Source of the DNA: Chlamydiales bacterium
GTDB taxonomy: Bacteria > Chlamydiota > Chlamydiia > Chlamydiales > SM23-39
Length of the DNA: 56,477 nucleotides
Assembly (NCBI GenBank): GCA_035480535.1
Contig: DATIHQ010000121.1
Location: 1-56,477 of the forward strand
Reading direction: 5' to 3'
In this document: in pieces, positions 1 to 56,477 of the stretch
How positions within the stretch are numbered: position 1 is the first letter of the stretch
How the letters are laid out: each line of letters begins with the position of its first letter
The notes under the pieces: generated by a model
What the model saw: only the letters and a program-made list of their open reading frames with translations
The model's database searches: none
Told to the model about the DNA's origin: nothing
Position numbers and translations under genes: made by a program

Positions 1-965
1 CGGTTCCATTCGGTAATCGGCTTAGCGGCCACATAGACAATATCGCCCGGCATTAAAAGAAGGCTATCATTGGGCAAATGAATGACATGTTCCCAATTCA
101 ATGTATAAATCTTCGGATTGCAAATATTGCCGCGGATGACCTGGATATACGATTTATCGCCGGTATAAGGAATTCCGCCCGATTCAGCAAGGGCTTGGCG
201 CAGCGGCATGGAACCAGAAAGTAAATTGAGCGTTCGTTCACGCCCTACCTCTCCCATCACCATCAAAGTGGCTGCATGGGGTTCTGCAATGTAAACCTTA
301 TCATTCCCGCGCATCACAATATTTTGCTGCATATCTCCTTCTTTCAACAACTTGTTGAGATCGACAGGGAGCATCCTATCCTCTCTCACGACATAACTTT
401 TGAAAAGATTCGCATCCGTAGGCACACGAGCTTTGGAAAGGACATCGAAAAGGCGAATTTTCCCATCGACCGGAACGCTCGAAATGGATACCAGCCCCGC
501 TAACTCCACTTTCCTTACAATTCGGTCTTTGTAAGTCAAGAAAACTTCCATATCCTCAATCTGATTCTGATAGTGGGCCTGGATCTTTTGCCGCGCCTCT
601 TCCAAAGTGAGTCCCGCTACTTCCACACACTGCAAATCAGGCAAATTGATTCTCCCATTCACCACCTGATATCCGATCGTAGCGCCAATCCCCCGAACCG
701 CCTCTATCACATCGATCCGTTTCGGATGGTAAAGAGCTATCTGCAAGACATCATCTTCATGGATTCTATCCTGATATTCCTCCAGATATTCTTCATCCAG
801 CTCCTCACAGCAACACCCTTCCAGCTCCAGAATTGAAAATTTCCCCTCCCGGATCTTGTATGAATCGAGCACAAATTCATCGGCTCCAAATAAATCTTTG
901 CCCATGTAGGGGCCGCTGCAGCTGGTGAGCCCAAGGACTCCGAGAATCAAAAGGAAAACTTTCAT
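1..965 (-). CDS. Polysaccharide export outer-membrane lipoprotein (Wza/SLBB family), 3'-truncated by window edge
   Basis: Not in the ORF track because it has no stop inside the window. Manual translation from ATG 965 (alternative ATG 980): MKVFLLILGVLGLTSC (lipobox) ... EDDVLQIALY ... GRINLPDLQCVEVAGLTLEEA (Poly_export motif) ... LRQALAESGG ... LLMPGDIVYV (SLBB repeats); open to base 1. Confidence 0.85.
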   Translation of the reverse strand, partial: MKVFLLILGVLGLTSCSGPYMGKDLFGADEFVLDSYKIREGKFSILELEGCCCEELDEEYLEEYQDRIHEDDVLQIALYHPKRIDVIEAVRGIGATIGYQVVNGRINLPDLQCVEVAGLTLEEARQKIQAHYQNQIEDMEVFLTYKDRIVRKVELAGLVSISSVPVDGKIRLFDVLSKARVPTDANLFKSYVVREDRMLPVDLNKLLKEGDMQQNIVMRGNDKVYIAEPHAATLMVMGEVGRERTLNLLSGSMPLRQALAESGGIPYTGDKSYIQVIRGNICNPKIYTLNWEHVIHLPNDSLLLMPGDIVYVAAKPITEWN

Positions 966-1040
966 ACGAAAAAAACCCATGCAAAATAACGATTCACGCA
1001 ACTAGAATAGAAGATGTTGTATAGCATAAGTTTTTATAAA

Positions 1041-2030
1041 ATGAAAAGAATTCTCATCACTGGCGCCGCAGGATTCATTGGCTTTCACTTATCGGACTAT
1101 TTGCAGAAACGAGGCGATTTCATCATTGGCCTCGACAATTTCAACCCCTACTACAACCCCCAACTCAAGAAAGACCGGGCTGAAATCCTCCAAAAACAAA
1201 GCATCGAGATTCTTCAAGCCGATATCCGCGAAAAAGAACGCCTCACACAGCTCATCCACCACCATAACATCACTCACGTCGTTCATCTCGCCGCCCAAGC
1301 GGGGGTGCGCCATTCTCTCACAGCTCCCGATGACTACGTGGCCTCCAACCTCCAAGGCTTTGTCTCCATCCTCGAAGCTTGCCGCCTTTTCCCCGGCATA
1401 AAATTGATCTATGCCTCTTCTTCTTCCGTCTATGGCCTCAATCGTAAAATTCCTTTCAGCATTGATGACAAAACCGATCAACCTGCCAACCTCTATGGCG
1501 CGACGAAAAAAGCCAATGAAGTAATGGCCCACGCCTATCACCACCTCTATGGCCTGTCAGTGACGGCTCTTCGCTACTTCACCGCCTATGGACCTTGGGG
1601 TCGCCCCGACATGGCCTACTATCGATTTGCTCGGCAAATTTGCGATGGTCAGCCCATTCAAGTCTTTAATTGCGGCCAAATGCGACGCGATTTCACCTAC
1701 ATCGACGATATTGTTCGAGGAACGGCCGCGGCGATCGATCTCGGCGCTCCCTGCGAAATCTTCAATTTGGGAAATAATCGCCCCATCGAACTACTCTACC
1801 TCATTCAGCTGTTAGAGAAATCTTTGGAAAAAAAAGCCATTCAAGAATTGCTCCCGATGCAGCCGGGGGAGGTCATTGAAACCTTTGCCGATATTGAAAA
1901 AAGCCAAAAGCTGCTCCATTTCTACCCCTCAATTTCCATTGAAGAGGGGATTATCCGCTTCGCCAAATGGTTCAAGCACTATCACGCCACTTCATCACAA
2001 TCTGAAAGGCTTTTGGCAGGCACTCGATAA
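1041..2030 (+). CDS. NAD-dependent epimerase, UDP-glucuronate 4-epimerase-like (SDR family)
   Basis: ILITGAAGFIG Rossmann motif, HLAAQAGVR, YASSSSVYG, YGATKKANE (YxxxK), GPWGRPDMA, RDFTYIDD; start placed at MKRILITG. Confidence 0.9.
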   Translation: MKRILITGAAGFIGFHLSDYLQKRGDFIIGLDNFNPYYNPQLKKDRAEILQKQSIEILQADIREKERLTQLIHHHNITHVVHLAAQAGVRHSLTAPDDYVASNLQGFVSILEACRLFPGIKLIYASSSSVYGLNRKIPFSIDDKTDQPANLYGATKKANEVMAHAYHHLYGLSVTALRYFTAYGPWGRPDMAYYRFARQICDGQPIQVFNCGQMRRDFTYIDDIVRGTAAAIDLGAPCEIFNLGNNRPIELLYLIQLLEKSLEKKAIQELLPMQPGEVIETFADIEKSQKLLHFYPSISIEEGIIRFAKWFKHYHATSSQSERLLAGTR

Positions 2031-3456
2031 GATCGCTGGCAATCACGCAGTAGGAAGTTTTTTCTTTTGCCGCTTCTTCGCCCGCAATTCCATGTAAAAT
2101 CGTCCCCAGAATCGCCGCTTCATAACAAAACATCCCTTGAGCCAATAAAGCCGCCAAGATGCCCGTTAGCACATCTCCAGTCCCTGCAGTGGCCATCCCC
2201 GGATCTCCATGAGTGATCACAATCGGAGCTTTTCCAGGTGCAAAAATAAACGTAGGCGCCCCTTTCAAGACAACCACCGTTTGTTTCCGTTCGCAGAAAC
2301 GCATCACTTTAGAAAACAAGTCTTCCTCTTCTTCGGGCACCTGTTTCAAACCCAGAATGCGCAGCGCTTCTCCTCGATGAGGAGTCAAAATAGATAGCGC
2401 GGGATACTGAAGATCGGGCAATAGTGCATCTGCATCGACAACGCAGGGCTGTTTAATTCCTTTCATATAGGTCTGCAACCAACGATGCGTCTCTTTTGAT
2501 TTCCCCAATCCCGGTCCAATGAAAAGAGATTGCGCGCGCGCCATAGCCTCTTTCCACTCTTTCACATTCCATTCACCACAAATCAACTCATCAAAGGCGG
2601 GGCCAATCTTTTCTGGATAGAATAAACGGACAATGCCTGCACCCGCTCTTAAAGCAGCCCGGCTCGCCATCTTTGCAGCTCCCGAAAATTCAGTGGATCC
2701 GGCAAAACCCACTACAAAACCCGATTGATATTTATGCCTCGTTCTCACAATCTGCGGCAGCCTTAAATGTTTCCAATTCGGCAAATAAGCCACCGCATTG
2801 GCTTCTTCAAAATCTTCTTGCAGCAGCCCAAAGTTCTCCACTCTCAACTGGCCAACGCAATTCCATCCCTGTCTGAGAAAAAAACCTATCTTTGGCAATC
2901 CCAATGTAATCGTCTCTTGCGCGACAATCACATAATTCCCAGCCTCGCCAGTCGTCCCATTCAATCCGGAGGGAATATCGATCGCTAAAATGGGCTTGCC
3001 TGAATCGACAGCCCGCTGAATGACAGCTCCCATCGCCGGTTCGACATTCCCTTTAAAACCGGTCCCCAAAAGGCCATCTAAAATCAACCCATCTTCTTCA
3101 AAGTGGATTTCCTTCGGTTCAATCCGTCCCTTTTTTTTCTTAAACCGTTCTCCAAATTTCCGATTCAATGCGCTGCCTTCTTCCATTTTGTATAATGGCA
3201 CCGCCCGCACCTGAAATCCTTCATCTAGCAAATAGATCCCAGCTGCCCACGCATCTCCCCCATTATTGCCCTTCCCCACCAGCAAGGCGATCCGCCTAAC
3301 CAATCCATGCTTTTCCACATATTCCATCGCCGCCAGCGCCACCTTGCGGCCTGCCTCATCCATGAAGCGCTCTTCATCCCCCCCCCGTCCCACAGCCCGT
3401 TTTTCAATTCGAGCCATTTCCTGGGCAGTCACAATTTTCAAACCTTCAATCGACAT
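1972..3456 (-). CDS. nnr: Bifunctional NAD(P)H-hydrate epimerase/dehydratase (YjeF)
   Basis: GKGNNGGD, DGLLGTG, DIPSG (YjeF_N); KYQSG, GAA, GPGLG, DADA, LTPHRGE, VLKG, MATAGTGDVLTG (carbohydrate kinase domain); start trimmed to MSIEG. Confidence 0.93.
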   Translation of the reverse strand: MSIEGLKIVTAQEMARIEKRAVGRGGDEERFMDEAGRKVALAAMEYVEKHGLVRRIALLVGKGNNGGDAWAAGIYLLDEGFQVRAVPLYKMEEGSALNRKFGERFKKKKGRIEPKEIHFEEDGLILDGLLGTGFKGNVEPAMGAVIQRAVDSGKPILAIDIPSGLNGTTGEAGNYVIVAQETITLGLPKIGFFLRQGWNCVGQLRVENFGLLQEDFEEANAVAYLPNWKHLRLPQIVRTRHKYQSGFVVGFAGSTEFSGAAKMASRAALRAGAGIVRLFYPEKIGPAFDELICGEWNVKEWKEAMARAQSLFIGPGLGKSKETHRWLQTYMKGIKQPCVVDADALLPDLQYPALSILTPHRGEALRILGLKQVPEEEEDLFSKVMRFCERKQTVVVLKGAPTFIFAPGKAPIVITHGDPGMATAGTGDVLTGILAALLAQGMFCYEAAILGTILHGIAGEEAAKEKTSYCVIASDLIECLPKAFQIVMKWRDSA

Positions 3457-3539
3457 GCACGACCTTTTTATATTGTGCATAACAAAGATCAACAAATTAC
3501 GCTACTAAACATCAGGCTCATATCCTGAAACATAATACG

Positions 3540-3706
3540 AATATCAGCGCAGAGGTAGGGGGCAGAGATAGAAAGAACGCAGAGGAAAAAAAAGCCGGGA
3601 CCCTGCCCGGAGTTAGAGAGGGGCGCCCTTTCTTCCTCCGGACGAAGTCCGCCAACTTTCTCTCTGCGAACTTTCTATCTCTGCCCTTCCCCTCTGCGCT
3701 GATATT
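3540..3706. repeat. 167-nt intergenic element with about 45-bp imperfect terminal inverted repeats and nested hairpins (MITE-like or structured RNA)
   Basis: Left arm 3540-3584 AATATCAGCGCAGAGG-TAGG-GGGCAGAGATAGAAAG-AA-CGCAGAG versus reverse complement of right arm 3662-3706 AATATCAGCGCAGAGG-GGAA-GGGCAGAGATAGAAAG-TT-CGCAGAG (39/45 identical); inner hairpins at 3607-3641 and GGAC-GAA-GTCC. Confidence 0.85.
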
Positions 3707-3736
3707 CTCATTACGTCTACGACTATAGGCCTGATA

Positions 3737-4726
3737 CTACAGATGTTCTTCCTTGATGGTCCTTGTTAGAAGCGCTTTGACGGCTTCTCTTGGATCGGCG
3801 GCGTTGAAGATCACTCCATAGGTCGCCTCAGTGATTGGAATGGGAATATTCGCTTTAAGTCCCAATTCGCGAGCGGAAACGCAGGTGTAGATTCCCTCGA
3901 CTGCCATGCCGATTTTCTGACGTGCACCTTCGGGTGAAAACCCTTCGGCAATGAGTTTTCCAAATCGATAATTGCGGCTGTGGCGCGACATGCAAGTGAC
4001 GCAGAGATCTCCCATCCCCGAAAGGCCGTTCAACGTCTCTGGTTTACACTCTTTCACAACGCACAATTTTTTGATTTCATGAAGCCCACGCGTCATCAAA
4101 GCCGCCTTCGCATTATCGCCGTAACCCAACCCATCGGAAATGCCGCATGCAATCGCAATGATGTTTTTCATCGCGCCCCCAAAGCAAACTCCGCGGATAT
4201 CGGCATTGGGATAAATCCGAAAGGTCGGCGTAGTGAAAAGCTCGTGGATCAATTTCATGATCCCGTTTTCATAAGCGGAGCAAACGACCGAAGTAGGTAA
4301 ATTGAGAACCACCTCTTCCGCATGGCTCGGGCCGCTGAGGCACCCCACCAAGGGACTTTCCTTCACTCCGATGATTTCAGAGACCACTTCAGGTAAAAGC
4401 AATCCAGTCCCTTGCTCGATTCCCTTGGAAGTCAAAATCACCGGAACATCGATGGTCCCAATTTCTTGAAATACAGGGCGAATCCCCGAAGAAGTAACGC
4501 TTTCCACTAAGAGATCCGCTCCCTGCGCTGCCTCAGCAAGTACATTTGTAAATCGAATCGAGCGGGGAATGCTGAAATTGGCCAGTTTCGGATGGGTCCG
4601 CTTTTCTTCCAGATGTTTTGCGAGCTCCGGATCGCGCGTCCATGCAATCACTTCATGTCCATTGCCAGCGAGAATTGAAGCCAGAGCTACGCCCCACGTT
4701 CCCGATCCCAAATATCCAATTTTCAT
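3737..4726 (-). CDS. gpsA: NAD(P)H-dependent glycerol-3-phosphate dehydrogenase
   Basis: GSGTWG, SKGIE, SGPSHAEEV, GGAMKNIIAIACG, GLSGMGDLCVTC, SRNYRFG. Confidence 0.96.
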   Translation of the reverse strand: MKIGYLGSGTWGVALASILAGNGHEVIAWTRDPELAKHLEEKRTHPKLANFSIPRSIRFTNVLAEAAQGADLLVESVTSSGIRPVFQEIGTIDVPVILTSKGIEQGTGLLLPEVVSEIIGVKESPLVGCLSGPSHAEEVVLNLPTSVVCSAYENGIMKLIHELFTTPTFRIYPNADIRGVCFGGAMKNIIAIACGISDGLGYGDNAKAALMTRGLHEIKKLCVVKECKPETLNGLSGMGDLCVTCMSRHSRNYRFGKLIAEGFSPEGARQKIGMAVEGIYTCVSARELGLKANIPIPITEATYGVIFNAADPREAVKALLTRTIKEEHL

Positions 4727-6495
4727 ACTGCAAGTGCCTTTTGTACTGCTTCTAAACTCTCTTTATTTTTCAGCGGCGCATAGCAAGTTTCTCTAGAGGC
4801 GCAAATCGCTTCCACCCGCTCCGCATAGGGAAAGGCATCGAAAATAAACTGCTCTCCCTTCCAAATCGAACGCATTTGAGCGCCGATCTGCATCCTCTTT
4901 TGCACCCAATGGATCGGCAATGCAACATTTGCCATCTTTTCAAAAAAAGAAAGGCGAATCGCAAGCTGTCCTGTATTTGCCAAGCGATATTCCCCTAACT
5001 GCTGCGGATCCACTTCTGTATATTCCACCACTTCGATTTTGCCCCGCCGCTCCGCGAGAACTCCCATTGAGTTTTCTTTCCTTTCAATGCATTTGATCAC
5101 AATATCTGCCTCTTTTTCTCGAGCAAAGGCGATAAGCACTGGATCAAAAGGATGTGCCAGTGGGTTATCGACCGGAACCACCGTCACCAAATCGACCCCC
5201 TTCTCCGCAAATCGCTTTACAAGTCCCGATTGGACAAACGAGCGAAAAACACTCCCATTTCCATTGGGCCCCTGCCCCACTTCGCGCCTTTTTTCATCCA
5301 AAAGAGGACTCATCTCCTGCTGAAAGAAGTGAAGATCGAGTCCAAAGAATTGGTGCCGTTCAAAAAAAGAGACCGTCTCTTCGTGATTCAATGGCGATGT
5401 CATCACTGCAATCGGCAAATCCTTCCTTGGAACCTTCTCACATATCCATTGAAAAAGAGCTTTCCCTTGCACACGAAAAAGTCCTTTTGGATAAGAAATT
5501 CCCAGACGAGTTCCCTGTCCGCCCGCTAAAATAATGGCCCCTACATTTCCAATTTCTCTTTTTTCTATCTCTTCAGCCCTCGCACACTTCTTCAAAGGTC
5601 TTCTTGGGAAAATCTGCTCCATCACAACATCCACCGACACTCCAGAAAGATCCCTTCCTTTCCCGATCAAAGGAGTATGAACCAATTGGGGATTGGGAGA
5701 AGGAACTCCCTGCTTTAAAATCCCATGATCTGGATCGGCCCATAAAGAGATGAGATGAATAGGAAAACTCTCATCGAGATAATAAACCATCGATAAAATA
5801 CCCGAATCGGGAAGAATCAGAAATTGGCATCGATTCTTAATGATCGAAAGAAGTTCAAAAAGAGTTGTCTTTCCTCTTAGATCGATTCCGCTAGAAAACT
5901 GCGGCTCATCTCCAAAGCCAAATAAAATCACCTTCACACCCGCTATTTTTTCCAATCGATCGAATAGCTCTTTCCATCTTTCAAGCGGCCAATTGCGCCA
6001 AAGCCCATAATTTGTCTCTGCAGCCACCTGTACACCAATACAAGTCCCCGGCGGGATGGCAAATTTCTTCCAAAGATCCTCATGTTTCGGATCCCACTTC
6101 AGCTTAGGAACCACCCTACCCCTTTGCCACCTCACCCAATCGGTAGGGCTCGGGTTTTCTACTATGAGATCGAATGCTCCGGAATCGATTCCCAGCAAAT
6201 GTAAAGCGCGCTTTACATTGCATTTTTCGCCTCGTTTCCAATTGGGAGCGGCAATCTTTTTTACCCCTTCCAACATCGAAAAACCTTCCTGTAAATTCTC
6301 CCGAATCAAAAAGGTAACTTCGGCATCTGGAATCGTTTCACGGATTCGCTGCACCATCGCATATAATCCAAGCGCAATGTCTCCCAAACCTCGGTTCCAA
6401 CCAAGTAAAATTCTTCGCCCTCCCTTCTTAGCCGTTCGCTTTAACATCCAGTCAAATGGATTGGGCAAAAACAACCGCGCAAAGGTCCTAAACAC
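4723..6495 (-). CDS. Fusion of GT9 (heptosyltransferase-like) glycosyltransferase and UAP1/AGX-type UDP-N-acetylhexosamine pyrophosphorylase
   Basis: N-half: RGLGDIAL, RNWPLERW, DLRGKTTLFEL, PDSG (GT9). C-half: LAGGQGTRLG..PKG, GPNGNG, VDNPL, EQFIFDAF, YAPLKN (UDPGP/UAP family). Single 590-aa uninterrupted ORF. Confidence 0.8.
   Translation of the reverse strand: MFRTFARLFLPNPFDWMLKRTAKKGGRRILLGWNRGLGDIALGLYAMVQRIRETIPDAEVTFLIRENLQEGFSMLEGVKKIAAPNWKRGEKCNVKRALHLLGIDSGAFDLIVENPSPTDWVRWQRGRVVPKLKWDPKHEDLWKKFAIPPGTCIGVQVAAETNYGLWRNWPLERWKELFDRLEKIAGVKVILFGFGDEPQFSSGIDLRGKTTLFELLSIIKNRCQFLILPDSGILSMVYYLDESFPIHLISLWADPDHGILKQGVPSPNPQLVHTPLIGKGRDLSGVSVDVVMEQIFPRRPLKKCARAEEIEKREIGNVGAIILAGGQGTRLGISYPKGLFRVQGKALFQWICEKVPRKDLPIAVMTSPLNHEETVSFFERHQFFGLDLHFFQQEMSPLLDEKRREVGQGPNGNGSVFRSFVQSGLVKRFAEKGVDLVTVVPVDNPLAHPFDPVLIAFAREKEADIVIKCIERKENSMGVLAERRGKIEVVEYTEVDPQQLGEYRLANTGQLAIRLSFFEKMANVALPIHWVQKRMQIGAQMRSIWKGEQFIFDAFPYAERVEAICASRETCYAPLKNKESLEAVQKALAV
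6196..6237. repeat. Palindromic repeat copy 1 (intragenic, in frame)
   Basis: CAAATGTAAAGCGCGCTTTACATTGC at 6196-6221 is identical to 29274-29299; CGCCTCGTTT at 6228-6237 is shared with copy 3. Confidence 0.8.
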
Positions 6496-7525
6496 GAGCG
6501 CCTCTTTTCAAAAGATGCAAAACTTTCGCCGCCACCTCATCCACGCTAATTTGTTTCATGCAGCGAAAATCAATGGGACACGTCCGCTTAAAACAAGGGG
6601 AGCAACTCACATGTTTATGGATCACCGCCTCCTCTTGCCCGTAAGGTCCTGTCACCTTCTCATCAGTCGATCCAAATAAAGCCACTAGCGGCGTGCCAAA
6701 TGCCGCTCCAATATGCATCGGCCCGCTATCATTCGTCACCAACACATCGCAATCTTTAATCAAACAAGCCAGTTCTCGCAAGCTCGTCACACCTGCTAAA
6801 TCCATCACCTGTTCGGGCAAGCCGCGGCAAATCTCCTTTACCAACACAGTCGTCGTACTATCTCCGAAAAACACAACGGAAACTTCTCTCGCCAATTTAA
6901 TCGCCAATTCTCTAAAACGTTCGGGCGGCCAACATTTCGAGCTGCCATAAGCGGCCCCTGGATTGATCCCAACTAACTTCTTTCCTCTCACATAGCCGCG
7001 CTGGTACAAAAGTTCTTTCGATTCTTCCACTTCTTTCGGCGTCACATACAGTCGCGGCTTTGTATCAGAAATATCTATACCCAGCGGCGCCAAAAGCTGT
7101 TTATACGTAATCACTATATGCTGTTCATCGATCTCTTTTGGCACTTTCACTGCATCTGTTAGAAAAAAACTTCTCCAATCGCAGGCAAACCCAATGCGCC
7201 GTTTAACTTTTCCCTGCCAAAACCGCCAGGCCGATGAAAAGGAATTCGTCAGCAAAATCCCCACGTCGTATTTCCCCGCCTCGATCTTGGCAATGATATT
7301 GCGCCTCTCCTCCCTTCTAAGAAAATCATTCGGGGGTCTCGTGAAACAAAAGAGTTCATCAATCGCCTCATCTTCCTTCAACAGCTCGCACTGAGGCGTG
7401 CGGCACATCGCTGTGATCGATGCCTTGGGAAATGCCTTTCTCAAATCGGTCAATACGGGCGTTGCCATGACAAGATCGCCAATCCAATTTGGCATCCGTA
7501 CAAGTATATTTTTTGCTTGATCCAT
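6488..7525 (-). CDS. waaF: Lipopolysaccharide heptosyltransferase II (GT9)
   Basis: VRMPNWIGDLVMATP, INPGAAYGSSKCWPPERF, TNDSGPMHIGAA, ALFGST, CSPCFKRTCP. Confidence 0.9.
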   Translation of the reverse strand: MDQAKNILVRMPNWIGDLVMATPVLTDLRKAFPKASITAMCRTPQCELLKEDEAIDELFCFTRPPNDFLRREERRNIIAKIEAGKYDVGILLTNSFSSAWRFWQGKVKRRIGFACDWRSFFLTDAVKVPKEIDEQHIVITYKQLLAPLGIDISDTKPRLYVTPKEVEESKELLYQRGYVRGKKLVGINPGAAYGSSKCWPPERFRELAIKLAREVSVVFFGDSTTTVLVKEICRGLPEQVMDLAGVTSLRELACLIKDCDVLVTNDSGPMHIGAAFGTPLVALFGSTDEKVTGPYGQEEAVIHKHVSCSPCFKRTCPIDFRCMKQISVDEVAAKVLHLLKRGARV

Positions 7526-7575
7526 ATTCCAATCGCTTTTTGAAACAAATATACCTCATCTGATACCGTAAGTAA

Positions 7576-8055
7576 ATGAGACAAATCATTCTCGGAATTG
7601 ATCCAGGGACGCGCATTACCGGTTATGGTCTCATAGACATCGACAGCCGTCCGCTGGATTTTGGGTGCATCCGCCCCCCTCCCAATCTCCCTCTTGCCGA
7701 TCGCTACAAAATCATTTACGAGGGAATTGAACAGCTCATTGCCCGCCACCAACCGGTAGCCATTGCAGTTGAATCGCAATTTGTGTTGAAAAATGCGCAA
7801 AGCGCCATTAAATTAGGCATGGCCAAGGGAATGGTGTTTCTCGCCGCTGCAAAAAATTCCATTCCCCTTTATGAATATGCGCCGAAAAAGGCAAAACTCG
7901 CCGTCGTAGGCTACGGCGGAGCGAGCAAAATGCAAGTGCAAAAAATGATCCAGGCTCTTTTATGCCTGCCCCAGCTTCCTGAACCGGAAGACGCCGCCGA
8001 TGCGCTTGCGCTCGCCATCTGCTGCGCCCATCAATTGAGGAGTTCCCATGTTTGA
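7576..8055 (+). CDS. ruvC: Holliday junction resolvase RuvC
   Basis: ILGIDPG, AVESQF, KLAVVGYGGASKMQV, DAADALALAICC. Confidence 0.96.
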   Translation: MRQIILGIDPGTRITGYGLIDIDSRPLDFGCIRPPPNLPLADRYKIIYEGIEQLIARHQPVAIAVESQFVLKNAQSAIKLGMAKGMVFLAAAKNSIPLYEYAPKKAKLAVVGYGGASKMQVQKMIQALLCLPQLPEPEDAADALALAICCAHQLRSSHV

Positions 8056-8638
8056 TTCAATTCAAGGCATTTTAAAAGATAAAGATCCACTGAAAGCAGT
8101 TGTCGAAACTGGCGGCATTGGCTATCGCCTCGCCATTCCCCTCAGCACCTACACACAGCTTCCCGCTTGTGAAAAAACGCTGAAACTCTACCTCTCCCAA
8201 GTGGTTCGCGAAGATTCAAACACTCTCTACGCCTTCCTCGTCAAAGAAGAGCGAGATCTCTTTGAAACCCTCATCACTCTCTCTGGCATCGGCCCCAAAA
8301 CAGCCCTTGCGATCATCGGCCACATGGATATTGCCTCCTTTCAGCGCGCGATTGCCGCCTCCGATGTCCGCCTCCTCAGCAAAATCCCCGGCATCGGCAA
8401 GAAAACAGCCGAACGACTCGTCATTGAAATGCGCGATAAGTTTAAAAAAGGACCTCTCAAAGGCAAGGCCATTACACTCTCCAGCGCCGACACGCTCATC
8501 GGCGATGCGATGCATGCGCTCCTCAACCTCGGCTACAGCCCCCTCGATGCGCAGAGAGCCGTCCAGGCCGCCATGGAAGAAAAGAAAGAGGAAAAAGACC
8601 TCGGCCGCCTCATCACCGCGGCCCTCCAAAAAATTTAG
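8048..8638 (+). CDS. ruvA: Holliday junction branch migration protein RuvA
   Basis: ETGGIGY, VVREDS, SGIGPKTAL, PGIGKKTAERLVIE, ALLNLGY. Confidence 0.96.
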   Translation: MFDSIQGILKDKDPLKAVVETGGIGYRLAIPLSTYTQLPACEKTLKLYLSQVVREDSNTLYAFLVKEERDLFETLITLSGIGPKTALAIIGHMDIASFQRAIAASDVRLLSKIPGIGKKTAERLVIEMRDKFKKGPLKGKAITLSSADTLIGDAMHALLNLGYSPLDAQRAVQAAMEEKKEEKDLGRLITAALQKI

Positions 8639-9072
8639 GAGCGGGGACAGCCAAGTTCATCCGCATATTTAGTCCCAATCCCTATGCCTACTCCAATCAT
8701 CCCTCCTGCGTAGCCAAGGGTGGAAACAGTGGTGAGAAATTTTCGGATGTGGCAGATATTGCGGCCGCAATAGATCATTTTTCCCTCCCAATATCTCCAA
8801 GTTGCGAAAGCAAACCAAAGCGCAGAGCCTACCGGGATGATCGCATAGGAGGCCGCGCTAGATTTAAACGTAGTACTGAGAGAGACGCAGACGATTCCTG
8901 TAGTGACGCCTCCAATCCCAGAAAGGGCATGGGAAATGGTTTTTCGAGAACTCAGCGCTCTACAAGTAATCTTGCAACACCTGCCGATCATATTGAGAAA
9001 TCCGCCCGGGGGTGGGGGAGCAACTGGAGCGGCGGCTCCTTCTCCTCGTTGACCATTTTGTACGGGAACCAT
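8635..9072 (-). CDS. Hypothetical membrane protein (orphan, Inc-like hydrophobic profile)
   Basis: 145-aa ORF with strong SD (CAGGAGG) just upstream; Pro/Ala-rich N-terminus followed by several hydrophobic segments. Confidence 0.65.
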   Translation of the reverse strand: MVPVQNGQRGEGAAAPVAPPPPGGFLNMIGRCCKITCRALSSRKTISHALSGIGGVTTGIVCVSLSTTFKSSAASYAIIPVGSALWFAFATWRYWEGKMIYCGRNICHIRKFLTTVSTLGYAGGMIGVGIGIGTKYADELGCPRS

Positions 9073-9145
9073 TTTTCCTCCTGATTAAGGCATTTAAGAT
9101 ATGATAAAGAATTTTTTAATAGAAGAACTTTTTTCCGTTCATGCT

Positions 9146-10513
9146 ATGCTTCTCTCCATGTCTTCGCTCTATCAAACAGGAAATACCATTGCAGCCATCA
9201 CCACCCCGCCTGGGGAAGGGGCCATCGCTGTCATCCGGATCTCGGGTCCCAAAGCCTTTGAGATCGCGGGAGCCCTTTTTTCAGGCCCCGTTCAAACGTA
9301 CAAAAGCCACACCGCCCATTATGGAAATATTTTAAGCCAAGAGGGGAAAGTCCTCGATAGCGTCCTGTTGCTGGTTATGAAGAACCCCCATTCCTACACC
9401 GGCGAAGATACAGTAGAAATTTCTTGTCACGGGGGGAGCCTTGTCACGCGACGCGTCCTCCAGCGAATTTTTGAAGCGGGGGCCCAGCCAGCCAAGCCGG
9501 GGGAGTTTTCCTTCCAAGCCTATATGAATGGCAAGCTCGATCTAGCGCAGGCAGAGGCGGTGCAGCAATTGATCGCAGCCAAAAGCGAACTCGCCCTTGA
9601 ATCGGCTGAGCGACAATTGCAGGGCGCCCTCTCTGAAACCATCTCTCACTATCAAAAAGAGCTAACCGAGACGGCGGCGATTCTCGAAGCCTGGGTTGAT
9701 TTCCCTGAAGAGGGACTTGAATTTGCCACAATGGAAGAAATCGCTCAAACTCTGCATGCTATTTGCGAGCGGATGATTAAACTCCAACGTACTTTCCACG
9801 ATGGCAAAGCGCTTCATGAGGGGCTTTCCCTTTGCCTTCTCGGCTCCCCCAATGTGGGAAAATCCTCTCTCATGAATGCGCTGCTTGGGAAAGAGCGGGC
9901 GATTGTCACAGAAATCGCTGGAACCACGCGCGATCTTCTCGAAGAAGATTTACGCCTGGGCGGCCTTCATTTTCGCCTGATCGACACCGCCGGCATTCGC
10001 GACACGCAGGAAATTGTGGAACAAGAGGGAATCCGCCGCTCCCAAAAAGCGATGCAGGAAGCCGATCTCATTCTCCTCCTCCTCGATGCAAGCAGGCCTC
10101 TGCAGCCAAAAGATCACGAGCTTCTAAACACAACGCCCAAAGAAAAAACCATCGTCATCTGGAATAAAATTGATCTCGCAAAACCGACTCTCAACATCCC
10201 TTCCATCCAAATCTCGGTGAAAGAGAAAATCGGCTTTGACACCTTGCGCGAAACAATTGAAAAACTCATCTGGAAACATGGCCCTCCATCGAAAGAAGAA
10301 GTAGTGATCACCCGTCTGCGCCATCATGAAGCCTTGACGCAGGCGATCCTTTCATGCCAAGCTGTCATCAAAGGTTTAAGAGAGGGGATTTCGGCTGAGT
10401 TTGTCGCCTCTGACATGCGCAATTGCCTCCATGAGCTAGGCAAAATCATCGGGACGAATGTCACAGAAGATATCCTCACTGCCATCTTCTCAAAATTTTG
10501 TCTGGGAAAATGA
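9146..10513 (+). CDS. mnmE: tRNA modification GTPase MnmE
   Basis: IAAITTPPG, SYTGEDTVE, GKLDLAQAE, GSPNVGKSSL, GTTRD, DTAGIR, NKID, C-terminal FCLGK; start uncertain (9146 or 9158). Confidence 0.96.
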   Translation: MLLSMSSLYQTGNTIAAITTPPGEGAIAVIRISGPKAFEIAGALFSGPVQTYKSHTAHYGNILSQEGKVLDSVLLLVMKNPHSYTGEDTVEISCHGGSLVTRRVLQRIFEAGAQPAKPGEFSFQAYMNGKLDLAQAEAVQQLIAAKSELALESAERQLQGALSETISHYQKELTETAAILEAWVDFPEEGLEFATMEEIAQTLHAICERMIKLQRTFHDGKALHEGLSLCLLGSPNVGKSSLMNALLGKERAIVTEIAGTTRDLLEEDLRLGGLHFRLIDTAGIRDTQEIVEQEGIRRSQKAMQEADLILLLLDASRPLQPKDHELLNTTPKEKTIVIWNKIDLAKPTLNIPSIQISVKEKIGFDTLRETIEKLIWKHGPPSKEEVVITRLRHHEALTQAILSCQAVIKGLREGISAEFVASDMRNCLHELGKIIGTNVTEDILTAIFSKFCLGK

Positions 10514-11124
10514 AAAAAACAGAAAAAATCGGAAACATTCTTGATGAATTGTTCCCCCATCCAGAAATCCCGCTGGAACATTCCGATCCCTACACACTTC
10601 TCATCGCAGTTCTTCTTTCTGCGCAATGCACCGATGTGCGGGTGAATCAAGTGACTCCTAAATTATTTGCAAAAGCGAACACTCCCCAAAAAATGGTGCA
10701 GCTCGATGTAAAAGAAATCGAAGCGATCATCCGCCCCTGCGGCCTTGCGCCTACCAAATCTCGCGCCATTTGGAAGCTTTCTCAAGATCTCTTGGAACAC
10801 CACAGCGGAAAAGTGCCGAAAACACTCGAAGAATTAGAAGAATTGCCTGGAGTTGGGCATAAAACCGCCTCGGTCGTCATGGCGCAAGCCTTTCATCAGC
10901 CTGCATTCCCCGTCGACACGCATATCCATCGCTGCGCCCACCGCTGGGGCCTTAGCTCTGGTAAAACCGTTGTTCAAACCGAACGAGACCTAAAGCGCCT
11001 CTTTCCTAAAAAGGATTGGATCAAGCGCCATTTACAAATCATCTATTTTGCTCGAAAATATTGCCCCGCCCGCGGGCATAAAGCCAAAGAGTGTCCCATA
11101 TGCCATTTCTTGAAGAACAACTGA
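10510..11124 (+). CDS. nth: Endonuclease III
   Basis: LLSAQCTD, HhH motif LPGVGHKTA, PVDTHIHR; ATGA overlap with mnmE stop. Confidence 0.94.
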   Translation: MKKTEKIGNILDELFPHPEIPLEHSDPYTLLIAVLLSAQCTDVRVNQVTPKLFAKANTPQKMVQLDVKEIEAIIRPCGLAPTKSRAIWKLSQDLLEHHSGKVPKTLEELEELPGVGHKTASVVMAQAFHQPAFPVDTHIHRCAHRWGLSSGKTVVQTERDLKRLFPKKDWIKRHLQIIYFARKYCPARGHKAKECPICHFLKNN

Positions 11125-11951
11125 ATTTTGTGATTTGGGTCTCTCAAATGAGAGGACCCCTTCTCGATCCCTTCTTCCGCTTTCTGAACTATTTCGACAC
11201 GAGCTATTTCTACTTTATCCTCATTCCTCTCGTGTGGATCGGCTTTTCCTATCGATGGGGGATTCGTCTCGCTTATCTCTCCTTAATCAGCAACAACGTC
11301 ATCCACATAGTGAAAAACTACTTTGAATGGCCCCGCCCAAGCCATCTTGTCCCAGGACTCGGCCTCTTTGACTTTCAAAGCTACAGCTTTCCCAGCGGGG
11401 GAGCGCAGATGTCCTTTCTTCTAGGCGGTCTTCTGATCTACTACGGAAAAAGCCGTCTCACAACAATCATCGGCCTCACCTACATCTTCCTAATCAGCTT
11501 TTCGCGGATCTATCTGGGCGTTCATTTCCCTGGCGATGTTCTCGGCGGGTGGTTTTTTGCTGCGATTCTGCTTTTTCTTTTCATCCGCTTCATTGAACCG
11601 ATTGAAGCCTTCCTGAAAAAGAAAGGGCTTATCTTTGCTTTTATCATCAGCCAATCGCTTCCCCTTCTTTACCTCGCCATCACCCATCGAGGAGTCTCTG
11701 AAATGGCAGGAGCCATGGCGATGGGCTTAGGGATTTGCCTTTCTTTCCATTACAAACTCTACCTTCCGCCGCCAAAAACCATTCTCATCGGACTTTTCCG
11801 CGCTCTTCTTGCGGTCGCTGGCGTCTATCTCTTCTACTTCTTCTGGCCAAAACAGCTTTCCCGTCCAGTGCAATCTTTCACAATTAGCCTCTGGCTCAGT
11901 CTAATCGCAAGCCCTATTTGTAACTTCTTTTTACGGAGCAAAAACAAATAG
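11100..11951 (+). CDS. PAP2-family membrane phosphatase
   Basis: KxxxxxxRP (KNYFEWPRP), SFPSGG, SRIYLGVHFPGDV; several TM segments. The PSGH histidine appears as PSGG. Confidence 0.85.
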   Translation: MPFLEEQLNFVIWVSQMRGPLLDPFFRFLNYFDTSYFYFILIPLVWIGFSYRWGIRLAYLSLISNNVIHIVKNYFEWPRPSHLVPGLGLFDFQSYSFPSGGAQMSFLLGGLLIYYGKSRLTTIIGLTYIFLISFSRIYLGVHFPGDVLGGWFFAAILLFLFIRFIEPIEAFLKKKGLIFAFIISQSLPLLYLAITHRGVSEMAGAMAMGLGICLSFHYKLYLPPPKTILIGLFRALLAVAGVYLFYFFWPKQLSRPVQSFTISLWLSLIASPICNFFLRSKNK

Positions 11952-11962
11952 GGCTGCGAAAA

Positions 11963-12379
11963 TTAGTTTCTTATCCACGTGTCGGCTAAGCCAGGTGCGC
12001 CACCAAGCCACATGCCTTTAATGTCTTTGAAGAAAACGGTATCGCCATGATGGAAAATCCGGCAGTGTCCATAAGAAGGCGTCCCATTATCATAGATAAA
12101 ATGGGTTTGTGTAATCATCTTGAGAGGATCATTTCCTACATACTGAGAGGGAACTGTAAGAACCATGGTATAACCCGTAGTGATAAAAAAGTAGGCGATT
12201 TCTGGATCGCTCTCGGCAATTTGAATGGCCTTTTCCAGTGTGATGCCCCTTTCGAGGCGCACTGCATTCGCATAATCGGATTCTCCATACTGCGCTGCAT
12301 TGGCCTGCTGCCGCCAATTCTCATTTCCATAAACAGTTGCAAAAACTGTTATCATTAAAAAAATTAGTTTCGTTTTCAT
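11963..12379 (-). CDS. Hypothetical secreted protein
   Basis: 138 aa, SD GAGGT, signal-peptide-like N-terminus MKTKLIFLMITVFATVYG. Confidence 0.7.
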   Translation of the reverse strand: MKTKLIFLMITVFATVYGNENWRQQANAAQYGESDYANAVRLERGITLEKAIQIAESDPEIAYFFITTGYTMVLTVPSQYVGNDPLKMITQTHFIYDNGTPSYGHCRIFHHGDTVFFKDIKGMWLGGAPGLADTWIRN

Positions 12380-12434
12380 AATTACCTCATTGGGTTAAAG
12401 AGAAAGAGAGGCATTCTCAAGAAGTATCTAATTT

Positions 12435-13310
12435 CTAGCAAGAAATTCCGAGCGATTCGCCGAAGTTGGCGCGGGTTTCAAACCCGTTTTTGGTATTTTC
12501 AATGAGATCGGCATCGAATTGCACTCTGTTTTTTTCAAAGAGAAGAACAATGCAAGAGGCGCCAAATTCGAAATATCCTTTTTCTTCCCCTTTTTGCACA
12601 GCGCGATCGGGAGTGTACGTCTGATGAATGCTTCCAACTGACGTCGCTCCGATTTCTATGTAGAGAATCGTTCCATATTCCTCGCTATCGATCTCCGTAA
12701 TCATCCGCTTGTTTTCCCAAAAGATCGAAATTCTCTTCTGCAGCGCAATGGGATTGACCGAATAAAGAAGTCCATTGATAAGATTCGCCTCGCTGGGAAT
12801 GCCATCGCAAGGAAAATGGAAGCGGTGATAATCGCTAGGACAAAGGCGAGCAATTGCCATCGATCCTTCCGCGTAGCGATTCGCAAGCGCCGAATTTTGC
12901 AGAAACTCTTTCAGGGAAAATGGCTGCCCCTTAATCGAGAAACGATCGAATTGGGGATAGATTAGATAACGCCCATCGGCGGGCATTGCGAGGCGGTTCT
13001 TTACGATGGGACGACATTCAGACTTTAGCTTGCGGATGAAGAAATCATTGAATGATTTGAAATTGGATTCTAGAAATTCACTCTCATCAATTCCATACGT
13101 TTCAATAAAGGGTCTGATCTCTTTTGCGCTCTTTTCTTGTCTTTGCAGGTAGCCATACAATTGAGACGCGTAGGGAAATCGGGCAATGAGAGGAAGCATA
13201 ATTCTAGAAAAAAGAGAGCCCCCGTAAAGAAAAGAAAGAGCCTGATGGCCAAAGATCTTCTCCGTACATCTTTGGCCCCCTCTCCGATCTATGTAGATCA
13301 CTTCATTCAT
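12435..13310 (-). CDS. psd: Phosphatidylserine decarboxylase proenzyme
   Basis: SFNDFFIRKLK, PADGR, RLCPSDYHRFHFP, SVNP, EIGATSVGSI, KGEEKGYFEFGASCIV. Confidence 0.93.
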   Translation of the reverse strand: MNEVIYIDRRGGQRCTEKIFGHQALSFLYGGSLFSRIMLPLIARFPYASQLYGYLQRQEKSAKEIRPFIETYGIDESEFLESNFKSFNDFFIRKLKSECRPIVKNRLAMPADGRYLIYPQFDRFSIKGQPFSLKEFLQNSALANRYAEGSMAIARLCPSDYHRFHFPCDGIPSEANLINGLLYSVNPIALQKRISIFWENKRMITEIDSEEYGTILYIEIGATSVGSIHQTYTPDRAVQKGEEKGYFEFGASCIVLLFEKNRVQFDADLIENTKNGFETRANFGESLGISC

Positions 13311-13842
13311 AAATTTTTTCTATTCCTTTACATTCTGTGCGGAGCAAGGAATAAATGCAAAGGTCGAGGAATCTTCCTCTATGAAAAAAAGAGGATCGGG
13401 CAATCCCTTCAAACTGAAATCCAGCCTTTTTGGCCAAATGTAAAGCGGCTTTACAATAGTCTGGAACAGAGAATTGCAGCCTCTCAACTTTCTGTGTAGC
13501 AAAGAGATAACTGCAAAATAAGGGAAGCGCCGCAGCCATGAGTCCCTGCCCGCGATCCTCTCTTTGAAAGATGTAACAGCGCAAATCAAGGCAATCGAAA
13601 AGCTTCTGTTTTTCATACCAAAGAGCTCCCACCAAACGCCCTTCCGGCAAAATAATCAATAGCGTTCCTTTTTCCTCTCCCCAAAAACCAGTTTCATGGA
13701 AATCCTTACGAAATTGATGTTCTGATAAAAGATTGCTGGGAAGATATTCCCCCTTGTGGCGAATGGAATCGAGAACTTGATAGAGTTCAATTAAATCGCC
13801 CTCTTTGACGGTCCGCAGATGAAAGCGTTCATTTTCGATCAT
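13303..13842 (-). CDS. GNAT N-acetyltransferase (RimJ/RimL family)
   Basis: RGQGLM acetyl-CoA motif, KAGFQFEGIAR, 179 aa. Confidence 0.85.
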   Translation of the reverse strand: MIENERFHLRTVKEGDLIELYQVLDSIRHKGEYLPSNLLSEHQFRKDFHETGFWGEEKGTLLIILPEGRLVGALWYEKQKLFDCLDLRCYIFQREDRGQGLMAAALPLFCSYLFATQKVERLQFSVPDYCKAALHLAKKAGFQFEGIARSSFFHRGRFLDLCIYSLLRTECKGIEKIYE

Positions 13843-13932
13843 AAGTACAGAATCATAACACCACCCACTTTATTATCAAATTAAACCAAAATTTATTTGT
13901 ATAATTCAAAATTTTACATTAAAATTTATACC

Positions 13933-13961
13933 TTGTAAGAAATGCCATTCCCTATTAAAAT
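13933..13961 (+). promoter_or_regulatory. Putative sigma66/sigma70 promoter of secA
   Basis: TTGTAA-17 bp-TAAAAT, 24 bp upstream of the secA ATG in an AT-rich spacer. Confidence 0.6.
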
Positions 13962-13985
13962 TTTGTCAAAGTTGATAGGGTCTCT

Positions 13986-16901
13986 ATGTTTGGTCTATTG
14001 AAATCACTTTTTGGAACGCATCAGTCCCGTTTGCTAAAGAAATATTGGAAACTCGTCCCCCAAGTCAATGCTTGGGAAGAGAAATTTCAAAAATTTTCTG
14101 ATGAAGAACTCCGTCATAAGACGATTGAATTCAAAGAAAGATTAGCAAAAGGGGAGCCTCTGGAATCTCTCATTCCGGAAGCTTTTGGAGCGGTAAAAAA
14201 CGTTTGCCGCAGGCTTTGCGGCACGGACGTGCATGTCTCTGGATATGACCAAAAATGGGACATGATTCCCTATGATGTCCAAATTTTGGGCGCAATTGCG
14301 ATGTTCCAAGGCTCGATTGCCGAGATGCAAACGGGGGAGGGAAAAACGCTGACCGCCTCTATGCCGCTCTATCTTCACGCAGTCACGGGCAAACCTGTCC
14401 ACCTCGTCACGGTCAATGACTATCTCGCCAAGCGCGACTGCGAATGGATTGGCTCCATTTTCCGCCGCCTCGGCCTCACCGTCACCTACCTCACAAATGA
14501 TGTGCCTCCTCACAAGCGCAAAGAGACCTACGCCGCCGATATCGTCTATGGGACGGCCTCTGAATTTGGCTTTGATTATCTCCGCGACAATTCAATGGCG
14601 ATGCACAAAAATGAACAGGTGCAGCGAGGCCATTACTTTGCGATGGTCGATGAAATCGACTCGATCCTCATCGACGAAGCGCGCACGCCGCTCATCATTT
14701 CAGGCCCCGTTCCTGAAAGCCGCCAAATGTACGACGAATTAAAAGAGGGCGTGGCTCACATTGTCCGGATCCAGCGCGATTCGTGCAATCGCCTGGCCAC
14801 CGAAGCGCGCCGCACGCTCGATTCTCTCGGTCTTTTCGAAGAGGAAGCGGCTCCTCGCAAACTGACCAAAGAGGAAGAAGAAAAGAAAAACGAAGCCTTT
14901 AAACATCTTTGGCTCTCCAGCAAAGGAACGCCGCGCAATAAGATCATCAAACGGGTGAAAGAAAATCCCGATATGCGAGCGGAAATCGACAAGTGGGAAA
15001 CCTATTTTTACGGCGAGCAGAATAAAGAAGAGAAATTCGATACGCTCGCTGCCCTCTACATGATTGTCGATGAGCGAAATAATGAGTTTGAGCTCACCGA
15101 TAAGGGAATTCGCGCTTGGAGCGAATTCAAAGAGGGCGTTGGCGCCGATGATTTTGTGATGTTTGACCTCGGCCATGAATATGCCACCATCGATCAAAAT
15201 CCAGCCCTCTCTGATCCAGAGAAGATGCAAGCCAAAATTTCTCTGCGCGAGCAAGATTCAAAGAGAAAAGAGAGAGCCCACAACCTGCGCCAGATGCTTC
15301 GCGCCCATCTTCTCATGGAAAAAGACATCGACTACATCGTTCAAGAGAATAAGATCATCATCATCGATGAAAATACGGGACGTCCGCAGCCAGGGCGTCG
15401 CTTCTCCGATGGCCTCCACCAAGCGATCGAGGCAAAAGAAGATGTCGCAATCCAAGGGGAAACGCAAACATACGCCACCATCACGCTGCAAAACTATTTC
15501 CGCATGTACGACAAGCTCTCCGGCATGACCGGTACAGCGATGACGGAAGCGAATGAATTCAAAGAGATCTATAAACTCGAGGTCCTTGAAATTCCCACTC
15601 ACCGCGATTGCCAAAGGGAAGATTTCGACGATGAGATCTACATGACAGAGAGGGAAAAATACAACGCCATCTTAAAAGAGATCAAAAATCTCCATGAAAA
15701 AGGGCGCCCCATCCTCATCGGCACAGATTCTGTCGAAACTTCAGAAAAACTCTCCCGCATTCTCAAGCAAAACAAACTCGAGCACACAATTCTCAATGCG
15801 AAAAACCACGCGAAAGAAGCCGAAATCATCGCCGATGCAGGGAAAAAAGGAGCCATCACTCTCGCCACTAATATGGCGGGGCGTGGAACAGACATTAAAC
15901 TCAAAGAAGGCGTTCTCGAAGTAGGCGGACTCCACGTCATTGCCACCACGCGCCACCAATCGCGCCGCATCGACCGCCAGCTGCGAGGCCGCTCAGGCCG
16001 CCTCGGCGATCCCGGTTCTTCCAAATTCTTTGTCTCTTTCGAAGATTCGCTCATGCGCCTTTTCTCTTCCCCCCGCATGACCGCACTTCTCCAACGTTTC
16101 CGCCCCCCCGAAGGGGAGCCCATCTCTGCGAAAGTGCTCAATAAATCGATTGAAACAGCCCAAAAACGGGTAGAGCAGCGCAATTACACCATCCGCAAAC
16201 ACACGCTTGAATATGACGATGTGATGAATAAGCAGCGCAAAGAAGTCTATGCATTCCGCAACGATCTTCTCTTTGCTGAGAACGCGATCCAAATCGCCGA
16301 AGAGCTCCTCGATGCCGTCGCGCACCAGATGGCCGCCCCCTTCCTCGCCAACCGCAAAGGAGAAAAAGGTTGGGATCCCACAGCCTTCCGCAACACACTC
16401 CTCACTCACTTCCCAGTCACCTTCGAAGAAAATGATCTCGAAAATGACTATCTCACTACGCAAGACATCGAGAAGAAACTCAAAGAAAAGATCCTCACTA
16501 CATTCCAACAAAAGCTCTTTTTTCAAAGACAGCTTCTCTCCTCCTTCCGCCCCGATCTCAACGACGCGGAAAAAGCGCAAAATGTCCTCCAAGAAGTCGT
16601 GCGCAACCTCATGGTCCGCGAAATCGACAAACTCTGGCAAGAGCACCTTCTCCACATCGATCATCTCCGCTCTGACGTCCACATGCGCACCGTAGGGCAA
16701 AAAGATCCTCTCCTCGAGTTTAAACACGAATCGTTCACTCTCTTCGACGCCTTCTCTCAAAACTTACGCCTTGAAATCACTCGAGACCTCTTCCGCTTTG
16801 AGATGATGCCCCAATCGCCGCAGCAGAAACTGCAGCAAACCCTCTCCCAACTGCAGCGCAGCCCCAAGCGAACACCCAAAAAAATTGGTGAACTCACTTG
16901 A
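13986..16901 (+). CDS. secA: Preprotein translocase ATPase SecA
   Basis: EMQTGEGKTL, TVNDYLAKRD, DEIDSILIDEARTPLIISG, GRRFSDGLHQAIEAKE, TNMAGRGTDI, QLRGRSGRLGDPG. Confidence 0.98.
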   Translation: MFGLLKSLFGTHQSRLLKKYWKLVPQVNAWEEKFQKFSDEELRHKTIEFKERLAKGEPLESLIPEAFGAVKNVCRRLCGTDVHVSGYDQKWDMIPYDVQILGAIAMFQGSIAEMQTGEGKTLTASMPLYLHAVTGKPVHLVTVNDYLAKRDCEWIGSIFRRLGLTVTYLTNDVPPHKRKETYAADIVYGTASEFGFDYLRDNSMAMHKNEQVQRGHYFAMVDEIDSILIDEARTPLIISGPVPESRQMYDELKEGVAHIVRIQRDSCNRLATEARRTLDSLGLFEEEAAPRKLTKEEEEKKNEAFKHLWLSSKGTPRNKIIKRVKENPDMRAEIDKWETYFYGEQNKEEKFDTLAALYMIVDERNNEFELTDKGIRAWSEFKEGVGADDFVMFDLGHEYATIDQNPALSDPEKMQAKISLREQDSKRKERAHNLRQMLRAHLLMEKDIDYIVQENKIIIIDENTGRPQPGRRFSDGLHQAIEAKEDVAIQGETQTYATITLQNYFRMYDKLSGMTGTAMTEANEFKEIYKLEVLEIPTHRDCQREDFDDEIYMTEREKYNAILKEIKNLHEKGRPILIGTDSVETSEKLSRILKQNKLEHTILNAKNHAKEAEIIADAGKKGAITLATNMAGRGTDIKLKEGVLEVGGLHVIATTRHQSRRIDRQLRGRSGRLGDPGSSKFFVSFEDSLMRLFSSPRMTALLQRFRPPEGEPISAKVLNKSIETAQKRVEQRNYTIRKHTLEYDDVMNKQRKEVYAFRNDLLFAENAIQIAEELLDAVAHQMAAPFLANRKGEKGWDPTAFRNTLLTHFPVTFEENDLENDYLTTQDIEKKLKEKILTTFQQKLFFQRQLLSSFRPDLNDAEKAQNVLQEVVRNLMVREIDKLWQEHLLHIDHLRSDVHMRTVGQKDPLLEFKHESFTLFDAFSQNLRLEITRDLFRFEMMPQSPQQKLQQTLSQLQRSPKRTPKKIGELT

Positions 16902-17461
16902 AATTCCGCACCCTCATTCTCTCCCTCCTCGCCCTGAGCTTCGTCGCCACGCTCTTCGCCGAGGAGAAAACAGAAACCCCTAAACAAGCCCAAGCCTTTG
17001 GCCACACCCAATATGGCGCCGTCGTCCTCGACTCCATCCAAGGCAACGGCCTCCTCAAGCTCAACGGCACCTCCGTCACCCACACCCTCCACATGGAAGG
17101 AAGCCTCCTCTCCCAAGGCGCCCACATCGGCACCCTCGAAGTCCTTGGCGAGGCCAACCTCACCAACACCACCATCCAAAACGCCAGCTTCATCTTCGGC
17201 TCCCTCCAAGCCGTCCATTCCACCTTCCTCCAGCCCATCACGCTTCTCACCCAAAAAGCCACCTTTACCCACACCAAGCTCCAAGGAATCACCGTCCAAA
17301 AGGACCAAGGCTACAAAGGCAAGCAAGTCCTCGAGCTTCGCCAGAACACCCTCGTAGACGGCCCCATCCACTTTGAATCGGGCAAAGGGGAGGTCCTCCT
17401 CTACCCCGGCTCCCACGTCATCGGCAAAGTCACCGGCGGCAAAGTCATCAAAAAGAACTAA
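16898..17461 (+). CDS. Hypothetical secreted protein, possible beta-solenoid
   Basis: Signal peptide MKFRTLILSLLALSFVATLFA; 4-nt overlap with secA stop; repetitive short beta-strand and Gly pattern. Confidence 0.8.
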   Translation: MKFRTLILSLLALSFVATLFAEEKTETPKQAQAFGHTQYGAVVLDSIQGNGLLKLNGTSVTHTLHMEGSLLSQGAHIGTLEVLGEANLTNTTIQNASFIFGSLQAVHSTFLQPITLLTQKATFTHTKLQGITVQKDQGYKGKQVLELRQNTLVDGPIHFESGKGEVLLYPGSHVIGKVTGGKVIKKN

Positions 17462-17521
17462 GCCCTTTATTATCAACAACTTAATAAAATAAAGTATTTA
17501 TCGCATAACAATACAAATTTA

Positions 17522-17530
17522 TGCTATAAT
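17522..17530 (+). promoter_or_regulatory. Extended -10 promoter element
   Basis: TGCTATAAT 20 bp upstream of ATG 17551. Confidence 0.5.
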
Positions 17531-17550
17531 ATAATAAAAAGAAGATTAAT

Positions 17551-17856
17551 ATGAGCCATATAACAGAAGTTAATAACGCTCCTTTTAGCCGATTATATAA
17601 AGACGAGGGAATAGAACACCTTGCCTCTACTAACCGACTTGCTACTGTTTATGCAGTGACGGATGCGATCATTAACCAAATGAGATCAAAATGTGGTCGA
17701 ATTCTCTATTTCATTTTGCGGGTGTTTGGATATGAAAAAAGAGTCAGGAGTATTGTCGATCGAATTCTTCTGGCACCTCAAACACCTTTCTATTACGGAG
17801 TAACGACCCTCACAAGATACGGCGAACACCTTCGCCGTAAGCAACGCGCGCAATAA
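17551..17856 (+). CDS. Hypothetical protein (orphan, AT-rich)
   Basis: 101-aa ORF with its own promoter-like element; no recognisable motif. Confidence 0.6.
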   Translation: MSHITEVNNAPFSRLYKDEGIEHLASTNRLATVYAVTDAIINQMRSKCGRILYFILRVFGYEKRVRSIVDRILLAPQTPFYYGVTTLTRYGEHLRRKQRAQ

Positions 17857-17894
17857 AGTTTTAAAAAATATTTTTCTGGGCTATATCAAGTTAT

Positions 17895-19304
17895 ATGGCC
17901 TTCCTACTTGCAGAACTCGCAAAACAGCCCGCTAAATTCGACTGCCTAAAGCATCCCGTTGTATTGCAATTGGAGTCTTTAGCCTTTACCCCATTCCACT
18001 TAATCGCCCTGATTATCTTTATCTGCGCGATCATTCACACTCTTTCCGTCTACCAAGTGCACAAGTTGGCCCGTAAATTAGAATTGCGCCACAGGAAACA
18101 AAACAGAAGTTTGATTGTACACGCTCTCTATTTCTTATCTGAAGTGGAGGTCATTTTTGCCTTCTGGGTCATTCCGCTGTTTATTGCGATCGTGATGTTT
18201 TACGGCTGGACTGTCGCTTTAGAATACATCAACACCCGCGATTATACTGAACCGCTCTTTGTCGTGGTCATTTTGGGCATGGCCTCCACGCGGCCGATTG
18301 TGCATGCAGCGGAACATGCGATCAAGTGGGTGGCCAAAGGATTTGGCGGCACTCTTTCAGCCTGGTGGTTTACGCTGCTTACATTGGGGCCTCTTCTCGG
18401 CTCACTGATTACCGAAGCGGGCGCCATGGCTCTATGCGCGCTGCTTCTATCGCGCCAATTTTACCAATATCACCCAAGTCCCAAACTCGCCTATGCGACG
18501 CTGGCTTTACTGTTTGTCAATATTTCAGTGGGTGGCGTTTTGACTGACTTTGCCTCGCCTGCTGTATTGGTTTTGGCTCACTGCTGGCATTGGACAACGC
18601 TCGATATGCTCTCTACATTTGGCTGGAAAGCCGCGCTAGGGATTTTTATCTCAAACGCCATTTATTGGACCTATTTCCGAAACGAGCTGCGCGAATTAAA
18701 TATTCGGAGAAAAGCGCATCGAGTTTTGCTCGCTACACAAAAGCCAGATCGCCCCGTTCCCACGTGGGTAACGCTGGTTCATATGCTCTTTATGGCTTGG
18801 ATCGTGGTGGTTTCTCATTATCCAGCTATCTTTATCGCCAGCTTTCTTTTCTTTATCGGCTTTCATCAGGCGACGCGGGCGCATCAATCTTCGATTCAGA
18901 TGGCGCGCCCTCTGCTTGTCGGGCTCTTCCTTGCGGGCTTAGTGATCCACGGGGGGCTGCAAGGTTGGTGGGTCGTCGATATTTTAACGGGACTTTCTCC
19001 TATCGCTGTCATGGGAGTGGCCATGGCGCTCACTGGCTTTAATGACAATACGGCGATCTCTTATCTATCTACTCTCGTCCCCAACTGGGGCGAAATCTAT
19101 GAGTATGCGGTGTTCACTGGGGTCATTGCCGGCGGCGGTCTCACTGTGATTGCGAATGCCCCAAACCCAGCGGGATATGCCATTCTAAAAAAACATTTCG
19201 AATCGGGAATCCAGCCTCTAAAGCTCTTTTTGGCTGCATTTCTCCCGACGATCATTCTCTATCTCGTCTTCTATTTCTTTGGGCCGCTCTTTAAAGCTTG
19301 GTGA
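17895..19304 (+). CDS. Putative Na+/H+ antiporter (DUF1504-like)
   Basis: LSEVEVIFAFW, YTEPLFVVVI, GSLITEAGAM, LFVNISVGGVLT, FNDN, GGGLTVIANAPNPAG; many TM helices. Confidence 0.82.
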   Translation: MAFLLAELAKQPAKFDCLKHPVVLQLESLAFTPFHLIALIIFICAIIHTLSVYQVHKLARKLELRHRKQNRSLIVHALYFLSEVEVIFAFWVIPLFIAIVMFYGWTVALEYINTRDYTEPLFVVVILGMASTRPIVHAAEHAIKWVAKGFGGTLSAWWFTLLTLGPLLGSLITEAGAMALCALLLSRQFYQYHPSPKLAYATLALLFVNISVGGVLTDFASPAVLVLAHCWHWTTLDMLSTFGWKAALGIFISNAIYWTYFRNELRELNIRRKAHRVLLATQKPDRPVPTWVTLVHMLFMAWIVVVSHYPAIFIASFLFFIGFHQATRAHQSSIQMARPLLVGLFLAGLVIHGGLQGWWVVDILTGLSPIAVMGVAMALTGFNDNTAISYLSTLVPNWGEIYEYAVFTGVIAGGGLTVIANAPNPAGYAILKKHFESGIQPLKLFLAAFLPTIILYLVFYFFGPLFKAW

Positions 19305-19770
19305 GAGCGCGGTATCCGAAAATTAAAAGAGGGATCGAGGCAAAGACATAAAATACCGAGAGGCGGGAATCCCATTTGAGGATGAACATCCCTTTACTGG
19401 AAAAAAGAAGCATTAAAAGGCCGAGAAGGAGCAATTGGACGCCTAAGGAGACGAGAAGAGTGGCCCCCACGATCGTTTTATCTTGGGCAGGCTCTTCTTC
19501 TATAGGGAGAGCCGTTTCGGCAGCTGGGGGCGGGGCGGCTGCCTCCGCTGCTGTCTCTTCTGCGGAATAGACGGGGGGATAGAGGGATTTCATGGTCTGC
19601 TGGTGGGCCGCATTTAAATTTTTGACCGAAGAGGCGGGGTTATAGGCGGCGTATTGCTGTTCCGGCTTCTCAGCGCGGAGATCGGCAGCGCAATAGGGAC
19701 AAACAATCACATCGAGGTCGATTTCTCCCTCGCAATTATAACACATTTTTTGACGTTTCTTCGGCTTCAT
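19291..19770 (-). CDS. Zinc-ribbon membrane protein (CT556-like)
   Basis: CYNC...CPYC N-terminal ribbon, two C-terminal TM helices, divergent from lpdA as recalled for C. trachomatis CT556/CT557. Confidence 0.75.
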   Translation of the reverse strand: MKPKKRQKMCYNCEGEIDLDVIVCPYCAADLRAEKPEQQYAAYNPASSVKNLNAAHQQTMKSLYPPVYSAEETAAEAAAPPPAAETALPIEEEPAQDKTIVGATLLVSLGVQLLLLGLLMLLFSSKGMFILKWDSRLSVFYVFASIPLLIFGYRALTKL

Positions 19771-19853
19771 ACAGGACCTGCTTTGACCCCAGTATATATC
19801 AGAAACTTTTTTCCTATTAGCAGGTTTTTTCGTTATCGAGTAAAATCGACGAT

Positions 19854-21263
19854 ATGACGGAAAGAAAAAAGCATGATGTGGCTGTGATTGGGTCGGGGCC
19901 CGCCGGTTATGTGGCGGCGATTAAGGCAGCTCAGCTGGGAAAATCGGTGGCGCTCATTGAAAAGGGAGCGATGGGAGGGTGCTGTTTGAATGTGGGATGC
20001 ATTCCGACAAAGACGCTGATCGCCAATGCATCGATCCTCCACAACATCAAGCGGGCGGCTGATTTTGGGATTACGACAGGGCCTATTTCTTTCCATTATG
20101 ATCAGATGAAAAAACGAAAGGATCAAGTCGTCGCCAAAATGAGAAGCGGACTTGAAGGACTTCTAAAATCCAATCAAATCACAGTGTATCGAGGCAATGC
20201 AGAGTTTGAATCGCCCCATCTTTTAAAAGTGATTGGAGAGAATAATATCTACATCCAGGCGGAAAAAATCATCATCGCAACGGGTTCCGTTCCTCTCGAT
20301 ATCAAGGCATTTCCCTGCGATCATGAGCGGATCTTAAATTCCACTTCGATTTTAGAGCTCACTCATGTGCCAAAAAGTTTAGCGATTGTGGGCGGAGGCT
20401 ATATTGGCTGCGAATTCGCCTCTCTTTTTGCCGAACTGGGCGTCCAGGTGACTATTTTAGAAGCATTGCCTTCCATTCTCGCTGCGCAAGGGACTATGAT
20501 CGCCCAATTCATGACAAAAGTGTTTACCTCGCGCGGGGTGGATATCCAAACCAACGTGATGGTGAAGAGCATTGAGAATAAGAAAAATCATGTACACATC
20601 ACCTTGGCCGATGGAAAAACGCTCGATGCCGATCTCGCCTTGGTTTCAGTGGGGCGCAAAGTCTATACAGAGGGGCTGAAACTGGAAAAAGCCGGCTTGA
20701 AAACGACGGAGAAAGGCTTTATCGCAACAGATGAGGGGATGGAAACTGAGGTGAAGGGGATTTTTGCCATTGGCGATGTGACGGGGAAATGGATGCTCGC
20801 CCACGTGGGGTCTCATCAGGGAATCATCGCGGCGATCAATGCAGCGGGGGGAGAGGCGCAAATACATTATGAAGCTGTCCCAGCGGTTGTGTTTACATCA
20901 CCTGAAATTGCGACGGTGGGTTTTACATTGGAACAGGCGCAAAAAGAGGGCTATAACGCGGTTGCGGGAGCTTTTCCCTTCCAGGCGCTCGGCAAAGCGC
21001 AAGCGGCGATGGAAACGGAAGGGTTTGCGCAGGTCGTTGCCGATCAAAAAACGGGGCAAATCCTAGGCGCCGTTGCAGTTGGCCACGAGGCTTCCAATCT
21101 CATCGCAGAAATGGCGCTTGCCATCCAAAATGAACTCACGCTAGAGTCAGTCATAGAGACGATCCACGCCCACCCAACGGTGGCCGAGGCGTGGCATGAA
21201 GCAGCGGCGATTGTAAATGGGACGCCGATCAACTTTCCGCCCAAATTATTAACCAGGCGATAA
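19854..21263 (+). CDS. lpdA: Dihydrolipoyl dehydrogenase
   Basis: IGSGPAGY, GGCCLNVGCIPTK redox disulfide, GGGYIGCE, AIGDV, HAHPTVAE. Confidence 0.97.
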   Translation: MTERKKHDVAVIGSGPAGYVAAIKAAQLGKSVALIEKGAMGGCCLNVGCIPTKTLIANASILHNIKRAADFGITTGPISFHYDQMKKRKDQVVAKMRSGLEGLLKSNQITVYRGNAEFESPHLLKVIGENNIYIQAEKIIIATGSVPLDIKAFPCDHERILNSTSILELTHVPKSLAIVGGGYIGCEFASLFAELGVQVTILEALPSILAAQGTMIAQFMTKVFTSRGVDIQTNVMVKSIENKKNHVHITLADGKTLDADLALVSVGRKVYTEGLKLEKAGLKTTEKGFIATDEGMETEVKGIFAIGDVTGKWMLAHVGSHQGIIAAINAAGGEAQIHYEAVPAVVFTSPEIATVGFTLEQAQKEGYNAVAGAFPFQALGKAQAAMETEGFAQVVADQKTGQILGAVAVGHEASNLIAEMALAIQNELTLESVIETIHAHPTVAEAWHEAAAIVNGTPINFPPKLLTRR

Positions 21264-21423
21264 ATAGATGACAAACAGCTGGCTGCGGCTTCGCCAAATT
21301 GATCCTCCTCGCTCGCCTTGCTTTTCAAGCAATGGTCGTCGCTCGTTCGGAACGCTTTGCTTCAATTTTGCTTTGCCTCGCTCGAGCTGTTTGTTGCCAC
21401 CCATTTATCGCCCCGGTTAATAA
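21246..21423. repeat. 178-nt element with imperfect terminal inverted repeats between lpdA and lipA
   Basis: Left TTATTAACCAGGCGATAAATAGATGACAAACAGCT (21246-21280) versus reverse complement of right arm (21385-21423) TTATTAACCGGGGCGATAAATGGGTGGCAACAAACAGCT; inner hairpins GGC-TTC-GCC and TTGCTT-TTC-AAGCAA; three CGCTCG copies. Confidence 0.75.
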
Positions 21424-21427
21424 AACG

Positions 21428-22342
21428 ATGACAAATAAACTCAATGTTCTGCCGCAAAATCCCGAAGAGGGCGTCGGCCGTTTCCCTTCCTGGCTGCACC
21501 GCAGGCTGCCCGCGGGCGGGGAGATCTTTAAGACAGGCGCCATTGTTGAAAAATATCGGCTCAATACGGTTTGTGAAGAGGCAAAATGCCCCAATCGACT
21601 GGAATGTTATGGGAAGAAGACGGCGACTTTCCTGGCGCTGGGAAAGCAGTGCACGAGAAATTGCGGCTTCTGCGACATCGATTTTAGTAAAGCTCCCAAA
21701 GCGCCCGAGGAAGATGAGCCAGAGCGGATCGCTTTATCGGTGAAAGAATTGGGGCTAAAGCATGTCGTCATCACAATGGTCGCGCGGGATGATCTTGCGG
21801 ATAAGGGAGCTGGGCACATCGCGGCGATCATCCGCGAAGTCAGGCGGCTGAACACAGGAGTCACAATTGAAGTATTGACCTCCGACTTCTCCGGCGACTT
21901 AAAGGCGCTCGATCTCGTTTTGGCTGAGCAGCCGGAGATTTTCAATCACAACATCGAAACGGTGCGTTCGCTGTCTCCCCGCGTGCGGCACAAAGCAGAA
22001 TATGAGCAGACGCTCTCTATTTTGAGACACGCCAAAACCTCCGGCCAAGTGATCTTCGTCAAATCGGGCATTATGGTAGGCCTGGGCGAAACAGCCGAGG
22101 AAGTGAAAGAAACCATTGGCGATCTTGCTCAAGCCGGCTGCGATATCATTACCATTGGACAATACTTGCAGGCGAGCCGCACCAAATTGCGCGTCAAAGA
22201 ATTTGTCCCTCCCGATCAGTTCAAAGTCTATGAAAATTATGGACTTGGCCTCGGTGTAAAGCATATGTATTGCGGCCCCTTCGTCCGCTCCAGCTACAAT
22301 GCCAATCTCTTCGCTAAGGGCTTTTCCATCGATTCCATTTGA
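21428..22342 (+). CDS. lipA: Lipoyl synthase
   Basis: CEEAKCPNRLEC and CTRNCGFC cluster motifs, FNHNIETV, GQYLQ, VRSSY; start trimmed to MTNKLNV. Confidence 0.97.
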   Translation: MTNKLNVLPQNPEEGVGRFPSWLHRRLPAGGEIFKTGAIVEKYRLNTVCEEAKCPNRLECYGKKTATFLALGKQCTRNCGFCDIDFSKAPKAPEEDEPERIALSVKELGLKHVVITMVARDDLADKGAGHIAAIIREVRRLNTGVTIEVLTSDFSGDLKALDLVLAEQPEIFNHNIETVRSLSPRVRHKAEYEQTLSILRHAKTSGQVIFVKSGIMVGLGETAEEVKETIGDLAQAGCDIITIGQYLQASRTKLRVKEFVPPDQFKVYENYGLGLGVKHMYCGPFVRSSYNANLFAKGFSIDSI

Positions 22343-22375
22343 TCCATAAAGCGGGTCTTTTTATGTTGCGCTTAT

Positions 22376-23659
22376 ATGCGCAAACAGCCGATTCAAGTCG
22401 CTACGGTGATATTAGCGGGGGGACAAGGCACTCGCCTTCATCCTCTAACAATCCATCATTCCAAGCCGGCGATCTCTTACGGGGGGCGCTATCGGCTGAT
22501 CGATATCCCTATCTCCAACTCAATCAATTCTGATTTTCGGCAAATTTTTGTGATCGCCCAGTATCTTTCAGGGGAATTACAGCACCATATCAGCCATTCC
22601 TATCATTTCGACTCGTTTAATCCAGGCTCCGTCGACGTATTGACACCGCAAATTGCCGAGAGTGGGGAAAAGCAGTGGTTTGCCGGGACTGCCGATGCTG
22701 TGCGAAAGAACCTCCCCACGATTTTAAAATCTCCCGCTGACTATTTTTTAATTTTGTCAGGAGATCAGCTCTATAACATCAATTTTCAATTGATGATCGC
22801 ATTTGCCCAGGAACAAAAGGCCGATCTAACGATCGCCTCTTTGCCCGTGTTGGAGAAAGAAGCCAAGCGAATGGGTCTATTGAAAATTGATGGGGGTCAT
22901 AAAGTGATCGATTTTGTGGAAAAGCCGCAAGATCCTGAAATCCTGCGAAAGTTTATCCTCCCAGAAAAATTCTTCCAAGATTGTAAAATTAAACCCCATA
23001 AAGATCCCTGTTATCTCGGCTCTATGGGAATTTATATCTTTAAAAGAGAGGCTCTGGTCGATCTTCTTCAAAAAGATCATCGACACGACTTTGGACACCA
23101 CTTGATCACCACTGCCGTCAAAAGTGGAAAAACATCGGCTTATGTCTTTTGCGGCTATTGGGAAGACATTGGAACCGTTGCCTCCTATTATGAAGCCAAC
23201 CTTTTGCTGACGACATCGGAACAAGGGCTCAATACATATGATGAGCAGAATCCAATCTACACCCGTTCTACCTATCTGCCCGGGCCAAAAATCAAGTGCA
23301 CAAAGATCACCCAGTCGATCATTTGCGAGGGAAGCATCATTGAGGCGGATGAGGTGTACCATAGCGTCATCGGCCTTCGCTCCCATATAAAAAAAGGGAC
23401 GATCATTCGAGATTCAGTCATGATGGGAAATCACTTCTATTTAGAGCCAGTTCGCGACGGAGTTTCCCATGAATCTGGCATCGGAGAGAATTGCCTCATC
23501 GAAAAGGCAATCATCGATGAGCATGTTCTCATCGGCAACAACGTTCGTTTGATCAACAAGAAAAAACTGGATCAATTTGAGGGGGATGGGATTTTTGTGC
23601 GCGATGGAATCATCATCGTCCCCGCTGGAGTGCAAATTCCCGACGGCTTTGAATTTTAA
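22376..23659 (+). CDS. glgC: Glucose-1-phosphate adenylyltransferase
   Basis: ILAGGQGTRLHPLT..SKPA, GGRYRLIDIP, WFAGTADAVR, LSGDQLY, SMGIYIF, YWEDIGT. Confidence 0.96.
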   Translation: MRKQPIQVATVILAGGQGTRLHPLTIHHSKPAISYGGRYRLIDIPISNSINSDFRQIFVIAQYLSGELQHHISHSYHFDSFNPGSVDVLTPQIAESGEKQWFAGTADAVRKNLPTILKSPADYFLILSGDQLYNINFQLMIAFAQEQKADLTIASLPVLEKEAKRMGLLKIDGGHKVIDFVEKPQDPEILRKFILPEKFFQDCKIKPHKDPCYLGSMGIYIFKREALVDLLQKDHRHDFGHHLITTAVKSGKTSAYVFCGYWEDIGTVASYYEANLLLTTSEQGLNTYDEQNPIYTRSTYLPGPKIKCTKITQSIICEGSIIEADEVYHSVIGLRSHIKKGTIIRDSVMMGNHFYLEPVRDGVSHESGIGENCLIEKAIIDEHVLIGNNVRLINKKKLDQFEGDGIFVRDGIIIVPAGVQIPDGFEF

Positions 23660-23682
23660 GCCCTTTCAGGTAAACTAGACAC

Positions 23683-24438
23683 ATGCGTATCTGGGCCATT
23701 GGCGATCTTCATTTAAGTTTCGGCGTAGCGAATAAGAGCATGGACATCTTTGGCCCTGCTTGGGAAAACCACGCCGATAAAATCGCTACTTCTTGGAAAA
23801 GTCTTATCTCGCCTCACGATCTCGTCCTCATTCCCGGCGATATTTCTTGGGCCCTAAAAGTAGATGAGGCCGTTCCCGACCTGCAGTGGATTCATGAATT
23901 GCCAGGAACAAAGGTCCTAATCAAAGGCAATCACGACTATTGGTGGGGCTCTCTCAATAAAATCGCCCCCGTTCTTCCCTCTTCTATCCATCTAATTCAA
24001 AACAATGCCTTCAATTGGAAAGAGGTGACGATTGGAGGCGCCCGCCTTTGGGATACGCCTGAATATTCCTTTGGGGAATTCATTGAATTTCGGGAAAATC
24101 CTCGGGCAAAACCTCCTGTAGACACAGAAGTACTGGTTCAACAGGAGATGCAGGAAAAAATCTTCAATCGAGAATTGGAGCGGTTGAAAATGAGCCTCTC
24201 CCAGTTAAATCCTGAGGCAAAGGTGCGGATCGCAATGACCCACTATCCTCCTATCAGCGCCGATCTAAAGCCTTCGCGCGCCGCCCAAATCCTAGAGCAA
24301 CACCAGATACAAATTTGTGTCTTTGGCCATCTGCACAACATCAAGCCCAATGTCGATCTTTTCGGGGAAAAAAAGGGGATACGCTACATCTTGACTTCCA
24401 GTGATTACATTCACTTTCAGCCGGTCGCTATTTTATAA
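23683..24438 (+). CDS. Metallophosphoesterase (CT488-like)
   Basis: GDLH, PGDISW, GNHDYW, HYPP, GHLH calcineurin-like motifs. Confidence 0.9.
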   Translation: MRIWAIGDLHLSFGVANKSMDIFGPAWENHADKIATSWKSLISPHDLVLIPGDISWALKVDEAVPDLQWIHELPGTKVLIKGNHDYWWGSLNKIAPVLPSSIHLIQNNAFNWKEVTIGGARLWDTPEYSFGEFIEFRENPRAKPPVDTEVLVQQEMQEKIFNRELERLKMSLSQLNPEAKVRIAMTHYPPISADLKPSRAAQILEQHQIQICVFGHLHNIKPNVDLFGEKKGIRYILTSSDYIHFQPVAIL

Positions 24439-25375
24439 CAATGTCATGAAGCTTTTTTAGATCGGGATCTTTGGGATCGAGCTTGCCGTAGGGCTCCTTG
24501 CGCTTTTCCATCAGCTTTTGAATGGCTTGCTCTAGAGCATCTTGATCGAGTCTTCGGTAATAGTCGGCAATCGCTGCCATCACCTCGACCAATTCTTCTT
24601 CTGTCCTCAGAAGGGGAAGGACTTTCTTAACTCCTCTAATGAAAAGCTCCGGCTCTCCATTTACCTTCAGGAACTTCAAGACTTCAATGAGGAGAGGAAG
24701 ATCGGCCTTGCCCTCTAAAATCTCTGCAATCAACCGATCGGCCTCTCCAATATCGGTCGCAGCGACAATCCGCGCCTTTAAAAATTCAAACCAAATCGGC
24801 TCATTCACGTAGGGAAAGAATCCTTCCACTAATTCCGAGGCATAAAATGGGTTGCCGCTATCGAGAAGATCGGCGATGTAATCGTAGAGAAAACTCTCCA
24901 AATCATGGGCGCAATAGTCGCAAATGACCCTAAAGACCTCTTGCGGATCGACTCCTGCATCGGCATTTTCATCTAAGATCTCCATTAGATTCGCCAGTCC
25001 ATCCTGAATCCATTCATCGCTCTCCATTTTTCCTTGATCAAACAGAGAAATGCGATAGTCCAATTCATCGAAAAAAATGGAAAGGGATTGCTTTTCAGGC
25101 AGTAAACGGCGCCAAATTTCAAAGAGGATTAAATAAAGTGCATCCGAATCTTCTTCTACTATTAGATCAGCTAATTCCTCGGGAGTGTCGCACGTTTCCG
25201 CATACTGCAAAAAGGCCCCTTTATCTACCCGTATGTTCCCTTTTTCCAAACGTTCAAAAAGTATTTCCAGGGGAATAGAGCGAAGATCTTCTACCATCCA
25301 AGGCTCTGCGTTTACCGAACGATCTTCCGCCGCATTAAGCCGCAAAAGATTATAAAGTGCTTTCGTCTGTAACAT
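24428..25375 (-). CDS. Conserved chlamydial hypothetical protein (acidic, helical)
   Basis: 315-aa ORF with realistic composition; ALYNLLRLN, LFEIWRRL, FLYDYI segments resemble chlamydial hypotheticals. Confidence 0.8.
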   Translation of the reverse strand: MLQTKALYNLLRLNAAEDRSVNAEPWMVEDLRSIPLEILFERLEKGNIRVDKGAFLQYAETCDTPEELADLIVEEDSDALYLILFEIWRRLLPEKQSLSIFFDELDYRISLFDQGKMESDEWIQDGLANLMEILDENADAGVDPQEVFRVICDYCAHDLESFLYDYIADLLDSGNPFYASELVEGFFPYVNEPIWFEFLKARIVAATDIGEADRLIAEILEGKADLPLLIEVLKFLKVNGEPELFIRGVKKVLPLLRTEEELVEVMAAIADYYRRLDQDALEQAIQKLMEKRKEPYGKLDPKDPDLKKLHDIVIK

Positions 25376-25432
25376 ATGTCAACAAATTTAATACATTTCG
25401 TTTTTTTAATCTATTACTTATAATGCAAGGCC

Positions 25433-25873
25433 ATGAAAAAAAGAACCTTTCTTCTATTAGAAGTGCTCATTGCGTTACTTCTCGTCATTTGCTGCGCGGT
25501 TCCTCTGGTGACGCAGCCCCTCATTCTCTTTCGCAAAGAAGTAAAGACGCTTGAGGAAGTAGAACAAGAGCGCTTAGCTAATTGGACTTTTACTGAAATC
25601 AAAGAAAAATTATTTAAAAATGAAATTTCTTGGGAAAGGCTCCCCTCCAAAGGCATCACCTCACCTTCTTTTCCCCTTCCTCCAATCGCCCTACAGATCC
25701 CAGGATGCAACTCCAAACCCATGGCTCGCTCTTATACTCTTTCTTGTTCGGGAGAAAAAACGGGGACACATGAAGAGACCTACCGATCATTCTTAGTCAG
25801 AATCGCTATTGGGAATAAAAAAAAATATTCTTACCGCCTCATCGTTCAAAGAAAACCCATTCCTACCCTTTGA
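25433..25873 (+). CDS. Pseudopilin-like protein (CT565-like)
   Basis: Type IV prepilin-like N-terminus KKRTFLLLEVLIALLLV. Confidence 0.75.
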   Translation: MKKRTFLLLEVLIALLLVICCAVPLVTQPLILFRKEVKTLEEVEQERLANWTFTEIKEKLFKNEISWERLPSKGITSPSFPLPPIALQIPGCNSKPMARSYTLSCSGEKTGTHEETYRSFLVRIAIGNKKKYSYRLIVQRKPIPTL

Positions 25874-26732
25874 AATCGACCTTTTTCCGCAGGGAAATGT
25901 GCGTCCTCGGATCTTTCTCGATAAAAGTCAGCTTTGTCAATTTGTGATTTAGATGGCCGAATTTCAATAGAGCATATAGGTCGGGGTCGAGAGAAACGAG
26001 GTGAGCCTCGCTGCAAAGATGTTCAATCCACTCTTGCGTGACAGGCGGATGAGGTTTCTTGTGAATCTCCGCATGAAGTTTCAAGGCGGCTTTGGAACCA
26101 AATAGAACAGTCAGCATGTCGGGGTGAGCATGAAAAAGACACAGTTTTTCATTCACCGGATCCACTTTGATGTAATCGAGAAGAGATGGATAGCCGACAC
26201 CTGCCATTAAATCCCATTCCTTCGTCCCCTTAAGCATCTTGTAATAGAGCGGCTGTAGAGAATCGGGAAAAGAGATCTTTTCCAATACGAAAGGAGATTC
26301 CTTTTGCAGTTTTGCCAAAAGTAACAGCTGATCGAGAAAATAGTATTCAAATCTCGTTTTCTTTTCGAAAAGAGGCTTGTAGAATGTGGCCAGAAGCTTG
26401 GCTGTCAGCTCATAAAGAAGGGGGTGCGCCTCTCTTCCTTCCTGGATCAAGGGCCAAAGATTCAGCCGTGCACATTCTTGATTGAGCTTTGGTCCTTCCT
26501 TTTTTTGCGGAGTCTTCTTTTTATTAGATAGCGTCGAAACGGAAGATTTCCGTTTACCACCCAATTTATTATAAAGTTCACTTTCATAGTGATTCAGGAT
26601 TTTCCGATTCACCTTTTGATGCCCCAAATAGGTCCTTTGAAGGCGATGGGCACCTATTTGCTTTTCCCAGCAGGCGAAAAAGGCATAAGAGAGAATGAGA
26701 AGCAGTGAAAAGATGAGTCCTAAGACATTCAT
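25863..26732 (-). CDS. Hypothetical T2SS-associated protein (CT566-like, possible GspK analogue)
   Basis: N-terminal TM anchor; ATGA coupling with the upstream pseudopilin stop at 26729-26732. Confidence 0.7.
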   Translation of the reverse strand: MNVLGLIFSLLLILSYAFFACWEKQIGAHRLQRTYLGHQKVNRKILNHYESELYNKLGGKRKSSVSTLSNKKKTPQKKEGPKLNQECARLNLWPLIQEGREAHPLLYELTAKLLATFYKPLFEKKTRFEYYFLDQLLLLAKLQKESPFVLEKISFPDSLQPLYYKMLKGTKEWDLMAGVGYPSLLDYIKVDPVNEKLCLFHAHPDMLTVLFGSKAALKLHAEIHKKPHPPVTQEWIEHLCSEAHLVSLDPDLYALLKFGHLNHKLTKLTFIEKDPRTHISLRKKVDFKG

Positions 26733-27367
26733 GACCTGCGCCCTCCTTCCCAATAGGTGATCATGGGTTCAGGAGAGGGAAGGATAAAAGCAAAGCGGAC
26801 GGGATCTTTCTTCTCTTTCCAAACTAAAAGGCGGATGACAGAAGGAGTTTCAAGGCGCGCAATGGGCCAGTTTGAGCGCCACTCTAAAGTGGAGTTGATC
26901 GTCCGTTTTTTCGCCCCTTTTTCTTCGGTTTTCTGCGCGAGGAATTCAAACTCATAATTGGAGACATTCGATAGAAGAATTTCCTTTCTCCAGGAGCGAT
27001 CTTTATCTATGGGCCACGTAGCTAAAACCAATTGCTTTTTTTCATCGAGATAAATCCGTCCCAACACGGTTCCACTGAAAATGGGATCTGGGTCGATTCC
27101 ATTATCAAAAGTGGCCACGAGGCTCGCATTTTTTTCTTCCGGGAATAGCTGGGTATAAAGGGGCGCTTGAAAAGAGGCCCTATCAATGTTGGAAAAGATC
27201 GATTGCAAGCGCATTTGCAAATATTGGCGAGAAGAAATTTCTACGCGGGCTGTTTCCAGTCTTTTTTCAATTTTTGCACTCTCGACGAAGAAAGAGAAAA
27301 GAAAGGTCAATAAAACTGCAGTGAGACTTAAGGCAATCAATATTTCAAGAAGAACAAAATTTCTTAT
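26729..27367 (-). CDS. Pseudopilin (CT567/GspJ-like); start codon non-canonical or lost
   Basis: RNFVLLEILIALSLTAVLL prepilin motif; FDNGIDPDP and G.IYLD segments; no ATG near the motif, ATA at 27367 overlaps the OPT stop. Confidence 0.7.
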   Translation of the reverse strand: MRNFVLLEILIALSLTAVLLTFLFSFFVESAKIEKRLETARVEISSRQYLQMRLQSIFSNIDRASFQAPLYTQLFPEEKNASLVATFDNGIDPDPIFSGTVLGRIYLDEKKQLVLATWPIDKDRSWRKEILLSNVSNYEFEFLAQKTEEKGAKKRTINSTLEWRSNWPIARLETPSVIRLLVWKEKKDPVRFAFILPSPEPMITYWEGGRRS

Positions 27368-29217
27368 TCTTTTTGTTTTCTGATGGAGAAATAGCCGAGT
27401 CCAAGTGCGAGGAGAAGATAGGTCCCGAAGCTGAACCACTGGGACAATTTGCCCGGTGCATCGGCAGGAATCGCGCCCGCAAGGGTGAGGAATGCAATGG
27501 CAATGCCTACACATGCGTCGCCCCCGATAAATCCAGAAGCGAGAAGAACGCCTCGCTCTTGGGCGAGTTCCTGATCCGTATGGCGATTGACATAAGCTCT
27601 CACAAGACCGCCCACCATACTAGCAGCGCTAAGAGATAGTGGCAAATAAACACCTAAAGCAAAGGGTAAAACAGGGATTCCCAAAATCGCCATGATGATC
27701 CCTATCATCACCCCAACCCCGACTAAGGCATAGGGAAGATTGCCGCTAATGACCCCGTTGACCACCATCGACATCAAGGTCGCCTGCGGCGCTGGCATCG
27801 CCTTAGAGCCAATCCCATAGGCTTGATTGAGTAAATAAACAGTATACCCCAGTGCCAAGGCGGGGATAAGGATCCCAATGATCTCAGCAATTTGCTGCGA
27901 GCGGGGGGTTGCCCCCAGGATATAGCCTGTTTTCAGATCTTGGGCCGTTGTGCCGGCTAGGCAAATCGCGCAGCAAGCAACACATCCCATCGACATAGCG
28001 GAAATCAAGTAAATTCTTTCCGTCCAGTTCAATAGAACAAAGACCAAACAAGTCACTAAAAGCACCGTGATCGTCATTCCTGAAGTAGGGTTTGAAGAGG
28101 AGCCGACTAATCCGACAGTCAATGAGGTGACGGCGACAAAGAAAAAGCTCAAAATGACCAACAACACGATCGTCAACAGATTCATTGGAAGGGTAGGGAA
28201 GAGCCATAAGAAAAGGACGATTGCTAACGACCCAAGAAGGAGCCACGCCAGGGAGATATCTCTTTCTGTTCGAGGCAAATGAGCTCTTGCCGCAAATCCG
28301 CCAAACAACTCTTTAAAACTCATGTGGATTGTTCGATATAAGAGGGGGATAATCTTAAACAAACTTAAGATCCCTCCCACCGCCAAAGTTCCTGCACCAA
28401 TGTATCTCACATAATGATTCCAAATATCATCTGCAGACATCGCTCCTACGGGAGTCGTCGATGGATAAACCGCTTCGCTTCCCAATCCAAAGGTAGAAAT
28501 TAACGGAATAATCACCCACCAAGCGAGAAGGCTGCCGGAAAACATCAATGCGGTGATCTTTGGACCGATGATATACCCAACGCCTAAAAGAGCTGGCGTC
28601 GCATCGAGGCTGAACTCTGTTTTTTTAAAGAACCCAAACGTCCAATTGACTGTTTCTGACCAAAGATAAATGCCGTTGGAGCAAATCTTGTAAACCCCTG
28701 CCGCCAAAAAACCCCAGGAAGCCATAATGGCCGATTTTCGGCTCTTCTGCCCAGATTTTAAGATTTCGGCGCAGGCGGTTCCTTCAGGAAAGGGCAATTT
28801 TTTATGTTCTTCGACAATGATATAGCGCCGCATGGGGATCATCAGCAAAATCCCCAGAAGACCTCCCATGCAGGAAAGGATGAAAATTCGCCCGATTGAA
28901 GGAGTCTCTCCCAACAGAATCAGAGCGGGGATTGTAAAAATGACCCCAGCTGCCAATCCTTCCCCCACCGTCGCAATTGTTTGGACGATGTTATTTTCAA
29001 GAATGGTCACATCCCGGAACATCACTCTTAAAATGGCCATCGACATAATCGCTGCAGGAATAGAGGCGGAAATAGTGGTTCCAATCTTTAAAGCCAGGTA
29101 TGCATTTGCTACAGCGAAGAAAAACCCGAAGATCATTCCAAGGATTATCGCCCGCGGCGTAAATTCCCGCATCACGGTGCCTGCCGAAACATGGGGATGG
29201 AAGGTTTCATGGGTCAT
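27364..29217 (-). CDS. OPT-family oligopeptide / metal-chelate transporter
   Basis: REFTPRAIILG, YLALKIG.TISASIPAA, ENNIVQT, LPFPEGTACAE, QDLKTG, PAPQATLM, LLASGFIGG. Confidence 0.93.
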   Translation of the reverse strand: MTHETFHPHVSAGTVMREFTPRAIILGMIFGFFFAVANAYLALKIGTTISASIPAAIMSMAILRVMFRDVTILENNIVQTIATVGEGLAAGVIFTIPALILLGETPSIGRIFILSCMGGLLGILLMIPMRRYIIVEEHKKLPFPEGTACAEILKSGQKSRKSAIMASWGFLAAGVYKICSNGIYLWSETVNWTFGFFKKTEFSLDATPALLGVGYIIGPKITALMFSGSLLAWWVIIPLISTFGLGSEAVYPSTTPVGAMSADDIWNHYVRYIGAGTLAVGGILSLFKIIPLLYRTIHMSFKELFGGFAARAHLPRTERDISLAWLLLGSLAIVLFLWLFPTLPMNLLTIVLLVILSFFFVAVTSLTVGLVGSSSNPTSGMTITVLLVTCLVFVLLNWTERIYLISAMSMGCVACCAICLAGTTAQDLKTGYILGATPRSQQIAEIIGILIPALALGYTVYLLNQAYGIGSKAMPAPQATLMSMVVNGVISGNLPYALVGVGVMIGIIMAILGIPVLPFALGVYLPLSLSAASMVGGLVRAYVNRHTDQELAQERGVLLASGFIGGDACVGIAIAFLTLAGAIPADAPGKLSQWFSFGTYLLLALGLGYFSIRKQKE

Positions 29218-29273
29218 GCAAATCTCCTGATAATCTCCCTATGCCTTTTCCAGAAATATTAGGGAAGGAGAAT

Positions 29274-29333
29274 CAAATGTAAAGCGCGCTTTACATTGCC
29301 TTTGGGGCCCCCGAAAATCGCCTTATTTTTTGG
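29274..29333. repeat. Palindromic repeat copy 2 (contains histidine kinase stop codon)
   Basis: CAAATGTAAAGCGCGCTTTACATTG-CCTTT-GGGGCCCCCGAAAA-T-CGCCT-TA-TTTTTTGG; matches copy 3 in reverse orientation. Confidence 0.88.
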
Positions 29334-30798
29334 CATTTTGAGGTAGGGCAATAGTGAAGGCACTTCCCTTATTTAATTGGGAGACAACGGCAATGCTGCC
29401 CTTATGTTTCTCAACGATGGTTTTTACAATCGAAAGGCCAAGGCCAGCCCCGCCCGATTTTCGGGAGCGCGCCCTATCCACTGTATAAAACCGATCGAAA
29501 ATACGGAGGAGATCCGACTCAGAAATTCCAATTCCTCGATCGGAAATATTGAAAAGAATTTGATCCCCTGACCTGCGGATGGATAGTTCGATATGGGCAG
29601 GATGATGAGAATACTTCACCCCATTTTCTAAAAGATTCATAATCGCCAGATCGATGAGATCTGCGTCTGCAATGATAGGAGCTCGATGGAGCTCGCAGTT
29701 TAAAGAAATCTCCACTTCAGGATGCGCCGTAAGAAGAAGGTGTTTGCAATTCTCTACAATGGGAATCAGATCGACCGCGCGAAAATTCTGCTCTGAAAGA
29801 TTTTCGATATCAGACAATGTGAGAAGGCTTTTGACTAATTTTTCTAATCTTCCGCACGTTTTTACAATTTTTTCTGTGATGTCATGCATCATTTCAGGAG
29901 TCATGTCAGGCAAATCTTGCAAGGTCTCCGCAAAACCTCGAATGATCGTAATAGGGGTTCTGAGTTCATGAGACGCATTGGCAATGAAATCCTTTCCCAT
30001 CTCCAATACTTTATAATCGGAGGTTTTATCCTGAAGGACAAGAATCGCGCCGCTTTGATGAGCCAGAGGGGCTGAAATGAGATCTAAATAAACCCGTTCC
30101 CCTAATGTCCATGTTTGAATGATCGACTCAGAAGTCTGCAGGGCTTGCAGAACAATTTCATGACATTTTTTCGAAAGATCAGAATCGCGCATTTTAATTT
30201 GATCGAGGGGTACATTCATCACCACATCATGAGCTACGCCCAGCATTTGGCAGGCAATTTGATTGACATAGGTCACCTTCGCGCTCGTATCTAACGCGAT
30301 AATCCCTTCTCCTAGTGAATCGAGAATTTCCTCACTTTCTTTTCTTTGCCTTTTGAGATTTTCGATTTGCTTCTTGATTCGATCGGTCAAAGAATTTAGG
30401 GTCAATCCCAATTTGCTGAATTCATCCCCGCTAGCTCCTTCTTTTAAATCAACTCGCGGCAGTTGTCCTTCTTCGTAGGGAAGAATCGCATCGAAGATCT
30501 GTTGGATGGGCTGGGTCAATCGATGGATAACCAACCAGGTCATCAATGAATACAACAACAAAATTGCCGTCCCTAGAAAAAGAAATCCCATCTCAAAATC
30601 AAGGGTTAATTCTTTTTGGAGAATTTTGATGAGATCTGAACCATCAGGAATCTTTTCTAAAAGCTCCTTTGTCCGATTTTCAAGTGAGCTATGTATGATG
30701 TTCGCCACAGTCCTTTCAACAAAAGGAAAGAGCACGGCGAGAAATACAAGGAAAAGAACGATATCGCTAAGGAGGATCTTTTTTCTAAAGCTGAGCAT
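29323..30798 (-). CDS. Sensor histidine kinase, PhoR-like (2 TM, HAMP, PAS, HisKA, HATPase)
   Basis: FIANASHELRTPITIIRGFAETL, NLLENGVKY, DRGIGI, IFDRFYTVD, GAGLGLSIV; start trimmed to MLSFRKK, overlapping the pepP stop by 14 nt. Confidence 0.92.
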   Translation of the reverse strand: MLSFRKKILLSDIVLFLVFLAVLFPFVERTVANIIHSSLENRTKELLEKIPDGSDLIKILQKELTLDFEMGFLFLGTAILLLYSLMTWLVIHRLTQPIQQIFDAILPYEEGQLPRVDLKEGASGDEFSKLGLTLNSLTDRIKKQIENLKRQRKESEEILDSLGEGIIALDTSAKVTYVNQIACQMLGVAHDVVMNVPLDQIKMRDSDLSKKCHEIVLQALQTSESIIQTWTLGERVYLDLISAPLAHQSGAILVLQDKTSDYKVLEMGKDFIANASHELRTPITIIRGFAETLQDLPDMTPEMMHDITEKIVKTCGRLEKLVKSLLTLSDIENLSEQNFRAVDLIPIVENCKHLLLTAHPEVEISLNCELHRAPIIADADLIDLAIMNLLENGVKYSHHPAHIELSIRRSGDQILFNISDRGIGISESDLLRIFDRFYTVDRARSRKSGGAGLGLSIVKTIVEKHKGSIAVVSQLNKGSAFTIALPQNAKK

Positions 30799-31831
30799 AA
30801 GTGGGAGACAGAATGTCACGATCAAAGAAATTTTCGCAACCATTCTTTGTTACAAGGATCATATCTTCAAGTCTTACCCCCCCTAATCCCGGTTGATATA
30901 GCCCTGGTTCAATCGTAAATACCATTCCAGGCTCTAAAATAAGATCTTGATCTTCCCCATTCTTTCTGAGCAGTGGATATTCATGCGTTTCTAACCCAAT
31001 CCCATGACCCAAACTATGAATAAAAAGAGACTCAAGGCCCATTTTTTCAAATTCTTTCCTGACAACCCGATCCAATTCACCCAAAACAACACCCGGCCTG
31101 ATAGAGTCAATCGCCGCATCATGCGCCCGTTTCACACATTCTTCAAAAAGCTCCAATTTCGCATCTTTTTCTCCAAAAAAATAGGTACGGGTCATATCGC
31201 CTCGATAGCGATTTACAATCGCTCCTACATCGACCAAAATAACCTGCCCTTTTTCCAACCTCGCTTGCCCTGCCCGATAATGAGGAAATGCGCTGTTTTT
31301 CCCGAAAGCGATGATCGGATCAAATGACAGACCAGAAGCTCCATTTTTTCGACAATACATCTCAAATTCAAGGGCCAATTCTATTTCGCTTACTCCTTCT
31401 CGAAGCAAAGAGAGTATTTTTTGATACCCCTTCCAGGTAAGCTGCGCCGCCCTTCGCAATTCTTCGATCTCTTTTGCCTCTTTGATCATCCTAATTTTTT
31501 TTAGCGGCCTTGAAATGGGAATCCACTCTTTATCCAGCTTCTGCAAATTCAAAAACCCTTCATAGGTCACAAATGCGCTGTCAAAACCGGCCCGTTTTCC
31601 TTTTTCCTTTGTAAACTCATCGAATAAGAAAACAGGACAAGGCGCCTCTTTTTTCGCCTCTTCATAATAACGCCCATCGACAAATAATTTGCCTCCTTCA
31701 GGTGTCGCCCAAAATCGCCCTCTCGAAACAGAAAGGCCCGTCAAATACAAAAGATCTGCCGGGTTTTCCAATAAACAGCCATCGACGCCTTTCAGCGAAC
31801 CGATGAACTTTTGAATCCGTCTTTCATCCAT
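30785..31831 (-). CDS. pepP: Xaa-Pro aminopeptidase (M24)
   Basis: VDGRY, DVGA...YRGDMTRT, HSLGHGIGLETHE, TIEPGLY, GVRLED. Confidence 0.92.
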   Translation of the reverse strand: MDERRIQKFIGSLKGVDGCLLENPADLLYLTGLSVSRGRFWATPEGGKLFVDGRYYEEAKKEAPCPVFLFDEFTKEKGKRAGFDSAFVTYEGFLNLQKLDKEWIPISRPLKKIRMIKEAKEIEELRRAAQLTWKGYQKILSLLREGVSEIELALEFEMYCRKNGASGLSFDPIIAFGKNSAFPHYRAGQARLEKGQVILVDVGAIVNRYRGDMTRTYFFGEKDAKLELFEECVKRAHDAAIDSIRPGVVLGELDRVVRKEFEKMGLESLFIHSLGHGIGLETHEYPLLRKNGEDQDLILEPGMVFTIEPGLYQPGLGGVRLEDMILVTKNGCENFFDRDILSPTYAQL

Positions 31832-33384
31832 CGCTCTAAATCGCCCTCTTTAATTTCAACTGCAATGGGGTTGCCCATCGGATCGTACGATCGATCTTTA
31901 CATCCCTGCAACTTCCGCCAAATCGCTGCTGCTTCATCCAACGAATAATTCTTTTTCACTGAACGGTAAAACCGCGCTGCCGCTGGCGCCAGTTTCTTTT
32001 CTTCTTTCCAGCTCGCAAAAAATTGAGGAAAATGGGCTGCCTCCAAAAAAGAGGGCAAAGCATCGATGACCAGCTTTTTCCCCCCGAGAAATCGACTCTC
32101 AATTCCCAGTTCGCGCAACTCTTCTACAATCGCCTCTTCTTTCCATTCAATTTCCAAGGGCCAGATCAATGCCTGCGGCTCTCCCTGTTCCCGACTCATC
32201 GACTCAAAAAGAATTCTCGCCTGCGCGGCGCGCAAATCGACAAGCCAAAAGCCTTCTTTCTCCACAATCAAGAAATTTCCTAAAACAACCAGCGGCCTCT
32301 CGGGAAAGGAAAATTCCAATTCTCGAGGTTCCTCTTTCGTAAAACGGGGCGTTTCTTCCGCAAAAGAGAAATCCATACGGGGAGGGATGAATGAAATCGA
32401 CTCAGAAAATAAAGGTCCTTCTCCAAATACAGCGGAGATCGTTTCCCGAACGATGGCAAAAACTTTTCCCTCTTCTCGAAAGCGGCATTCTTTCTTCTGC
32501 GGATGGACATTGACATCGATCTCTGCTGGTGGCAGTTCAAGAAAAAGGACATAAGCTGGATGCACGCTCTCCCCAATTCTCGTCCCGAATCCCTCTTTTA
32601 CAGCCCGTGAAATCAACGGAGAAAAAAGGGGACGGCCATTGATGAAGAGATGTTGTCCGCTCCGATTGGCTAAAGCTCGGCTCGGCGCCCCTAAAAAGCC
32701 CCATGTCTTTACTCCCTCTTTCGCAAATTCTACTTCATGGTCTTGCTTTCCTAAAATCTCCTCCACCCGCTCTTTCGCGCTTTGCCCCTTTACCTCAATG
32801 ACTTTTCTCCCCTGCGAAATCAAGATAAATCCCACATTTGGATTGGCCAGAGCCAGAGCCTCCATCACCCGCGTCACTTGCGCGCTGCAAGCCGAAACGG
32901 ATTTCTGAAACTTCTTTCGCGCGGGCACATTATAAAAAAGGGAACGCACTTCGACCGTCGTCCCTCGATTCCTAGCGCAAGGCTCCACAGCCGATACCCG
33001 TCCTCCCTCCGCCATGACCCGCGTCGCCTCATTGCCATTTCCCGTCTTCAATTGAAAATGGGATACCGATGCAATGGCCGCCAGCGCCTCTCCTCGAAAT
33101 CCCATCGTCGCTAGCGCCTGCAAATCTTCCACGCACACTATTTTCGACGTCGCATGCCTCTCGAGGCAAAGAAGCGCATCTTCCCGCCCCATCCCGCAGC
33201 CATCGTCTTCCACATAAATTCCCTGCAACCCACCCCCGTTCACCTCAACGACGATCCGCGTTGCCCCCGCATCTAGGCTATTTTCGACCAATTCCTTTAC
33301 AATAGACGCAGGATTTTCAACGACTTCCCCCGCGGCAATTTGATTGATGAGCGCCTCTGGCAGCCTCTGAATTCTCTTTTCCAT
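31792..33384 (-). CDS. mutL: DNA mismatch repair protein MutL
   Basis: NQIAAGEVVENP, KELVENSLDAGA, DDGCGM, RHATSK, MGFRGEALA, DVNVHPQK; start trimmed to MEKRIQ. Confidence 0.95.
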   Translation of the reverse strand: MEKRIQRLPEALINQIAAGEVVENPASIVKELVENSLDAGATRIVVEVNGGGLQGIYVEDDGCGMGREDALLCLERHATSKIVCVEDLQALATMGFRGEALAAIASVSHFQLKTGNGNEATRVMAEGGRVSAVEPCARNRGTTVEVRSLFYNVPARKKFQKSVSACSAQVTRVMEALALANPNVGFILISQGRKVIEVKGQSAKERVEEILGKQDHEVEFAKEGVKTWGFLGAPSRALANRSGQHLFINGRPLFSPLISRAVKEGFGTRIGESVHPAYVLFLELPPAEIDVNVHPQKKECRFREEGKVFAIVRETISAVFGEGPLFSESISFIPPRMDFSFAEETPRFTKEEPRELEFSFPERPLVVLGNFLIVEKEGFWLVDLRAAQARILFESMSREQGEPQALIWPLEIEWKEEAIVEELRELGIESRFLGGKKLVIDALPSFLEAAHFPQFFASWKEEKKLAPAAARFYRSVKKNYSLDEAAAIWRKLQGCKDRSYDPMGNPIAVEIKEGDLERWMKDGFKSSSVR

Positions 33385-33430
33385 GGCTAAACGTATATCA
33401 GAAATATCCTGCTCAAGTATACTGCCTTCC

Positions 33431-34225
33431 ATGAAATGGCTTTTCTTTCTCCTGCCTCTTTCTCTTTTTTCAGCCTATATTGGCAATCCCGCCAATCCGG
33501 CGATTATGAACACTGGCTTCTTCTCCTCTTCCTATCCGTTCTTTAAATTCACAACTGGCTACATTGCCGATTACATCTCAGACAAGCGCTACGTGGCGCC
33601 CCAGAAAGATCCCGATATCGATCCCAACAATGCCTTCCGCCATTTTGGCCTTCACTCGCAACTCGCCAGCGTTTCAATGATCATTGTCGAGCGGCTCGAA
33701 CTCTTCGGCTATGTCGGCGGCTCCAAGGAACATGTACAATACAGGAAAAAAGCCTCCCTTTCCGACCTTGAGGAGATTTTCTCCCACTTCCAAAGCACCT
33801 ATCAATTTTCCTGGAGCACCGGCGGTAGAGCCATCCTCCTCCAATGGGGACAAACCTACTTCACCACCGACTTTACCTACTTCGCCGTTCCCTCTTCCCC
33901 CAAGGCCTTCTTTAAATTTCTCAATCGTCTCAATCTTCCCATGGACCTCACTAAACAGAAAACGTCTCTCCGCGAATGGCAAGTCAGCGCCGCTCTCGCC
34001 TCCCGCTTCCTTTTTTTCACCCCCTATTTTGGCGGCACCTATCTCCATTCGCGCCTCCACCTCTCAAGTGGCCCCGACATTCCCTCCATCACCTACCGCA
34101 ATGAAAAAAAATGGGGCTATTTCTTTGGCTTTACGGTCTCTCTCACAGGCCGCTTCCATCTTAACTTCGAGAGGCGCATGCGCGATGAATTTGCCTATGC
34201 CTTCTCAACCATCGCGGTGTTCTAA
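33431..34225 (+). CDS. Chlamydial MOMP/OmpA-family outer-membrane porin-like protein
   Basis: Signal peptide followed by YIGNPANPA (cf. MOMP PVGNPAEP), EWQV..AL, PYFG, aromatic beta-strands, C-terminal Phe. Confidence 0.8.
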   Translation: MKWLFFLLPLSLFSAYIGNPANPAIMNTGFFSSSYPFFKFTTGYIADYISDKRYVAPQKDPDIDPNNAFRHFGLHSQLASVSMIIVERLELFGYVGGSKEHVQYRKKASLSDLEEIFSHFQSTYQFSWSTGGRAILLQWGQTYFTTDFTYFAVPSSPKAFFKFLNRLNLPMDLTKQKTSLREWQVSAALASRFLFFTPYFGGTYLHSRLHLSSGPDIPSITYRNEKKWGYFFGFTVSLTGRFHLNFERRMRDEFAYAFSTIAVF

Positions 34226-35163
34226 TGAAACACTATTTTCTTCTCTTCATTGTCCTCTTCTCCCAAATCGGCACAGCATCTCCCAAAACCTTTCTGGTTT
34301 TTGGCGGAAAAACAGGCTGGATTGGCCAACAATTAGTTGCGCTCTTGAAAGAGCAAAATCAAATCGTCTTTTGTGCAGAATCGCGGCTCGAAAATAGGGA
34401 AGAAATCGAAAGGGAAATCAACGCCACCCATCCCGATTTTATTCTCAATGCAGCTGGCGTTACGGGAAGACCCAATGTGGATTGGTGCGAAGATCATCGA
34501 CAAGAAACTCTGCGATCCAACATCACTGGAGTCCTCAACTTAGCCGACATCGCCTACCTCCACCACATTCACCTCACAAATCTCGGCACCGGCTGCATTT
34601 ATCAATATGATTCAGCCCACCCGCTCGGCTCTCACATTGGCTTTACAGAAGAAGAGGAGCCAAACTTTGCAGGGTCATTTTACTCCAAGACAAAAGTGAT
34701 GCTAGATAAGCTGCTCACAAACTATCCGAATGTATTAAACCTACGCCTCCGAATGCCGATTTCAAGCGATCTCCATCCCCGAAGTTTTATCTACAAAATC
34801 ACCCGCTATAAAAAAGTTGTCAACATTCCCAATTCCATGACCATCCTCGATGATCTCCTCCCCGTTTGCATTGAAATGGCCCTCAGAAACCTCACAGGAA
34901 ACTACAACTTCACCAATCCAGGCGTCATTTCCCACAACGAGATCTTAGCGCTCTACCAACACTACATCGACCCCACCTTCACCTGGGAAAATTTCACCCT
35001 GGAAGAGCAAAACGCCATCCTAAAAGCCCAGCGTTCCAACAACGAACTCGACGTAGGAAAGCTCCTCAAGGAATTCCCCCATATCCCCCCAATCCAAGAA
35101 TCGATCCACACCGTATTTCAAAAGATGAGGCAAAGCATTGTAAATAATTCATCTCCGGAATAG
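34225..35163 (+). CDS. Plant-type nucleotide-rhamnose 3,5-epimerase/4-reductase (NRS/ER, UER1-like) with N-terminal signal-like peptide
   Basis: GKTGWIG, NAAGVTGRPNVDWCE, TGCIYQYD..HP.GS.IGF.EE..PNF.GSFYSKTK, LRLRMPISSDL, IPNSMTILDDLLP, NFTNPGVISHNEIL, RSNNELD. Confidence 0.88.
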   Translation: MKHYFLLFIVLFSQIGTASPKTFLVFGGKTGWIGQQLVALLKEQNQIVFCAESRLENREEIEREINATHPDFILNAAGVTGRPNVDWCEDHRQETLRSNITGVLNLADIAYLHHIHLTNLGTGCIYQYDSAHPLGSHIGFTEEEEPNFAGSFYSKTKVMLDKLLTNYPNVLNLRLRMPISSDLHPRSFIYKITRYKKVVNIPNSMTILDDLLPVCIEMALRNLTGNYNFTNPGVISHNEILALYQHYIDPTFTWENFTLEEQNAILKAQRSNNELDVGKLLKEFPHIPPIQESIHTVFQKMRQSIVNNSSPE

Positions 35164-35193
35164 ACTCCTCCCTCATTTTTAATGGAGTTAGCT

Positions 35194-35739
35194 ATGTCAT
35201 CCCCAATATCGAGTATTTATAACTCTCCAGAAGGCCCAAGTTACACTCCTGCATCTGCCGAAACTCAGGACAAGACTGTAATCTATCATGGTCATATGCG
35301 CTTTGAAGAGTTTGAAAGGCGACGAGATACTTTAGATAACTGCGAAATTTTTGATCAACTCACGCATTTGGGTTCATGCATTTACTATTTTAAGAACTGC
35401 AAAGCCGTAAAACAAGATTCCAACCGAATAAAGGTAGCAGCTTGTAAAGATTCCACATTCCAAGAAATTCTGCATCGATATCTCCAGCAAAGACTGATTC
35501 AACCCGCCTCTTCTGCCCCCTCTGGCGGACCTATTTGCCCGCTAACAGTCCCCAAGGGAGGACCTATTTCCTCCAGCTCATCAGCAGAAAGCTCCTCATC
35601 GAATGGAGGACCTATTCTCGGCCCACCAACAATCGAAAAGGGAGGACCTACTTCCTCCAGTTCGTCAGCACAACTTCCATGGTGGAGCCCGAGTAGAGGA
35701 TCTGCCGCCAGTGACCCAATGGGTTACGACGGCTTTTGA
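35194..35739 (+). CDS. Hypothetical Ser/Pro-rich protein with internal duplication (effector-like)
   Basis: GGAG SD 6 nt upstream of ATG 35194; four GGP(I/T) motifs; duplicated DNA segment 35554-35589 / 35638-35673. Confidence 0.7.
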   Translation: MSSPISSIYNSPEGPSYTPASAETQDKTVIYHGHMRFEEFERRRDTLDNCEIFDQLTHLGSCIYYFKNCKAVKQDSNRIKVAACKDSTFQEILHRYLQQRLIQPASSAPSGGPICPLTVPKGGPISSSSSAESSSSNGGPILGPPTIEKGGPTSSSSSAQLPWWSPSRGSAASDPMGYDGF

Positions 35740-37028
35740 AAACCCTATTTGAAAAATTGGGGAAAGAAGCTACTCTGTCCATGAGATTTATGGAAGAACA
35801 CCCGCAGGCCCGTTTCATTGTAGAAACTCTCGCAAAAGCAGGCTTCATCGCCTACTACGCGGGCGGTTGGGTGCGCGATTTCCTGTTGAATCACCCTTCC
35901 GACGATATCGATATTGCCACCAATGCCCCGCCCGAGACGATTCAAGCCCTTTTTCCCCACACCGTCCCGATCGGCATCGCCTTTGGGATCATCCTGGTCA
36001 TCGTCGATGGGCGCCAGTATGAAGTGGCCACCTTTCGCCAAGATCTCGATTACAAAGATGGGCGCCGCCCCACGCGCATTGCGTTCGCCACGGCTGTGGA
36101 AGATGCCAAAAGACGCGACTTTACAATCAATGGGATGTTCTACGATCCGCTAAAAGAGGAAATTTTCGACTACGTGCATGGGCGCGAGGATCTAGAGGCC
36201 AAAATCATCCGCGCGATTGGAAATCCCCATGAGAGAATTAAGGAAGATCGCCTGCGGATGATCCGCGCGGTGCGCCTGGCTTGCCGCTTCTCTTTTCACA
36301 TTGAATCAGACACGGAGCGCGCTATCCGCGCGCATGCAAATGAGCTCTTTCCCGCCGTTGCGATCGAGCGGATTTGGCAAGAGTTTACGAAAGGACATGA
36401 TTTTGGCAAACTCCGCCCGATGCTCATCCAGCTTCATGAGTTTGGACTCCTCGGCGCCATTTTCCCTGCCCTCAAAGAGGTCCCTCTTCCAGAAATCGAG
36501 GATCGGCTTCACCCCATTAAAGATTATCCGATCGACGCCCCCGTCATCGCCTCTCTTCTTCCCCTTTTTCCCCATTTTATTCTTGCTGAACAACTCGATC
36601 TCGCTAGAAAACTCAAACTCTCCAATCAGGAGCAGCAATTTGTCACCTATCTCTTCCATCTTCGAGAACTCATCCACGCAGAACACGCCCGCCCCATTGA
36701 GCTGGCCGAATGGGCCTATGCCTATGCCAATCATTTTTCTAAAATCTCGCTGCAAATCATCGGCGCTCATTTGGAGCCGCGCCGCCGCGCTGCCTACTTT
36801 AAGGAACATGAAGAGCGAATCGCCCTTCTTCACCTGAGCATCCAGCGCATCCAAAAACATGACCCCGTGGTCAAATCGGGCAATTTGATCGACGCAGGCA
36901 TTCTCCCCGGGAAAACCATGGGACTTCTCCTCAGCGAAGCCGACCGGATCGCGATCAATGAACAACTTCATGAACCCGCGCCCATCATCGAGCGCCTGAA
37001 ACAGACATCTCTATGGCCAAATACCTAA
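35736..37028 (+). CDS. CCA tRNA nucleotidyltransferase / poly(A) polymerase family
   Basis: AGGWVRDFLL, DIDIAT, EVATFR, DAKRRDFTINGM, EDRLRMIRAVR; start 35736 (TTG) or 35780 (ATG). Confidence 0.92.
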   Translation: MKTLFEKLGKEATLSMRFMEEHPQARFIVETLAKAGFIAYYAGGWVRDFLLNHPSDDIDIATNAPPETIQALFPHTVPIGIAFGIILVIVDGRQYEVATFRQDLDYKDGRRPTRIAFATAVEDAKRRDFTINGMFYDPLKEEIFDYVHGREDLEAKIIRAIGNPHERIKEDRLRMIRAVRLACRFSFHIESDTERAIRAHANELFPAVAIERIWQEFTKGHDFGKLRPMLIQLHEFGLLGAIFPALKEVPLPEIEDRLHPIKDYPIDAPVIASLLPLFPHFILAEQLDLARKLKLSNQEQQFVTYLFHLRELIHAEHARPIELAEWAYAYANHFSKISLQIIGAHLEPRRRAAYFKEHEERIALLHLSIQRIQKHDPVVKSGNLIDAGILPGKTMGLLLSEADRIAINEQLHEPAPIIERLKQTSLWPNT

Positions 37029-37732
37029 TCCTATTTATTATTTTTTCGCTTCATGCCGAAATCATTGAAACCAATCAGATGGAAGACATCCTTCCCCACA
37101 TCGATGAAACTACATGGGTTCTATTCGACATCGATAACACTCTCCTCGAATCCTCGATACAAGCGGGAAGAGCTGAGTGGTTTCACCATGAAATAAGAAA
37201 ACTGGTAGCTCAAGGACTCGACAAAGAAACAGCCGAAGAACTCTTTTATCCCGACTGGGATCGCTTTATGAATCATTGTCCTATTCGCACTCCTGAACCT
37301 GAGATAGCCAGCCTCGTCAAAAAAGTGCAGAAGCGGTGCGCCGCTTCGTTTGCCCTCACCTCCCGCCACCCTCCTCTTTCCAACCTCACTCTACGGCAAC
37401 TGAAACAGTTGGACATCGACTTCTCCCGCCATGCCCCCGCTTCCGTTCTCCTTAAAACTCCTCATCCGACTCATTGGGAAGAAGGGATCCTTTTCGCCTC
37501 TCATCACAACCCAAAGGGAACGCTTTTCCGCCAATTCCTCGAAAAATCGAAGAAACAGCCCCCGAAGATTGTTTTTATCGATGATACCAAGCATCACCTG
37601 CTCGATATGGAAATGGAATTAGAAAAATTGGGAATTGAGTTTATCGGCGTCCATTATACGAAAACGTTTGAACGCCCTTTTGAAGCCGAAGTGGCCGAGA
37701 GAGAATTTCAGGAAATTTTAGACCGTTTATGA
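37013..37732 (+). CDS. DUF2608-like HAD-fold protein with signal peptide
   Basis: LFDIDNTL, ALTSR, GILF...KG, VFIDD..HHL. Confidence 0.75.
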   Translation: MAKYLILFIIFSLHAEIIETNQMEDILPHIDETTWVLFDIDNTLLESSIQAGRAEWFHHEIRKLVAQGLDKETAEELFYPDWDRFMNHCPIRTPEPEIASLVKKVQKRCAASFALTSRHPPLSNLTLRQLKQLDIDFSRHAPASVLLKTPHPTHWEEGILFASHHNPKGTLFRQFLEKSKKQPPKIVFIDDTKHHLLDMEMELEKLGIEFIGVHYTKTFERPFEAEVAEREFQEILDRL

Positions 37733-38616
37733 CTTTGTCGCCTGCTGCAAGTTCCTTTCTCCAAAAGCGCACTCTAAATGAAAATGCGCACTACGATGGT
37801 ATGGTTTGGGCCTTTATCCAAAATGTAGCGAGTCGAGTCCGATGCGCTGCATTGACTTACCTAGCGAATAACCAAAATGTAACACCGCAGGGAGCTACTA
37901 TAAAAATTGTGATCCCTCCGAAGAAAATGGGACAAATCCTAGGAGCCTCGATCAATGAAATTAAACCTCCATTAAAGCCGCAACAGATGACAAAACTCCT
38001 TGCAGAAATGCGGGTCTTTTGCGATCAAATCAAAGCCAATGAGCTCTCCATTTCTTTAGAAGAATGTGCAAAAATTCTGAAAGAAGATATGGCTGGGTTT
38101 CTTCTTCTTTGGAAGAAAGAATTTCAAGCTAAATCTCATCGAAATTATATTGCCAAAATGCCTGGCCTTGAAATTATTGATATTTTTGAATCTGATTTCC
38201 CTTCCCATGTAAGAGCTGAAAAACCTGTGACAGATCTCTCTTGCCATAAATATGCCCTTTATCGTTCCGGGATCCGCATCCCCTTTGCCTTAGAGGGCAC
38301 AGAAAATCTTGCGAATGACGTTTTTCCCAGGCTGGGATTGCACCCCGTTCGAGAACCCAAAGCAGGAGATTTCGTAGTCTTTTTGAAAAACAAAGAACCC
38401 CAACATACGGGAATCGTTCGAGAAGATGGGAGAATCCTCTCCAAATATGGAGATGAGACCCCATTTGCGATCCTTCATTCTTTGGAAGATACCCCCGATT
38501 CCTATGGGAATCAAATTATTTACTATAGGAAATCTCCAAGTACGCTTGGAAACGCCCTTCTGCTTCTCGCCATTACAATCGCTCTACTTTGGATATTCGC
38601 TAGAAAAAGCTCTTAG
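37729..38616 (+). CDS. Hypothetical protein with C-terminal papain/NlpC-P60-like Cys-His domain and TM tail
   Basis: SCHKYAL ... PKAGDFVVF ... QHTGIV ... SKYG ... ILHSL ... YG; hydrophobic C-terminus. Confidence 0.65.
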   Translation: MTLSPAASSFLQKRTLNENAHYDGMVWAFIQNVASRVRCAALTYLANNQNVTPQGATIKIVIPPKKMGQILGASINEIKPPLKPQQMTKLLAEMRVFCDQIKANELSISLEECAKILKEDMAGFLLLWKKEFQAKSHRNYIAKMPGLEIIDIFESDFPSHVRAEKPVTDLSCHKYALYRSGIRIPFALEGTENLANDVFPRLGLHPVREPKAGDFVVFLKNKEPQHTGIVREDGRILSKYGDETPFAILHSLEDTPDSYGNQIIYYRKSPSTLGNALLLLAITIALLWIFARKSS

Positions 38617-39059
38617 ATTCTGACTGGTTGCCCTTGAACGACGAGAGTTGCATTGCGCTTTGCGCATTGGCTTAGAAAAGCACTCAAAAATAGGGGGCCT
38701 ACTTCATCACTACCGAAAAGCTGAACTTTATAGCCATTCATGACTAAAGCAGGGTCTTCCCCCTTGCTTATACTAACATCCAAAGAAACGCCCCCTTCTG
38801 CAAGCAGATTGACTTCGGGGAGGTCATTTAAATGAATTTTTACCACTTCAGCGATCTTTCTAGCGATTTTTTGCTCATCAGATGAAAAAATAATTGAGAG
38901 GCGGCGACAAAAGCCTAGAGAAAGTCTATCAACCAATTTTTTACTGACATCTTCGATCTGCCTGTCACCAAAATATTTATTACCATTGAATGTGTCGACA
39001 AAGCTAATCAAATCAAGACGATTAAATTCTTTTAATACATCAATATTGTTTCCAGACAT
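38613..39059 (-). CDS. Hypothetical protein (orphan, AT-rich)
   Basis: 148-aa ORF preceded by a consensus-like promoter. Confidence 0.65.
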   Translation of the reverse strand: MSGNNIDVLKEFNRLDLISFVDTFNGNKYFGDRQIEDVSKKLVDRLSLGFCRRLSIIFSSDEQKIARKIAEVVKIHLNDLPEVNLLAEGGVSLDVSISKGEDPALVMNGYKVQLFGSDEVGPLFLSAFLSQCAKRNATLVVQGQPVRI

Positions 39060-39092
39060 TATTATCTCTCAATTTTTATTAATTATCGTTCA

Positions 39093-39121
39093 ATTATACA
39101 TGAAATAAACGATACAATCAA
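39093..39121 (-). promoter_or_regulatory. Putative sigma66 promoter
   Basis: TTGATT-17 bp-TATAAT on the minus strand, 33 bp upstream of ATG 39059. Confidence 0.55.
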
Positions 39122-39153
39122 CCCTAAATAAAGATGAGCGTGTACGAAAAAAT

Positions 39154-40758
39154 TTATTTTTCAATTTTAAAGCTAAGGAGAGTGATGTCGTCGTGCTGCG
39201 GCACGCCTTGAGCATATAGATGAATTTCTTCAATCAGCTGATCGATGATCTGCTGCGACGATTCTTTCTTCTTGCGCAAGAGGAATTCATGCAGCCTCTT
39301 CTTCCCAAAAAGATGATCTTCTGGATCGTGAGCTTCAATCACCCCATCTGTGTAAATGAGCAAAAGATCGCCAGGGGATAGGGAGATCTGCGAGGTGGGC
39401 ACTACCTCTAATTTCTGCGCCCCCATTGCAATTCCATCGGTCCAAAGTTCTTGCAAATGGTCGCGGCGGCGCAAAATAGCTGGAGGATGTCCTTGGCTGC
39501 AATAATGCAAAACACCGCCCACGGGGTCATAAATTCCAATCCAAGCGGTGACAAACATGCCTGAATTGCGCGCATCGAGCCAGAAAAGATCATTCACCCG
39601 AAGAACCATCTCTGCTAGTTCTGTTGTCGTGCTGGCCAAGCTGCGAATCATGCTTCTCAATCCCAATGAATAGAGGCAAGCAGAAACCCCTTTGCCCGCC
39701 GTATCGGCCATCACAATCAATAACTTTCCATTTTCAAGGGGGAATAAGTCATAAAAATCGCCGCTCACTTCCAGTGCGGGAAGATATCCAGCTGCAATGC
39801 CAAGACCCGGAAAATCGGGCAAGTGGGTGGGCAAGAGGCTCTTTTGAATCTCATGTCCGATTTTCAGCTCTTCTGCAAGTCTTTCCCTTGCAATCCGCTC
39901 TTGCTCCGCTTCTTGTTGATGCGCCGATAAGGCATCGAGTGTCTCATTGAATTGTTTTCCAAGGGCATTGATTTCAAAGCCCATCCAATCGGGCGTATAG
40001 CGAACGTGAAGCGCTCCTTCAGTGACCCGTTCCATCGTCTTGCAAAGGCGATTTAAAGGCCTCGAGATCCGATGCATCAGCCATAAAACAAGGCCGCCCC
40101 CAATCACTCCAACAGAGAGGATCAGGATGGCAATCCGGTAGTAATAATCTTTCTTCTGCAGATCTTGAATCGAGGCGATGGGAACAGTCAAGACCAAGGT
40201 CATCGCCGTTCCTTCCACCGGTTCTTTCACCGTTAAAAGATCCTCATCGCTCACTTTCATATTCTCAGCTAAAACCCTCCCTTTCTGATCGAGCAAAGCC
40301 ATCCGAATTGGGTAGGGGGAGTCTTTTTCCTCCGATAGCCGCTCGATAAACTGGGTAAAGGGGATGGGAATCACGAGCGCATTCGTATACGATTCTTTTT
40401 TGCTGACAAGAAGAGCATCGCGGCGCCGGTCGAGCTTGGTAAAATGATCTTCCTCTTGATCGCGCAAGAGAACTTCTTCAATCTTTAGCTGTTTTGAATG
40501 TTCGGGAACATCGTGAATCACCGCGTCGAGAAGCGCCCAATCCATCAAAATCATCTGTTGGATCAGCCCTTCCCGCTCTTTAGCTAAAATCGTTAAAATC
40601 TCTTGGACATCTTCTAATTTTTGCTTATATTCCTGGCGGTACAAAAAAAGACTTTGAAGGAAGAGGGGAATGACAAGCAATAGAAGGCTCACCAGAAGAA
40701 CTCTTCTTGCTAAAGAACCTGTCGGATGATGCTTTTTAGTTATTTTCCAATCCGCCAT
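39154..40758 (-). CDS. rsbU: PP2C-family Ser/Thr phosphatase RsbU (2 TM, HAMP, SpoIIE)
   Basis: ELKIGHEIQKSLLP, VSGDFYD, ADTAGKG, MFVTAW, QGHPP, YTDGVIEA, DDITL; near eno as recalled for CT587/CT588. Confidence 0.88.
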   Translation of the reverse strand: MADWKITKKHHPTGSLARRVLLVSLLLLVIPLFLQSLFLYRQEYKQKLEDVQEILTILAKEREGLIQQMILMDWALLDAVIHDVPEHSKQLKIEEVLLRDQEEDHFTKLDRRRDALLVSKKESYTNALVIPIPFTQFIERLSEEKDSPYPIRMALLDQKGRVLAENMKVSDEDLLTVKEPVEGTAMTLVLTVPIASIQDLQKKDYYYRIAILILSVGVIGGGLVLWLMHRISRPLNRLCKTMERVTEGALHVRYTPDWMGFEINALGKQFNETLDALSAHQQEAEQERIARERLAEELKIGHEIQKSLLPTHLPDFPGLGIAAGYLPALEVSGDFYDLFPLENGKLLIVMADTAGKGVSACLYSLGLRSMIRSLASTTTELAEMVLRVNDLFWLDARNSGMFVTAWIGIYDPVGGVLHYCSQGHPPAILRRRDHLQELWTDGIAMGAQKLEVVPTSQISLSPGDLLLIYTDGVIEAHDPEDHLFGKKRLHEFLLRKKKESSQQIIDQLIEEIHLYAQGVPQHDDITLLSFKIEK

Positions 40759-40768
40759 ACTAATCTCA

Positions 40769-41508
40769 ATGGTAACAAAAAAGATCGTCAGCTTACAACA
40801 TCCGCTTGTCAAACACTGGGTCCAGCTCCGCGCCCATAGACCCTATCGGGAAGAGAAAAAACAGCTTCTTCTCATGGGAGAAAAGACCATTCGGGAGCTC
40901 GCTGAAAAATATCTTATAAAAACTCTCATCACCCTAGCTCCAGCCCCCGAAATCCCCGCCTCAGAACACTACATTGTCTCAGAAGCGATCCTAAAAAAGA
41001 TCACTGGACTGGAAGCGCCCGATGGATTTGCCGCCGAAGTGGCTCTCCCTGAGCCTCGCGACGTGAGCACAAAGCAATCCGTTCTGATCCTAGACCAAAT
41101 TAGCGACCCAGGCAATCTAGGTACTCTCCTCCGCACAGCCCTAGCCCTCGGCTGGGACGGGGTGATTTTTACCCCCGGAACAGTCGATCCCTTTAACGAC
41201 AAAGCCCTGCGCGCCTCCAAAGGAGCCATTTTTCATCTCCATTATTCCCATCTCACGCCTGAAGAAATCACTGCCTGGTTTAAAGAAAAAAGAATCCATG
41301 CCTATGCAGCCGATTTAGAGGGGCAACCGCTTAAGGGAAGCGCTTTCAAACTCCCCATCGCCCTCATCTTAAGTCATGAAGCGCTTGGACCGGCCACTTG
41401 GGCGCTAGAAACTGCAACGAAGATCACCATTCCAATGGCCCCTTCTGTTGAATCTCTGAATGTGGCCGCTTCCGGTGCCATTCTTCTCTATCAAATGAGG
41501 CCGATTTC

Positions 41509-41512
<4 letters not shown>
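40769..41512 (+). CDS. TrmH/SpoU-family RNA methyltransferase
   Basis: DPGNLGTLLRTA, RASKGA, SHEALG, ESLNVAAS. Confidence 0.92.
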
Positions 41513-44651
<3,139 letters not shown>

Positions 44652-44737
44652 TTGCCCTTAAATCTCAGCCTATTACCAGCCCCTCTTGAATAAAACGGGC
44701 ATCCCCTCTATTTGTTGGGTTTTTAAAGGGGGGGATT

Positions 44738-45121
44738 ATGCGATATGCGGTGGCGCTTTTCGGCGAGGCGGAGAAAGGATCTTTTAAAGCCCCCCATATT
44801 CTCCGCGAGCTGCCCCAACTCATCGACCGCTTGGGCAATCCCCCACCTGAGAGCCATGGACTGTTTTTCGCTGTGCAAGCGCTTCTCTTTGAGAGGGAAA
44901 TCATCTTTTTCCGCGTTGCAGAAGAGGGATTTAGCAAGCTCGATTATTTTGAAGGGCTCCGCTATCTGGGGAACCGGGAGAAAACGAAACGGCTCAGCGC
45001 CCTTTGCATTCCCGGCGTAGGCGATAACGAAATCATCGATGCCTCGCAAAACATCTGCCAACTGCACAAAAGTCTTCTGATTACGACACAAAAAGATCTC
45101 TACGATTACCTTACGTCCTAG
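44738..45121 (+). CDS. Conserved chlamydial small protein; resembles a tail-sheath domain
   Basis: [36 protein letters not shown]; G-rich SD. Confidence 0.75.
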
Positions 45122-46505
45122 TCATCTTTTTGGGGACGACGAGGCGATCAAATTCAGCCCCCGTTAAATAGCCTAGCTTTACACAGGCTTCCCGCAGGGT
45201 GATATTCTTCACGTAGGCCAAATGGGCGATTTTGGCCGCTTTATCATATCCAATGACTGGATTGAGCGCTGTGATGAGCATCAGCGAATTGCGGACATAT
45301 TCAGCGATTTTCTTCCGATCTGCTTTTAATCCCGCTACACAATATTTCTCAAACATCTGAACCGACTCTGTCATCAGCAAAATCGAATGGAGCAGATTGT
45401 GGATAATGATTGGCTTATAGACATTCAGCTCGAAATTGCCCTGCGAGCCTGCGATTCCAATGGCTGCATCATTTCCCATCACTTGGACGGCCACCATCGT
45501 CAGCGCCTCGCACTGCGTTGGATTCACTTTCCCCGGCATGATGGAGGAGCCGGGTTCATTTTCTGGCAAAATTAATTCATGGATGCCGCATCGAGGGCCT
45601 GAGCCAAGCCAGCGGACATCATTGGCGATTTTCATCAGCGCGCAGGCTGTTGTTTTCAGCGCGCCGCTAGCAAAAACGATTTCATCGTGTTCTGAAAGGG
45701 CGGCAAATTTATTTGGATGAGAGCAAAAGGGCAACCCAGTAAAGTCAGCTACTTTCTTTGCCACCTTCTCCCCAAACTTCGCGGGCGCATTTAACCCCGT
45801 TCCTACTGCCGTGCCACCGATGGCCAACTCATAAACTCCCTCCAGCGCCATCTGTATCCTCTCCATATTTCGCTCTAAAAGAGAGACATAGCCAGAAATT
45901 TCCTGACCTAAAGTCAGCGGCGTAGCATCTTGCAAGTGAGTCCGGCCGATCTTTACGATCCCTGCGAACTCTTTTTCTTTTTTTTGAAACGTCTTTTTCA
46001 ATTGATTGAGCGCCGGAAGCAATCGCCTGGAAATCTGCAGTGCTGCTGCGACATGCATTACGGTTGGGTAGACATCGTTAGAAGATTGGGACAAATTGAC
46101 ATGGTCATTGGGATGAATCGGTTCTTTGCTGCCCCGTTTCTTGCCAGCCAATTCATTCGCCCGATTGGCAATGACCTCATTGGCGTTCATATTGCTCTGC
46201 GTGCCGCTCCCCGTCTGCCAAACGCTCAGAGGAAAATGGGCATCCAATTTTCCCGCAATCACTTCATCTGCGGCCTTAACAATTAGATCTCTTCTTCGCT
46301 GATCGAGCTTGCCCATCTCGAAATTCACCAAAGCGCAGGCTCTCTTCACAATGCCAAAGGCACGGATCATTTCGGGGGGTTTTACATCGCGGCCGATCGC
46401 AAAATGTTTCAGTGAGCGCTCTGTTTGCGCGCCCCAATACTTATCCGCAGGGATTTTTACTTGTCCCATGCTATCGCTCTCGACGCGAAATCGCTTCTTG
46501 ACCAT
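45111..46505 (-). CDS. fumC: Fumarate hydratase class II
   Basis: [55 protein letters not shown]. Confidence 0.98.
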
Positions 46506-46552
46506 TCTCCCAGGCTATAACGGATCCAATCTGAACAGTCAAGCCGAAGAAA

Positions 46553-47131
46553 TCACTTAAAGTATTCGGCTAACCCCTGCTCATTCGGCTTCATCGCCTT
46601 GGCCCCCGCTTTCCAGTTGGCAGGGCAAACTTCGCCATGCTCTTCATGAAAAATTAGGGCATCGATGAGGCGAAGTACTTCATCCACCGAGCGGCCAAGG
46701 GGAAGATCGTTGACGAGTTGATGGCGGACAACTCCTTCCCGATCGAGGAGGAATAGACCCCGATAGGCAATTCCATCTTCTTCTTTAAGAACATGAAAGG
46801 CGCGCGCGATCGACTTATGGATGTCAGAGACTATTGGATAGGATACCCCTTGGATGCCCCCTTTCGATTTTGGCGTATTGAGCCAAGCAGAGTGGGAAAA
46901 CCAACTGTCGATCGAACATCCAATGACCTGCGTATTTCGTTTCTCAAATTCTTTGAGTTTTTCTTGGAATGCGTGCAACTCCGTGGGGCATACAAATGTA
47001 AAATCGAGAGGATAAAAGAAAAAAACAATGTATTTACCCAAGAAATCAGAAAGAGAAAAGTCATCGTAGACTTTATCCTTCACTACTGCTTTCGCCTTAA
47101 ATTCAGGCGCTTTCTTACCAACAAGAGACAT
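46553..47131 (-). CDS. ahpC: 2-Cys peroxiredoxin
   Basis: YPLDFTFVCPTE, GRSVDE, EVCPANW. Confidence 0.95.
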   Translation of the reverse strand: MSLVGKKAPEFKAKAVVKDKVYDDFSLSDFLGKYIVFFFYPLDFTFVCPTELHAFQEKLKEFEKRNTQVIGCSIDSWFSHSAWLNTPKSKGGIQGVSYPIVSDIHKSIARAFHVLKEEDGIAYRGLFLLDREGVVRHQLVNDLPLGRSVDEVLRLIDALIFHEEHGEVCPANWKAGAKAMKPNEQGLAEYFK

Positions 47132-47141
47132 ATTGACCTAC

Positions 47142-47750
47142 CTATGTTTTATCCAACCAATCTTCCTGACCGATCGTCGTATCTTTTCCATGGCCGGGGA
47201 TGACCCGTGTTTCAGGAGGGAGCTTCGCCAACTTATGCAAGCTCTCCCACATCAAAGAAGAGTGGCTCGTGGGCAAATCAACCCTCCCAGTGCACCCCCT
47301 AAATAACGTGTCGCCTGAAATCAAAACCCCTTCTTTTCTAAAATAAAAGCAGACGCCTCCCGGCGAGTGGCCTGGTGTATGAATGACCTCGACTCTCAAA
47401 TCGCCTACCTCAAGCCCCTCAGATAGAAAAAGATCTGGAACTACCCCTTGAATAGAGGAATGACCGAGGCCATCCGATCCTGGATGTTCCACGTTGCCCG
47501 CATCCAATTCATGGACATAGACAGGGGCCCCCGTCTTTTCCTTTAAAACAGAGAGATCGGCGATATGATCCCAATGGGAATGAGTTAAAAGAATTTTTTC
47601 AATCTTTAGGTCGATTTCCTTCGCCTTAGCCAGAATCGCCTCCGTGGACCCCGATGGCGAATCTACGACGGCCCCTTTCTTTGTCCGGGGGCAGCCAAAC
47701 AAGATCGCATTCGTCTGGATAGGTCCATAGCAAAATTTAAATAGAATCAT
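47142..47750 (-). CDS. MBL-fold metallo-hydrolase (glyoxalase II/YcbL-like)
   Basis: THSHWDH, HTPGHSPG, SGDTLF, PGHG. Confidence 0.9.
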   Translation of the reverse strand: MILFKFCYGPIQTNAILFGCPRTKKGAVVDSPSGSTEAILAKAKEIDLKIEKILLTHSHWDHIADLSVLKEKTGAPVYVHELDAGNVEHPGSDGLGHSSIQGVVPDLFLSEGLEVGDLRVEVIHTPGHSPGGVCFYFRKEGVLISGDTLFRGCTGRVDLPTSHSSLMWESLHKLAKLPPETRVIPGHGKDTTIGQEDWLDKT

Positions 47751-47756
47751 ATGGAT

Positions 47757-47830
47757 TGCACTGGAGAGGATTCGAACCTCTGACCCCCTGGTTCGTAGCC
47801 AGGTACTCTATCCAACTGAGCTACCAGTGC
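47757..47830 (-). tRNA. tRNA-Arg(ACG)
   Basis: GCACTGGTAGCTCAGTTGGATAGAGTACCTGG-CT-ACG-AA-CCAGGGGGTCAGAGGTTCGAATCCTCTCCAGTGCA; full cloverleaf; 3' CCA not encoded. Confidence 0.97.
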
Positions 47831-47933
47831 CTAGAGTTATCCATCATCTCCCAATGGTCATCTAAAAATCAAGGGCTTTATAGCACATTTTTCTTTGTGA
47901 AAAAGCCCCCTCAAAATTAAACTCTGCCCTCTT

Positions 47934-48425
47934 ATGACACCTTTACGCTTATTTTCTACTTATGTCCGGCCTGTGCTTGACCTCCAAGAGATCGCAAATA
48001 AATCCCATGATTTTATTCGACTCTTTAAACAAGAAGGCTTGCGCAAGAAATATTGTGGACCTCATGCTCTTGCGACCCATTTAGACCTTTCCTTACAAAA
48101 AACCAAAGACTTTGTGAAAAAATTTGATCTCGCTAAGGTAAACAAGGAAGGGACATCTGCGGGTCAAATATTCGACGTACTAGACGATCTTTCTTCTGGG
48201 GCCGTTTGCCGATCTCCAACGGTCTCTCTCATTCAAGACTTAATCCAACGGAAAAAGTCATTTCTCGCCACAATTCCCAGCACTCAAAATCCAAAGATAT
48301 CTCATTGGGTAACAGTTGTGGGAATAAGCCGCGATGCTTATAAATATCTGGATTACGGAGAGTTTAAATTCATCTCTAAAGAAGATTTCTTTAAGAGCTG
48401 TCCTAAAATTGTCTTTAACGAGTGA
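47934..48425 (+). CDS. Hypothetical peptidase C39-like (papain-fold) protein
   Basis: YCGPHALA ... SHWVTVVG ... YLDYG (Cys-His-Asp order). Confidence 0.6.
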   Translation: MTPLRLFSTYVRPVLDLQEIANKSHDFIRLFKQEGLRKKYCGPHALATHLDLSLQKTKDFVKKFDLAKVNKEGTSAGQIFDVLDDLSSGAVCRSPTVSLIQDLIQRKKSFLATIPSTQNPKISHWVTVVGISRDAYKYLDYGEFKFISKEDFFKSCPKIVFNE

Positions 48426-49338
48426 AGAGAAAGGTTTGAGAAAACCACTCCCAAAAAGGGCTTTTTTTCCATTGAATCAGCTCTAAAAGTTCTTTTTCTT
48501 CCATTCGTTTCACCACACCGTTCCCCTTTTTCTCAAAACGGGGCTCATCGAGACGGATATCAAAAAGAGCTTCCACTGTCTTGTAATTATATCCATGAAT
48601 GAAATCAGTTCCCCGAAACGGTCCTGAAAATTCTTTTTGGACTAAATCGACCCAATTTTTATCCCCTCTGTGCCCCCATGCACACACTTTTTTTAACATC
48701 TCCTCCGGCGTCCGAACCCAGCTATAGTGGTGAAACATCGGCTCCCCGTTGATGCCGATCACATGGCGCCGCTTGGGCCCTGGCAGAAGATCATAAATCG
48801 CATCCCGTTCCTCTCTTCGAAGTAAAAGATCGGGGTTTATCGCCCTCCTCTGCGCCAGGACGACCGAATCTTCCCAGCGAAGCGCCTGATATTGCGGTTC
48901 CCTGAAATACCAATAATTCGCCATTTTCAAGGTCATATGGCCATGATAATCGCTGCAATCGAGCCATTCGGCGAACCTTTTCCCATCGGGAACTTCATCT
49001 GCATCTAGAAAAAGGACCGCTTCAATATCGTCATCTAGAAAAGAAAAGCCTGCCAATCTCGATAAACTATGCCAAAAATGGGCTGGGTCGATCATTTTCC
49101 AAATTCTTTTTGGAATTGCCTCGGGAATGTAAGGATATTCTACAAACAGGCACCCGGGAAAGGCCCCGTAGATCTCTTCCAAAAGAGCTCGATTCTCCGC
49201 AGTTCCATCAAAAAAATGATCGCAAACAGAGACGATGACTTGGCGGGAAAAAATTTGGCATTGTTCAAGGCAAGATTTGATAAATCGCCTTTCATTCGAA
49301 CAAAAATTTACTATAGCCGCAATTGGATGCTTTTCCAT
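48415..49338 (-). CDS. GT-A fold glycosyltransferase-like protein
   Basis: NE.RFIKSCL start, FLDADE (DxD), HHYSW. Confidence 0.65.
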   Translation of the reverse strand: MEKHPIAAIVNFCSNERRFIKSCLEQCQIFSRQVIVSVCDHFFDGTAENRALLEEIYGAFPGCLFVEYPYIPEAIPKRIWKMIDPAHFWHSLSRLAGFSFLDDDIEAVLFLDADEVPDGKRFAEWLDCSDYHGHMTLKMANYWYFREPQYQALRWEDSVVLAQRRAINPDLLLRREERDAIYDLLPGPKRRHVIGINGEPMFHHYSWVRTPEEMLKKVCAWGHRGDKNWVDLVQKEFSGPFRGTDFIHGYNYKTVEALFDIRLDEPRFEKKGNGVVKRMEEKELLELIQWKKSPFWEWFSQTFLFTR

Positions 49339-49367
49339 ATTCCCGTCTTATACTACGATGAGGATAT

Positions 49368-50714
49368 ATGAATATCGTAATTTTAGGCGCTGGGAAAACA
49401 GGTTCGTATGTCGCCTCTGTCCTTTCTGAAGAAGAGCACAATGTCATTCTGATCGACAAAGATGCGAAGATTTTAGAAAAGGTAAGCCGCGAAACGGATG
49501 TAGCCACCCTGCATGCCTACGCCCCCAGCTGGAAACTCTTTGAAGATCTCACGGAAAACAACCCCGACCTCTTCTTTGCGGCTACAGGCGATGATGAGAC
49601 GAATCTCGTCTCCTGCGCGATTGCGAAGAATTTGGGATTCCCCAAAACAGTGGCCCGGGTTCAAGCCCGCGACTACATCAATCATTCCCGTCTTGATTTT
49701 GGCCGCCTCTTCTCTGTCGATTACTTCATTGGCCCAGAACTCCTCGCAGCGCAAGATCTCTTTAAAACTCTCATCCATTCAGGCGATGTGGCAGTGGAGC
49801 ATTTTGCCCACGGTTCCATCCAGATGCGCACCATTAAAATCCCTGTCAAGTGGGATCGAGGCCATCTCCCCATCCGCGATCTTCACCTCCCCGAAGATCT
49901 GATTGTAGGACTCATCCGGCGTAAAGTAGGCGAAGAAGACAAAATCATTTTCCCGCATGGCGATGACACCCTTCTCCCCGATGATGAAGTCACTGTAGTG
50001 GGCGAGGCGAAAGTCATTCATCGCCTCCATGAGATTTTCCATTCTCCGGAGCATCCCATTCGCTCCATCGTACTCGTTGGAGGCTCTCCCCTAGCTGTCC
50101 ACCTCACCCATTTCCTAACGCAGCAACGGGTGGCTGTCCGTGTGATTGAAGTGGATCGATCGCGCTGCGAAGAGCTCACAGAACTTCTCCCTCTTGCGAC
50201 CATCATCAATCGCGATGGCCGAGACCCTGAGCTCATGCGCGCAGAGCGAATCCAAGATTCCGACGCTCTCGTAAGCTGCACGCACCACGATGGCACCAAT
50301 CTCCTCATCGCTTCCCTAGCAAAACAAATTGGCTGCCCCAAATCGATCGCAGTCATTACCGAAGCCAATTACACTCCCATATTGGAAAAAATAGGCGTTC
50401 TTCCCGCTCTTTCTGCTCGCGTCAATGTCTCCAACCGGATTCTTTCCATTCTTCATGAAAACACGATTCTCTCCATTGCCTCGTTAAGCAATGATCAGGC
50501 CAAAATAGTCGAACTAAAAATCGCTCCCTCATCCAAAGTTGTCGGCATTCCTCTTGCAGATCTTTCTCTTCCCAAAGATCTCCTCATCGCAGTTATTGAA
50601 AGCAAAGGGCGCGTGATGGTCGGCCGCGGGAATCGAATCCTTTGCCCAGATGACATTGTCATCGCCATCTGCCATCCGCATCAAATCCCCCAACTCCAAA
50701 CCCTATTCAATTGA
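49368..50714 (+). CDS. trkA: Trk system potassium uptake protein TrkA
   Basis: ILGAGKTG, ATGDDETNLVSC, two RCK_N/RCK_C repeats. Confidence 0.93.
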   Translation: MNIVILGAGKTGSYVASVLSEEEHNVILIDKDAKILEKVSRETDVATLHAYAPSWKLFEDLTENNPDLFFAATGDDETNLVSCAIAKNLGFPKTVARVQARDYINHSRLDFGRLFSVDYFIGPELLAAQDLFKTLIHSGDVAVEHFAHGSIQMRTIKIPVKWDRGHLPIRDLHLPEDLIVGLIRRKVGEEDKIIFPHGDDTLLPDDEVTVVGEAKVIHRLHEIFHSPEHPIRSIVLVGGSPLAVHLTHFLTQQRVAVRVIEVDRSRCEELTELLPLATIINRDGRDPELMRAERIQDSDALVSCTHHDGTNLLIASLAKQIGCPKSIAVITEANYTPILEKIGVLPALSARVNVSNRILSILHENTILSIASLSNDQAKIVELKIAPSSKVVGIPLADLSLPKDLLIAVIESKGRVMVGRGNRILCPDDIVIAICHPHQIPQLQTLFN

Positions 50715-52330
50715 TGGTCATTCCCCAAATCCTGCAAATCTTGGGCAAATATCTTTTCTACCTCGCCATTGCCCTTTGCCTTCCCCTATGTCTCGCCTTT
50801 TACTACGAATTTCTCGCCAACCCGAATCTCCATCCCCAACCCCACAGCACCTTTGCCTTTTTTATCGCCTTCCTCATTTCTCTGATCGCAGCCCTTATTT
50901 TCCGCTCTTTTGGACGCAAGAACATTGGACAGCTCTATCGCCGCGAAGGCATTCTCCTCGTCGTCCTCATTTGGTTTGTCACTTCGCTCATTAGCGCCCT
51001 TCCTTTCTACTTTAGCCGCACCCTCACCAATCCTCTCGATGCCTACTTTGAGGCGATGTCGGGCCTCACCACCACAGGCGCCACTCTCATCTGCCCCAAA
51101 TCTTACAATCCGAATACAGGAGAAGAGGTCCCCGTCTATATCACAAATCCCCATGTCCCAGACAAAACCTACACCTACTGGGGCACGGTAGCACCCATCC
51201 GCGACCCGCAAACAAACCTGATCCAATATTCTGGAATTGAAGCTGTCGGGAAAGCGCTCCTCTTTTGGCGCAGCCTCCTCCAGTGGATCGGCGGTATGGG
51301 AATCGTCGTGATTTTCCTCACCGTTCTCCCAGCCCTCGGCGTTGGCGGCAAATTCCTCTACCAAATGGAAATGACCGGTCCCGTCAAAGATGAAATCACC
51401 CCTCGCGTCCGTCAAACTGCCTCGCAGCTCTGGAAACTCTATCTCTTCCTCACCCTTCTAGAAATTTCCCTTCTCGTCGCAACCAATCGCGAAATGCCCT
51501 TCTTCGATGCGCTCTGCATTTCCCTCTCTAACATCTCCACCGGCGGCTTTTCCATCCGCAACGACAGCATTGCCAGTTATCAAAGCTCCGCCACCGAATG
51601 GATCGTCCTCACCTTTATGATCCTCGGCAGCATTAACTTTTCTCTCTACTTCCACGCCATTCGCTTTAAATTCTTCCGCACCTACGTCCCCGACTTCTTC
51701 CTCTTCCTCGCCACCGCCGCTCTTGGCTGCCTAGCCGTCTCCCTTTTTCTCATCGGAGATAACTACACCATTGGCGACGCCTTTCGAGAAGGAAGCTTCC
51801 AAGCCATTTCAGCGCAAACCACCACCGGCTTTATCACCGCTAATTACGACCGTTGGCCCTTTGCCTCCCAAATGTTCATGCTCCTCCTCATGTTTATCGG
51901 CGGCATGTCAGGTTCAACCGCTGGCGGTATCAAGACATCCCGATTCTACATCCTCTACAAAATTGTCCTTCACCGCCTCGAGTCGATCTACCGCCCTGAC
52001 AGCATCCGTAGACTCCGCATCGGCTCCGCAGAAATCGATGATAAAAACGCCCTCACCGTCCTCGCCTTCTTCTGCATCGTCGCCTTCTTCACCATTCTCG
52101 GCACCGCCTCCCTCGTCCTCGACGGCATCGATCCCGAATCATCCCTCGGCCTCATCGCCTGTTTTATGAACAATGTCGGCATGGCCTTCCGCGCCGCCGG
52201 TCCCACAGGCTCCTTCGCCTTTCTTTCCCCCTTCGCCAAAATCCTCGCCATCTTTTGGATGCTCCTCGGCCGTCTCGAGTTCTACGTCGTCCTCCTCCTC
52301 TTCCTCCCCTCCTTTTGGAAAAACAAATGA
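50714..52330 (+). CDS. trkH: Trk system potassium uptake protein TrkH
   Basis: FEAMSGLTTTG, WIGGMG, STGGF, TTTGF, FIGGMSGSTAGGIK, MLLGRLE. Confidence 0.94.
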   Translation: MVIPQILQILGKYLFYLAIALCLPLCLAFYYEFLANPNLHPQPHSTFAFFIAFLISLIAALIFRSFGRKNIGQLYRREGILLVVLIWFVTSLISALPFYFSRTLTNPLDAYFEAMSGLTTTGATLICPKSYNPNTGEEVPVYITNPHVPDKTYTYWGTVAPIRDPQTNLIQYSGIEAVGKALLFWRSLLQWIGGMGIVVIFLTVLPALGVGGKFLYQMEMTGPVKDEITPRVRQTASQLWKLYLFLTLLEISLLVATNREMPFFDALCISLSNISTGGFSIRNDSIASYQSSATEWIVLTFMILGSINFSLYFHAIRFKFFRTYVPDFFLFLATAALGCLAVSLFLIGDNYTIGDAFREGSFQAISAQTTTGFITANYDRWPFASQMFMLLLMFIGGMSGSTAGGIKTSRFYILYKIVLHRLESIYRPDSIRRLRIGSAEIDDKNALTVLAFFCIVAFFTILGTASLVLDGIDPESSLGLIACFMNNVGMAFRAAGPTGSFAFLSPFAKILAIFWMLLGRLEFYVVLLLFLPSFWKNK

Positions 52331-53121
52331 GTGAGCCAGTTGCAAAACCCCAATTTCAGCCCAAATCCGCGCTTTTGCCGCCGGATTCGGTCCCGTCGCA
52401 AATCGCCTATGGCCTTTCGGATATGTCAATTTGCGACGAGCGCGAACCGACGCCAAAATCATCGAATTTGTGCAAGAAAGCGGGTTTTGCAACTGGCTCT
52501 GTCAACTGGCACCAGCAATGGGCCCTCTTCGCCCAAAACTTTCATCACGGCAAAGCCCACATCTCCCTCGCCCCCTATAATTCTCCCCACACCCTCCGCC
52601 TCCTTCCCGGCCCAGGTTTCGGCGACCTCTCTCATCCCACCACACAACTCATGCTCTCCCTCATGCATCCCCACATCGCCAACCAACCCATCCTCGATAT
52701 CGGCACTGGCAGCGGCATTCTCACCCTCGCCGCCCTCCTCCTCGGCGCCCGCTCCGCCATCGGCATCGACATCGACCCCTCCGCCCTCACCCACGCCCGC
52801 GCCAACGCCCGCCTCAACAATCTTACTCCCCACTTCTCCCTCACCCTCCCGAAAACCCTCCCCCCGCAAAACATCCTCCTCCTCAACATGATCTTCCCCG
52901 AGCAGAAAATAGTGAATCCTCCCACCCTCAATCCCCACGCCAAACTCTGGATCGTCTCAGGCATCCTCGCCGAGCAGAAAAAAGCCTACCTACAACAAAC
53001 AGAACAATGGGGATGGACCCCTCTTTCAGAGCACACAAAAGACGGTTGGATGGGATGGATTTTCACATGTAAATTACCCCAAAAAACGAGGCGTTTTTCG
53101 GGGGCCCCTACCCAAATGTAA
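52327..53121 (+). CDS. prmA: Ribosomal protein L11 methyltransferase-like
   Basis: PGPGFGDLSHPTT, LDIGTGSGIL, GIDID, SGIL; ATGA overlap with the trkH stop. Confidence 0.8.
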   Translation: MSEPVAKPQFQPKSALLPPDSVPSQIAYGLSDMSICDEREPTPKSSNLCKKAGFATGSVNWHQQWALFAQNFHHGKAHISLAPYNSPHTLRLLPGPGFGDLSHPTTQLMLSLMHPHIANQPILDIGTGSGILTLAALLLGARSAIGIDIDPSALTHARANARLNNLTPHFSLTLPKTLPPQNILLLNMIFPEQKIVNPPTLNPHAKLWIVSGILAEQKKAYLQQTEQWGWTPLSEHTKDGWMGWIFTCKLPQKTRRFSGAPTQM

Positions 53122-53138
53122 AGCGCGCTTTACATTTG
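53079..53138. repeat. Palindromic repeat copy 3 (supplies prmA C-terminus and stop)
   Basis: CCAAAAAA-CG-AGGCG-T-TTTTCGGGGGCCCC-TACC-CAAATGTAAAGCGCGCTTTACATTTG; 26-bp perfect palindrome at 53113-53138. Confidence 0.88.
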
Positions 53139-53140
53139 AA

Positions 53141-53189
53141 AAATCTGAAATCTGAATTATGAAATCTGAAAACGTCGGGGCTCCGCCCC
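53141..53189. repeat. Heptamer tandem repeat plus GC hairpin
   Basis: AAATCTG AAATCTG AATTATG AAATCTG (53141-53168); GGGG-CTCCG-CCCC (53177-53189). Confidence 0.6.
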
Positions 53190-53334
53190 CGCTGCCCCCA
53201 GTGCCCTCAGATCTCTTAAAAACAGGACATACCTGATCACCCTATATATCTTCCTGGCGGCAACCTTATCAAATAACAGGCAGGACCCATTTCCAGCTGT
53301 TGAGATAAATCGGGAAAGTTCTCTAACTTTTAAA

Positions 53335-53814
53335 ATTGAAAGGGCAAGCCTCAAAAGTGAGCTAGAACAAATTGTTGATGTAATCAATTTAGCCTACCAA
53401 AGACAGCCCTTTAACCGAGCGGATAGACAACGCATTACACTCTCTCAACTAAATGAGATTCTTTTGAACCCAAATCATACGCTGTTTCTTCTGTATTCAG
53501 GGGAAAAGATTTGCGGAACTGTTCTCCTGAGCCAATCTGAGATTTCCCTTTTTGCAATACATCCAGCTTTCCAGGGACATGGTTATGGACAGCAGCTTCT
53601 TGTTGCTGCCGAAGAAGAAGCCTTTAAAGCCTATGACAGCGTTTTATTGAAAGTCATCCCCTTGTTCCAAGAGAAGTTGATTACTTACTATGAAAGTCTA
53701 GGCTACTGCTCTCAGGATGAACGCGAAGCCCTTTCGAAAGGAAAGCTGGATAGAATCCAAGAATGCTATCACGATGAAGTGTATGCGCTAATCCTGAGAA
53801 AAAACCGACCTTAA
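53335..53814 (+). CDS. GNAT N-acetyltransferase with no canonical start (possible pseudogene)
   Basis: Frame is open 53170-53814; IERASLKSELEQIVDVINLAY lies upstream of the first TTG (53464); FAIHPAFQGHGYG, YYESLGY. Confidence 0.65.
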   Translation: MERASLKSELEQIVDVINLAYQRQPFNRADRQRITLSQLNEILLNPNHTLFLLYSGEKICGTVLLSQSEISLFAIHPAFQGHGYGQQLLVAAEEEAFKAYDSVLLKVIPLFQEKLITYYESLGYCSQDEREALSKGKLDRIQECYHDEVYALILRKNRP

Positions 53815-53820
53815 TTCGAG

Positions 53821-54369
53821 TTACTTTTTCTGGAGTTTCAGATTGGGAGCGACAACGCCGTTTTGCCCCTGATACTGCTTCTGGGTGGTCTGCGCAATAT
53901 CTGTTGTGAGCTGGGTAAAGGATAATAGAGCTAAAGCCGTTCGATGGTGTAGGACAATATCAAAAGGCCCTTGATTTTTCATTTCTAGGACGATCGTTCT
54001 AGCTTCCTCGTAGTTTCCATCGATGATTCCAGAAGTGCAGTGAATGGCCAAGCCAATTCTTGCCACTGTGCTGCGTCCGTCCACGTGACATACAATATTC
54101 CGAGGAACCTGGAATTTCTCATCCGTGCTACCCAAAACAAATTGCCCGGGGCGCAGGATAAAACCCTCTCGCTGGATGGTTACGCGCTCGTACTTCACAT
54201 TTTCCCCGGCATCTAAATCGACCCTCTGCCCCTCAATAGGAACCAGGAGCTCGTTCCCTAAATGAAGACGGATCCCCGCCGGACGAATATCCACCGGGTT
54301 TAATTGCGGGAAAATCTTTATTTTTCCACTCTGGATGTACTCCGAAATGGTCTTGTCTGAAAGGATCAT
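53821..54369 (-). CDS. dcd: dCTP deaminase
   Basis: MILSD, LRPGQFVLGST.E, DGRSTVARIG, IVLE, YQGQ. Confidence 0.85.
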   Translation of the reverse strand: MILSDKTISEYIQSGKIKIFPQLNPVDIRPAGIRLHLGNELLVPIEGQRVDLDAGENVKYERVTIQREGFILRPGQFVLGSTDEKFQVPRNIVCHVDGRSTVARIGLAIHCTSGIIDGNYEEARTIVLEMKNQGPFDIVLHHRTALALLSFTQLTTDIAQTTQKQYQGQNGVVAPNLKLQKK

Positions 54370-54380
54370 AGTTCTCTCGA

Positions 54381-54402
54381 GAGCCGGGGGATCCCCCGGC
54401 TC
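54381..54402. terminator. GC-rich hairpin downstream of groEL (terminator or mRNA-stabilising stem)
   Basis: GAGCCGGGGGATCCCCCGGCTC, a perfect 22-bp palindrome 15 bp after the groEL stop; no U-tract in the groEL direction. Confidence 0.55.
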
Positions 54403-54417
54403 AAATTTTCCTGATTC

Positions 54418-56109
<1,692 letters not shown>

Positions 56110-56116
56110 TCACCCC

Positions 56117-56410
56117 TTAATTCAAAACAGCTAAAACATCTTCTTCAGACATGATGAGGTAATCGCTCTCATCGGCTTTGTATTCTGTCCCCGCATAGGA
56201 AGAAAATAGAATGTTATCACCCACTTTTACATCCATTTGGCAATTTTTCCCTTTCTCATCCGTTTTCCCGGGACCGACTGCCACGACTTTGCCTTGGCGC
56301 GGTTTTTCTTGAGCTGATTCAGGAAGGAGAATCCCTCCCTTTTTTGTTTGGACTTCTTCTCTTTTTACAACAATTCGGTTGCCAAGAGGTTTAATTTTCT
56401 TTTCAGACAT
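56117..56410 (-). CDS. groES: Co-chaperonin GroES
   Basis: IKPLGNRIVV, GGILLPESAQEKP, VGPGK, KVGD, EEDVLAV; start trimmed to MSEKK. Confidence 0.97.
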   Translation of the reverse strand: MSEKKIKPLGNRIVVKREEVQTKKGGILLPESAQEKPRQGKVVAVGPGKTDEKGKNCQMDVKVGDNILFSSYAGTEYKADESDYLIMSEEDVLAVLN

Positions 56411-56445
56411 AAACACATCTCCAATCTTAAGTAAAATTTGCACCT

Positions 56446-56474
56446 ATCGTAGATTGGAAACCGATTTCTGTCAA
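56446..56474 (-). promoter_or_regulatory. sigma66/sigma70 promoter of groES-groEL
   Basis: TTGACA-17 bp-TACGAT on the minus strand. Confidence 0.75.
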
Positions 56475-56477
56475 GAG

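Follow-up and report, generated by a model that had tools for sequence, protein, structure and literature searches.

Rickettsia palindromic elements (RPEs) are repeats of 100-150 bp that insert in frame into genes and add 30-50 residues to the encoded proteins. To our knowledge, many chlamydiae have no ParB, and the organisation and segregation of their chromosomes are poorly understood. Here we analyse a palindrome inside a chlamydial gene, for which the sequence-only reading had proposed an RPE-like recruitment of a repeat into a GT9 protein. The palindrome is indeed a genuine member of a repeat family, placed inside a coding sequence and translated in frame, but the reading as an RPE-like insertion that creates a new peptide is not supported. 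We consider it rather probable that a DNA-level signal has been written over coding sequence at 6196-6221 as a copied tract, a putative protein-binding site of the origin domain for which the peptide is a passenger. An in-frame repeat needs a comparison with orthologues before being called an insertion.

The window, by which we mean the whole stretch of 56,477 nucleotides analysed, comes from a metagenome-assembled genome (G000; 121 contigs, 91% complete), and includes four sites:

6196-6221, no strand assigned: palindromic tract CAAATGTAAAGCGCGCTTTACATTGC, 26 nt, with a perfect 18-nt core at 6200-6217; the minus-strand peptide is C92-N-V-K-R-A-L-H-L100.
13439-13455, no strand assigned: fourth window site, the 17-mer TGTAAAGCGGCTTTACA, inside a 179-aa ORF (13303-13842, minus strand) that is GNAT-like by motif.
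29274-29333, plus strand: intergenic composite copy, the palindrome plus the GGGGCCCCCGAAAATCGCC... hairpin module.
53072-53138, minus strand: intergenic composite copy in opposite orientation, with the second palindrome decayed.

The 26-mer CAAATGTAAAGCGCGCTTTACATTGC at 6196-6221 is identical to 29274-29299, which verifies the exact sharing first noticed by eye of a model, and the perfect 18-nt core TGTAAAGCGCGCTTTACA appears three times in the window (at 6200, 29278 and 53117) and in none of 100 shuffles. The whole assembly (1.76 Mb in 121 contigs) has 12 exact copies of the core, and no match to the reversed-pattern control. Shuffles and reversed-pattern controls rule out chance as the source of the copies. 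An assembly artefact is also ruled out: the independent assembly of a congener (Logan SRR29230223), where the host gene has 88% amino acid and 86% nucleotide identity, has the same 18-mer at identical codons.

The palindrome at 6196-6221 is part of one long gene:

4723-6495, minus strand: host gene, 590 aa, a GT9-fold domain (about residues 1-300) fused to a UDPGP-type nucleotidyltransferase (308-586).

The ORF around the palindrome reads ...NWKRGEKCNVKRALHLLGID... / ...APNWKRGEKCNVKRALHLLGIDSGAFDL... and goes through it without a stop, so that the peptide CNVKRALHL is in frame and the claim of a repeat inside a CDS with the frame intact holds. The host protein is a fusion of a GT9-fold domain with a UDP-sugar pyrophosphorylase. 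Its C-terminal half matches the Pfam family of UDPGP-type nucleotidyltransferases (PF01704, residues 308-586). The Pfam GT9 family (PF01075) has no match in the host protein at E<=0.01, and some homologues of the protein have a precomputed PF01075. A profile of the N-domain built from 18 orthologues matches the heptosyltransferase structures 1psw (2e-6) and 3tov (9e-5), and the best Foldseek matches of the AlphaFold model (pLDDT 91.5, pTM 0.88) are 3tov, 1psw and WaaC, with TM about 0.55-0.60. The original "GT9 domain" label is thus right at the level of profile and predicted fold only, and fails at the level of Pfam.

Whether the palindrome was inserted or replaced something is decided by the orthologues, found in 40 of 41 related genomes, all of other genera; the site alignment has 19 N-domains (18 orthologues and the window protein). 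The interval from the WKRGE motif to the LGID motif is 10 residues long in all 18 close orthologues, the same as in the window protein, which has KCNVKRALHL vs APSVKESLQK, AVDVKKTLLE, KVDVKETLRQ or TYSVQKTLAK. The palindrome-encoded peptide obeys the family pattern x-[DN]-[VI]-K-x-[TA]-L-x-x-L, with V-K-x-x-L kept. The segment being equally long in the orthologues, nothing has been added: the palindrome replaces native helix codons base for base, and eight codons have been rewritten. In orthologues from genomes without an exact 18-mer, the peptide at this position is homologous and of the same length, though not identical, in spirit the very outcome that the sequence-only reading had named as speaking against it. 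The helix is encoded as follows:

6196-6216, minus strand: codons of helix V94-L100 of the GT9-fold N-domain (DSSP helix 94-100, block pLDDT 93), which aligns to 3tov.

The AlphaFold model shows VKRALHL as helix 94-100 of the Rossmann-like N-domain, flanked by strands 78-83 and 110-112, and the segment aligns with the equivalent helix of the GT9 structure 3tov. Model and alignment together argue that helix 94-100 is a native secondary-structure element, not the surface-loop addition that had been expected. An RPE-like recruitment, by which a palindromic mobile element inserted in frame and contributed a new peptide to the GT9 domain, is for this site most improbable. The GT9 site is an exact family member and it is translated, and the group offers a precedent in recD, where G002 has a whole composite and G000 has a solo palindrome in the same place; against this, the segment has no length difference from 18 orthologues, it retains V, K and L, it is a native helix of the fold, and the flank once taken as shared repeat is the native WKRGE motif:

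6228-6237, minus strand: flank CGCCTCGTTT, in reverse complement AAACGAGGCG; native, within the codons for the conserved W-K-R-G-E motif.

The sequence match that had linked this flank to copy 3 is real (CGCCTCGTTT is also found at 53084-53093, on the other strand, beside copy 3), but it joins native codons to a repeat. As a part of the repeat, CGCCTCGTTT is ruled out by the conserved WKRGE codons (8-9 of its 10 positions are matched in orthologues without the palindrome), by the spacing (7 nt from the palindrome at the GT9 site vs 20 nt in the element), and by the congener, in which CGA is replaced by the synonymous CGG. We also observe that CGCCTCGTTT resembles CGAGGCG, the loop of the composite module, either an unexplained coincidence or a possible microhomology.

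The GT9 site is not alone in having kept its length. Five further intragenic copies are same-length overlays: C68:8689, 13439 in the window, and in G003 those of lipA, of an M24 peptidase gene, and at 65112. The C68:8689 gene, present in 29 of 31 relatives, encodes YVKRALHL where relatives have ASKKILEG or AAKQISFF, of the same length, and the peptide of the 13439 site is CKAALHL where the G003 orthologue has SKPALAL, of equal length. When the overlay segments of lipA, the M24 peptidase gene, 65112 and 13439 are compared between G003 and the window, the site-free partner differs at 6-8 of 16 positions. From these alignments, same-length overlay is the general rule for this motif. In a GT2-like gene, NVKRALH-C stands where relatives have WLxxGEYKKW, 2 aa shorter, and the G001 orthologue has a 17-mer at the same place. 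In recD of G000, a solo palindrome encodes QCKARFT, within a loop whose length varies. The recD gene of the sister genus G002 has the whole composite in frame, as QCKAAIQNPKDDAFSGTPYKCKAALHLEDG, in this loop that has 0-7 residues in other genera, and the insert aligns base by base with G000 composites. A true RPE-like in-frame insertion of the composite is thus present in G002 recD, not in the GT9-fold gene.

Counted over the whole of G000, the pattern TGTAAAGC-N(1-2)-GCTTTACA has 22 sites, 13 of them inside long ORFs, which agrees with RPEs in that several intragenic in-frame copies are present in one genome. The sites divide as follows:

17-mers, TGTAAAGC-N-GCTTTACA: 9 copies in G000, 8 in long ORFs.
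18-mers with the same GC centre: 12 copies in G000, 4 in long ORFs.
18-mer with a TG centre, in another GT9 gene: 1 copy in G000, in a long ORF.

The centres of the 17-mers are free, and 12 of the 13 18-mers have the GC centre. Eight of the GC-centre 18-mers are intergenic, mostly at the end of a composite. Pfam assigns a family to seven of the host ORFs, and the two without a match are conserved in relatives; the hosts include a secretin, a class-V aminotransferase, a SIS isomerase, a D-Ala-D-Ala carboxypeptidase, GT10, LplA/B and GT9. The sites are also clustered by contig, with 14 of the 22 on five contigs that total 193 kb, and 14 pairs of sites on the same contig vs 3.75 expected (P=0.002). 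Isolated half-sites, searched for as possible marks of a transposon, were not found; half-sites are almost all within palindromes. An inversion mediated by the palindrome was considered and rejected: in comparison with G003 there is a 3.4-kb inversion that has one breakpoint directly beside the site at 29278, and the other breakpoint has no partner site in either genome.

In the composite, a hairpin module (CCCCAAAAACCGAGGCGATTTTCGGGGGCCCC) separates the perfect palindrome from an imperfect one, P' (TGTAAAGCGCGCAATACA), and the centres of the two palindromes are 61 nt apart. The main rival to a DNA-level signal starts from this composite: a purely selfish or neutral repeat (REP/BIME-like or MITE-like), in which transposition or conversion would disperse the palindrome and its 60-nt module with no function for the host, and intragenic copies are accidents tolerated only where the peptide fits. 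We regard it as rather unlikely. The composite module is present at at least 7 loci in G000, the P' variant is found in 3 genera of the family (9 of 103 family genomes), the 60-nt module can be arrayed in tandem (five units in G309), G002 recD contains the whole module in frame, and 12 copies have an identical GC centre, all of which a selfish repeat would explain. Against it, 8 of the 9 17-mers in G000 are solitary, intragenic and free of any module, and transposition does not yield same-length overlays. Y1 transposase genes (PF01797) are found in 8 of 12 genomes tested, mostly site-rich ones, as a selfish repeat would have it, and yet Y1_Tnp is absent from G000, from G130 (which has 92 sites), and from G317 and G048. 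The four Y1 genes examined, all in relatives, are not flanked by the palindrome, which does not occur within about 1.5 kb of these loci. A REP/RAYT system is ruled out by the absence of PF01797 from G000, G130 and G048, together with those unflanked Y1 genes. That the palindrome ends a dispersed, array-forming module of about 60 nt, which has the look of selfish DNA, counts against the reading as a DNA-level signal.

The copy at the GT9 site has left traces of its origin:

6196-6225, minus strand: probable copied tract, 30 nt, with the coding strand AAATGCAA + core + TTTG, identical to the composite P-end at G000:C68:23309.

The 30-nt identity with C68:23309 is the longest exact one among all 66 pairs of 18-mer copies. 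The flanks are asymmetric, GCAA...TTTG, as they typically are on the inner and outer side of the composite's perfect palindrome, and common to 4-5 composite copies; the unusual Cys92 codon derives from the copied flank. In sister genera, two 17-mers (in the GT2-like gene of G001 and in recD of G002) correspond to GC-centre 18-mers in G000, with compensating indels nearby, and these 17-mer to 18-mer differences indicate homogenisation. The shared GC centre, the 30-nt identity with asymmetric flanks, and the shifts between 17-mer and 18-mer all point to copying from a family member: the palindrome of the GT9 site was probably written from another member of the family, not by stepwise point mutation. 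In the first step of the mechanism that we propose, ectopic conversion of a short tract, or template switching, would have copied some 26-30 nt from a family member; neither independent point mutations nor an insertion would have produced the GT9-site copy, and it would have survived because the encoded NVKRALHL fits the helix. The CGAGGCG resemblance apart, the site has no flanking homology that could explain a length-neutral conversion tract, which counts against our main explanation.

The overlay event is not recent, as the site is common to the congener at 86% nucleotide identity. All 8 palindrome codons are unchanged in the congener, for which the chance is about 0.03 given the substitution rates of the gene. 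The run identical with the congener that covers the palindrome is 36 nt, the longest in the whole gene, and other runs are 33, 31 and 31 nt. As a separate observation, the 36-nt run is only slightly longer than the next ones, which counts against our main explanation.

Beyond this genome, we scanned 251 chlamydial genomes in 144 genera with the pattern TGTAAAGC-N(0-2)-GCTTTACA. The motif is present in 108 of the 251 genomes and in 64 of the 144 genera, and no genome matches the reversed control. Outside the chlamydiae, the exact 18-mer has scattered single matches, in about the number due to chance in 596 Gb. The copy number per genome goes from 0 to 92 (the 92 in G130), a range that favours a selfish repeat, and 143 of the 251 genomes are without an exact site. 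We note that such a range, with so many genomes without an exact site, is unusual for an essential organising site, and this too weighs against our main explanation.

In genus g58, whose genomes are Chlamydia-sized, there are 1-3 sites, typically two, separated by 12.4 or 17.3 kb. Two species of g58 have an orthologue that has diverged strongly between them (AVKQLY vs NVKRLY) and that preserves, at the same codons, all 16 specified bases. That Chlamydia-genus genomes keep 1-3 sites at orthologous codons despite a diverged flanking protein goes against a selfish repeat, and so does the concentration of sites around the skew-defined origin, observed in two complete genomes from two families. G044 has its two sites at 463 and 475 kb, and its GC skew turns positive, after negative values, at 438-450 kb. 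G157 belongs to another family; of its 19 sites, 15 are distributed over 104-385 kb of contig C2 at intervals of 10-20 kb, and the GC skew switches at about 270-300 kb. For G000 the clustering is by contig only, and the window has no GC-skew switch. The window is collinear with G003:C20 (19.4-79.3 kb), with 4 vs 5 sites, none at an orthologous position, so the regional density of sites is conserved between genera while individual positions turn over. A literature search found the four 17-mers in no paper searched, and nothing on point for ParB/parS in Chlamydia. The palindrome belongs to a phylum-wide chlamydial DNA signal, hitherto undescribed, whose sites are concentrated near the replication origin.

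The signal might act in the mRNA instead of the DNA, as a hairpin involved in stability, pausing or termination. Intergenic copies are often found directly after genes, and the stem of the adjacent module tolerates G:U pairs in one orientation, both as such an RNA element would have them. The hairpin itself is weak (intragenic copy, -7.1 kcal/mol; 17-mer, -4.1); the value of -7.1 kcal/mol for the single-stranded DNA hairpin argues against a structural role either as RNA or as DNA. In addition, the sequence itself and not just the pairing is invariant across the phylum, no compensatory changes that preserve pairing with an altered sequence were seen, and the sites are in genes of either strand, clustered by chromosome region. 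An RNA-level element is very unlikely for these reasons.

As a DNA-level signal, the palindrome has as its most likely candidate function that of a docking site for a DNA-binding protein. The second step of our mechanism is that a dimeric DNA-binding protein with sequence specificity would bind the motif; this protein, which would not be ParB in this organism, may mark or organise the origin-proximal part of the chromosome. ParB_N (PF02195) is present in genus g58 and in G040, and has no match in G000 (at 91% completeness), in G130 with its 92 sites, or in G157, G033 and G030. A tblastn search of G000 with two chlamydial ParB proteins found nothing (best E 0.058), and the canonical parS (TGTTNCACGTGAAACA, 16-bp consensus) has a single match in G000, with 2 mismatches. 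ParB is absent from the G000 assembly, and is therefore excluded as the binder here.

Tentatively, as a conceivable wider picture, we propose that a ParB-independent system marks the origin-proximal domain with a 17/18-bp palindrome, and that new sites, besides being selected from point mutations, are actively written by short-tract copying in the manner of a domesticated selfish repeat. Such a system would overwrite helix-coding DNA without a change in length (as in the GT9-like gene and C68:8689), would homogenise 17-mers to 18-mers (recD and the GT2-like gene), and would occasionally insert the 60-nt module in frame (G002 recD). What the GT9-like gene offers is no new protein segment, it is a case where a DNA-level signal dictates eight codons of an enzyme. 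The palindrome is a possible bait for the putative binding protein, and in fragmented metagenome assemblies it might serve to recognise the origin domain.

Among known systems, the likeness to RPEs is that of a palindromic repeat family in an obligate intracellular bacterium with many copies in ORFs and translated in frame, and the G002 recD gene has a real in-frame insertion of the composite. The differences are that the tract at the GT9 site has 26-30 nt, adds no residues, replaces a native helix and is without the hairpin module, and that the chlamydial core is conserved phylum-wide and clustered by region. The chlamydial family is like REP/BIME sequences and their RAYTs in its short palindromes, in mosaic units linked by hairpins, in its tandem arrays (G309), and in dispersed copies that show signs of concerted evolution. 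Unlike REPs, which are extragenic, 13 of the 22 chlamydial sites are intragenic, and there is no RAYT in G000, the Y1 genes of relatives being without a flanking palindrome. The uptake sequences of Pasteurellaceae and Neisseriaceae (USS/DUS) are also exact DNA words that accumulate inside genes without indels where the peptide is tolerated, and that form inverted pairs after genes, but they come in hundreds to thousands of copies genome-wide vs 1-92 clustered copies in chlamydiae. Finally, parS/ParB (also NBS/Noc, matS/MatP and SBS/SlmA) resembles the chlamydial motif in having a short perfect or near-perfect palindrome with TGT...ACA ends, and few to tens of copies per genome in one chromosomal domain, here around the origin. 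In both, the sites are often intragenic, same-length overlays, and the sequence is conserved across a phylum while positions shift. The chlamydial motif differs from parS in that its half-site TGTAAAGC is unrelated to the parS half-site TGTTNCAC, it has an odd or variable spacing (8-N1-8 or 8-N2-8), G000 and several site-rich genomes are without ParB_N, and copies are also found on a dispersed, array-forming 60-nt module.

The recD orthologue of the chlamydial genome G002 carries a true in-frame insertion in a chlamydia of the kind known from the Rickettsia palindromic elements (RPEs). The entire composite, that is, the imperfect palindrome P', the hairpin module and the perfect palindrome P (here of the 17-mer type), is translated in frame as QCKAAIQNPKDDAFSGTPYKCKAALHLEDG, and it occupies a loop that has 0-7 residues in other genera. 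The recD gene of G000, the genome of the window, carries a solo palindrome at the matching place. This insertion and further sites inside genes are:

L061:1477-1560 (G002:C102), recD orthologue with the composite repeat in frame
L021:997-1022 (G005:C48:12190-12215), 26-bp perfect palindrome GGTTTGTAAAGCGCGCTTTACAAACC in rpoN, the sigma-54 gene
L022 and L023:1001-1018 (G005:C48:79586 and G011:C40:40179), TGTAAAGCGGGCTTTACA in a glycosyltransferase-like gene of two genera
G000:C68:11597-11614, TGTAAAGCTGGCTTTACA in a second GT9 gene

The rpoN palindrome of G005, a genome from another genus than G000, encodes FVKRALQT; the adjoining gene is the orthologue of a site-bearing gene in G000 (C68:8689). 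TGTAAAGCGGGCTTTACA occupies matching codons (CKAGFT) in the orthologous genes of G005 and G011, and every synonymous position is identical between the two despite diverged flanks. TGTAAAGCTGGCTTTACA encodes YVKLALHL, which falls within the C-terminal domain's canonical 'W-P-x-E-x-x-x-x-L-a' helix. Among the site-bearing genes are several for glycosyltransferases: two GT9, a GT2-like, a GT10 and a GT4-like, the last in G005 and G011.

The GT9-fold and UDPGP domains form a single ORF in G000 (window 4723-6495, minus strand), G001, G002, G005 and others, and separate neighbouring ORFs in G011, G013, G007 and G020. These two layouts indicate that genes have fused or split in the course of this family's evolution.

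Two further features concern rearrangement and a transposase:

Window 25860-29215 versus G003:C20:53622-56989, 3.4-kb inversion
G157:C2:294781-295146 (L179), single-copy Y1 transposase gene

The composite copy at window 29278 adjoins one breakpoint of the inversion; the other has no palindrome, either in the window genome or in G003. The Y1 gene sits where the GC skew of G157 switches, midway through that genome's 280-kb site cluster; the 1.5 kb on either side of the gene contain no palindrome.

The repeat also occurs in tandem:

L148:1441-1757 (G309:C22), five 60-nt units and a terminal palindrome

Each 60-nt unit consists of the palindrome plus the GGGGCCCCC...hairpin, and G309 and G317 have arrays of 2-3 units at further loci. 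In their layout these arrays are similar to BIMEs, the mosaics of REP palindromes.

Follow-up and report, generated by a model that had tools for sequence, protein, structure and literature searches.

A strictly conserved palindrome of Chlamydiota, clustered around the presumed replication origin, is probably a protein recognition site and not a mobile element

The window analysed here is a stretch of 56,477 nucleotides from a Chlamydiales bacterium (GenBank assembly GCA_035480535.1, contig DATIHQ010000121.1). It contains three exact copies of the 22-mer AATGTAAAGCGCGCTTTACATT, at 6198, 29276 and 53115, as an earlier sequence-only reading of this DNA had reported; none was expected (100 shuffles). 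That reading counted three copies and overlooked one more member of the family, TGTAAAGCGGCTTTACA, at 13439-13455. The relevant features are as follows.

4723-6495, minus strand: GT9-like/UDPGP fusion gene, which hosts palindrome copy 1
6198-6219, strandless: palindrome copy 1, inside the fusion gene
13303-13842, minus strand: GNAT acetyltransferase gene, which hosts the fourth site
13439-13455, strandless: fourth family site, of the ancestral 8-1-8 form
27364-29217, minus strand: gene for an OPT-family transporter, located downstream of copy 2
29276-29297, strandless: palindrome copy 2, the 8-2-8 variant, with the kinase stop on one side and the OPT start on the other
29298-29303, strandless: 6-nt spacer GCCTTT between palindrome copy 2 and the hairpin module
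29304-29333, plus strand: B' hairpin module at copy 2, degenerate (GGGGCCCCCGAAAATCGCCTTATTTTTTGG), with a hairpin of only -3.8 kcal/mol
29323-30843, minus strand: PAS-HisKA-HATPase_c histidine kinase gene, whose stop falls within the B' module
52255-53121, plus strand: prmA, in which PrmA homology stops at about residues 267-273
53067-53073, strandless: left half-site remnant ATGTAAA, matching the end point of prmA in a sister genus (G002)
53077-53108, minus strand: B' module at copy 3 (CCCCAAAAAACGAGGCGTTTTTCGGGGGCCCC on the plus strand), with a 12-bp stem of -15.4 kcal/mol
53115-53136, strandless: palindrome copy 3, which includes the prmA stop codon (53119-53121)

Copy 1 encodes NVKRALH and aligns without gaps with its orthologues (DVKKTLL, SVQKTLA and others). 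It has no flank; the resemblance there, 'CGAGGCG', consists of conserved codons for WKRGE. Copy 1 is therefore a lone perfect palindrome that carries no orientation. The fourth site encodes CKAALH, compared to YSKAAIRV in an orthologue. Copies 2 and 3 do share a flank of ~40 nt, as first described, with the sequence CC(CC)AAAAAA-NN-AGGCG-W-TTTTCGGGGGCCCC, 6 nt away from the palindrome. The suggestion that all three copies point the same way did not hold up, as copy 1 lacks the flank and, genome-wide, flanks point either way with respect to the gene beside them.

The flank, which we call B', reshapes gene ends. At copy 2 the complement of the B' module provides the final codons and the TAA stop (29325-29323, minus strand) of the histidine kinase, whose Pfam HATPase_c match stops at residue 502 of 506. 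At copy 3 the B' module is translated within the PrmA tail, and the last ~15 PrmA residues (LPQKTRRFSGAPTQM) are encoded by B' and the palindrome together. The G002 prmA orthologue ends ...FTCKCKAALH* on an intact palindrome. The sequence-only reading had correctly placed the kinase stop, which lies in the copy-2 flank, and the prmA stop, which lies in the copy-3 palindrome, within the element. Its description of fusion to gene 3' ends is accurate for the ~40-nt B' module, as seen in the tail of prmA, at the stop of the kinase gene and in an insert in G002 recD.

The OPT and kinase genes are in tandem in the window, and convergent in four sister genera. Misassembly at this junction is unlikely because two overlapping Logan contigs cross the copy-specific spacer at equal depth: copy 2, together with its unique spacer, is present in contigs from four soil metagenomes, with equal depth on either side. 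The locus was recovered only from DNA soil metagenomes. Rfam has no match at the sites, and only a tRNA was found in the window.

Genome-wide, the palindrome family has 22 sites, all perfect. One-mismatch copies are absent, and from two mismatches upward the counts match those of controls. The 20-mer core occurs 12 times and the exact 22-mer 11 times; 8-2-8 spacing is found at 13 of the 22 sites, 12 of which have the centre GCGCGC of the 22-mer first noted. The earlier extrapolation from three copies in 56 kb to many in the genome fails because the window belongs to a site-rich part of the chromosome. Of the 22 sites, 15 fall in two syntenic blocks. Thirteen sites are intragenic and impose the peptides (N/Y)VK(R/Q/P/L)(A)L(H/Y) or CKA(A/R)(L/F)(H/T) on their host proteins. 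Ten in-gene sites, and GmhA in addition, were compared with orthologues or PDB homologues; every alignment was free of gaps, so the in-gene copies did not arise by insertion. Among ten intergenic sites, seven adjoin stop codons or 3' ends. Many intergenic sites begin 0-20 nt past a stop or lie between convergent genes, where they sometimes supply both stops.

The B' module, in turn, is a separate hairpin repeat of ~32-40 nt with at least 24 copies in the genome and with compensatory changes in its stem. (MAFFT placed asymmetric gaps in the B' alignment, so pairing was counted for each variant with ViennaRNA.) It lies 6 nt from the palindrome at eight of the 22 sites, and these eight composites have the same architecture. 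It also occurs at least 16 times without the palindrome, beside other repeats, a tRNA and nifS, and the palindrome stands without B' at 14 of the 22 sites and throughout the phylum. MITEs are marked by terminal inverted repeats, a target-site duplication of constant size and an autonomous partner. Direct duplications beside B' are 7-8, 14-16, 32 and 34-42 nt long, and so are not of fixed length. Orthologous B' loci include both occupied and empty examples, and no longer element with the same ends as B' was seen.

These observations bear on the proposal, made from the sequence alone, that palindrome and flank form one REP/RPE-like mobile element of ~60 bp that fuses to gene ends. The like architecture of the eight composites would suit such a unit, as would a 57-nt in-frame composite that adds 19 residues to G002 recD, the target duplications of 7-42 nt that flank B', a footprint-like half-site that adjoins a full site in G017, and the richness of the source genome in further modular short repeats. 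However, each component is found without the other, and the 6-nt spacer inside the composite is fixed in length but not in sequence. It differs in all seven composites in which it adjoins a 100%-identical palindrome, and hence the identity of the palindromes does not stem from recent copying. Furthermore, where G000 and G002 have composites at orthologous loci, each keeps the centre variant of its own lineage, and there is no candidate transposase: the RAYT/TnpA(Y1) family that had been suggested as a partner (PF01797) has no match in the source genome (91% complete), where control families were matched. The pattern fits insertion of B' at a pre-existing site and not a 60-bp unit, which we consider most improbable. 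Moreover, the palindrome occupies conserved positions across genera and families, so the mobile-repeat reading fails for the palindrome itself, by the very criterion that the sequence-only reading had set for its refutation; it survives for the B' inserts. B' is an independent repeat that has repeatedly inserted beside or into the palindrome, remodelling gene ends such as those of prmA and the kinase. A model in which the composite represents attL and attR of a mini-element, with the B' end AATACA mimicking the right arm TTTACA, was rejected because it leaves the 32-nt nifS and 42-nt tRNA duplications unexplained.

Could the palindrome act as RNA or as single-stranded DNA, as a terminator, a stability or processing hairpin, or the target of an HUH enzyme? 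When folded, the 8-2-8 form gives a stem of 9 bp closed by a loop of 4 nt; judged by eye, the 8-1-8 form would retain ~8 bp around a 3-nt loop, so the two centre variants would yield much the same stem-loop. A hairpin would also account for the proximity of intergenic sites to stop codons, and the palindrome often has another structured hairpin, B', as its neighbour. Against this, no arm variants with compensatory changes were found; it is the sequence itself, including the bases beside the centre, that is invariant, beyond what pairing demands. The copy-2 fold is no better than those of shuffled sequences, and an intrinsic terminator, which would have a GC-rich stem followed by a U-tract, is not in evidence: the window copies have neither a terminator call nor a U-tract, most sites are intragenic, and the Rfam search was blank at the sites. 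Intragenic copies would cut short the transcripts of housekeeping genes, a Y1/HUH gene is absent from the source genome, and clustering around the origin (see below) would be left unexplained. An RNA-level or single-strand role is therefore very unlikely.

The general form of the palindrome, TGTAAAGC-N(1-2)-GCTTTACA, was found in 128 of 301 Chlamydiota genomes, while a reversed control gave no match in any. The ancestral form, TGTAAAGC-N-GCTTTACA, is a 17-base palindrome mostly flanked by AA..TT, and spacing (8-1-8 or 8-2-8) varies by lineage. Most lineages have one to three sites, whereas several, including that of the source genome, have origin-centred arrays of 20-90 sites spaced ~6-30 kb apart. 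Sites common to different genera were found in lplA, recD, at the end of prmA, downstream of rpoD and at four other loci, and two sites are common to at least four families. In the GT9 gene the peptide VKLAL(H/Q) is written with the codons GTA AAG CTN GCT TTA CAT in ~16 of 20 MAGs, while synonymous positions nearby vary among the same MAGs. Keeping these DNA sites seems to cost the cell amino-acid changes in its housekeeping enzymes. A literature search on this motif and on chlamydial palindromic repeats returned nothing relevant.

Copy number ranges from 0 to 46 inside one genus and reaches 92 elsewhere, a swing that is also compatible with selfish or drive-like spread. Such a sequence would be propagated, in the manner of the DNA uptake sequences DUS and USS, by uptake, by phage or GTA packaging, or by biased repair or conversion at the hairpin, with no benefit to the cell. 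The lineage 'dialects' of spacing, the writing of sites into genes at the price of amino-acid changes, and the presence of the same palindrome (as a 21-mer) at 22 loci on contigs of tailed phages, in many cases close to genes for the terminase, portal or capsid, all lend themselves to this explanation. It does not sit well with a phylum-wide pattern of just one to three copies at orthologous, origin-proximal places, reduced genomes of 1.1 Mb included, or with arrays that are evenly spaced and limited to a single chromosomal domain. Decaying drive sequences should also leave a halo of one- and two-mismatch copies, which is absent, and tens of copies are insufficient to bias the uptake of random fragments. 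Selfish spread is therefore unlikely. The phage proteins have no homologues in the source genome, which thus contains no related prophage; the sites in tailed phages are unaccounted for by a protein-site reading.

Where the sites lie was assessed from GC skew, because both dnaA genes of the source genome are on site-free contigs, which makes dnaA no guide to the domain that bears the sites. Four genomes were examined, and in these the distance from site to skew minimum runs from a few to ~25 kb. The minimum or switch is at ~36 kb in G033 (sites at 40.5 and 44.8 kb), ~12 kb in G028 (6.2 and 19.7 kb), ~452 kb in G045 (463 and 475.5 kb) and ~18 kb on contig C79 of the source genome (11.8 and 21.3 kb); the skew from which these origins are placed is noisy in C79 and in G321. 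The sites of G050 are 10.7 and 23.2 kb from coordinate 1. Where arrays occur, they are confined: the 19 sites of G321 all fall within a 0.71-Mb part of a contig of 1.92 Mb, a part that surrounds the turn of the skew from negative to positive, and a 629-kb contig of G003 has none. On one contig of G017 (C6), 12 loci in 115 kb are spaced more evenly than random (CV 0.36, P=0.0004). The window, like the site-rich contigs C20 and C14 of G003, shows no skew switch, which places all three along a replichore arm.

This distribution also bears on whether the palindrome is a transcription-factor operator serving a global regulon, or a roadblock or insulator, with its arms acting as inverted -35-like hexamers (TTTACA) for a repressor or a sigma-region-4-like protein. 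The palindrome is perfect and has the size of an operator; three sites in the source genome are in divergent promoter regions (C68:23309, C79:11797 and C116:11200), a promoter-like match upstream of OPT uses a palindrome arm as its -35, and a site in or near the parA-CT583 operon (described below) is what autoregulation would predict. The majority of sites, however, are deep in genes or, when intergenic, at 3' ends, and the host genes have no common function, save that glycosyltransferase and LPS genes are somewhat over-represented. Regulons do not predict domain restriction and even spacing either. We consider an operator quite unlikely. The similarity to the TyrR box that had been pointed out, TGTAAA-N6-TTTACA, extends to the 8-2-8 variant of this lineage only, as the phylum-wide form is TGTAAA-N5-TTTACA. 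Of the two original proposals, a protein-binding site, then the less favoured, has turned out nearer to the evidence, although most sites are away from promoters.

A palindrome that is kept without change across a phylum, in and between genes, and clustered around the origin is most likely a docking site for a putative DNA-binding protein. Our preferred explanation, which we hold to be probable though far from certain, is that it is a recognition site on duplex DNA for a conserved chlamydial protein with a role at the level of the chromosome. The binder would be a sequence-specific, probably dimeric protein of chlamydiae. One to three copies of the ancestral form near the replication origin would represent the starting state, from which, in several lineages, the site may have multiplied into an origin-centred array, with one site per ~6-30 kb across hundreds of kb and new sites written into any local DNA, coding sequence included. 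By analogy with parS/ParB, matS/MatP and Noc-binding sites, its function would be in organisation of the origin domain or in segregation. B', for its part, has inserted beside or into the palindrome, duplicating 7-42 nt of target and reshaping gene ends. Conservation, freedom from indels, the all-or-none spectrum of mismatches, clustering and nearness to the origin are observed; binding by a protein, the function and the binder are inferred.

Such a system would work without ParB, which is missing from the family of the source genome: ParB_N (PF02195) was found neither in the source genome nor in any of 26 genomes of this family. No match to canonical parS (TGTTTCACGTGAAACA) within two mismatches was present in the source genome or in the origin regions fetched. 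Families that keep ParB also carry the sites, however, so the site is not simply a substitute for ParB.

Gene position offers one candidate for the binder. In three families (G028, G033 and G036) a site separates a parA-like gene from one of the CT583/pGP6-D family (PF03677), and in the family of the source genome a site lies upstream of thrS-parA-CT583. Chlamydial plasmids use parA and CT583 together as their partition-like module; those of Simkania (pSn) and C. trachomatis have the module and lack the motif. A genus with ~1.1-Mb genomes, probably Chlamydia, has its two sites near the origin and away from the par locus, and this counts against our explanation. The CT583-family protein is thus a positional candidate, and we know of no demonstration of DNA binding by its family. 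The CT583-like protein has no sequence match in the PDB, and its single-sequence AF2 model was useless (pLDDT 38). A family model from a multiple sequence alignment (pLDDT 80) is predicted to be all-alpha, with no Foldseek neighbour in the PDB (best E ~1) and no recognisable DNA-binding fold in the model, a result that neither supports nor opposes DNA binding. Pgp6 is essential for plasmid maintenance (PMC7846284), and C. trachomatis CT583 has been assayed solely as a possible secreted protein (PMC12671076). A bolder version of our explanation, possible but doubtful, is that TGTAAAGC-N-GCTTTACA serves Chlamydiota as chromosomal centromere or as organiser of the origin domain, independent of ParB and read, most simply, by ParA (CT582-like) with a CT583/Pgp6-family partner, that arrays arose after loss of ParB or remodelling of the chromosome, and that phages hitch-hike on the system. 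If so, the enigmatic Pgp6/CT583 family would turn out to consist of centromere-binding proteins of a new class.

Chromosome positioning and segregation are poorly understood in chlamydiae, which divide without FtsZ and among which whole families lack ParB. A 17-bp palindrome conserved from soil MAGs to the ~1.1-Mb genus offers a testable handle on the question. The duplex palindrome (AAATGTAAAGCGGCTTTACATTT) can be used as bait for its protein, as a marker for predicting origins, and to test the CT583/Pgp6 family as DNA-binding partition proteins. More generally, identical short palindromes 'fused to genes' are not necessarily mobile DNA. A repeat module that targets the sites and phages that share them raise further questions.

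How does the palindrome compare with known systems? Like parS, it is a short perfect palindrome with few copies near the origin, sometimes in or beside a par operon, and parS sites too are often intragenic, are conserved phylum-wide and reach 20 or more copies in some lineages. The chlamydial sequence, however, bears no relation to TGTTNCACGTGAAACA, its 8-1-8 layout is odd in length, and the family studied here has neither ParB_N nor canonical parS and has evenly spaced arrays over hundreds of kb. In those arrays the palindrome resembles the sites of MatP (matS), Noc and SlmA, which are also tens of palindromes, mainly intragenic, that keep to a single region of the chromosome and recur in related genera. 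It differs in where it lies, as matS marks the terminus and NBS and SBS mark all but the terminus, while the chlamydial array has the presumed origin at its centre. Since chlamydiae lack FtsZ, occlusion of FtsZ by the nucleoid does not apply. Plasmid type I partition cassettes, including Pgp5 (ParA) with Pgp6, likewise have a parA-like ATPase gene and, behind it, a small conserved gene, and a palindromic site stands in or beside the operon, as in the three chlamydial families; in this last respect the chlamydial plasmid copies examined differ.

REP/BIME and RPE are short palindromic repeats that end in gene ends (REP) or in coding sequence (RPE), and B' behaves in this way. In contrast to RPE, the palindrome adds no residues to its host proteins, and only the B'-containing composite does so. 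REP elements are extragenic, numerous and species-specific, whereas the palindrome is intragenic at 13 of its 22 sites, is phylum-wide, has few copies and no RAYT, and stands at orthologous positions across families. DUS of Neisseriaceae and USS of Pasteurellaceae similarly rewrite codons within genes, show family dialects and are evenly spaced, but they number thousands, compared to tens here, and it is the chlamydial motif that is palindromic, restricted to a domain, free of a mismatch halo and possessed of an ancient, low-copy core set of sites near the origin.

The 22-base palindrome AATGTAAAGCGCGCTTTACATT was present in three exact copies in the window, at 6198, 29276 and 53115 (copies 1, 2 and 3), where none is expected by chance, as the sequence-only reading had observed. 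Copies 2 and 3 shared a further ~32-40 nt, CCCCAAAAA-CG-AGG-CG-TTTTTCGGGGGCCCC, located 6 nt away from the palindrome. That reading had also placed the ends of two genes in these elements, and both assignments were borne out:

29323-30843, minus strand: kinase gene (PAS-HisKA-HATPase_c), with its 3' end within the flank (B') of copy 2
52255-53121: prmA, with its stop codon TAA inside the palindrome of copy 3

Copy 1 lacks the flank; the short likeness there comes from conserved codons for WKRGE. The window also has a fourth member of the family, TGTAAAGCGGCTTTACA (13439-13455), which had been missed. At 4723-6495 the window contains a single 590-aa ORF, in which a GT9-like N-terminal half is fused to a UDPGP-type nucleotidyltransferase. 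Copy 3 is immediately followed, at 53137-53200, by one of the ~27 genome-wide copies of a different short repeat (…GAAATCTGAAATCTGAATTATGAAATCTGAAAACGTCGGGGC…), and further repeat families of this genome are built on CGAGCCCGAGCCCG, TAATGCGAATATCAGCGC(A/G)GAGG and GGGGTGCGGGGGCGAAGCCCC.

The whole assembly (1.76 Mb, 121 contigs, 48% GC; the window is contig C121) contained 22 sites of the form TGTAAAG-N(2-5)-CTTTACA. Thirteen had an 8-2-8 arm-centre-arm spacing, with the centre GCGCGC in 12 and a full match to the 22-mer in 11, and the remaining nine had 8-1-8 spacing. The mismatch spectrum was all-or-none: there were 22 perfect sites and none with one mismatch, and at two or more mismatches the counts were no different from what reversed or everted control motifs gave. 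The sole near-sites were junctions with the flank module B'. Thirteen of the 22 sites lay inside long ORFs, in either open frame, encoding the peptides NVKRALH, CKARFT, CKAALH and NVK(R/P)LY. Glycan/LPS genes were among the hosts (GmhA, two GT9-like and one GT10-like).

Is the palindrome mobile DNA? It had been read as a REP/RPE-like mobile repeat. Segments of ten host proteins were joined into one query for a search of 12 relatives, and the matches were aligned. For nine of these ten, the alignment of the palindrome-coded residues with the closest orthologue was gap-free; in the tenth (C6:47437), the closest orthologue (G001) was one residue shorter and had its own palindrome about three codons away. 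In GmhA, the palindrome-coded ANVKRLYT aligned without a gap to AKAKGMKT of solved phosphoheptose isomerases. Sites often occurred where the residues of orthologues were already alike (ECKAALHW vs VCKAFVYW, YCKAALHL vs YSKAAIRV, TNVKPLYI vs TIVKQLYI). These gap-free alignments exclude RPE-like insertion of the palindrome. In addition, no Y1/RAYT transposase was found in the genome, and Rfam gave no match at the sites. In the seven composites of palindrome, six-nt spacer and B', every spacer was different (GCCTTT, TGGGTA, GCATTT, ACAGTT, TGAATT, GCTTTA and GCTTTT) while the palindromes were 100% identical; their identity is therefore maintained, not recent. Thus, the mobile reading is refuted for the palindrome and holds only for the B' hairpin, and the palindrome is very probably a maintained cis-acting site.

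B' is a hairpin, GGGG-Y-CCCCGAA...TTYGGGG, with a stem of 11-12 bp and a loop of 3 nt. It had at least 24 copies in the genome, with 17 stem variants, nearly all of which keep pairing through double changes, and the module also occurs in other families of short repeats, in which this genome is rich. Eight copies adjoin a palindrome, seven at exactly 6 nt and the copy at nifS at 12 nt. The GGGG end always faced the palindrome, and the orientation relative to genes was mixed; genome-wide, the strand orientation previously proposed relative to the host gene is not supported. The proposed fusion to gene 3' ends holds: the window copies of B' supply the ~15-residue tail of PrmA and the stop codon of the kinase. 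After B', part of the upstream sequence recurs as a direct duplication:

Three cases: 14-16 nt, from the palindrome centre
prmA-type cases: 7-8 nt
C16:7130-7235, nifS-like gene: 32 nt of the 3' end, with the stop codon and one half of an 8-1-8 palindrome, flanking a 39-nt B' insert
C72:23935-24070, tRNA gene: 34-42 nt of the tRNA 3' end and trailer, with B' downstream of the tRNA and no palindrome

No standard transposase fits this variable duplication length. The same composite architecture was found at orthologous loci of a related genome, G002. In its recD (L042, G002:C102), a composite of 57 nt (half-site, B, 6 nt and full palindrome) stands in frame and adds 19 residues, where recD of our genome has a bare palindrome. 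In another relative, G017, a half-site directly abuts a full site, as though B' had been lost. In each lineage the duplicated half-site has that lineage's own centre variant, which indicates that B' inserted into a pre-existing palindrome site.

The kinase and OPT transporter genes (27364-30843) are in tandem here; four sister genera have them ~3 kb from each other and convergent. The composite of copy 2 lies exactly at the changed junction. This junction is a rearrangement point, and is backed by contigs from four independent soil metagenomes. At 29256-29283 (minus strand), the arm TTTACA and a TAATAT 16 nt downstream form a sigma-70-like promoter match that lies ~39 nt before the OPT start; the two arms resemble -35 hexamers in inverted orientation.

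The exact 20-mer core was absent from 40 relatives. A relaxed motif gave 0-39 sites in genera of the same family and 0-2 in other families of the order (reversed control, 0-1), and across the phylum it was present in 128 of 301 genomes, with zero control matches. Orthologous sites were shared between genera at lplA and recD, upstream of thrS, downstream of an rpoD-like gene, of an Rsm22-like methyltransferase gene and of two other genes, and at the prmA 3' end, where G002 PrmA ends ...FTCKCKAALH* on an intact palindrome. Genera without a site had decayed versions at the same positions. In a GT9-like gene (36 MAGs), the peptide VKLAL(H/Q) was coded GTA AAG CTN GCT TTA CAT in ~16 of 20; adjacent synonymous positions were variable, and orthologues without the palindrome had different residues.

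A genus with complete 1.0-1.3-Mb genomes typically had two sites, 12.4 kb apart. Four other families had no more than one or two sites, again at orthologous positions. The first is located in the short gap that separates a parA-like ATPase gene from a PF03677 gene (UPF0137, 'CT583 family / pGP6-D'; E 1e-77), and the second 120-200 nt within the 5' end of the orthologue of C85:7394-9004, where our genome also has a site. Site numbers rose independently in several families: to 92 and 29 in the first, to 36, 46 and 14 in a second (with 0 in congeners), to 19 in a third and to as many as 49 in the family of our genome. An ancient low-copy set would form the core, expanded into arrays in some lineages.

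The sites were unevenly distributed. Fifteen of the 22 in our genome lay in two syntenic blocks; G003 also had 22, seven of them on a 93-kb contig syntenic with the window, while a 629-kb contig that makes up 37% of the genome had none. On G017:C6, where 115 kb contained 12 site loci, the intervals were more regular than chance would give (CV 0.36, P=0.0004) and the smallest was 5.8 kb (P=0.0001). Arrays in G017:C6, G322:C6, G323:C33 and G321:C2 were all more even than random, at about one site per 6-30 kb, and their sites were almost never less than ~5 kb apart, tandem doublets excepted.

Several sites lay near a switch in GC skew. In G033, skew was negative for 36 kb and then positive for 84 kb, with two sites at 40.5 and 44.8 kb beside thrS-parA-CT583; G028 switched at ~12 kb, between its two sites. 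On contig C79 of our genome the cumulative skew minimum (~18 kb) fell between sites at 11.8 and 21.3 kb. In ~1.1-Mb genomes the sites were at distances of 11 and 23 kb, measured from the skew switch in G045 and from coordinate 1 in G050. All 19 sites of G321 lay within 1.134-1.843 Mb of a 1.92-Mb contig (~2e-7 for 19 random points, by our own calculation), eight to the left and eleven to the right of ~1.5-1.55 Mb, where skew turns from mainly negative to positive; the change from positive to negative, at 0.1-0.4 Mb, is consistent with an opposite terminus. We infer that the sites cluster on the origin side, an assignment made with caution because skew is noisy in G321 and C79 and dnaA was not found near the sites in any genome tested. 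The palindrome is plausibly a conserved protein-recognition DNA site with a chromosome-level role in the origin domain, a reading we favour. We found no description of the motif in the searchable literature.

The exact 21-mer AATGTAAAGCNGCTTTACATT was also found at 22 loci (L144-L165) on ~20 IMG/VR contigs, against an estimated expectation far below one. Many of these tailed-phage contigs (GC 32-47%) share portal, large-terminase (TerL) and major-head genes. Each had one or two copies, frequently as part of the longer CCAATGTAAAGCNGCTTTACATTGG, and many lay no more than ~170 nt from a capsid gene or in the terminase-portal interval. No homologues of the proteins on these contigs were found in our genome.

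Which protein might bind the site? The ParB_N domain was found in none of the 26 genomes sampled from the family of our genome and in nine of 16 other families of the order (G001-G041 vs G025-G040), and canonical parS in neither our genome nor any fetched origin region. On chlamydial plasmids, ParB is absent, and Pgp6 is essential for maintenance, its function not being known (PMC7846284); CT583 of C. trachomatis has been studied solely for possible secretion, and the results were mixed (PMC12671076). The palindrome motif was not found on the plasmid copies examined. Gene position makes the CT583 family a candidate binder:

C79:13801-15299, chromosomal: parA-like gene followed by a CT583/pGP6-D-family gene, in the same order as on chlamydial plasmids

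An AlphaFold model of our CT583-like protein, from 53 sequences, was confident (pLDDT 80) and all-alpha, with no structural neighbour in the PDB. Its N-terminal 42 residues were predicted to be disordered and carry an invariant KFxDLLxLRF motif. A ParA-CT583 centromere model is possible, if rather doubtful. The parA-CT583 pair is also the partition-like module that adjoins dnaB on chlamydial plasmids, and the disordered N-terminus with its KFxDLLxLRF motif appears reminiscent of ParA-stimulating peptides.

What the first reader, a model, noticed from the sequence alone, without database searches (positions are those of the whole stretch)
34225..35163. Plant/eukaryote-type rhamnose 3,5-epimerase/4-reductase carrying a signal peptide
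Seen: near-continuous motif identity with plant NRS/ER and the C-terminal domain of RHM (GKTGWIG, AAGVTGRPNVDWCE, GSFYSKTK, RMPISSDL, PRSNN-like), preceded by MKHYFLLFIVLFSQIGTA. Established: bacteria normally use separate RmlC and RmlD; the bifunctional enzyme is typical of plants, fungi, protists and some giant viruses, and it needs cytosolic NADPH. Inference: a gene shared by horizontal transfer with eukaryotes or giant viruses. The signal peptide suggests export or membrane tethering, possibly acting on host nucleotide sugars.
Basis: partly seen in the sequence, partly recalled or inferred. Interest (0 to 1): 0.65.

Follow-up and report, generated by a model that had tools for sequence, protein, structure and literature searches.

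The report
Export-tagged plant-type rhamnose synthase in Chlamydiae
A chlamydia-like bacterium encodes an intact plant/fungal-type enzyme for the last two steps of activated L-rhamnose synthesis, and it and more than 100 relatives in protist-infecting bacteria start with a secretion signal, so this normally cytoplasmic, NADPH-using enzyme probably works outside the bacterial cytoplasm.

Summary
ORF 34225-35163 (+, 312 aa) is a full-length NRS/ER-type 3,5-epimerase/4-reductase. It matches Arabidopsis NRS/ER (4QQR) at E 1e-110 and Mimivirus L780 at 2e-71, but scores far below the RmlD cut-off. All the cofactor-binding and catalytic residues I checked are conserved.

The hydrophobic N-terminus must be translated, because no other start codon precedes the NAD(P)-binding motif. 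It is a trait of a whole clade: 110 of 113 full-length close homologs have it, with variable sequence but a constant signal-peptide layout. Among 79 family representatives, only the 6 from this clade have it.

The clade (Chlamydiota, Dependentiae and a few other small-genome MAGs) is monophyletic (support 98-99). It sits among named plant, fungal and protist sequences, apart from the Mimivirus-type and CPR/DPANN clades. Transfer to or from eukaryotes is therefore old and clade-wide, and its direction is unresolved. Giant-virus origin is not supported.

In 21 of 27 related loci a signal-tagged NDP-glucose 4,6-dehydratase lies directly upstream. This genome lacks it; a MOMP-like porin gene, translationally coupled, takes its place. 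The genome also has a cytoplasmic rmlABCD set and an island whose ORFs nearly all carry such signals.

Most likely the enzyme is Sec-exported and belongs to an extracytoplasmic, host-fed glycan pathway. Localisation and activity are untested.

The parts
34225..35163 (+). NRS/ER-type NDP-4-keto-6-deoxyglucose 3,5-epimerase/4-reductase gene (312 aa plus stop)
   Evidence: ORF listing. 4QQR E 1e-110 and 7JID E 2e-71. AF2 and Foldseek TM 0.92-0.95 to 4QQR. dN/dS 0.059 against the 93%-identical ortholog in L092.
34225..34278 (+). Codons 1-18, predicted Sec/SPase I signal peptide MKHYFLLFIVLFSQIGTA. The likely cleavage is G-T-A|S after Ala18.
   Evidence: K2 in the n-region, an 18-residue uncharged span, and small residues at -3 and -1. 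The layout is conserved in 110 of 113 homologs while the sequence varies. AF2 shows a separate helix at 2-13 with pLDDT 70-75. The cleavage site is inferred by rule; no SignalP was available.
34279..35160 (+). Mature catalytic SDR domain (residues 19-312). It has G28-x-x-G31-x-x-G34, S53-R54 (the conserved arginine likely at the NADPH 2'-phosphate), T122, C124, Y153, K157 and K191.
   Evidence: These positions are invariant or nearly invariant in alignment A1 of 47 sequences. They align with T113, C115, Y144, K148 and K183 of 4QQR. The functional roles of these residues are recalled from the NRS/ER structure paper, not tested here.
33431..34225 (+). Upstream gene for a small MOMP-like outer-membrane protein (264 aa from MKWLFFLLPLSLFSA|YIGNPANPA; the longest ORF starts at 33383)
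   Evidence: It has its own signal peptide and a GNPA motif at the mature N-terminus. The Pfam Chlam_OMP hit is borderline at 19.9 bits against a cut-off of 20. There are three paralogs in the genome. The same junction with the NRS/ER gene occurs in L092.
34223..34227 (+). TAATG, where the stop of the OMP gene overlaps the start of the NRS/ER gene (translational coupling)
   Evidence: Read directly from the sequence. The overlap is conserved in L092.

Best explanation
The gene encodes a functional bifunctional NDP-4-keto-6-deoxy-D-glucose 3,5-epimerase/4-reductase of the plant/fungal NRS/ER type. It would make UDP- or dTDP-beta-L-rhamnose using NADPH. It is synthesised with a cleavable Sec signal peptide and so is translocated across the inner membrane. 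It is co-translated with a MOMP-like porin. I infer that it works in the periplasm, or further out in the vacuole lumen, as one step of a signal-tagged Leloir-type glycan pathway. That pathway comprises a dehydratase, NRS/ER, GME, a UDP-sugar dehydrogenase, glycosyltransferases and O-methyltransferases, and would draw nucleotide sugars and cofactors from the host. This is distinct from the bacterium's own cytoplasmic dTDP-rhamnose pathway. Shown: enzyme family, intact catalytic residues, purifying selection, clade-wide signal-peptide layout, linkage to a signal-tagged 4,6-dehydratase in relatives. Inferred: actual export and cleavage, compartment, substrate nucleotide, source of NADPH and of the 4-keto sugar in this genome.
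For: Enzyme identity. Selection: dN/dS 0.059 at dS 0.59. Signal: there is no alternative start before codon 41. Of 113 full-length homologs, 110 have an h-region and 101 pass a crude n-h-c plus -3/-1 test, against 18.9% of this genome's ORFs. The median uncharged span is 16 residues, which fits a signal peptide rather than a 20-residue anchor. N-flank net charge is +1.75 against +0.15 on the C-flank, which indicates N-in orientation. The trait maps exactly to the clade: 6 of 6 clade representatives have it and 0 of 73 others do. The clade has support of 98-99. System context: a signal-tagged 4,6-dehydratase sits directly upstream in 19 of 25 loci and in both family relatives that carry the gene. 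Neighbouring GT-like and methyltransferase families all have such N-termini. On contig C56 of this genome, 15 of 19 ORFs pass the crude signal test and 18 of 19 look signal-like by eye. They include a GME (2C59, E 2.6e-92), a UDPG/MGDP dehydrogenase and a rhamnosyl-O-methyltransferase-like protein. Non-redundancy: signal-less rmlA, rmlB, rmlC and rmlD are also present. Lifestyle: all 22 carrier genomes have TLC/NTT nucleotide transporters, against 0 of 14 controls. Precedent: C. trachomatis runs glycogen synthesis in the inclusion lumen from imported host UDP-glucose (PMC4829429). [quoted passage not shown]
Against: There is no experimental localisation and no SignalP-grade predictor; my signal test is a heuristic. 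The reductase step needs stoichiometric NADPH, which is not known to be available in a bacterial periplasm. This genome (90.8% complete) has no signal-tagged 4,6-dehydratase; the best match is cytoplasmic RmlB at 38% identity. So the source of the 4-keto substrate outside the cytoplasm is unexplained here. The NTT correlation is confounded by phylogeny, since all Chlamydiae and Dependentiae have NTTs. All data come from MAGs.
Confidence: 0.5

Rival explanations
1. The N-terminal hydrophobic segment is an uncleaved membrane anchor. It would hold a cytoplasm-facing enzyme at the inner membrane, next to membrane-bound glycan assembly, and the chemistry would use the bacterium's own nucleotide sugars and NADPH.
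For: This would solve the NADPH and substrate problem. Cytoplasmic RmlB is present and could supply dTDP-4-keto-6-deoxyglucose, and NRS/ER-type enzymes accept dTDP substrates (PMC9614988).
Against: The charge bias (N-flank +1.75, C-flank +0.15) predicts N-in/C-out. The median uncharged span of 16 residues is short for a transmembrane helix. Small residues at -3 and -1 followed by acidic residues are typical of cleaved signals. An enzyme in the cytoplasm would duplicate RmlC plus RmlD. Only 3-8 residues separate the segment from strand beta1.
Confidence: 0.12
2. The enzyme is Sec-exported and then released from the bacterium by type II secretion or vesicles. It would act as an effector in the vacuole lumen or host cytosol, remodelling host nucleotide-sugar pools or host glycans rather than building a bacterial glycan.
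For: Host compartments contain NADPH and UDP-sugars. A GspF homolog, and so probably a T2SS, is present on C6. Chlamydial sugar-metabolising enzymes are known to be secreted into the inclusion lumen (PMC4829429).
Against: The known chlamydial examples use type III signals, not Sec signals. The gene is translationally coupled to an outer-membrane protein gene. Elsewhere it is linked to methyltransferases and GT-like enzymes, which suggests assembly of a defined glycan. There is no evidence that the host supplies 4-keto-6-deoxyglucose nucleotides.
Confidence: 0.2
3. The gene is an ordinary cytoplasmic rhamnose-synthesis gene and the 'signal' is an annotation artefact or an unused leader (wrong start codon).
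For: MAG-derived gene calls often pick wrong starts.
Against: No in-frame start exists between codon 1 and codon 41, and starting at codon 41 would delete the GxxGxxG motif. The ATG overlaps the upstream stop (TAATG) here and in L092. The layout recurs in 110 of 113 homologs from different assemblies. It is absent from all 73 non-clade representatives.
Confidence: 0.03

Closest known systems
Arabidopsis thaliana NRS/ER (UER1; PDB 4QQR) and the C-terminal domain of plant RHM
   Same: About 65% identity across the whole catalytic domain (E 1e-110). It has the same fold (TM 0.92-0.95), the same GxxGxxG, T/Y/K triad and Cys/Lys pair, and the single-domain architecture of NRS/ER.
   Different: The plant enzyme is cytosolic and has no signal, whereas this one has an 18-residue Sec-type signal peptide. 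This gene is bacterial and sits in a bacterial clade of more than 100 members. In relatives it is paired with a separate RmlB-like dehydratase of bacterial type, not fused to an RHM-type N-domain.
Acanthamoeba polyphaga Mimivirus L780 UDP-L-rhamnose synthase (PDB 7JID), working with R141
   Same: It is a stand-alone bifunctional epimerase/reductase paired with a separate 4,6-dehydratase. L780 is NADPH-dependent and accepts UDP- and dTDP-linked substrates (PMC9614988). Identity is about 45% and TM 0.92-0.94.
   Different: It belongs to a separate, well-supported clade (99) in both trees. It has no signal peptide and acts in the virus factory or host cytoplasm.
Bacterial RmlC plus RmlD (dTDP-L-rhamnose pathway)
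   Same: The net reaction on the 4-keto-6-deoxyglucose nucleotide is the same, and RmlD has the same SDR fold (Foldseek E about 1e-16).
   Different: These are two proteins rather than one, 17-22% identical to this one, and TIGR01214 scores 46.5 against a cut-off of 224. This genome has genuine rmlC and rmlD as well, without signals.
Chlamydia trachomatis luminal glycogen pathway (GlgA and others secreted; host UDP-glucose imported through SLC35D2; Gehre et al. 2016, PMC4829429)
   Same: It is a chlamydial nucleotide-sugar-using enzyme set that works outside the bacterial cytoplasm on host-supplied activated sugar.
   Different: Those enzymes leave by type III secretion and carry no Sec signal. 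They polymerise glucose and do not interconvert nucleotide sugars or need NADPH.
Plant Golgi-lumenal nucleotide-sugar interconversion enzymes (membrane-anchored UXS/AUD; the Golgi location of GAE is from my own knowledge)
   Same: They are SDR nucleotide-sugar enzymes placed by an N-terminal hydrophobic segment on the non-cytosolic side of a membrane (AUD is named as membrane-anchored UXS in PMC3220709).
   Different: They are eukaryotic type II anchors in a compartment fed by nucleotide-sugar transporters, and their chemistry (decarboxylase, 4-epimerase) needs no external NADPH.

Membership tests
NRS/ER (UER) / RHM C-terminal domain: bifunctional NDP-4-keto-6-deoxyglucose 3,5-epimerase/4-reductase | Full-length sequence and fold similarity to biochemically characterised members | tested here: met
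   4QQR E 1e-110 over residues 18-302 and 7JID E 2e-71. Foldseek TM 0.92-0.95.
NRS/ER (UER) / RHM C-terminal domain | SDR cofactor motif GxxGxxG and the T/S-Y-K catalytic triad | tested here: met
   G28, G31, G34, T122, Y153 and K157 are invariant or nearly invariant in A1. They align with T113, Y144 and K148 of 4QQR.
NRS/ER (UER) / RHM C-terminal domain | Cys/Lys acid-base pair for 3,5-epimerisation (C115/K183 in Arabidopsis; role recalled from the structure paper) | tested here: met
   C124 and K191 align with C115 and K183. C124 is nearly invariant and K191 invariant in A1. Only the residues were tested, not their roles.
NRS/ER (UER) / RHM C-terminal domain | Catalytic conversion of UDP/dTDP-4-keto-6-deoxy-Glc to UDP/dTDP-L-Rha with NADPH | not testable with these tools
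   Needs an enzyme assay.
NRS/ER (UER) / RHM C-terminal domain | Soluble cytosolic protein without a targeting signal (as in plants, fungi and viruses) | tested here: not met
   An 18-residue signal-like N-terminus is present. Of 79 family representatives, the 73 outside the clade lack one.
RmlD, dTDP-4-dehydrorhamnose reductase (TIGR01214) | Score above the curated equivalog cut-off | tested here: not met
   46.5 bits against a cut-off of 224.05, and only the N-terminal half matches. The genuine RmlD on C116 scores 262.7.
Sec-dependent signal peptide (SPase I type) | A positively charged n-region, an h-region of about 7-15 hydrophobic residues, and a c-region with small residues at -3 and -1 | tested here: met
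   K2; FLLFIVLF; G16-T17-A18|S19. This comes from a heuristic, not SignalP.
Sec-dependent signal peptide (SPase I type) | Conserved layout with unconserved sequence among orthologs | tested here: met
   110 of 113 homologs have it. The N-termini are not alignable but share the n-h-c pattern.
Sec-dependent signal peptide (SPase I type) | Demonstrated translocation and cleavage | not testable with these tools
   Needs reporter fusions or N-terminal proteomics.
Giant-virus (Mimivirus-type) UDP-rhamnose synthases | Phylogenetic placement within the L780 clade | tested here: not met
   The L780 clade is separate with support 99 in both trees.

The most novel reading that the evidence does not exclude
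Environmental Chlamydiae and Dependentiae may run a complete Leloir-type pathway outside their own cytoplasm, in the periplasm or vacuole lumen. It would include nucleotide-sugar interconversion (4,6-dehydratase, NRS/ER, GME, UDP-sugar dehydrogenase), glycosyl transfer and O-methylation. It would be fed by host UDP-glucose, GDP-mannose, NADPH and SAM that reach the periplasm, as host ATP does for the NTT transporters. This gene would be the rhamnose-forming step. A further, less likely layer is that the cytosolic plant-type NRS/ER and GME share recent ancestry with this exported bacterial toolkit. That would bear on the proposed chlamydial contribution to early plant evolution.
Probability: 0.35. 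Interest if true: 0.85.

Novelty: new variant of a known kind. Interest (0 to 1): 0.7.

Why it matters
Bacterial glycans are, by textbook, built from nucleotide sugars in the cytoplasm and moved out on lipid carriers. A conserved secretion signal on an NADPH-dependent nucleotide-sugar enzyme contradicts that layout. The same signal is on its dehydratase partner and on surrounding methyltransferases and transferases. The carriers are two unrelated phyla of protist-infecting bacteria with nucleotide importers.

If the enzymes are active outside the cytoplasm, energy parasitism would extend to activated sugars and reducing power, and these bacteria would have a Golgi-like topology for glycan synthesis.

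The finding also revises the view that the NRS/ER family is almost purely eukaryotic. In 2011 only four bacterial homologs were known, all from Verrucomicrobia (PMC3220709). Finally, it gives a concrete, easily expressed enzyme (residues 19-312) and an 18-residue leader with which the idea can be tested.

Tried and rejected
(1) Local synteny. Apart from one histidine kinase in L015, none of this gene's window neighbours recurs near the gene in 25 related loci. The conserved neighbour elsewhere, the fam1 dehydratase, is absent here.

(2) Signal-tagged 4,6-dehydratase or GMD in this genome. tblastn with five further queries found only cytoplasmic RmlB (36-38% identity) and weaker SDRs. A regex scan for signal plus Rossmann ORFs added only the UDP-sugar dehydrogenase on C56, apart from the NRS/ER and the GME already seen.

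(3) Recent foreign insertion. GC content across 33-36 kb (0.44-0.52) does not stand out from its surroundings.

(4) Own promoter or terminator. Consensus scans gave no more hits than shuffled sequence.

(5) Direction of the eukaryote-bacterium transfer. The group holding the clade and the eukaryotes is an unresolved polytomy. Only 6 of 20 looked-up representatives carried an organism or eukaryote-source name, so the question stays open.

(6) In the IQ-TREE run a long-branch group of RmlC-fusion proteins (P0156, P0159, P0161, P0163) fell inside the signal clade. In FastTree it fell elsewhere. I treat this as long-branch instability.

(7) Literature. Three full-text searches found no paper on signal-tagged nucleotide-sugar enzymes in Chlamydiae or Dependentiae. 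The L780 structure paper (PMC7586890) is not held.

(8) Giant-virus origin was rejected on tree placement.
Full report
WHAT IS THERE. The window is contig C121 of a 1.76-Mb, 121-contig genome that is 90.8% complete. The flanking genes are typical of a chlamydia: mutL, pepP, a CCA-adding enzyme, an RsbU-like phosphatase and a MOMP-like protein. The closest loci are Chlamydiota MAGs.

Against solved structures the protein matches Arabidopsis NRS/ER (4QQR) at E 1e-110 over residues 18-302. It matches the Mimivirus UDP-L-rhamnose synthase L780 (7JID) at E 2e-71. The next hits are at E 3e-5 or weaker. Pfam and NCBIfam see only generic SDR similarity in the N-terminal half, and the RmlD equivalog model scores 46.5 bits against a cut-off of 224. 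An AlphaFold2 model built on 47 sequences has mean pLDDT 93.8. It superposes on 4QQR (TM 0.92-0.95) and 7JID (0.92-0.94), while RmlD structures follow at 17-22% identity.

The GxxGxxG motif (G28, G31, G34) is invariant or nearly invariant, and so are T122, C124, Y153, K157 and K191. They align with T113, C115, Y144, K148 and K183 of the Arabidopsis enzyme. The roles of those residues are recalled from the structure paper, not tested here. A 93%-identical ortholog from another sample (L092) gives dN/dS 0.059 at dS 0.59, so the gene is under strong purifying selection.

THE N-TERMINUS. The ATG at 34225 overlaps the stop of the upstream gene (TAATG), and this junction is kept in L092. The next in-frame ATG, GTG or TTG is codon 41, behind the NAD(P)-binding motif. 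A functional enzyme must therefore include residues 1-21. Residues 1-18 (MKHYFLLFIVLFSQIGTA) have a lysine, an uncharged hydrophobic core and G-T-A before Ser19. In the model they form a separate helix of lower confidence, joined by a linker to strand beta1 at residue 22.

The decisive point is comparative. Among the 120 best database homologs, the 113 full-length ones almost all begin in the same way. 110 have a hydrophobic core, 101 pass a crude n-h-c plus -3/-1 test, and the background for this genome's ORFs is 18.9%. The median uncharged span is 16 residues. Net charge is +1.75 before the core and +0.15 after it. The sequences themselves are not conserved. Layout conserved while sequence drifts is the signature of a working signal peptide, and the charge bias predicts that the catalytic domain ends up outside the inner membrane. 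Among 79 representatives of the wider family, clustered at 50% identity, exactly six have such a segment. Five of them fall in this gene's clade in the trees. The sixth (P0140) was too short to include.

PHYLOGENY AND DISTRIBUTION. Named loci carrying close homologs (56-72% identity) are Chlamydiota (Parachlamydiaceae, Simkania and others) and Dependentiae (Babeliaceae, Vermiphilus). A few 1.0-1.4-Mb MAGs labelled Pseudomonadota or 'bacterium' also carry them. Homologs at about 40% identity occur in Peregrinibacteria, other CPR lineages and DPANN archaea.

In FastTree and IQ-TREE (LG+C20) trees the signal-bearing sequences form one clade with support 99 and 98. The CPR/DPANN and Mimivirus-type clades are separate, each at 99. 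The signal clade lies in a group (support 92-94) whose named members are plants (4QQR, a Phlomoides RHM), fungi (Fusarium, Hypoxylon) and two entries from eukaryote protein sets (EukProt/MMETSP), presumably protists. That group is a polytomy, so the direction of transfer between eukaryotes and these bacteria cannot be read. Within the clade, Dependentiae and Chlamydiota interleave, which implies exchange between the two phyla.

Among 40 relatives of this genome (24 in the same family), only two others carry the gene, so it is accessory. In 2011 only four bacterial homologs were known, all from Verrucomicrobia (PMC3220709). I found no paper describing the signal-bearing clade.

GENOMIC CONTEXT.
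- In 19 of 25 related loci, and in both family relatives, the gene directly follows a roughly 370-aa NDP-glucose 4,6-dehydratase on the same strand. The best PDB hits for this partner are dTDP-glucose 4,6-dehydratases (E 3e-74), with Mimivirus R141 at 2.5e-51. The partner also begins with a signal-like segment.
- Five other loci have a signal-bearing SDR with a CapD-like N-terminus in that position; this partner was not scanned against any family library.
- Other recurrent neighbours are GT-like proteins of about 310 aa, methyltransferases of about 240 and 370 aa, and other proteins. All have the same kind of N-terminus.
- The pathway is a mosaic: a bacterial-type dehydratase joined to a eukaryote-type epimerase/reductase.

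This genome differs from its relatives. The upstream gene is a small MOMP-like outer-membrane protein, with a borderline Chlam_OMP hit, a GNPA motif and three paralogs. No signal-tagged dehydratase is found in the assembly.

The genome does hold a complete canonical set without signals. rmlA is on C93. rmlC, rmlD and rmlB are on C116:14584-16949. All four score above their equivalog cut-offs.

It also holds an 19-kb contig, C56, on which essentially every ORF starts with a signal-like segment. By eye 18 of 19 do, and 15 of 19 pass the crude test. They include a GDP-mannose 3,5-epimerase (Arabidopsis GME 2C59, E 2.6e-92), a UDP-glucose/GDP-mannose dehydrogenase, FkbM- and TylF-type methyltransferases, a GT2 protein and a protein with a rhamnosyl O-methyltransferase (RMNT_CmcI) domain. 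Homologs of that last protein sit next to the NRS/ER gene in four other genomes.

MECHANISM. The best-supported reading is that the protein is exported by Sec and has its signal removed near Ala18. It would then convert an NDP-4-keto-6-deoxyglucose to NDP-L-rhamnose outside the cytoplasm, as part of a signal-tagged glycan pathway that is separate from the cytoplasmic dTDP-rhamnose route.

The main difficulty is chemical. The reductase half-reaction consumes NADPH, as shown for L780, which also accepts both UDP and dTDP substrates (PMC9614988).

All 22 carrier genomes examined encode TLC/NTT nucleotide transporters, against 0 of 14 control genomes. Host nucleotides must therefore reach their periplasm, and by extension host NADPH and UDP-sugars might too. 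This correlation is confounded by phylogeny, however.

There is a precedent. C. trachomatis synthesises glycogen in the inclusion lumen from host UDP-glucose, using enzymes secreted by type III secretion (PMC4829429).

A second difficulty is specific to this genome: the missing dehydratase partner. It may lie in the unassembled 9%, or the substrate may come from elsewhere.

RIVALS. The alternatives are a cytoplasm-facing membrane anchor, a secreted effector acting in the host, and a mis-called start.
- The anchor reading is disfavoured by the charge bias, the short hydrophobic span and redundancy with RmlCD.
- The effector reading remains open, since GspF is present.
- The mis-called start is excluded by the codon argument and by conservation across homologs.

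RELATION TO EARLIER NOTES OF THIS SCAN. Six earlier AI reports describe islands of signal-tagged sugar enzymes in other chlamydial or Babeliales genomes. I reached the same pattern independently from this gene's homologs and from contig C56, so the notes agree with my reading. They are not independent evidence. This case adds four things: the rhamnose-forming step, its conserved signal-tagged dehydratase partner, its embedding among eukaryotic sequences, and an 'orphan' copy coupled to a porin gene.

VERDICT. The enzyme family is known, but the signal-bearing bacterial clade is a new variant with an unexpected predicted location. Export and activity remain to be shown.

Noticed in passing
own genome contig C56:1-18971 (outside the window): This is a 19-ORF island in which essentially every product begins with a signal-like segment. 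It includes a plant-type GDP-mannose 3,5-epimerase (1676-2719; 2C59 E 2.6e-92), a UDPG/MGDP dehydrogenase (2716-3873), FkbM, TylF and RMNT_CmcI-type methyltransferases and a GT2 protein. Contigs C14 and C40 are similarly enriched.
   Followed up: partly
L012-L035, gene directly upstream of the NRS/ER homolog (e.g. L012:4785-5975): The signal-tagged 4,6-dehydratase partner has the motif ISTSEVYG (Thr-Ser-Glu, as I recall for GDP-mannose dehydratase and UXS) in place of the Thr-Asp-Glu of RmlB/RHM, in the 11 of 20 members that a regex for this motif matched (9 ISTSEVYG, 2 ISSSEVYG). Its overall best matches are still dTDP-glucose 4,6-dehydratases. Its true substrate and chemistry are untested.
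   Followed up: partly
window 1014-2030 (+): This is a 338-aa extended SDR without a signal (Pfam Epimerase 191.7 bits), below all NCBIfam equivalog cut-offs. It may be the UDP-glucuronate 4-epimerase-like gene that Yin et al. 2011 linked to the plant UGlcAE family through Protochlamydia.
   Followed up: no
window 35182-35739 (+): This 185-aa ORF lies directly downstream. It has no family hit and contains repeated GGPI...SSSS(A)E(S) units. A shorter (147 aa) gene is called at the same position in L092.
   Followed up: no
window 37013-37732 (+): This DUF2608/HAD-phosphatase-like protein also starts with a signal-like segment (MAKYLILFIIFSLHAEIIE).
   Followed up: no
L092:1-366: The first 366 bases of this Logan contig are an inverted copy of window 33401-33766, the 5' half of the OMP-like gene, abutting the 3' end of the same gene. 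This is probably an assembly fold-back at the contig end, not biology.
   Followed up: partly
representatives P0156, P0159, P0163, P0193 and P0002, P0003, P0011: The wider family includes fusions of an RmlC-like cupin to an NRS/ER domain, and proteins with two tandem NRS/ER domains. Their organisms are unknown (metagenomic).
   Followed up: no
own genome C116:14584-16949 (-) and C93:525-1379 (+): Canonical rmlC-rmlD-rmlB are clustered but rmlA is on another contig. ORFs beside the cluster (C116:11363-12208 and 13452-14465) again carry signal-like N-termini.
   Followed up: partly
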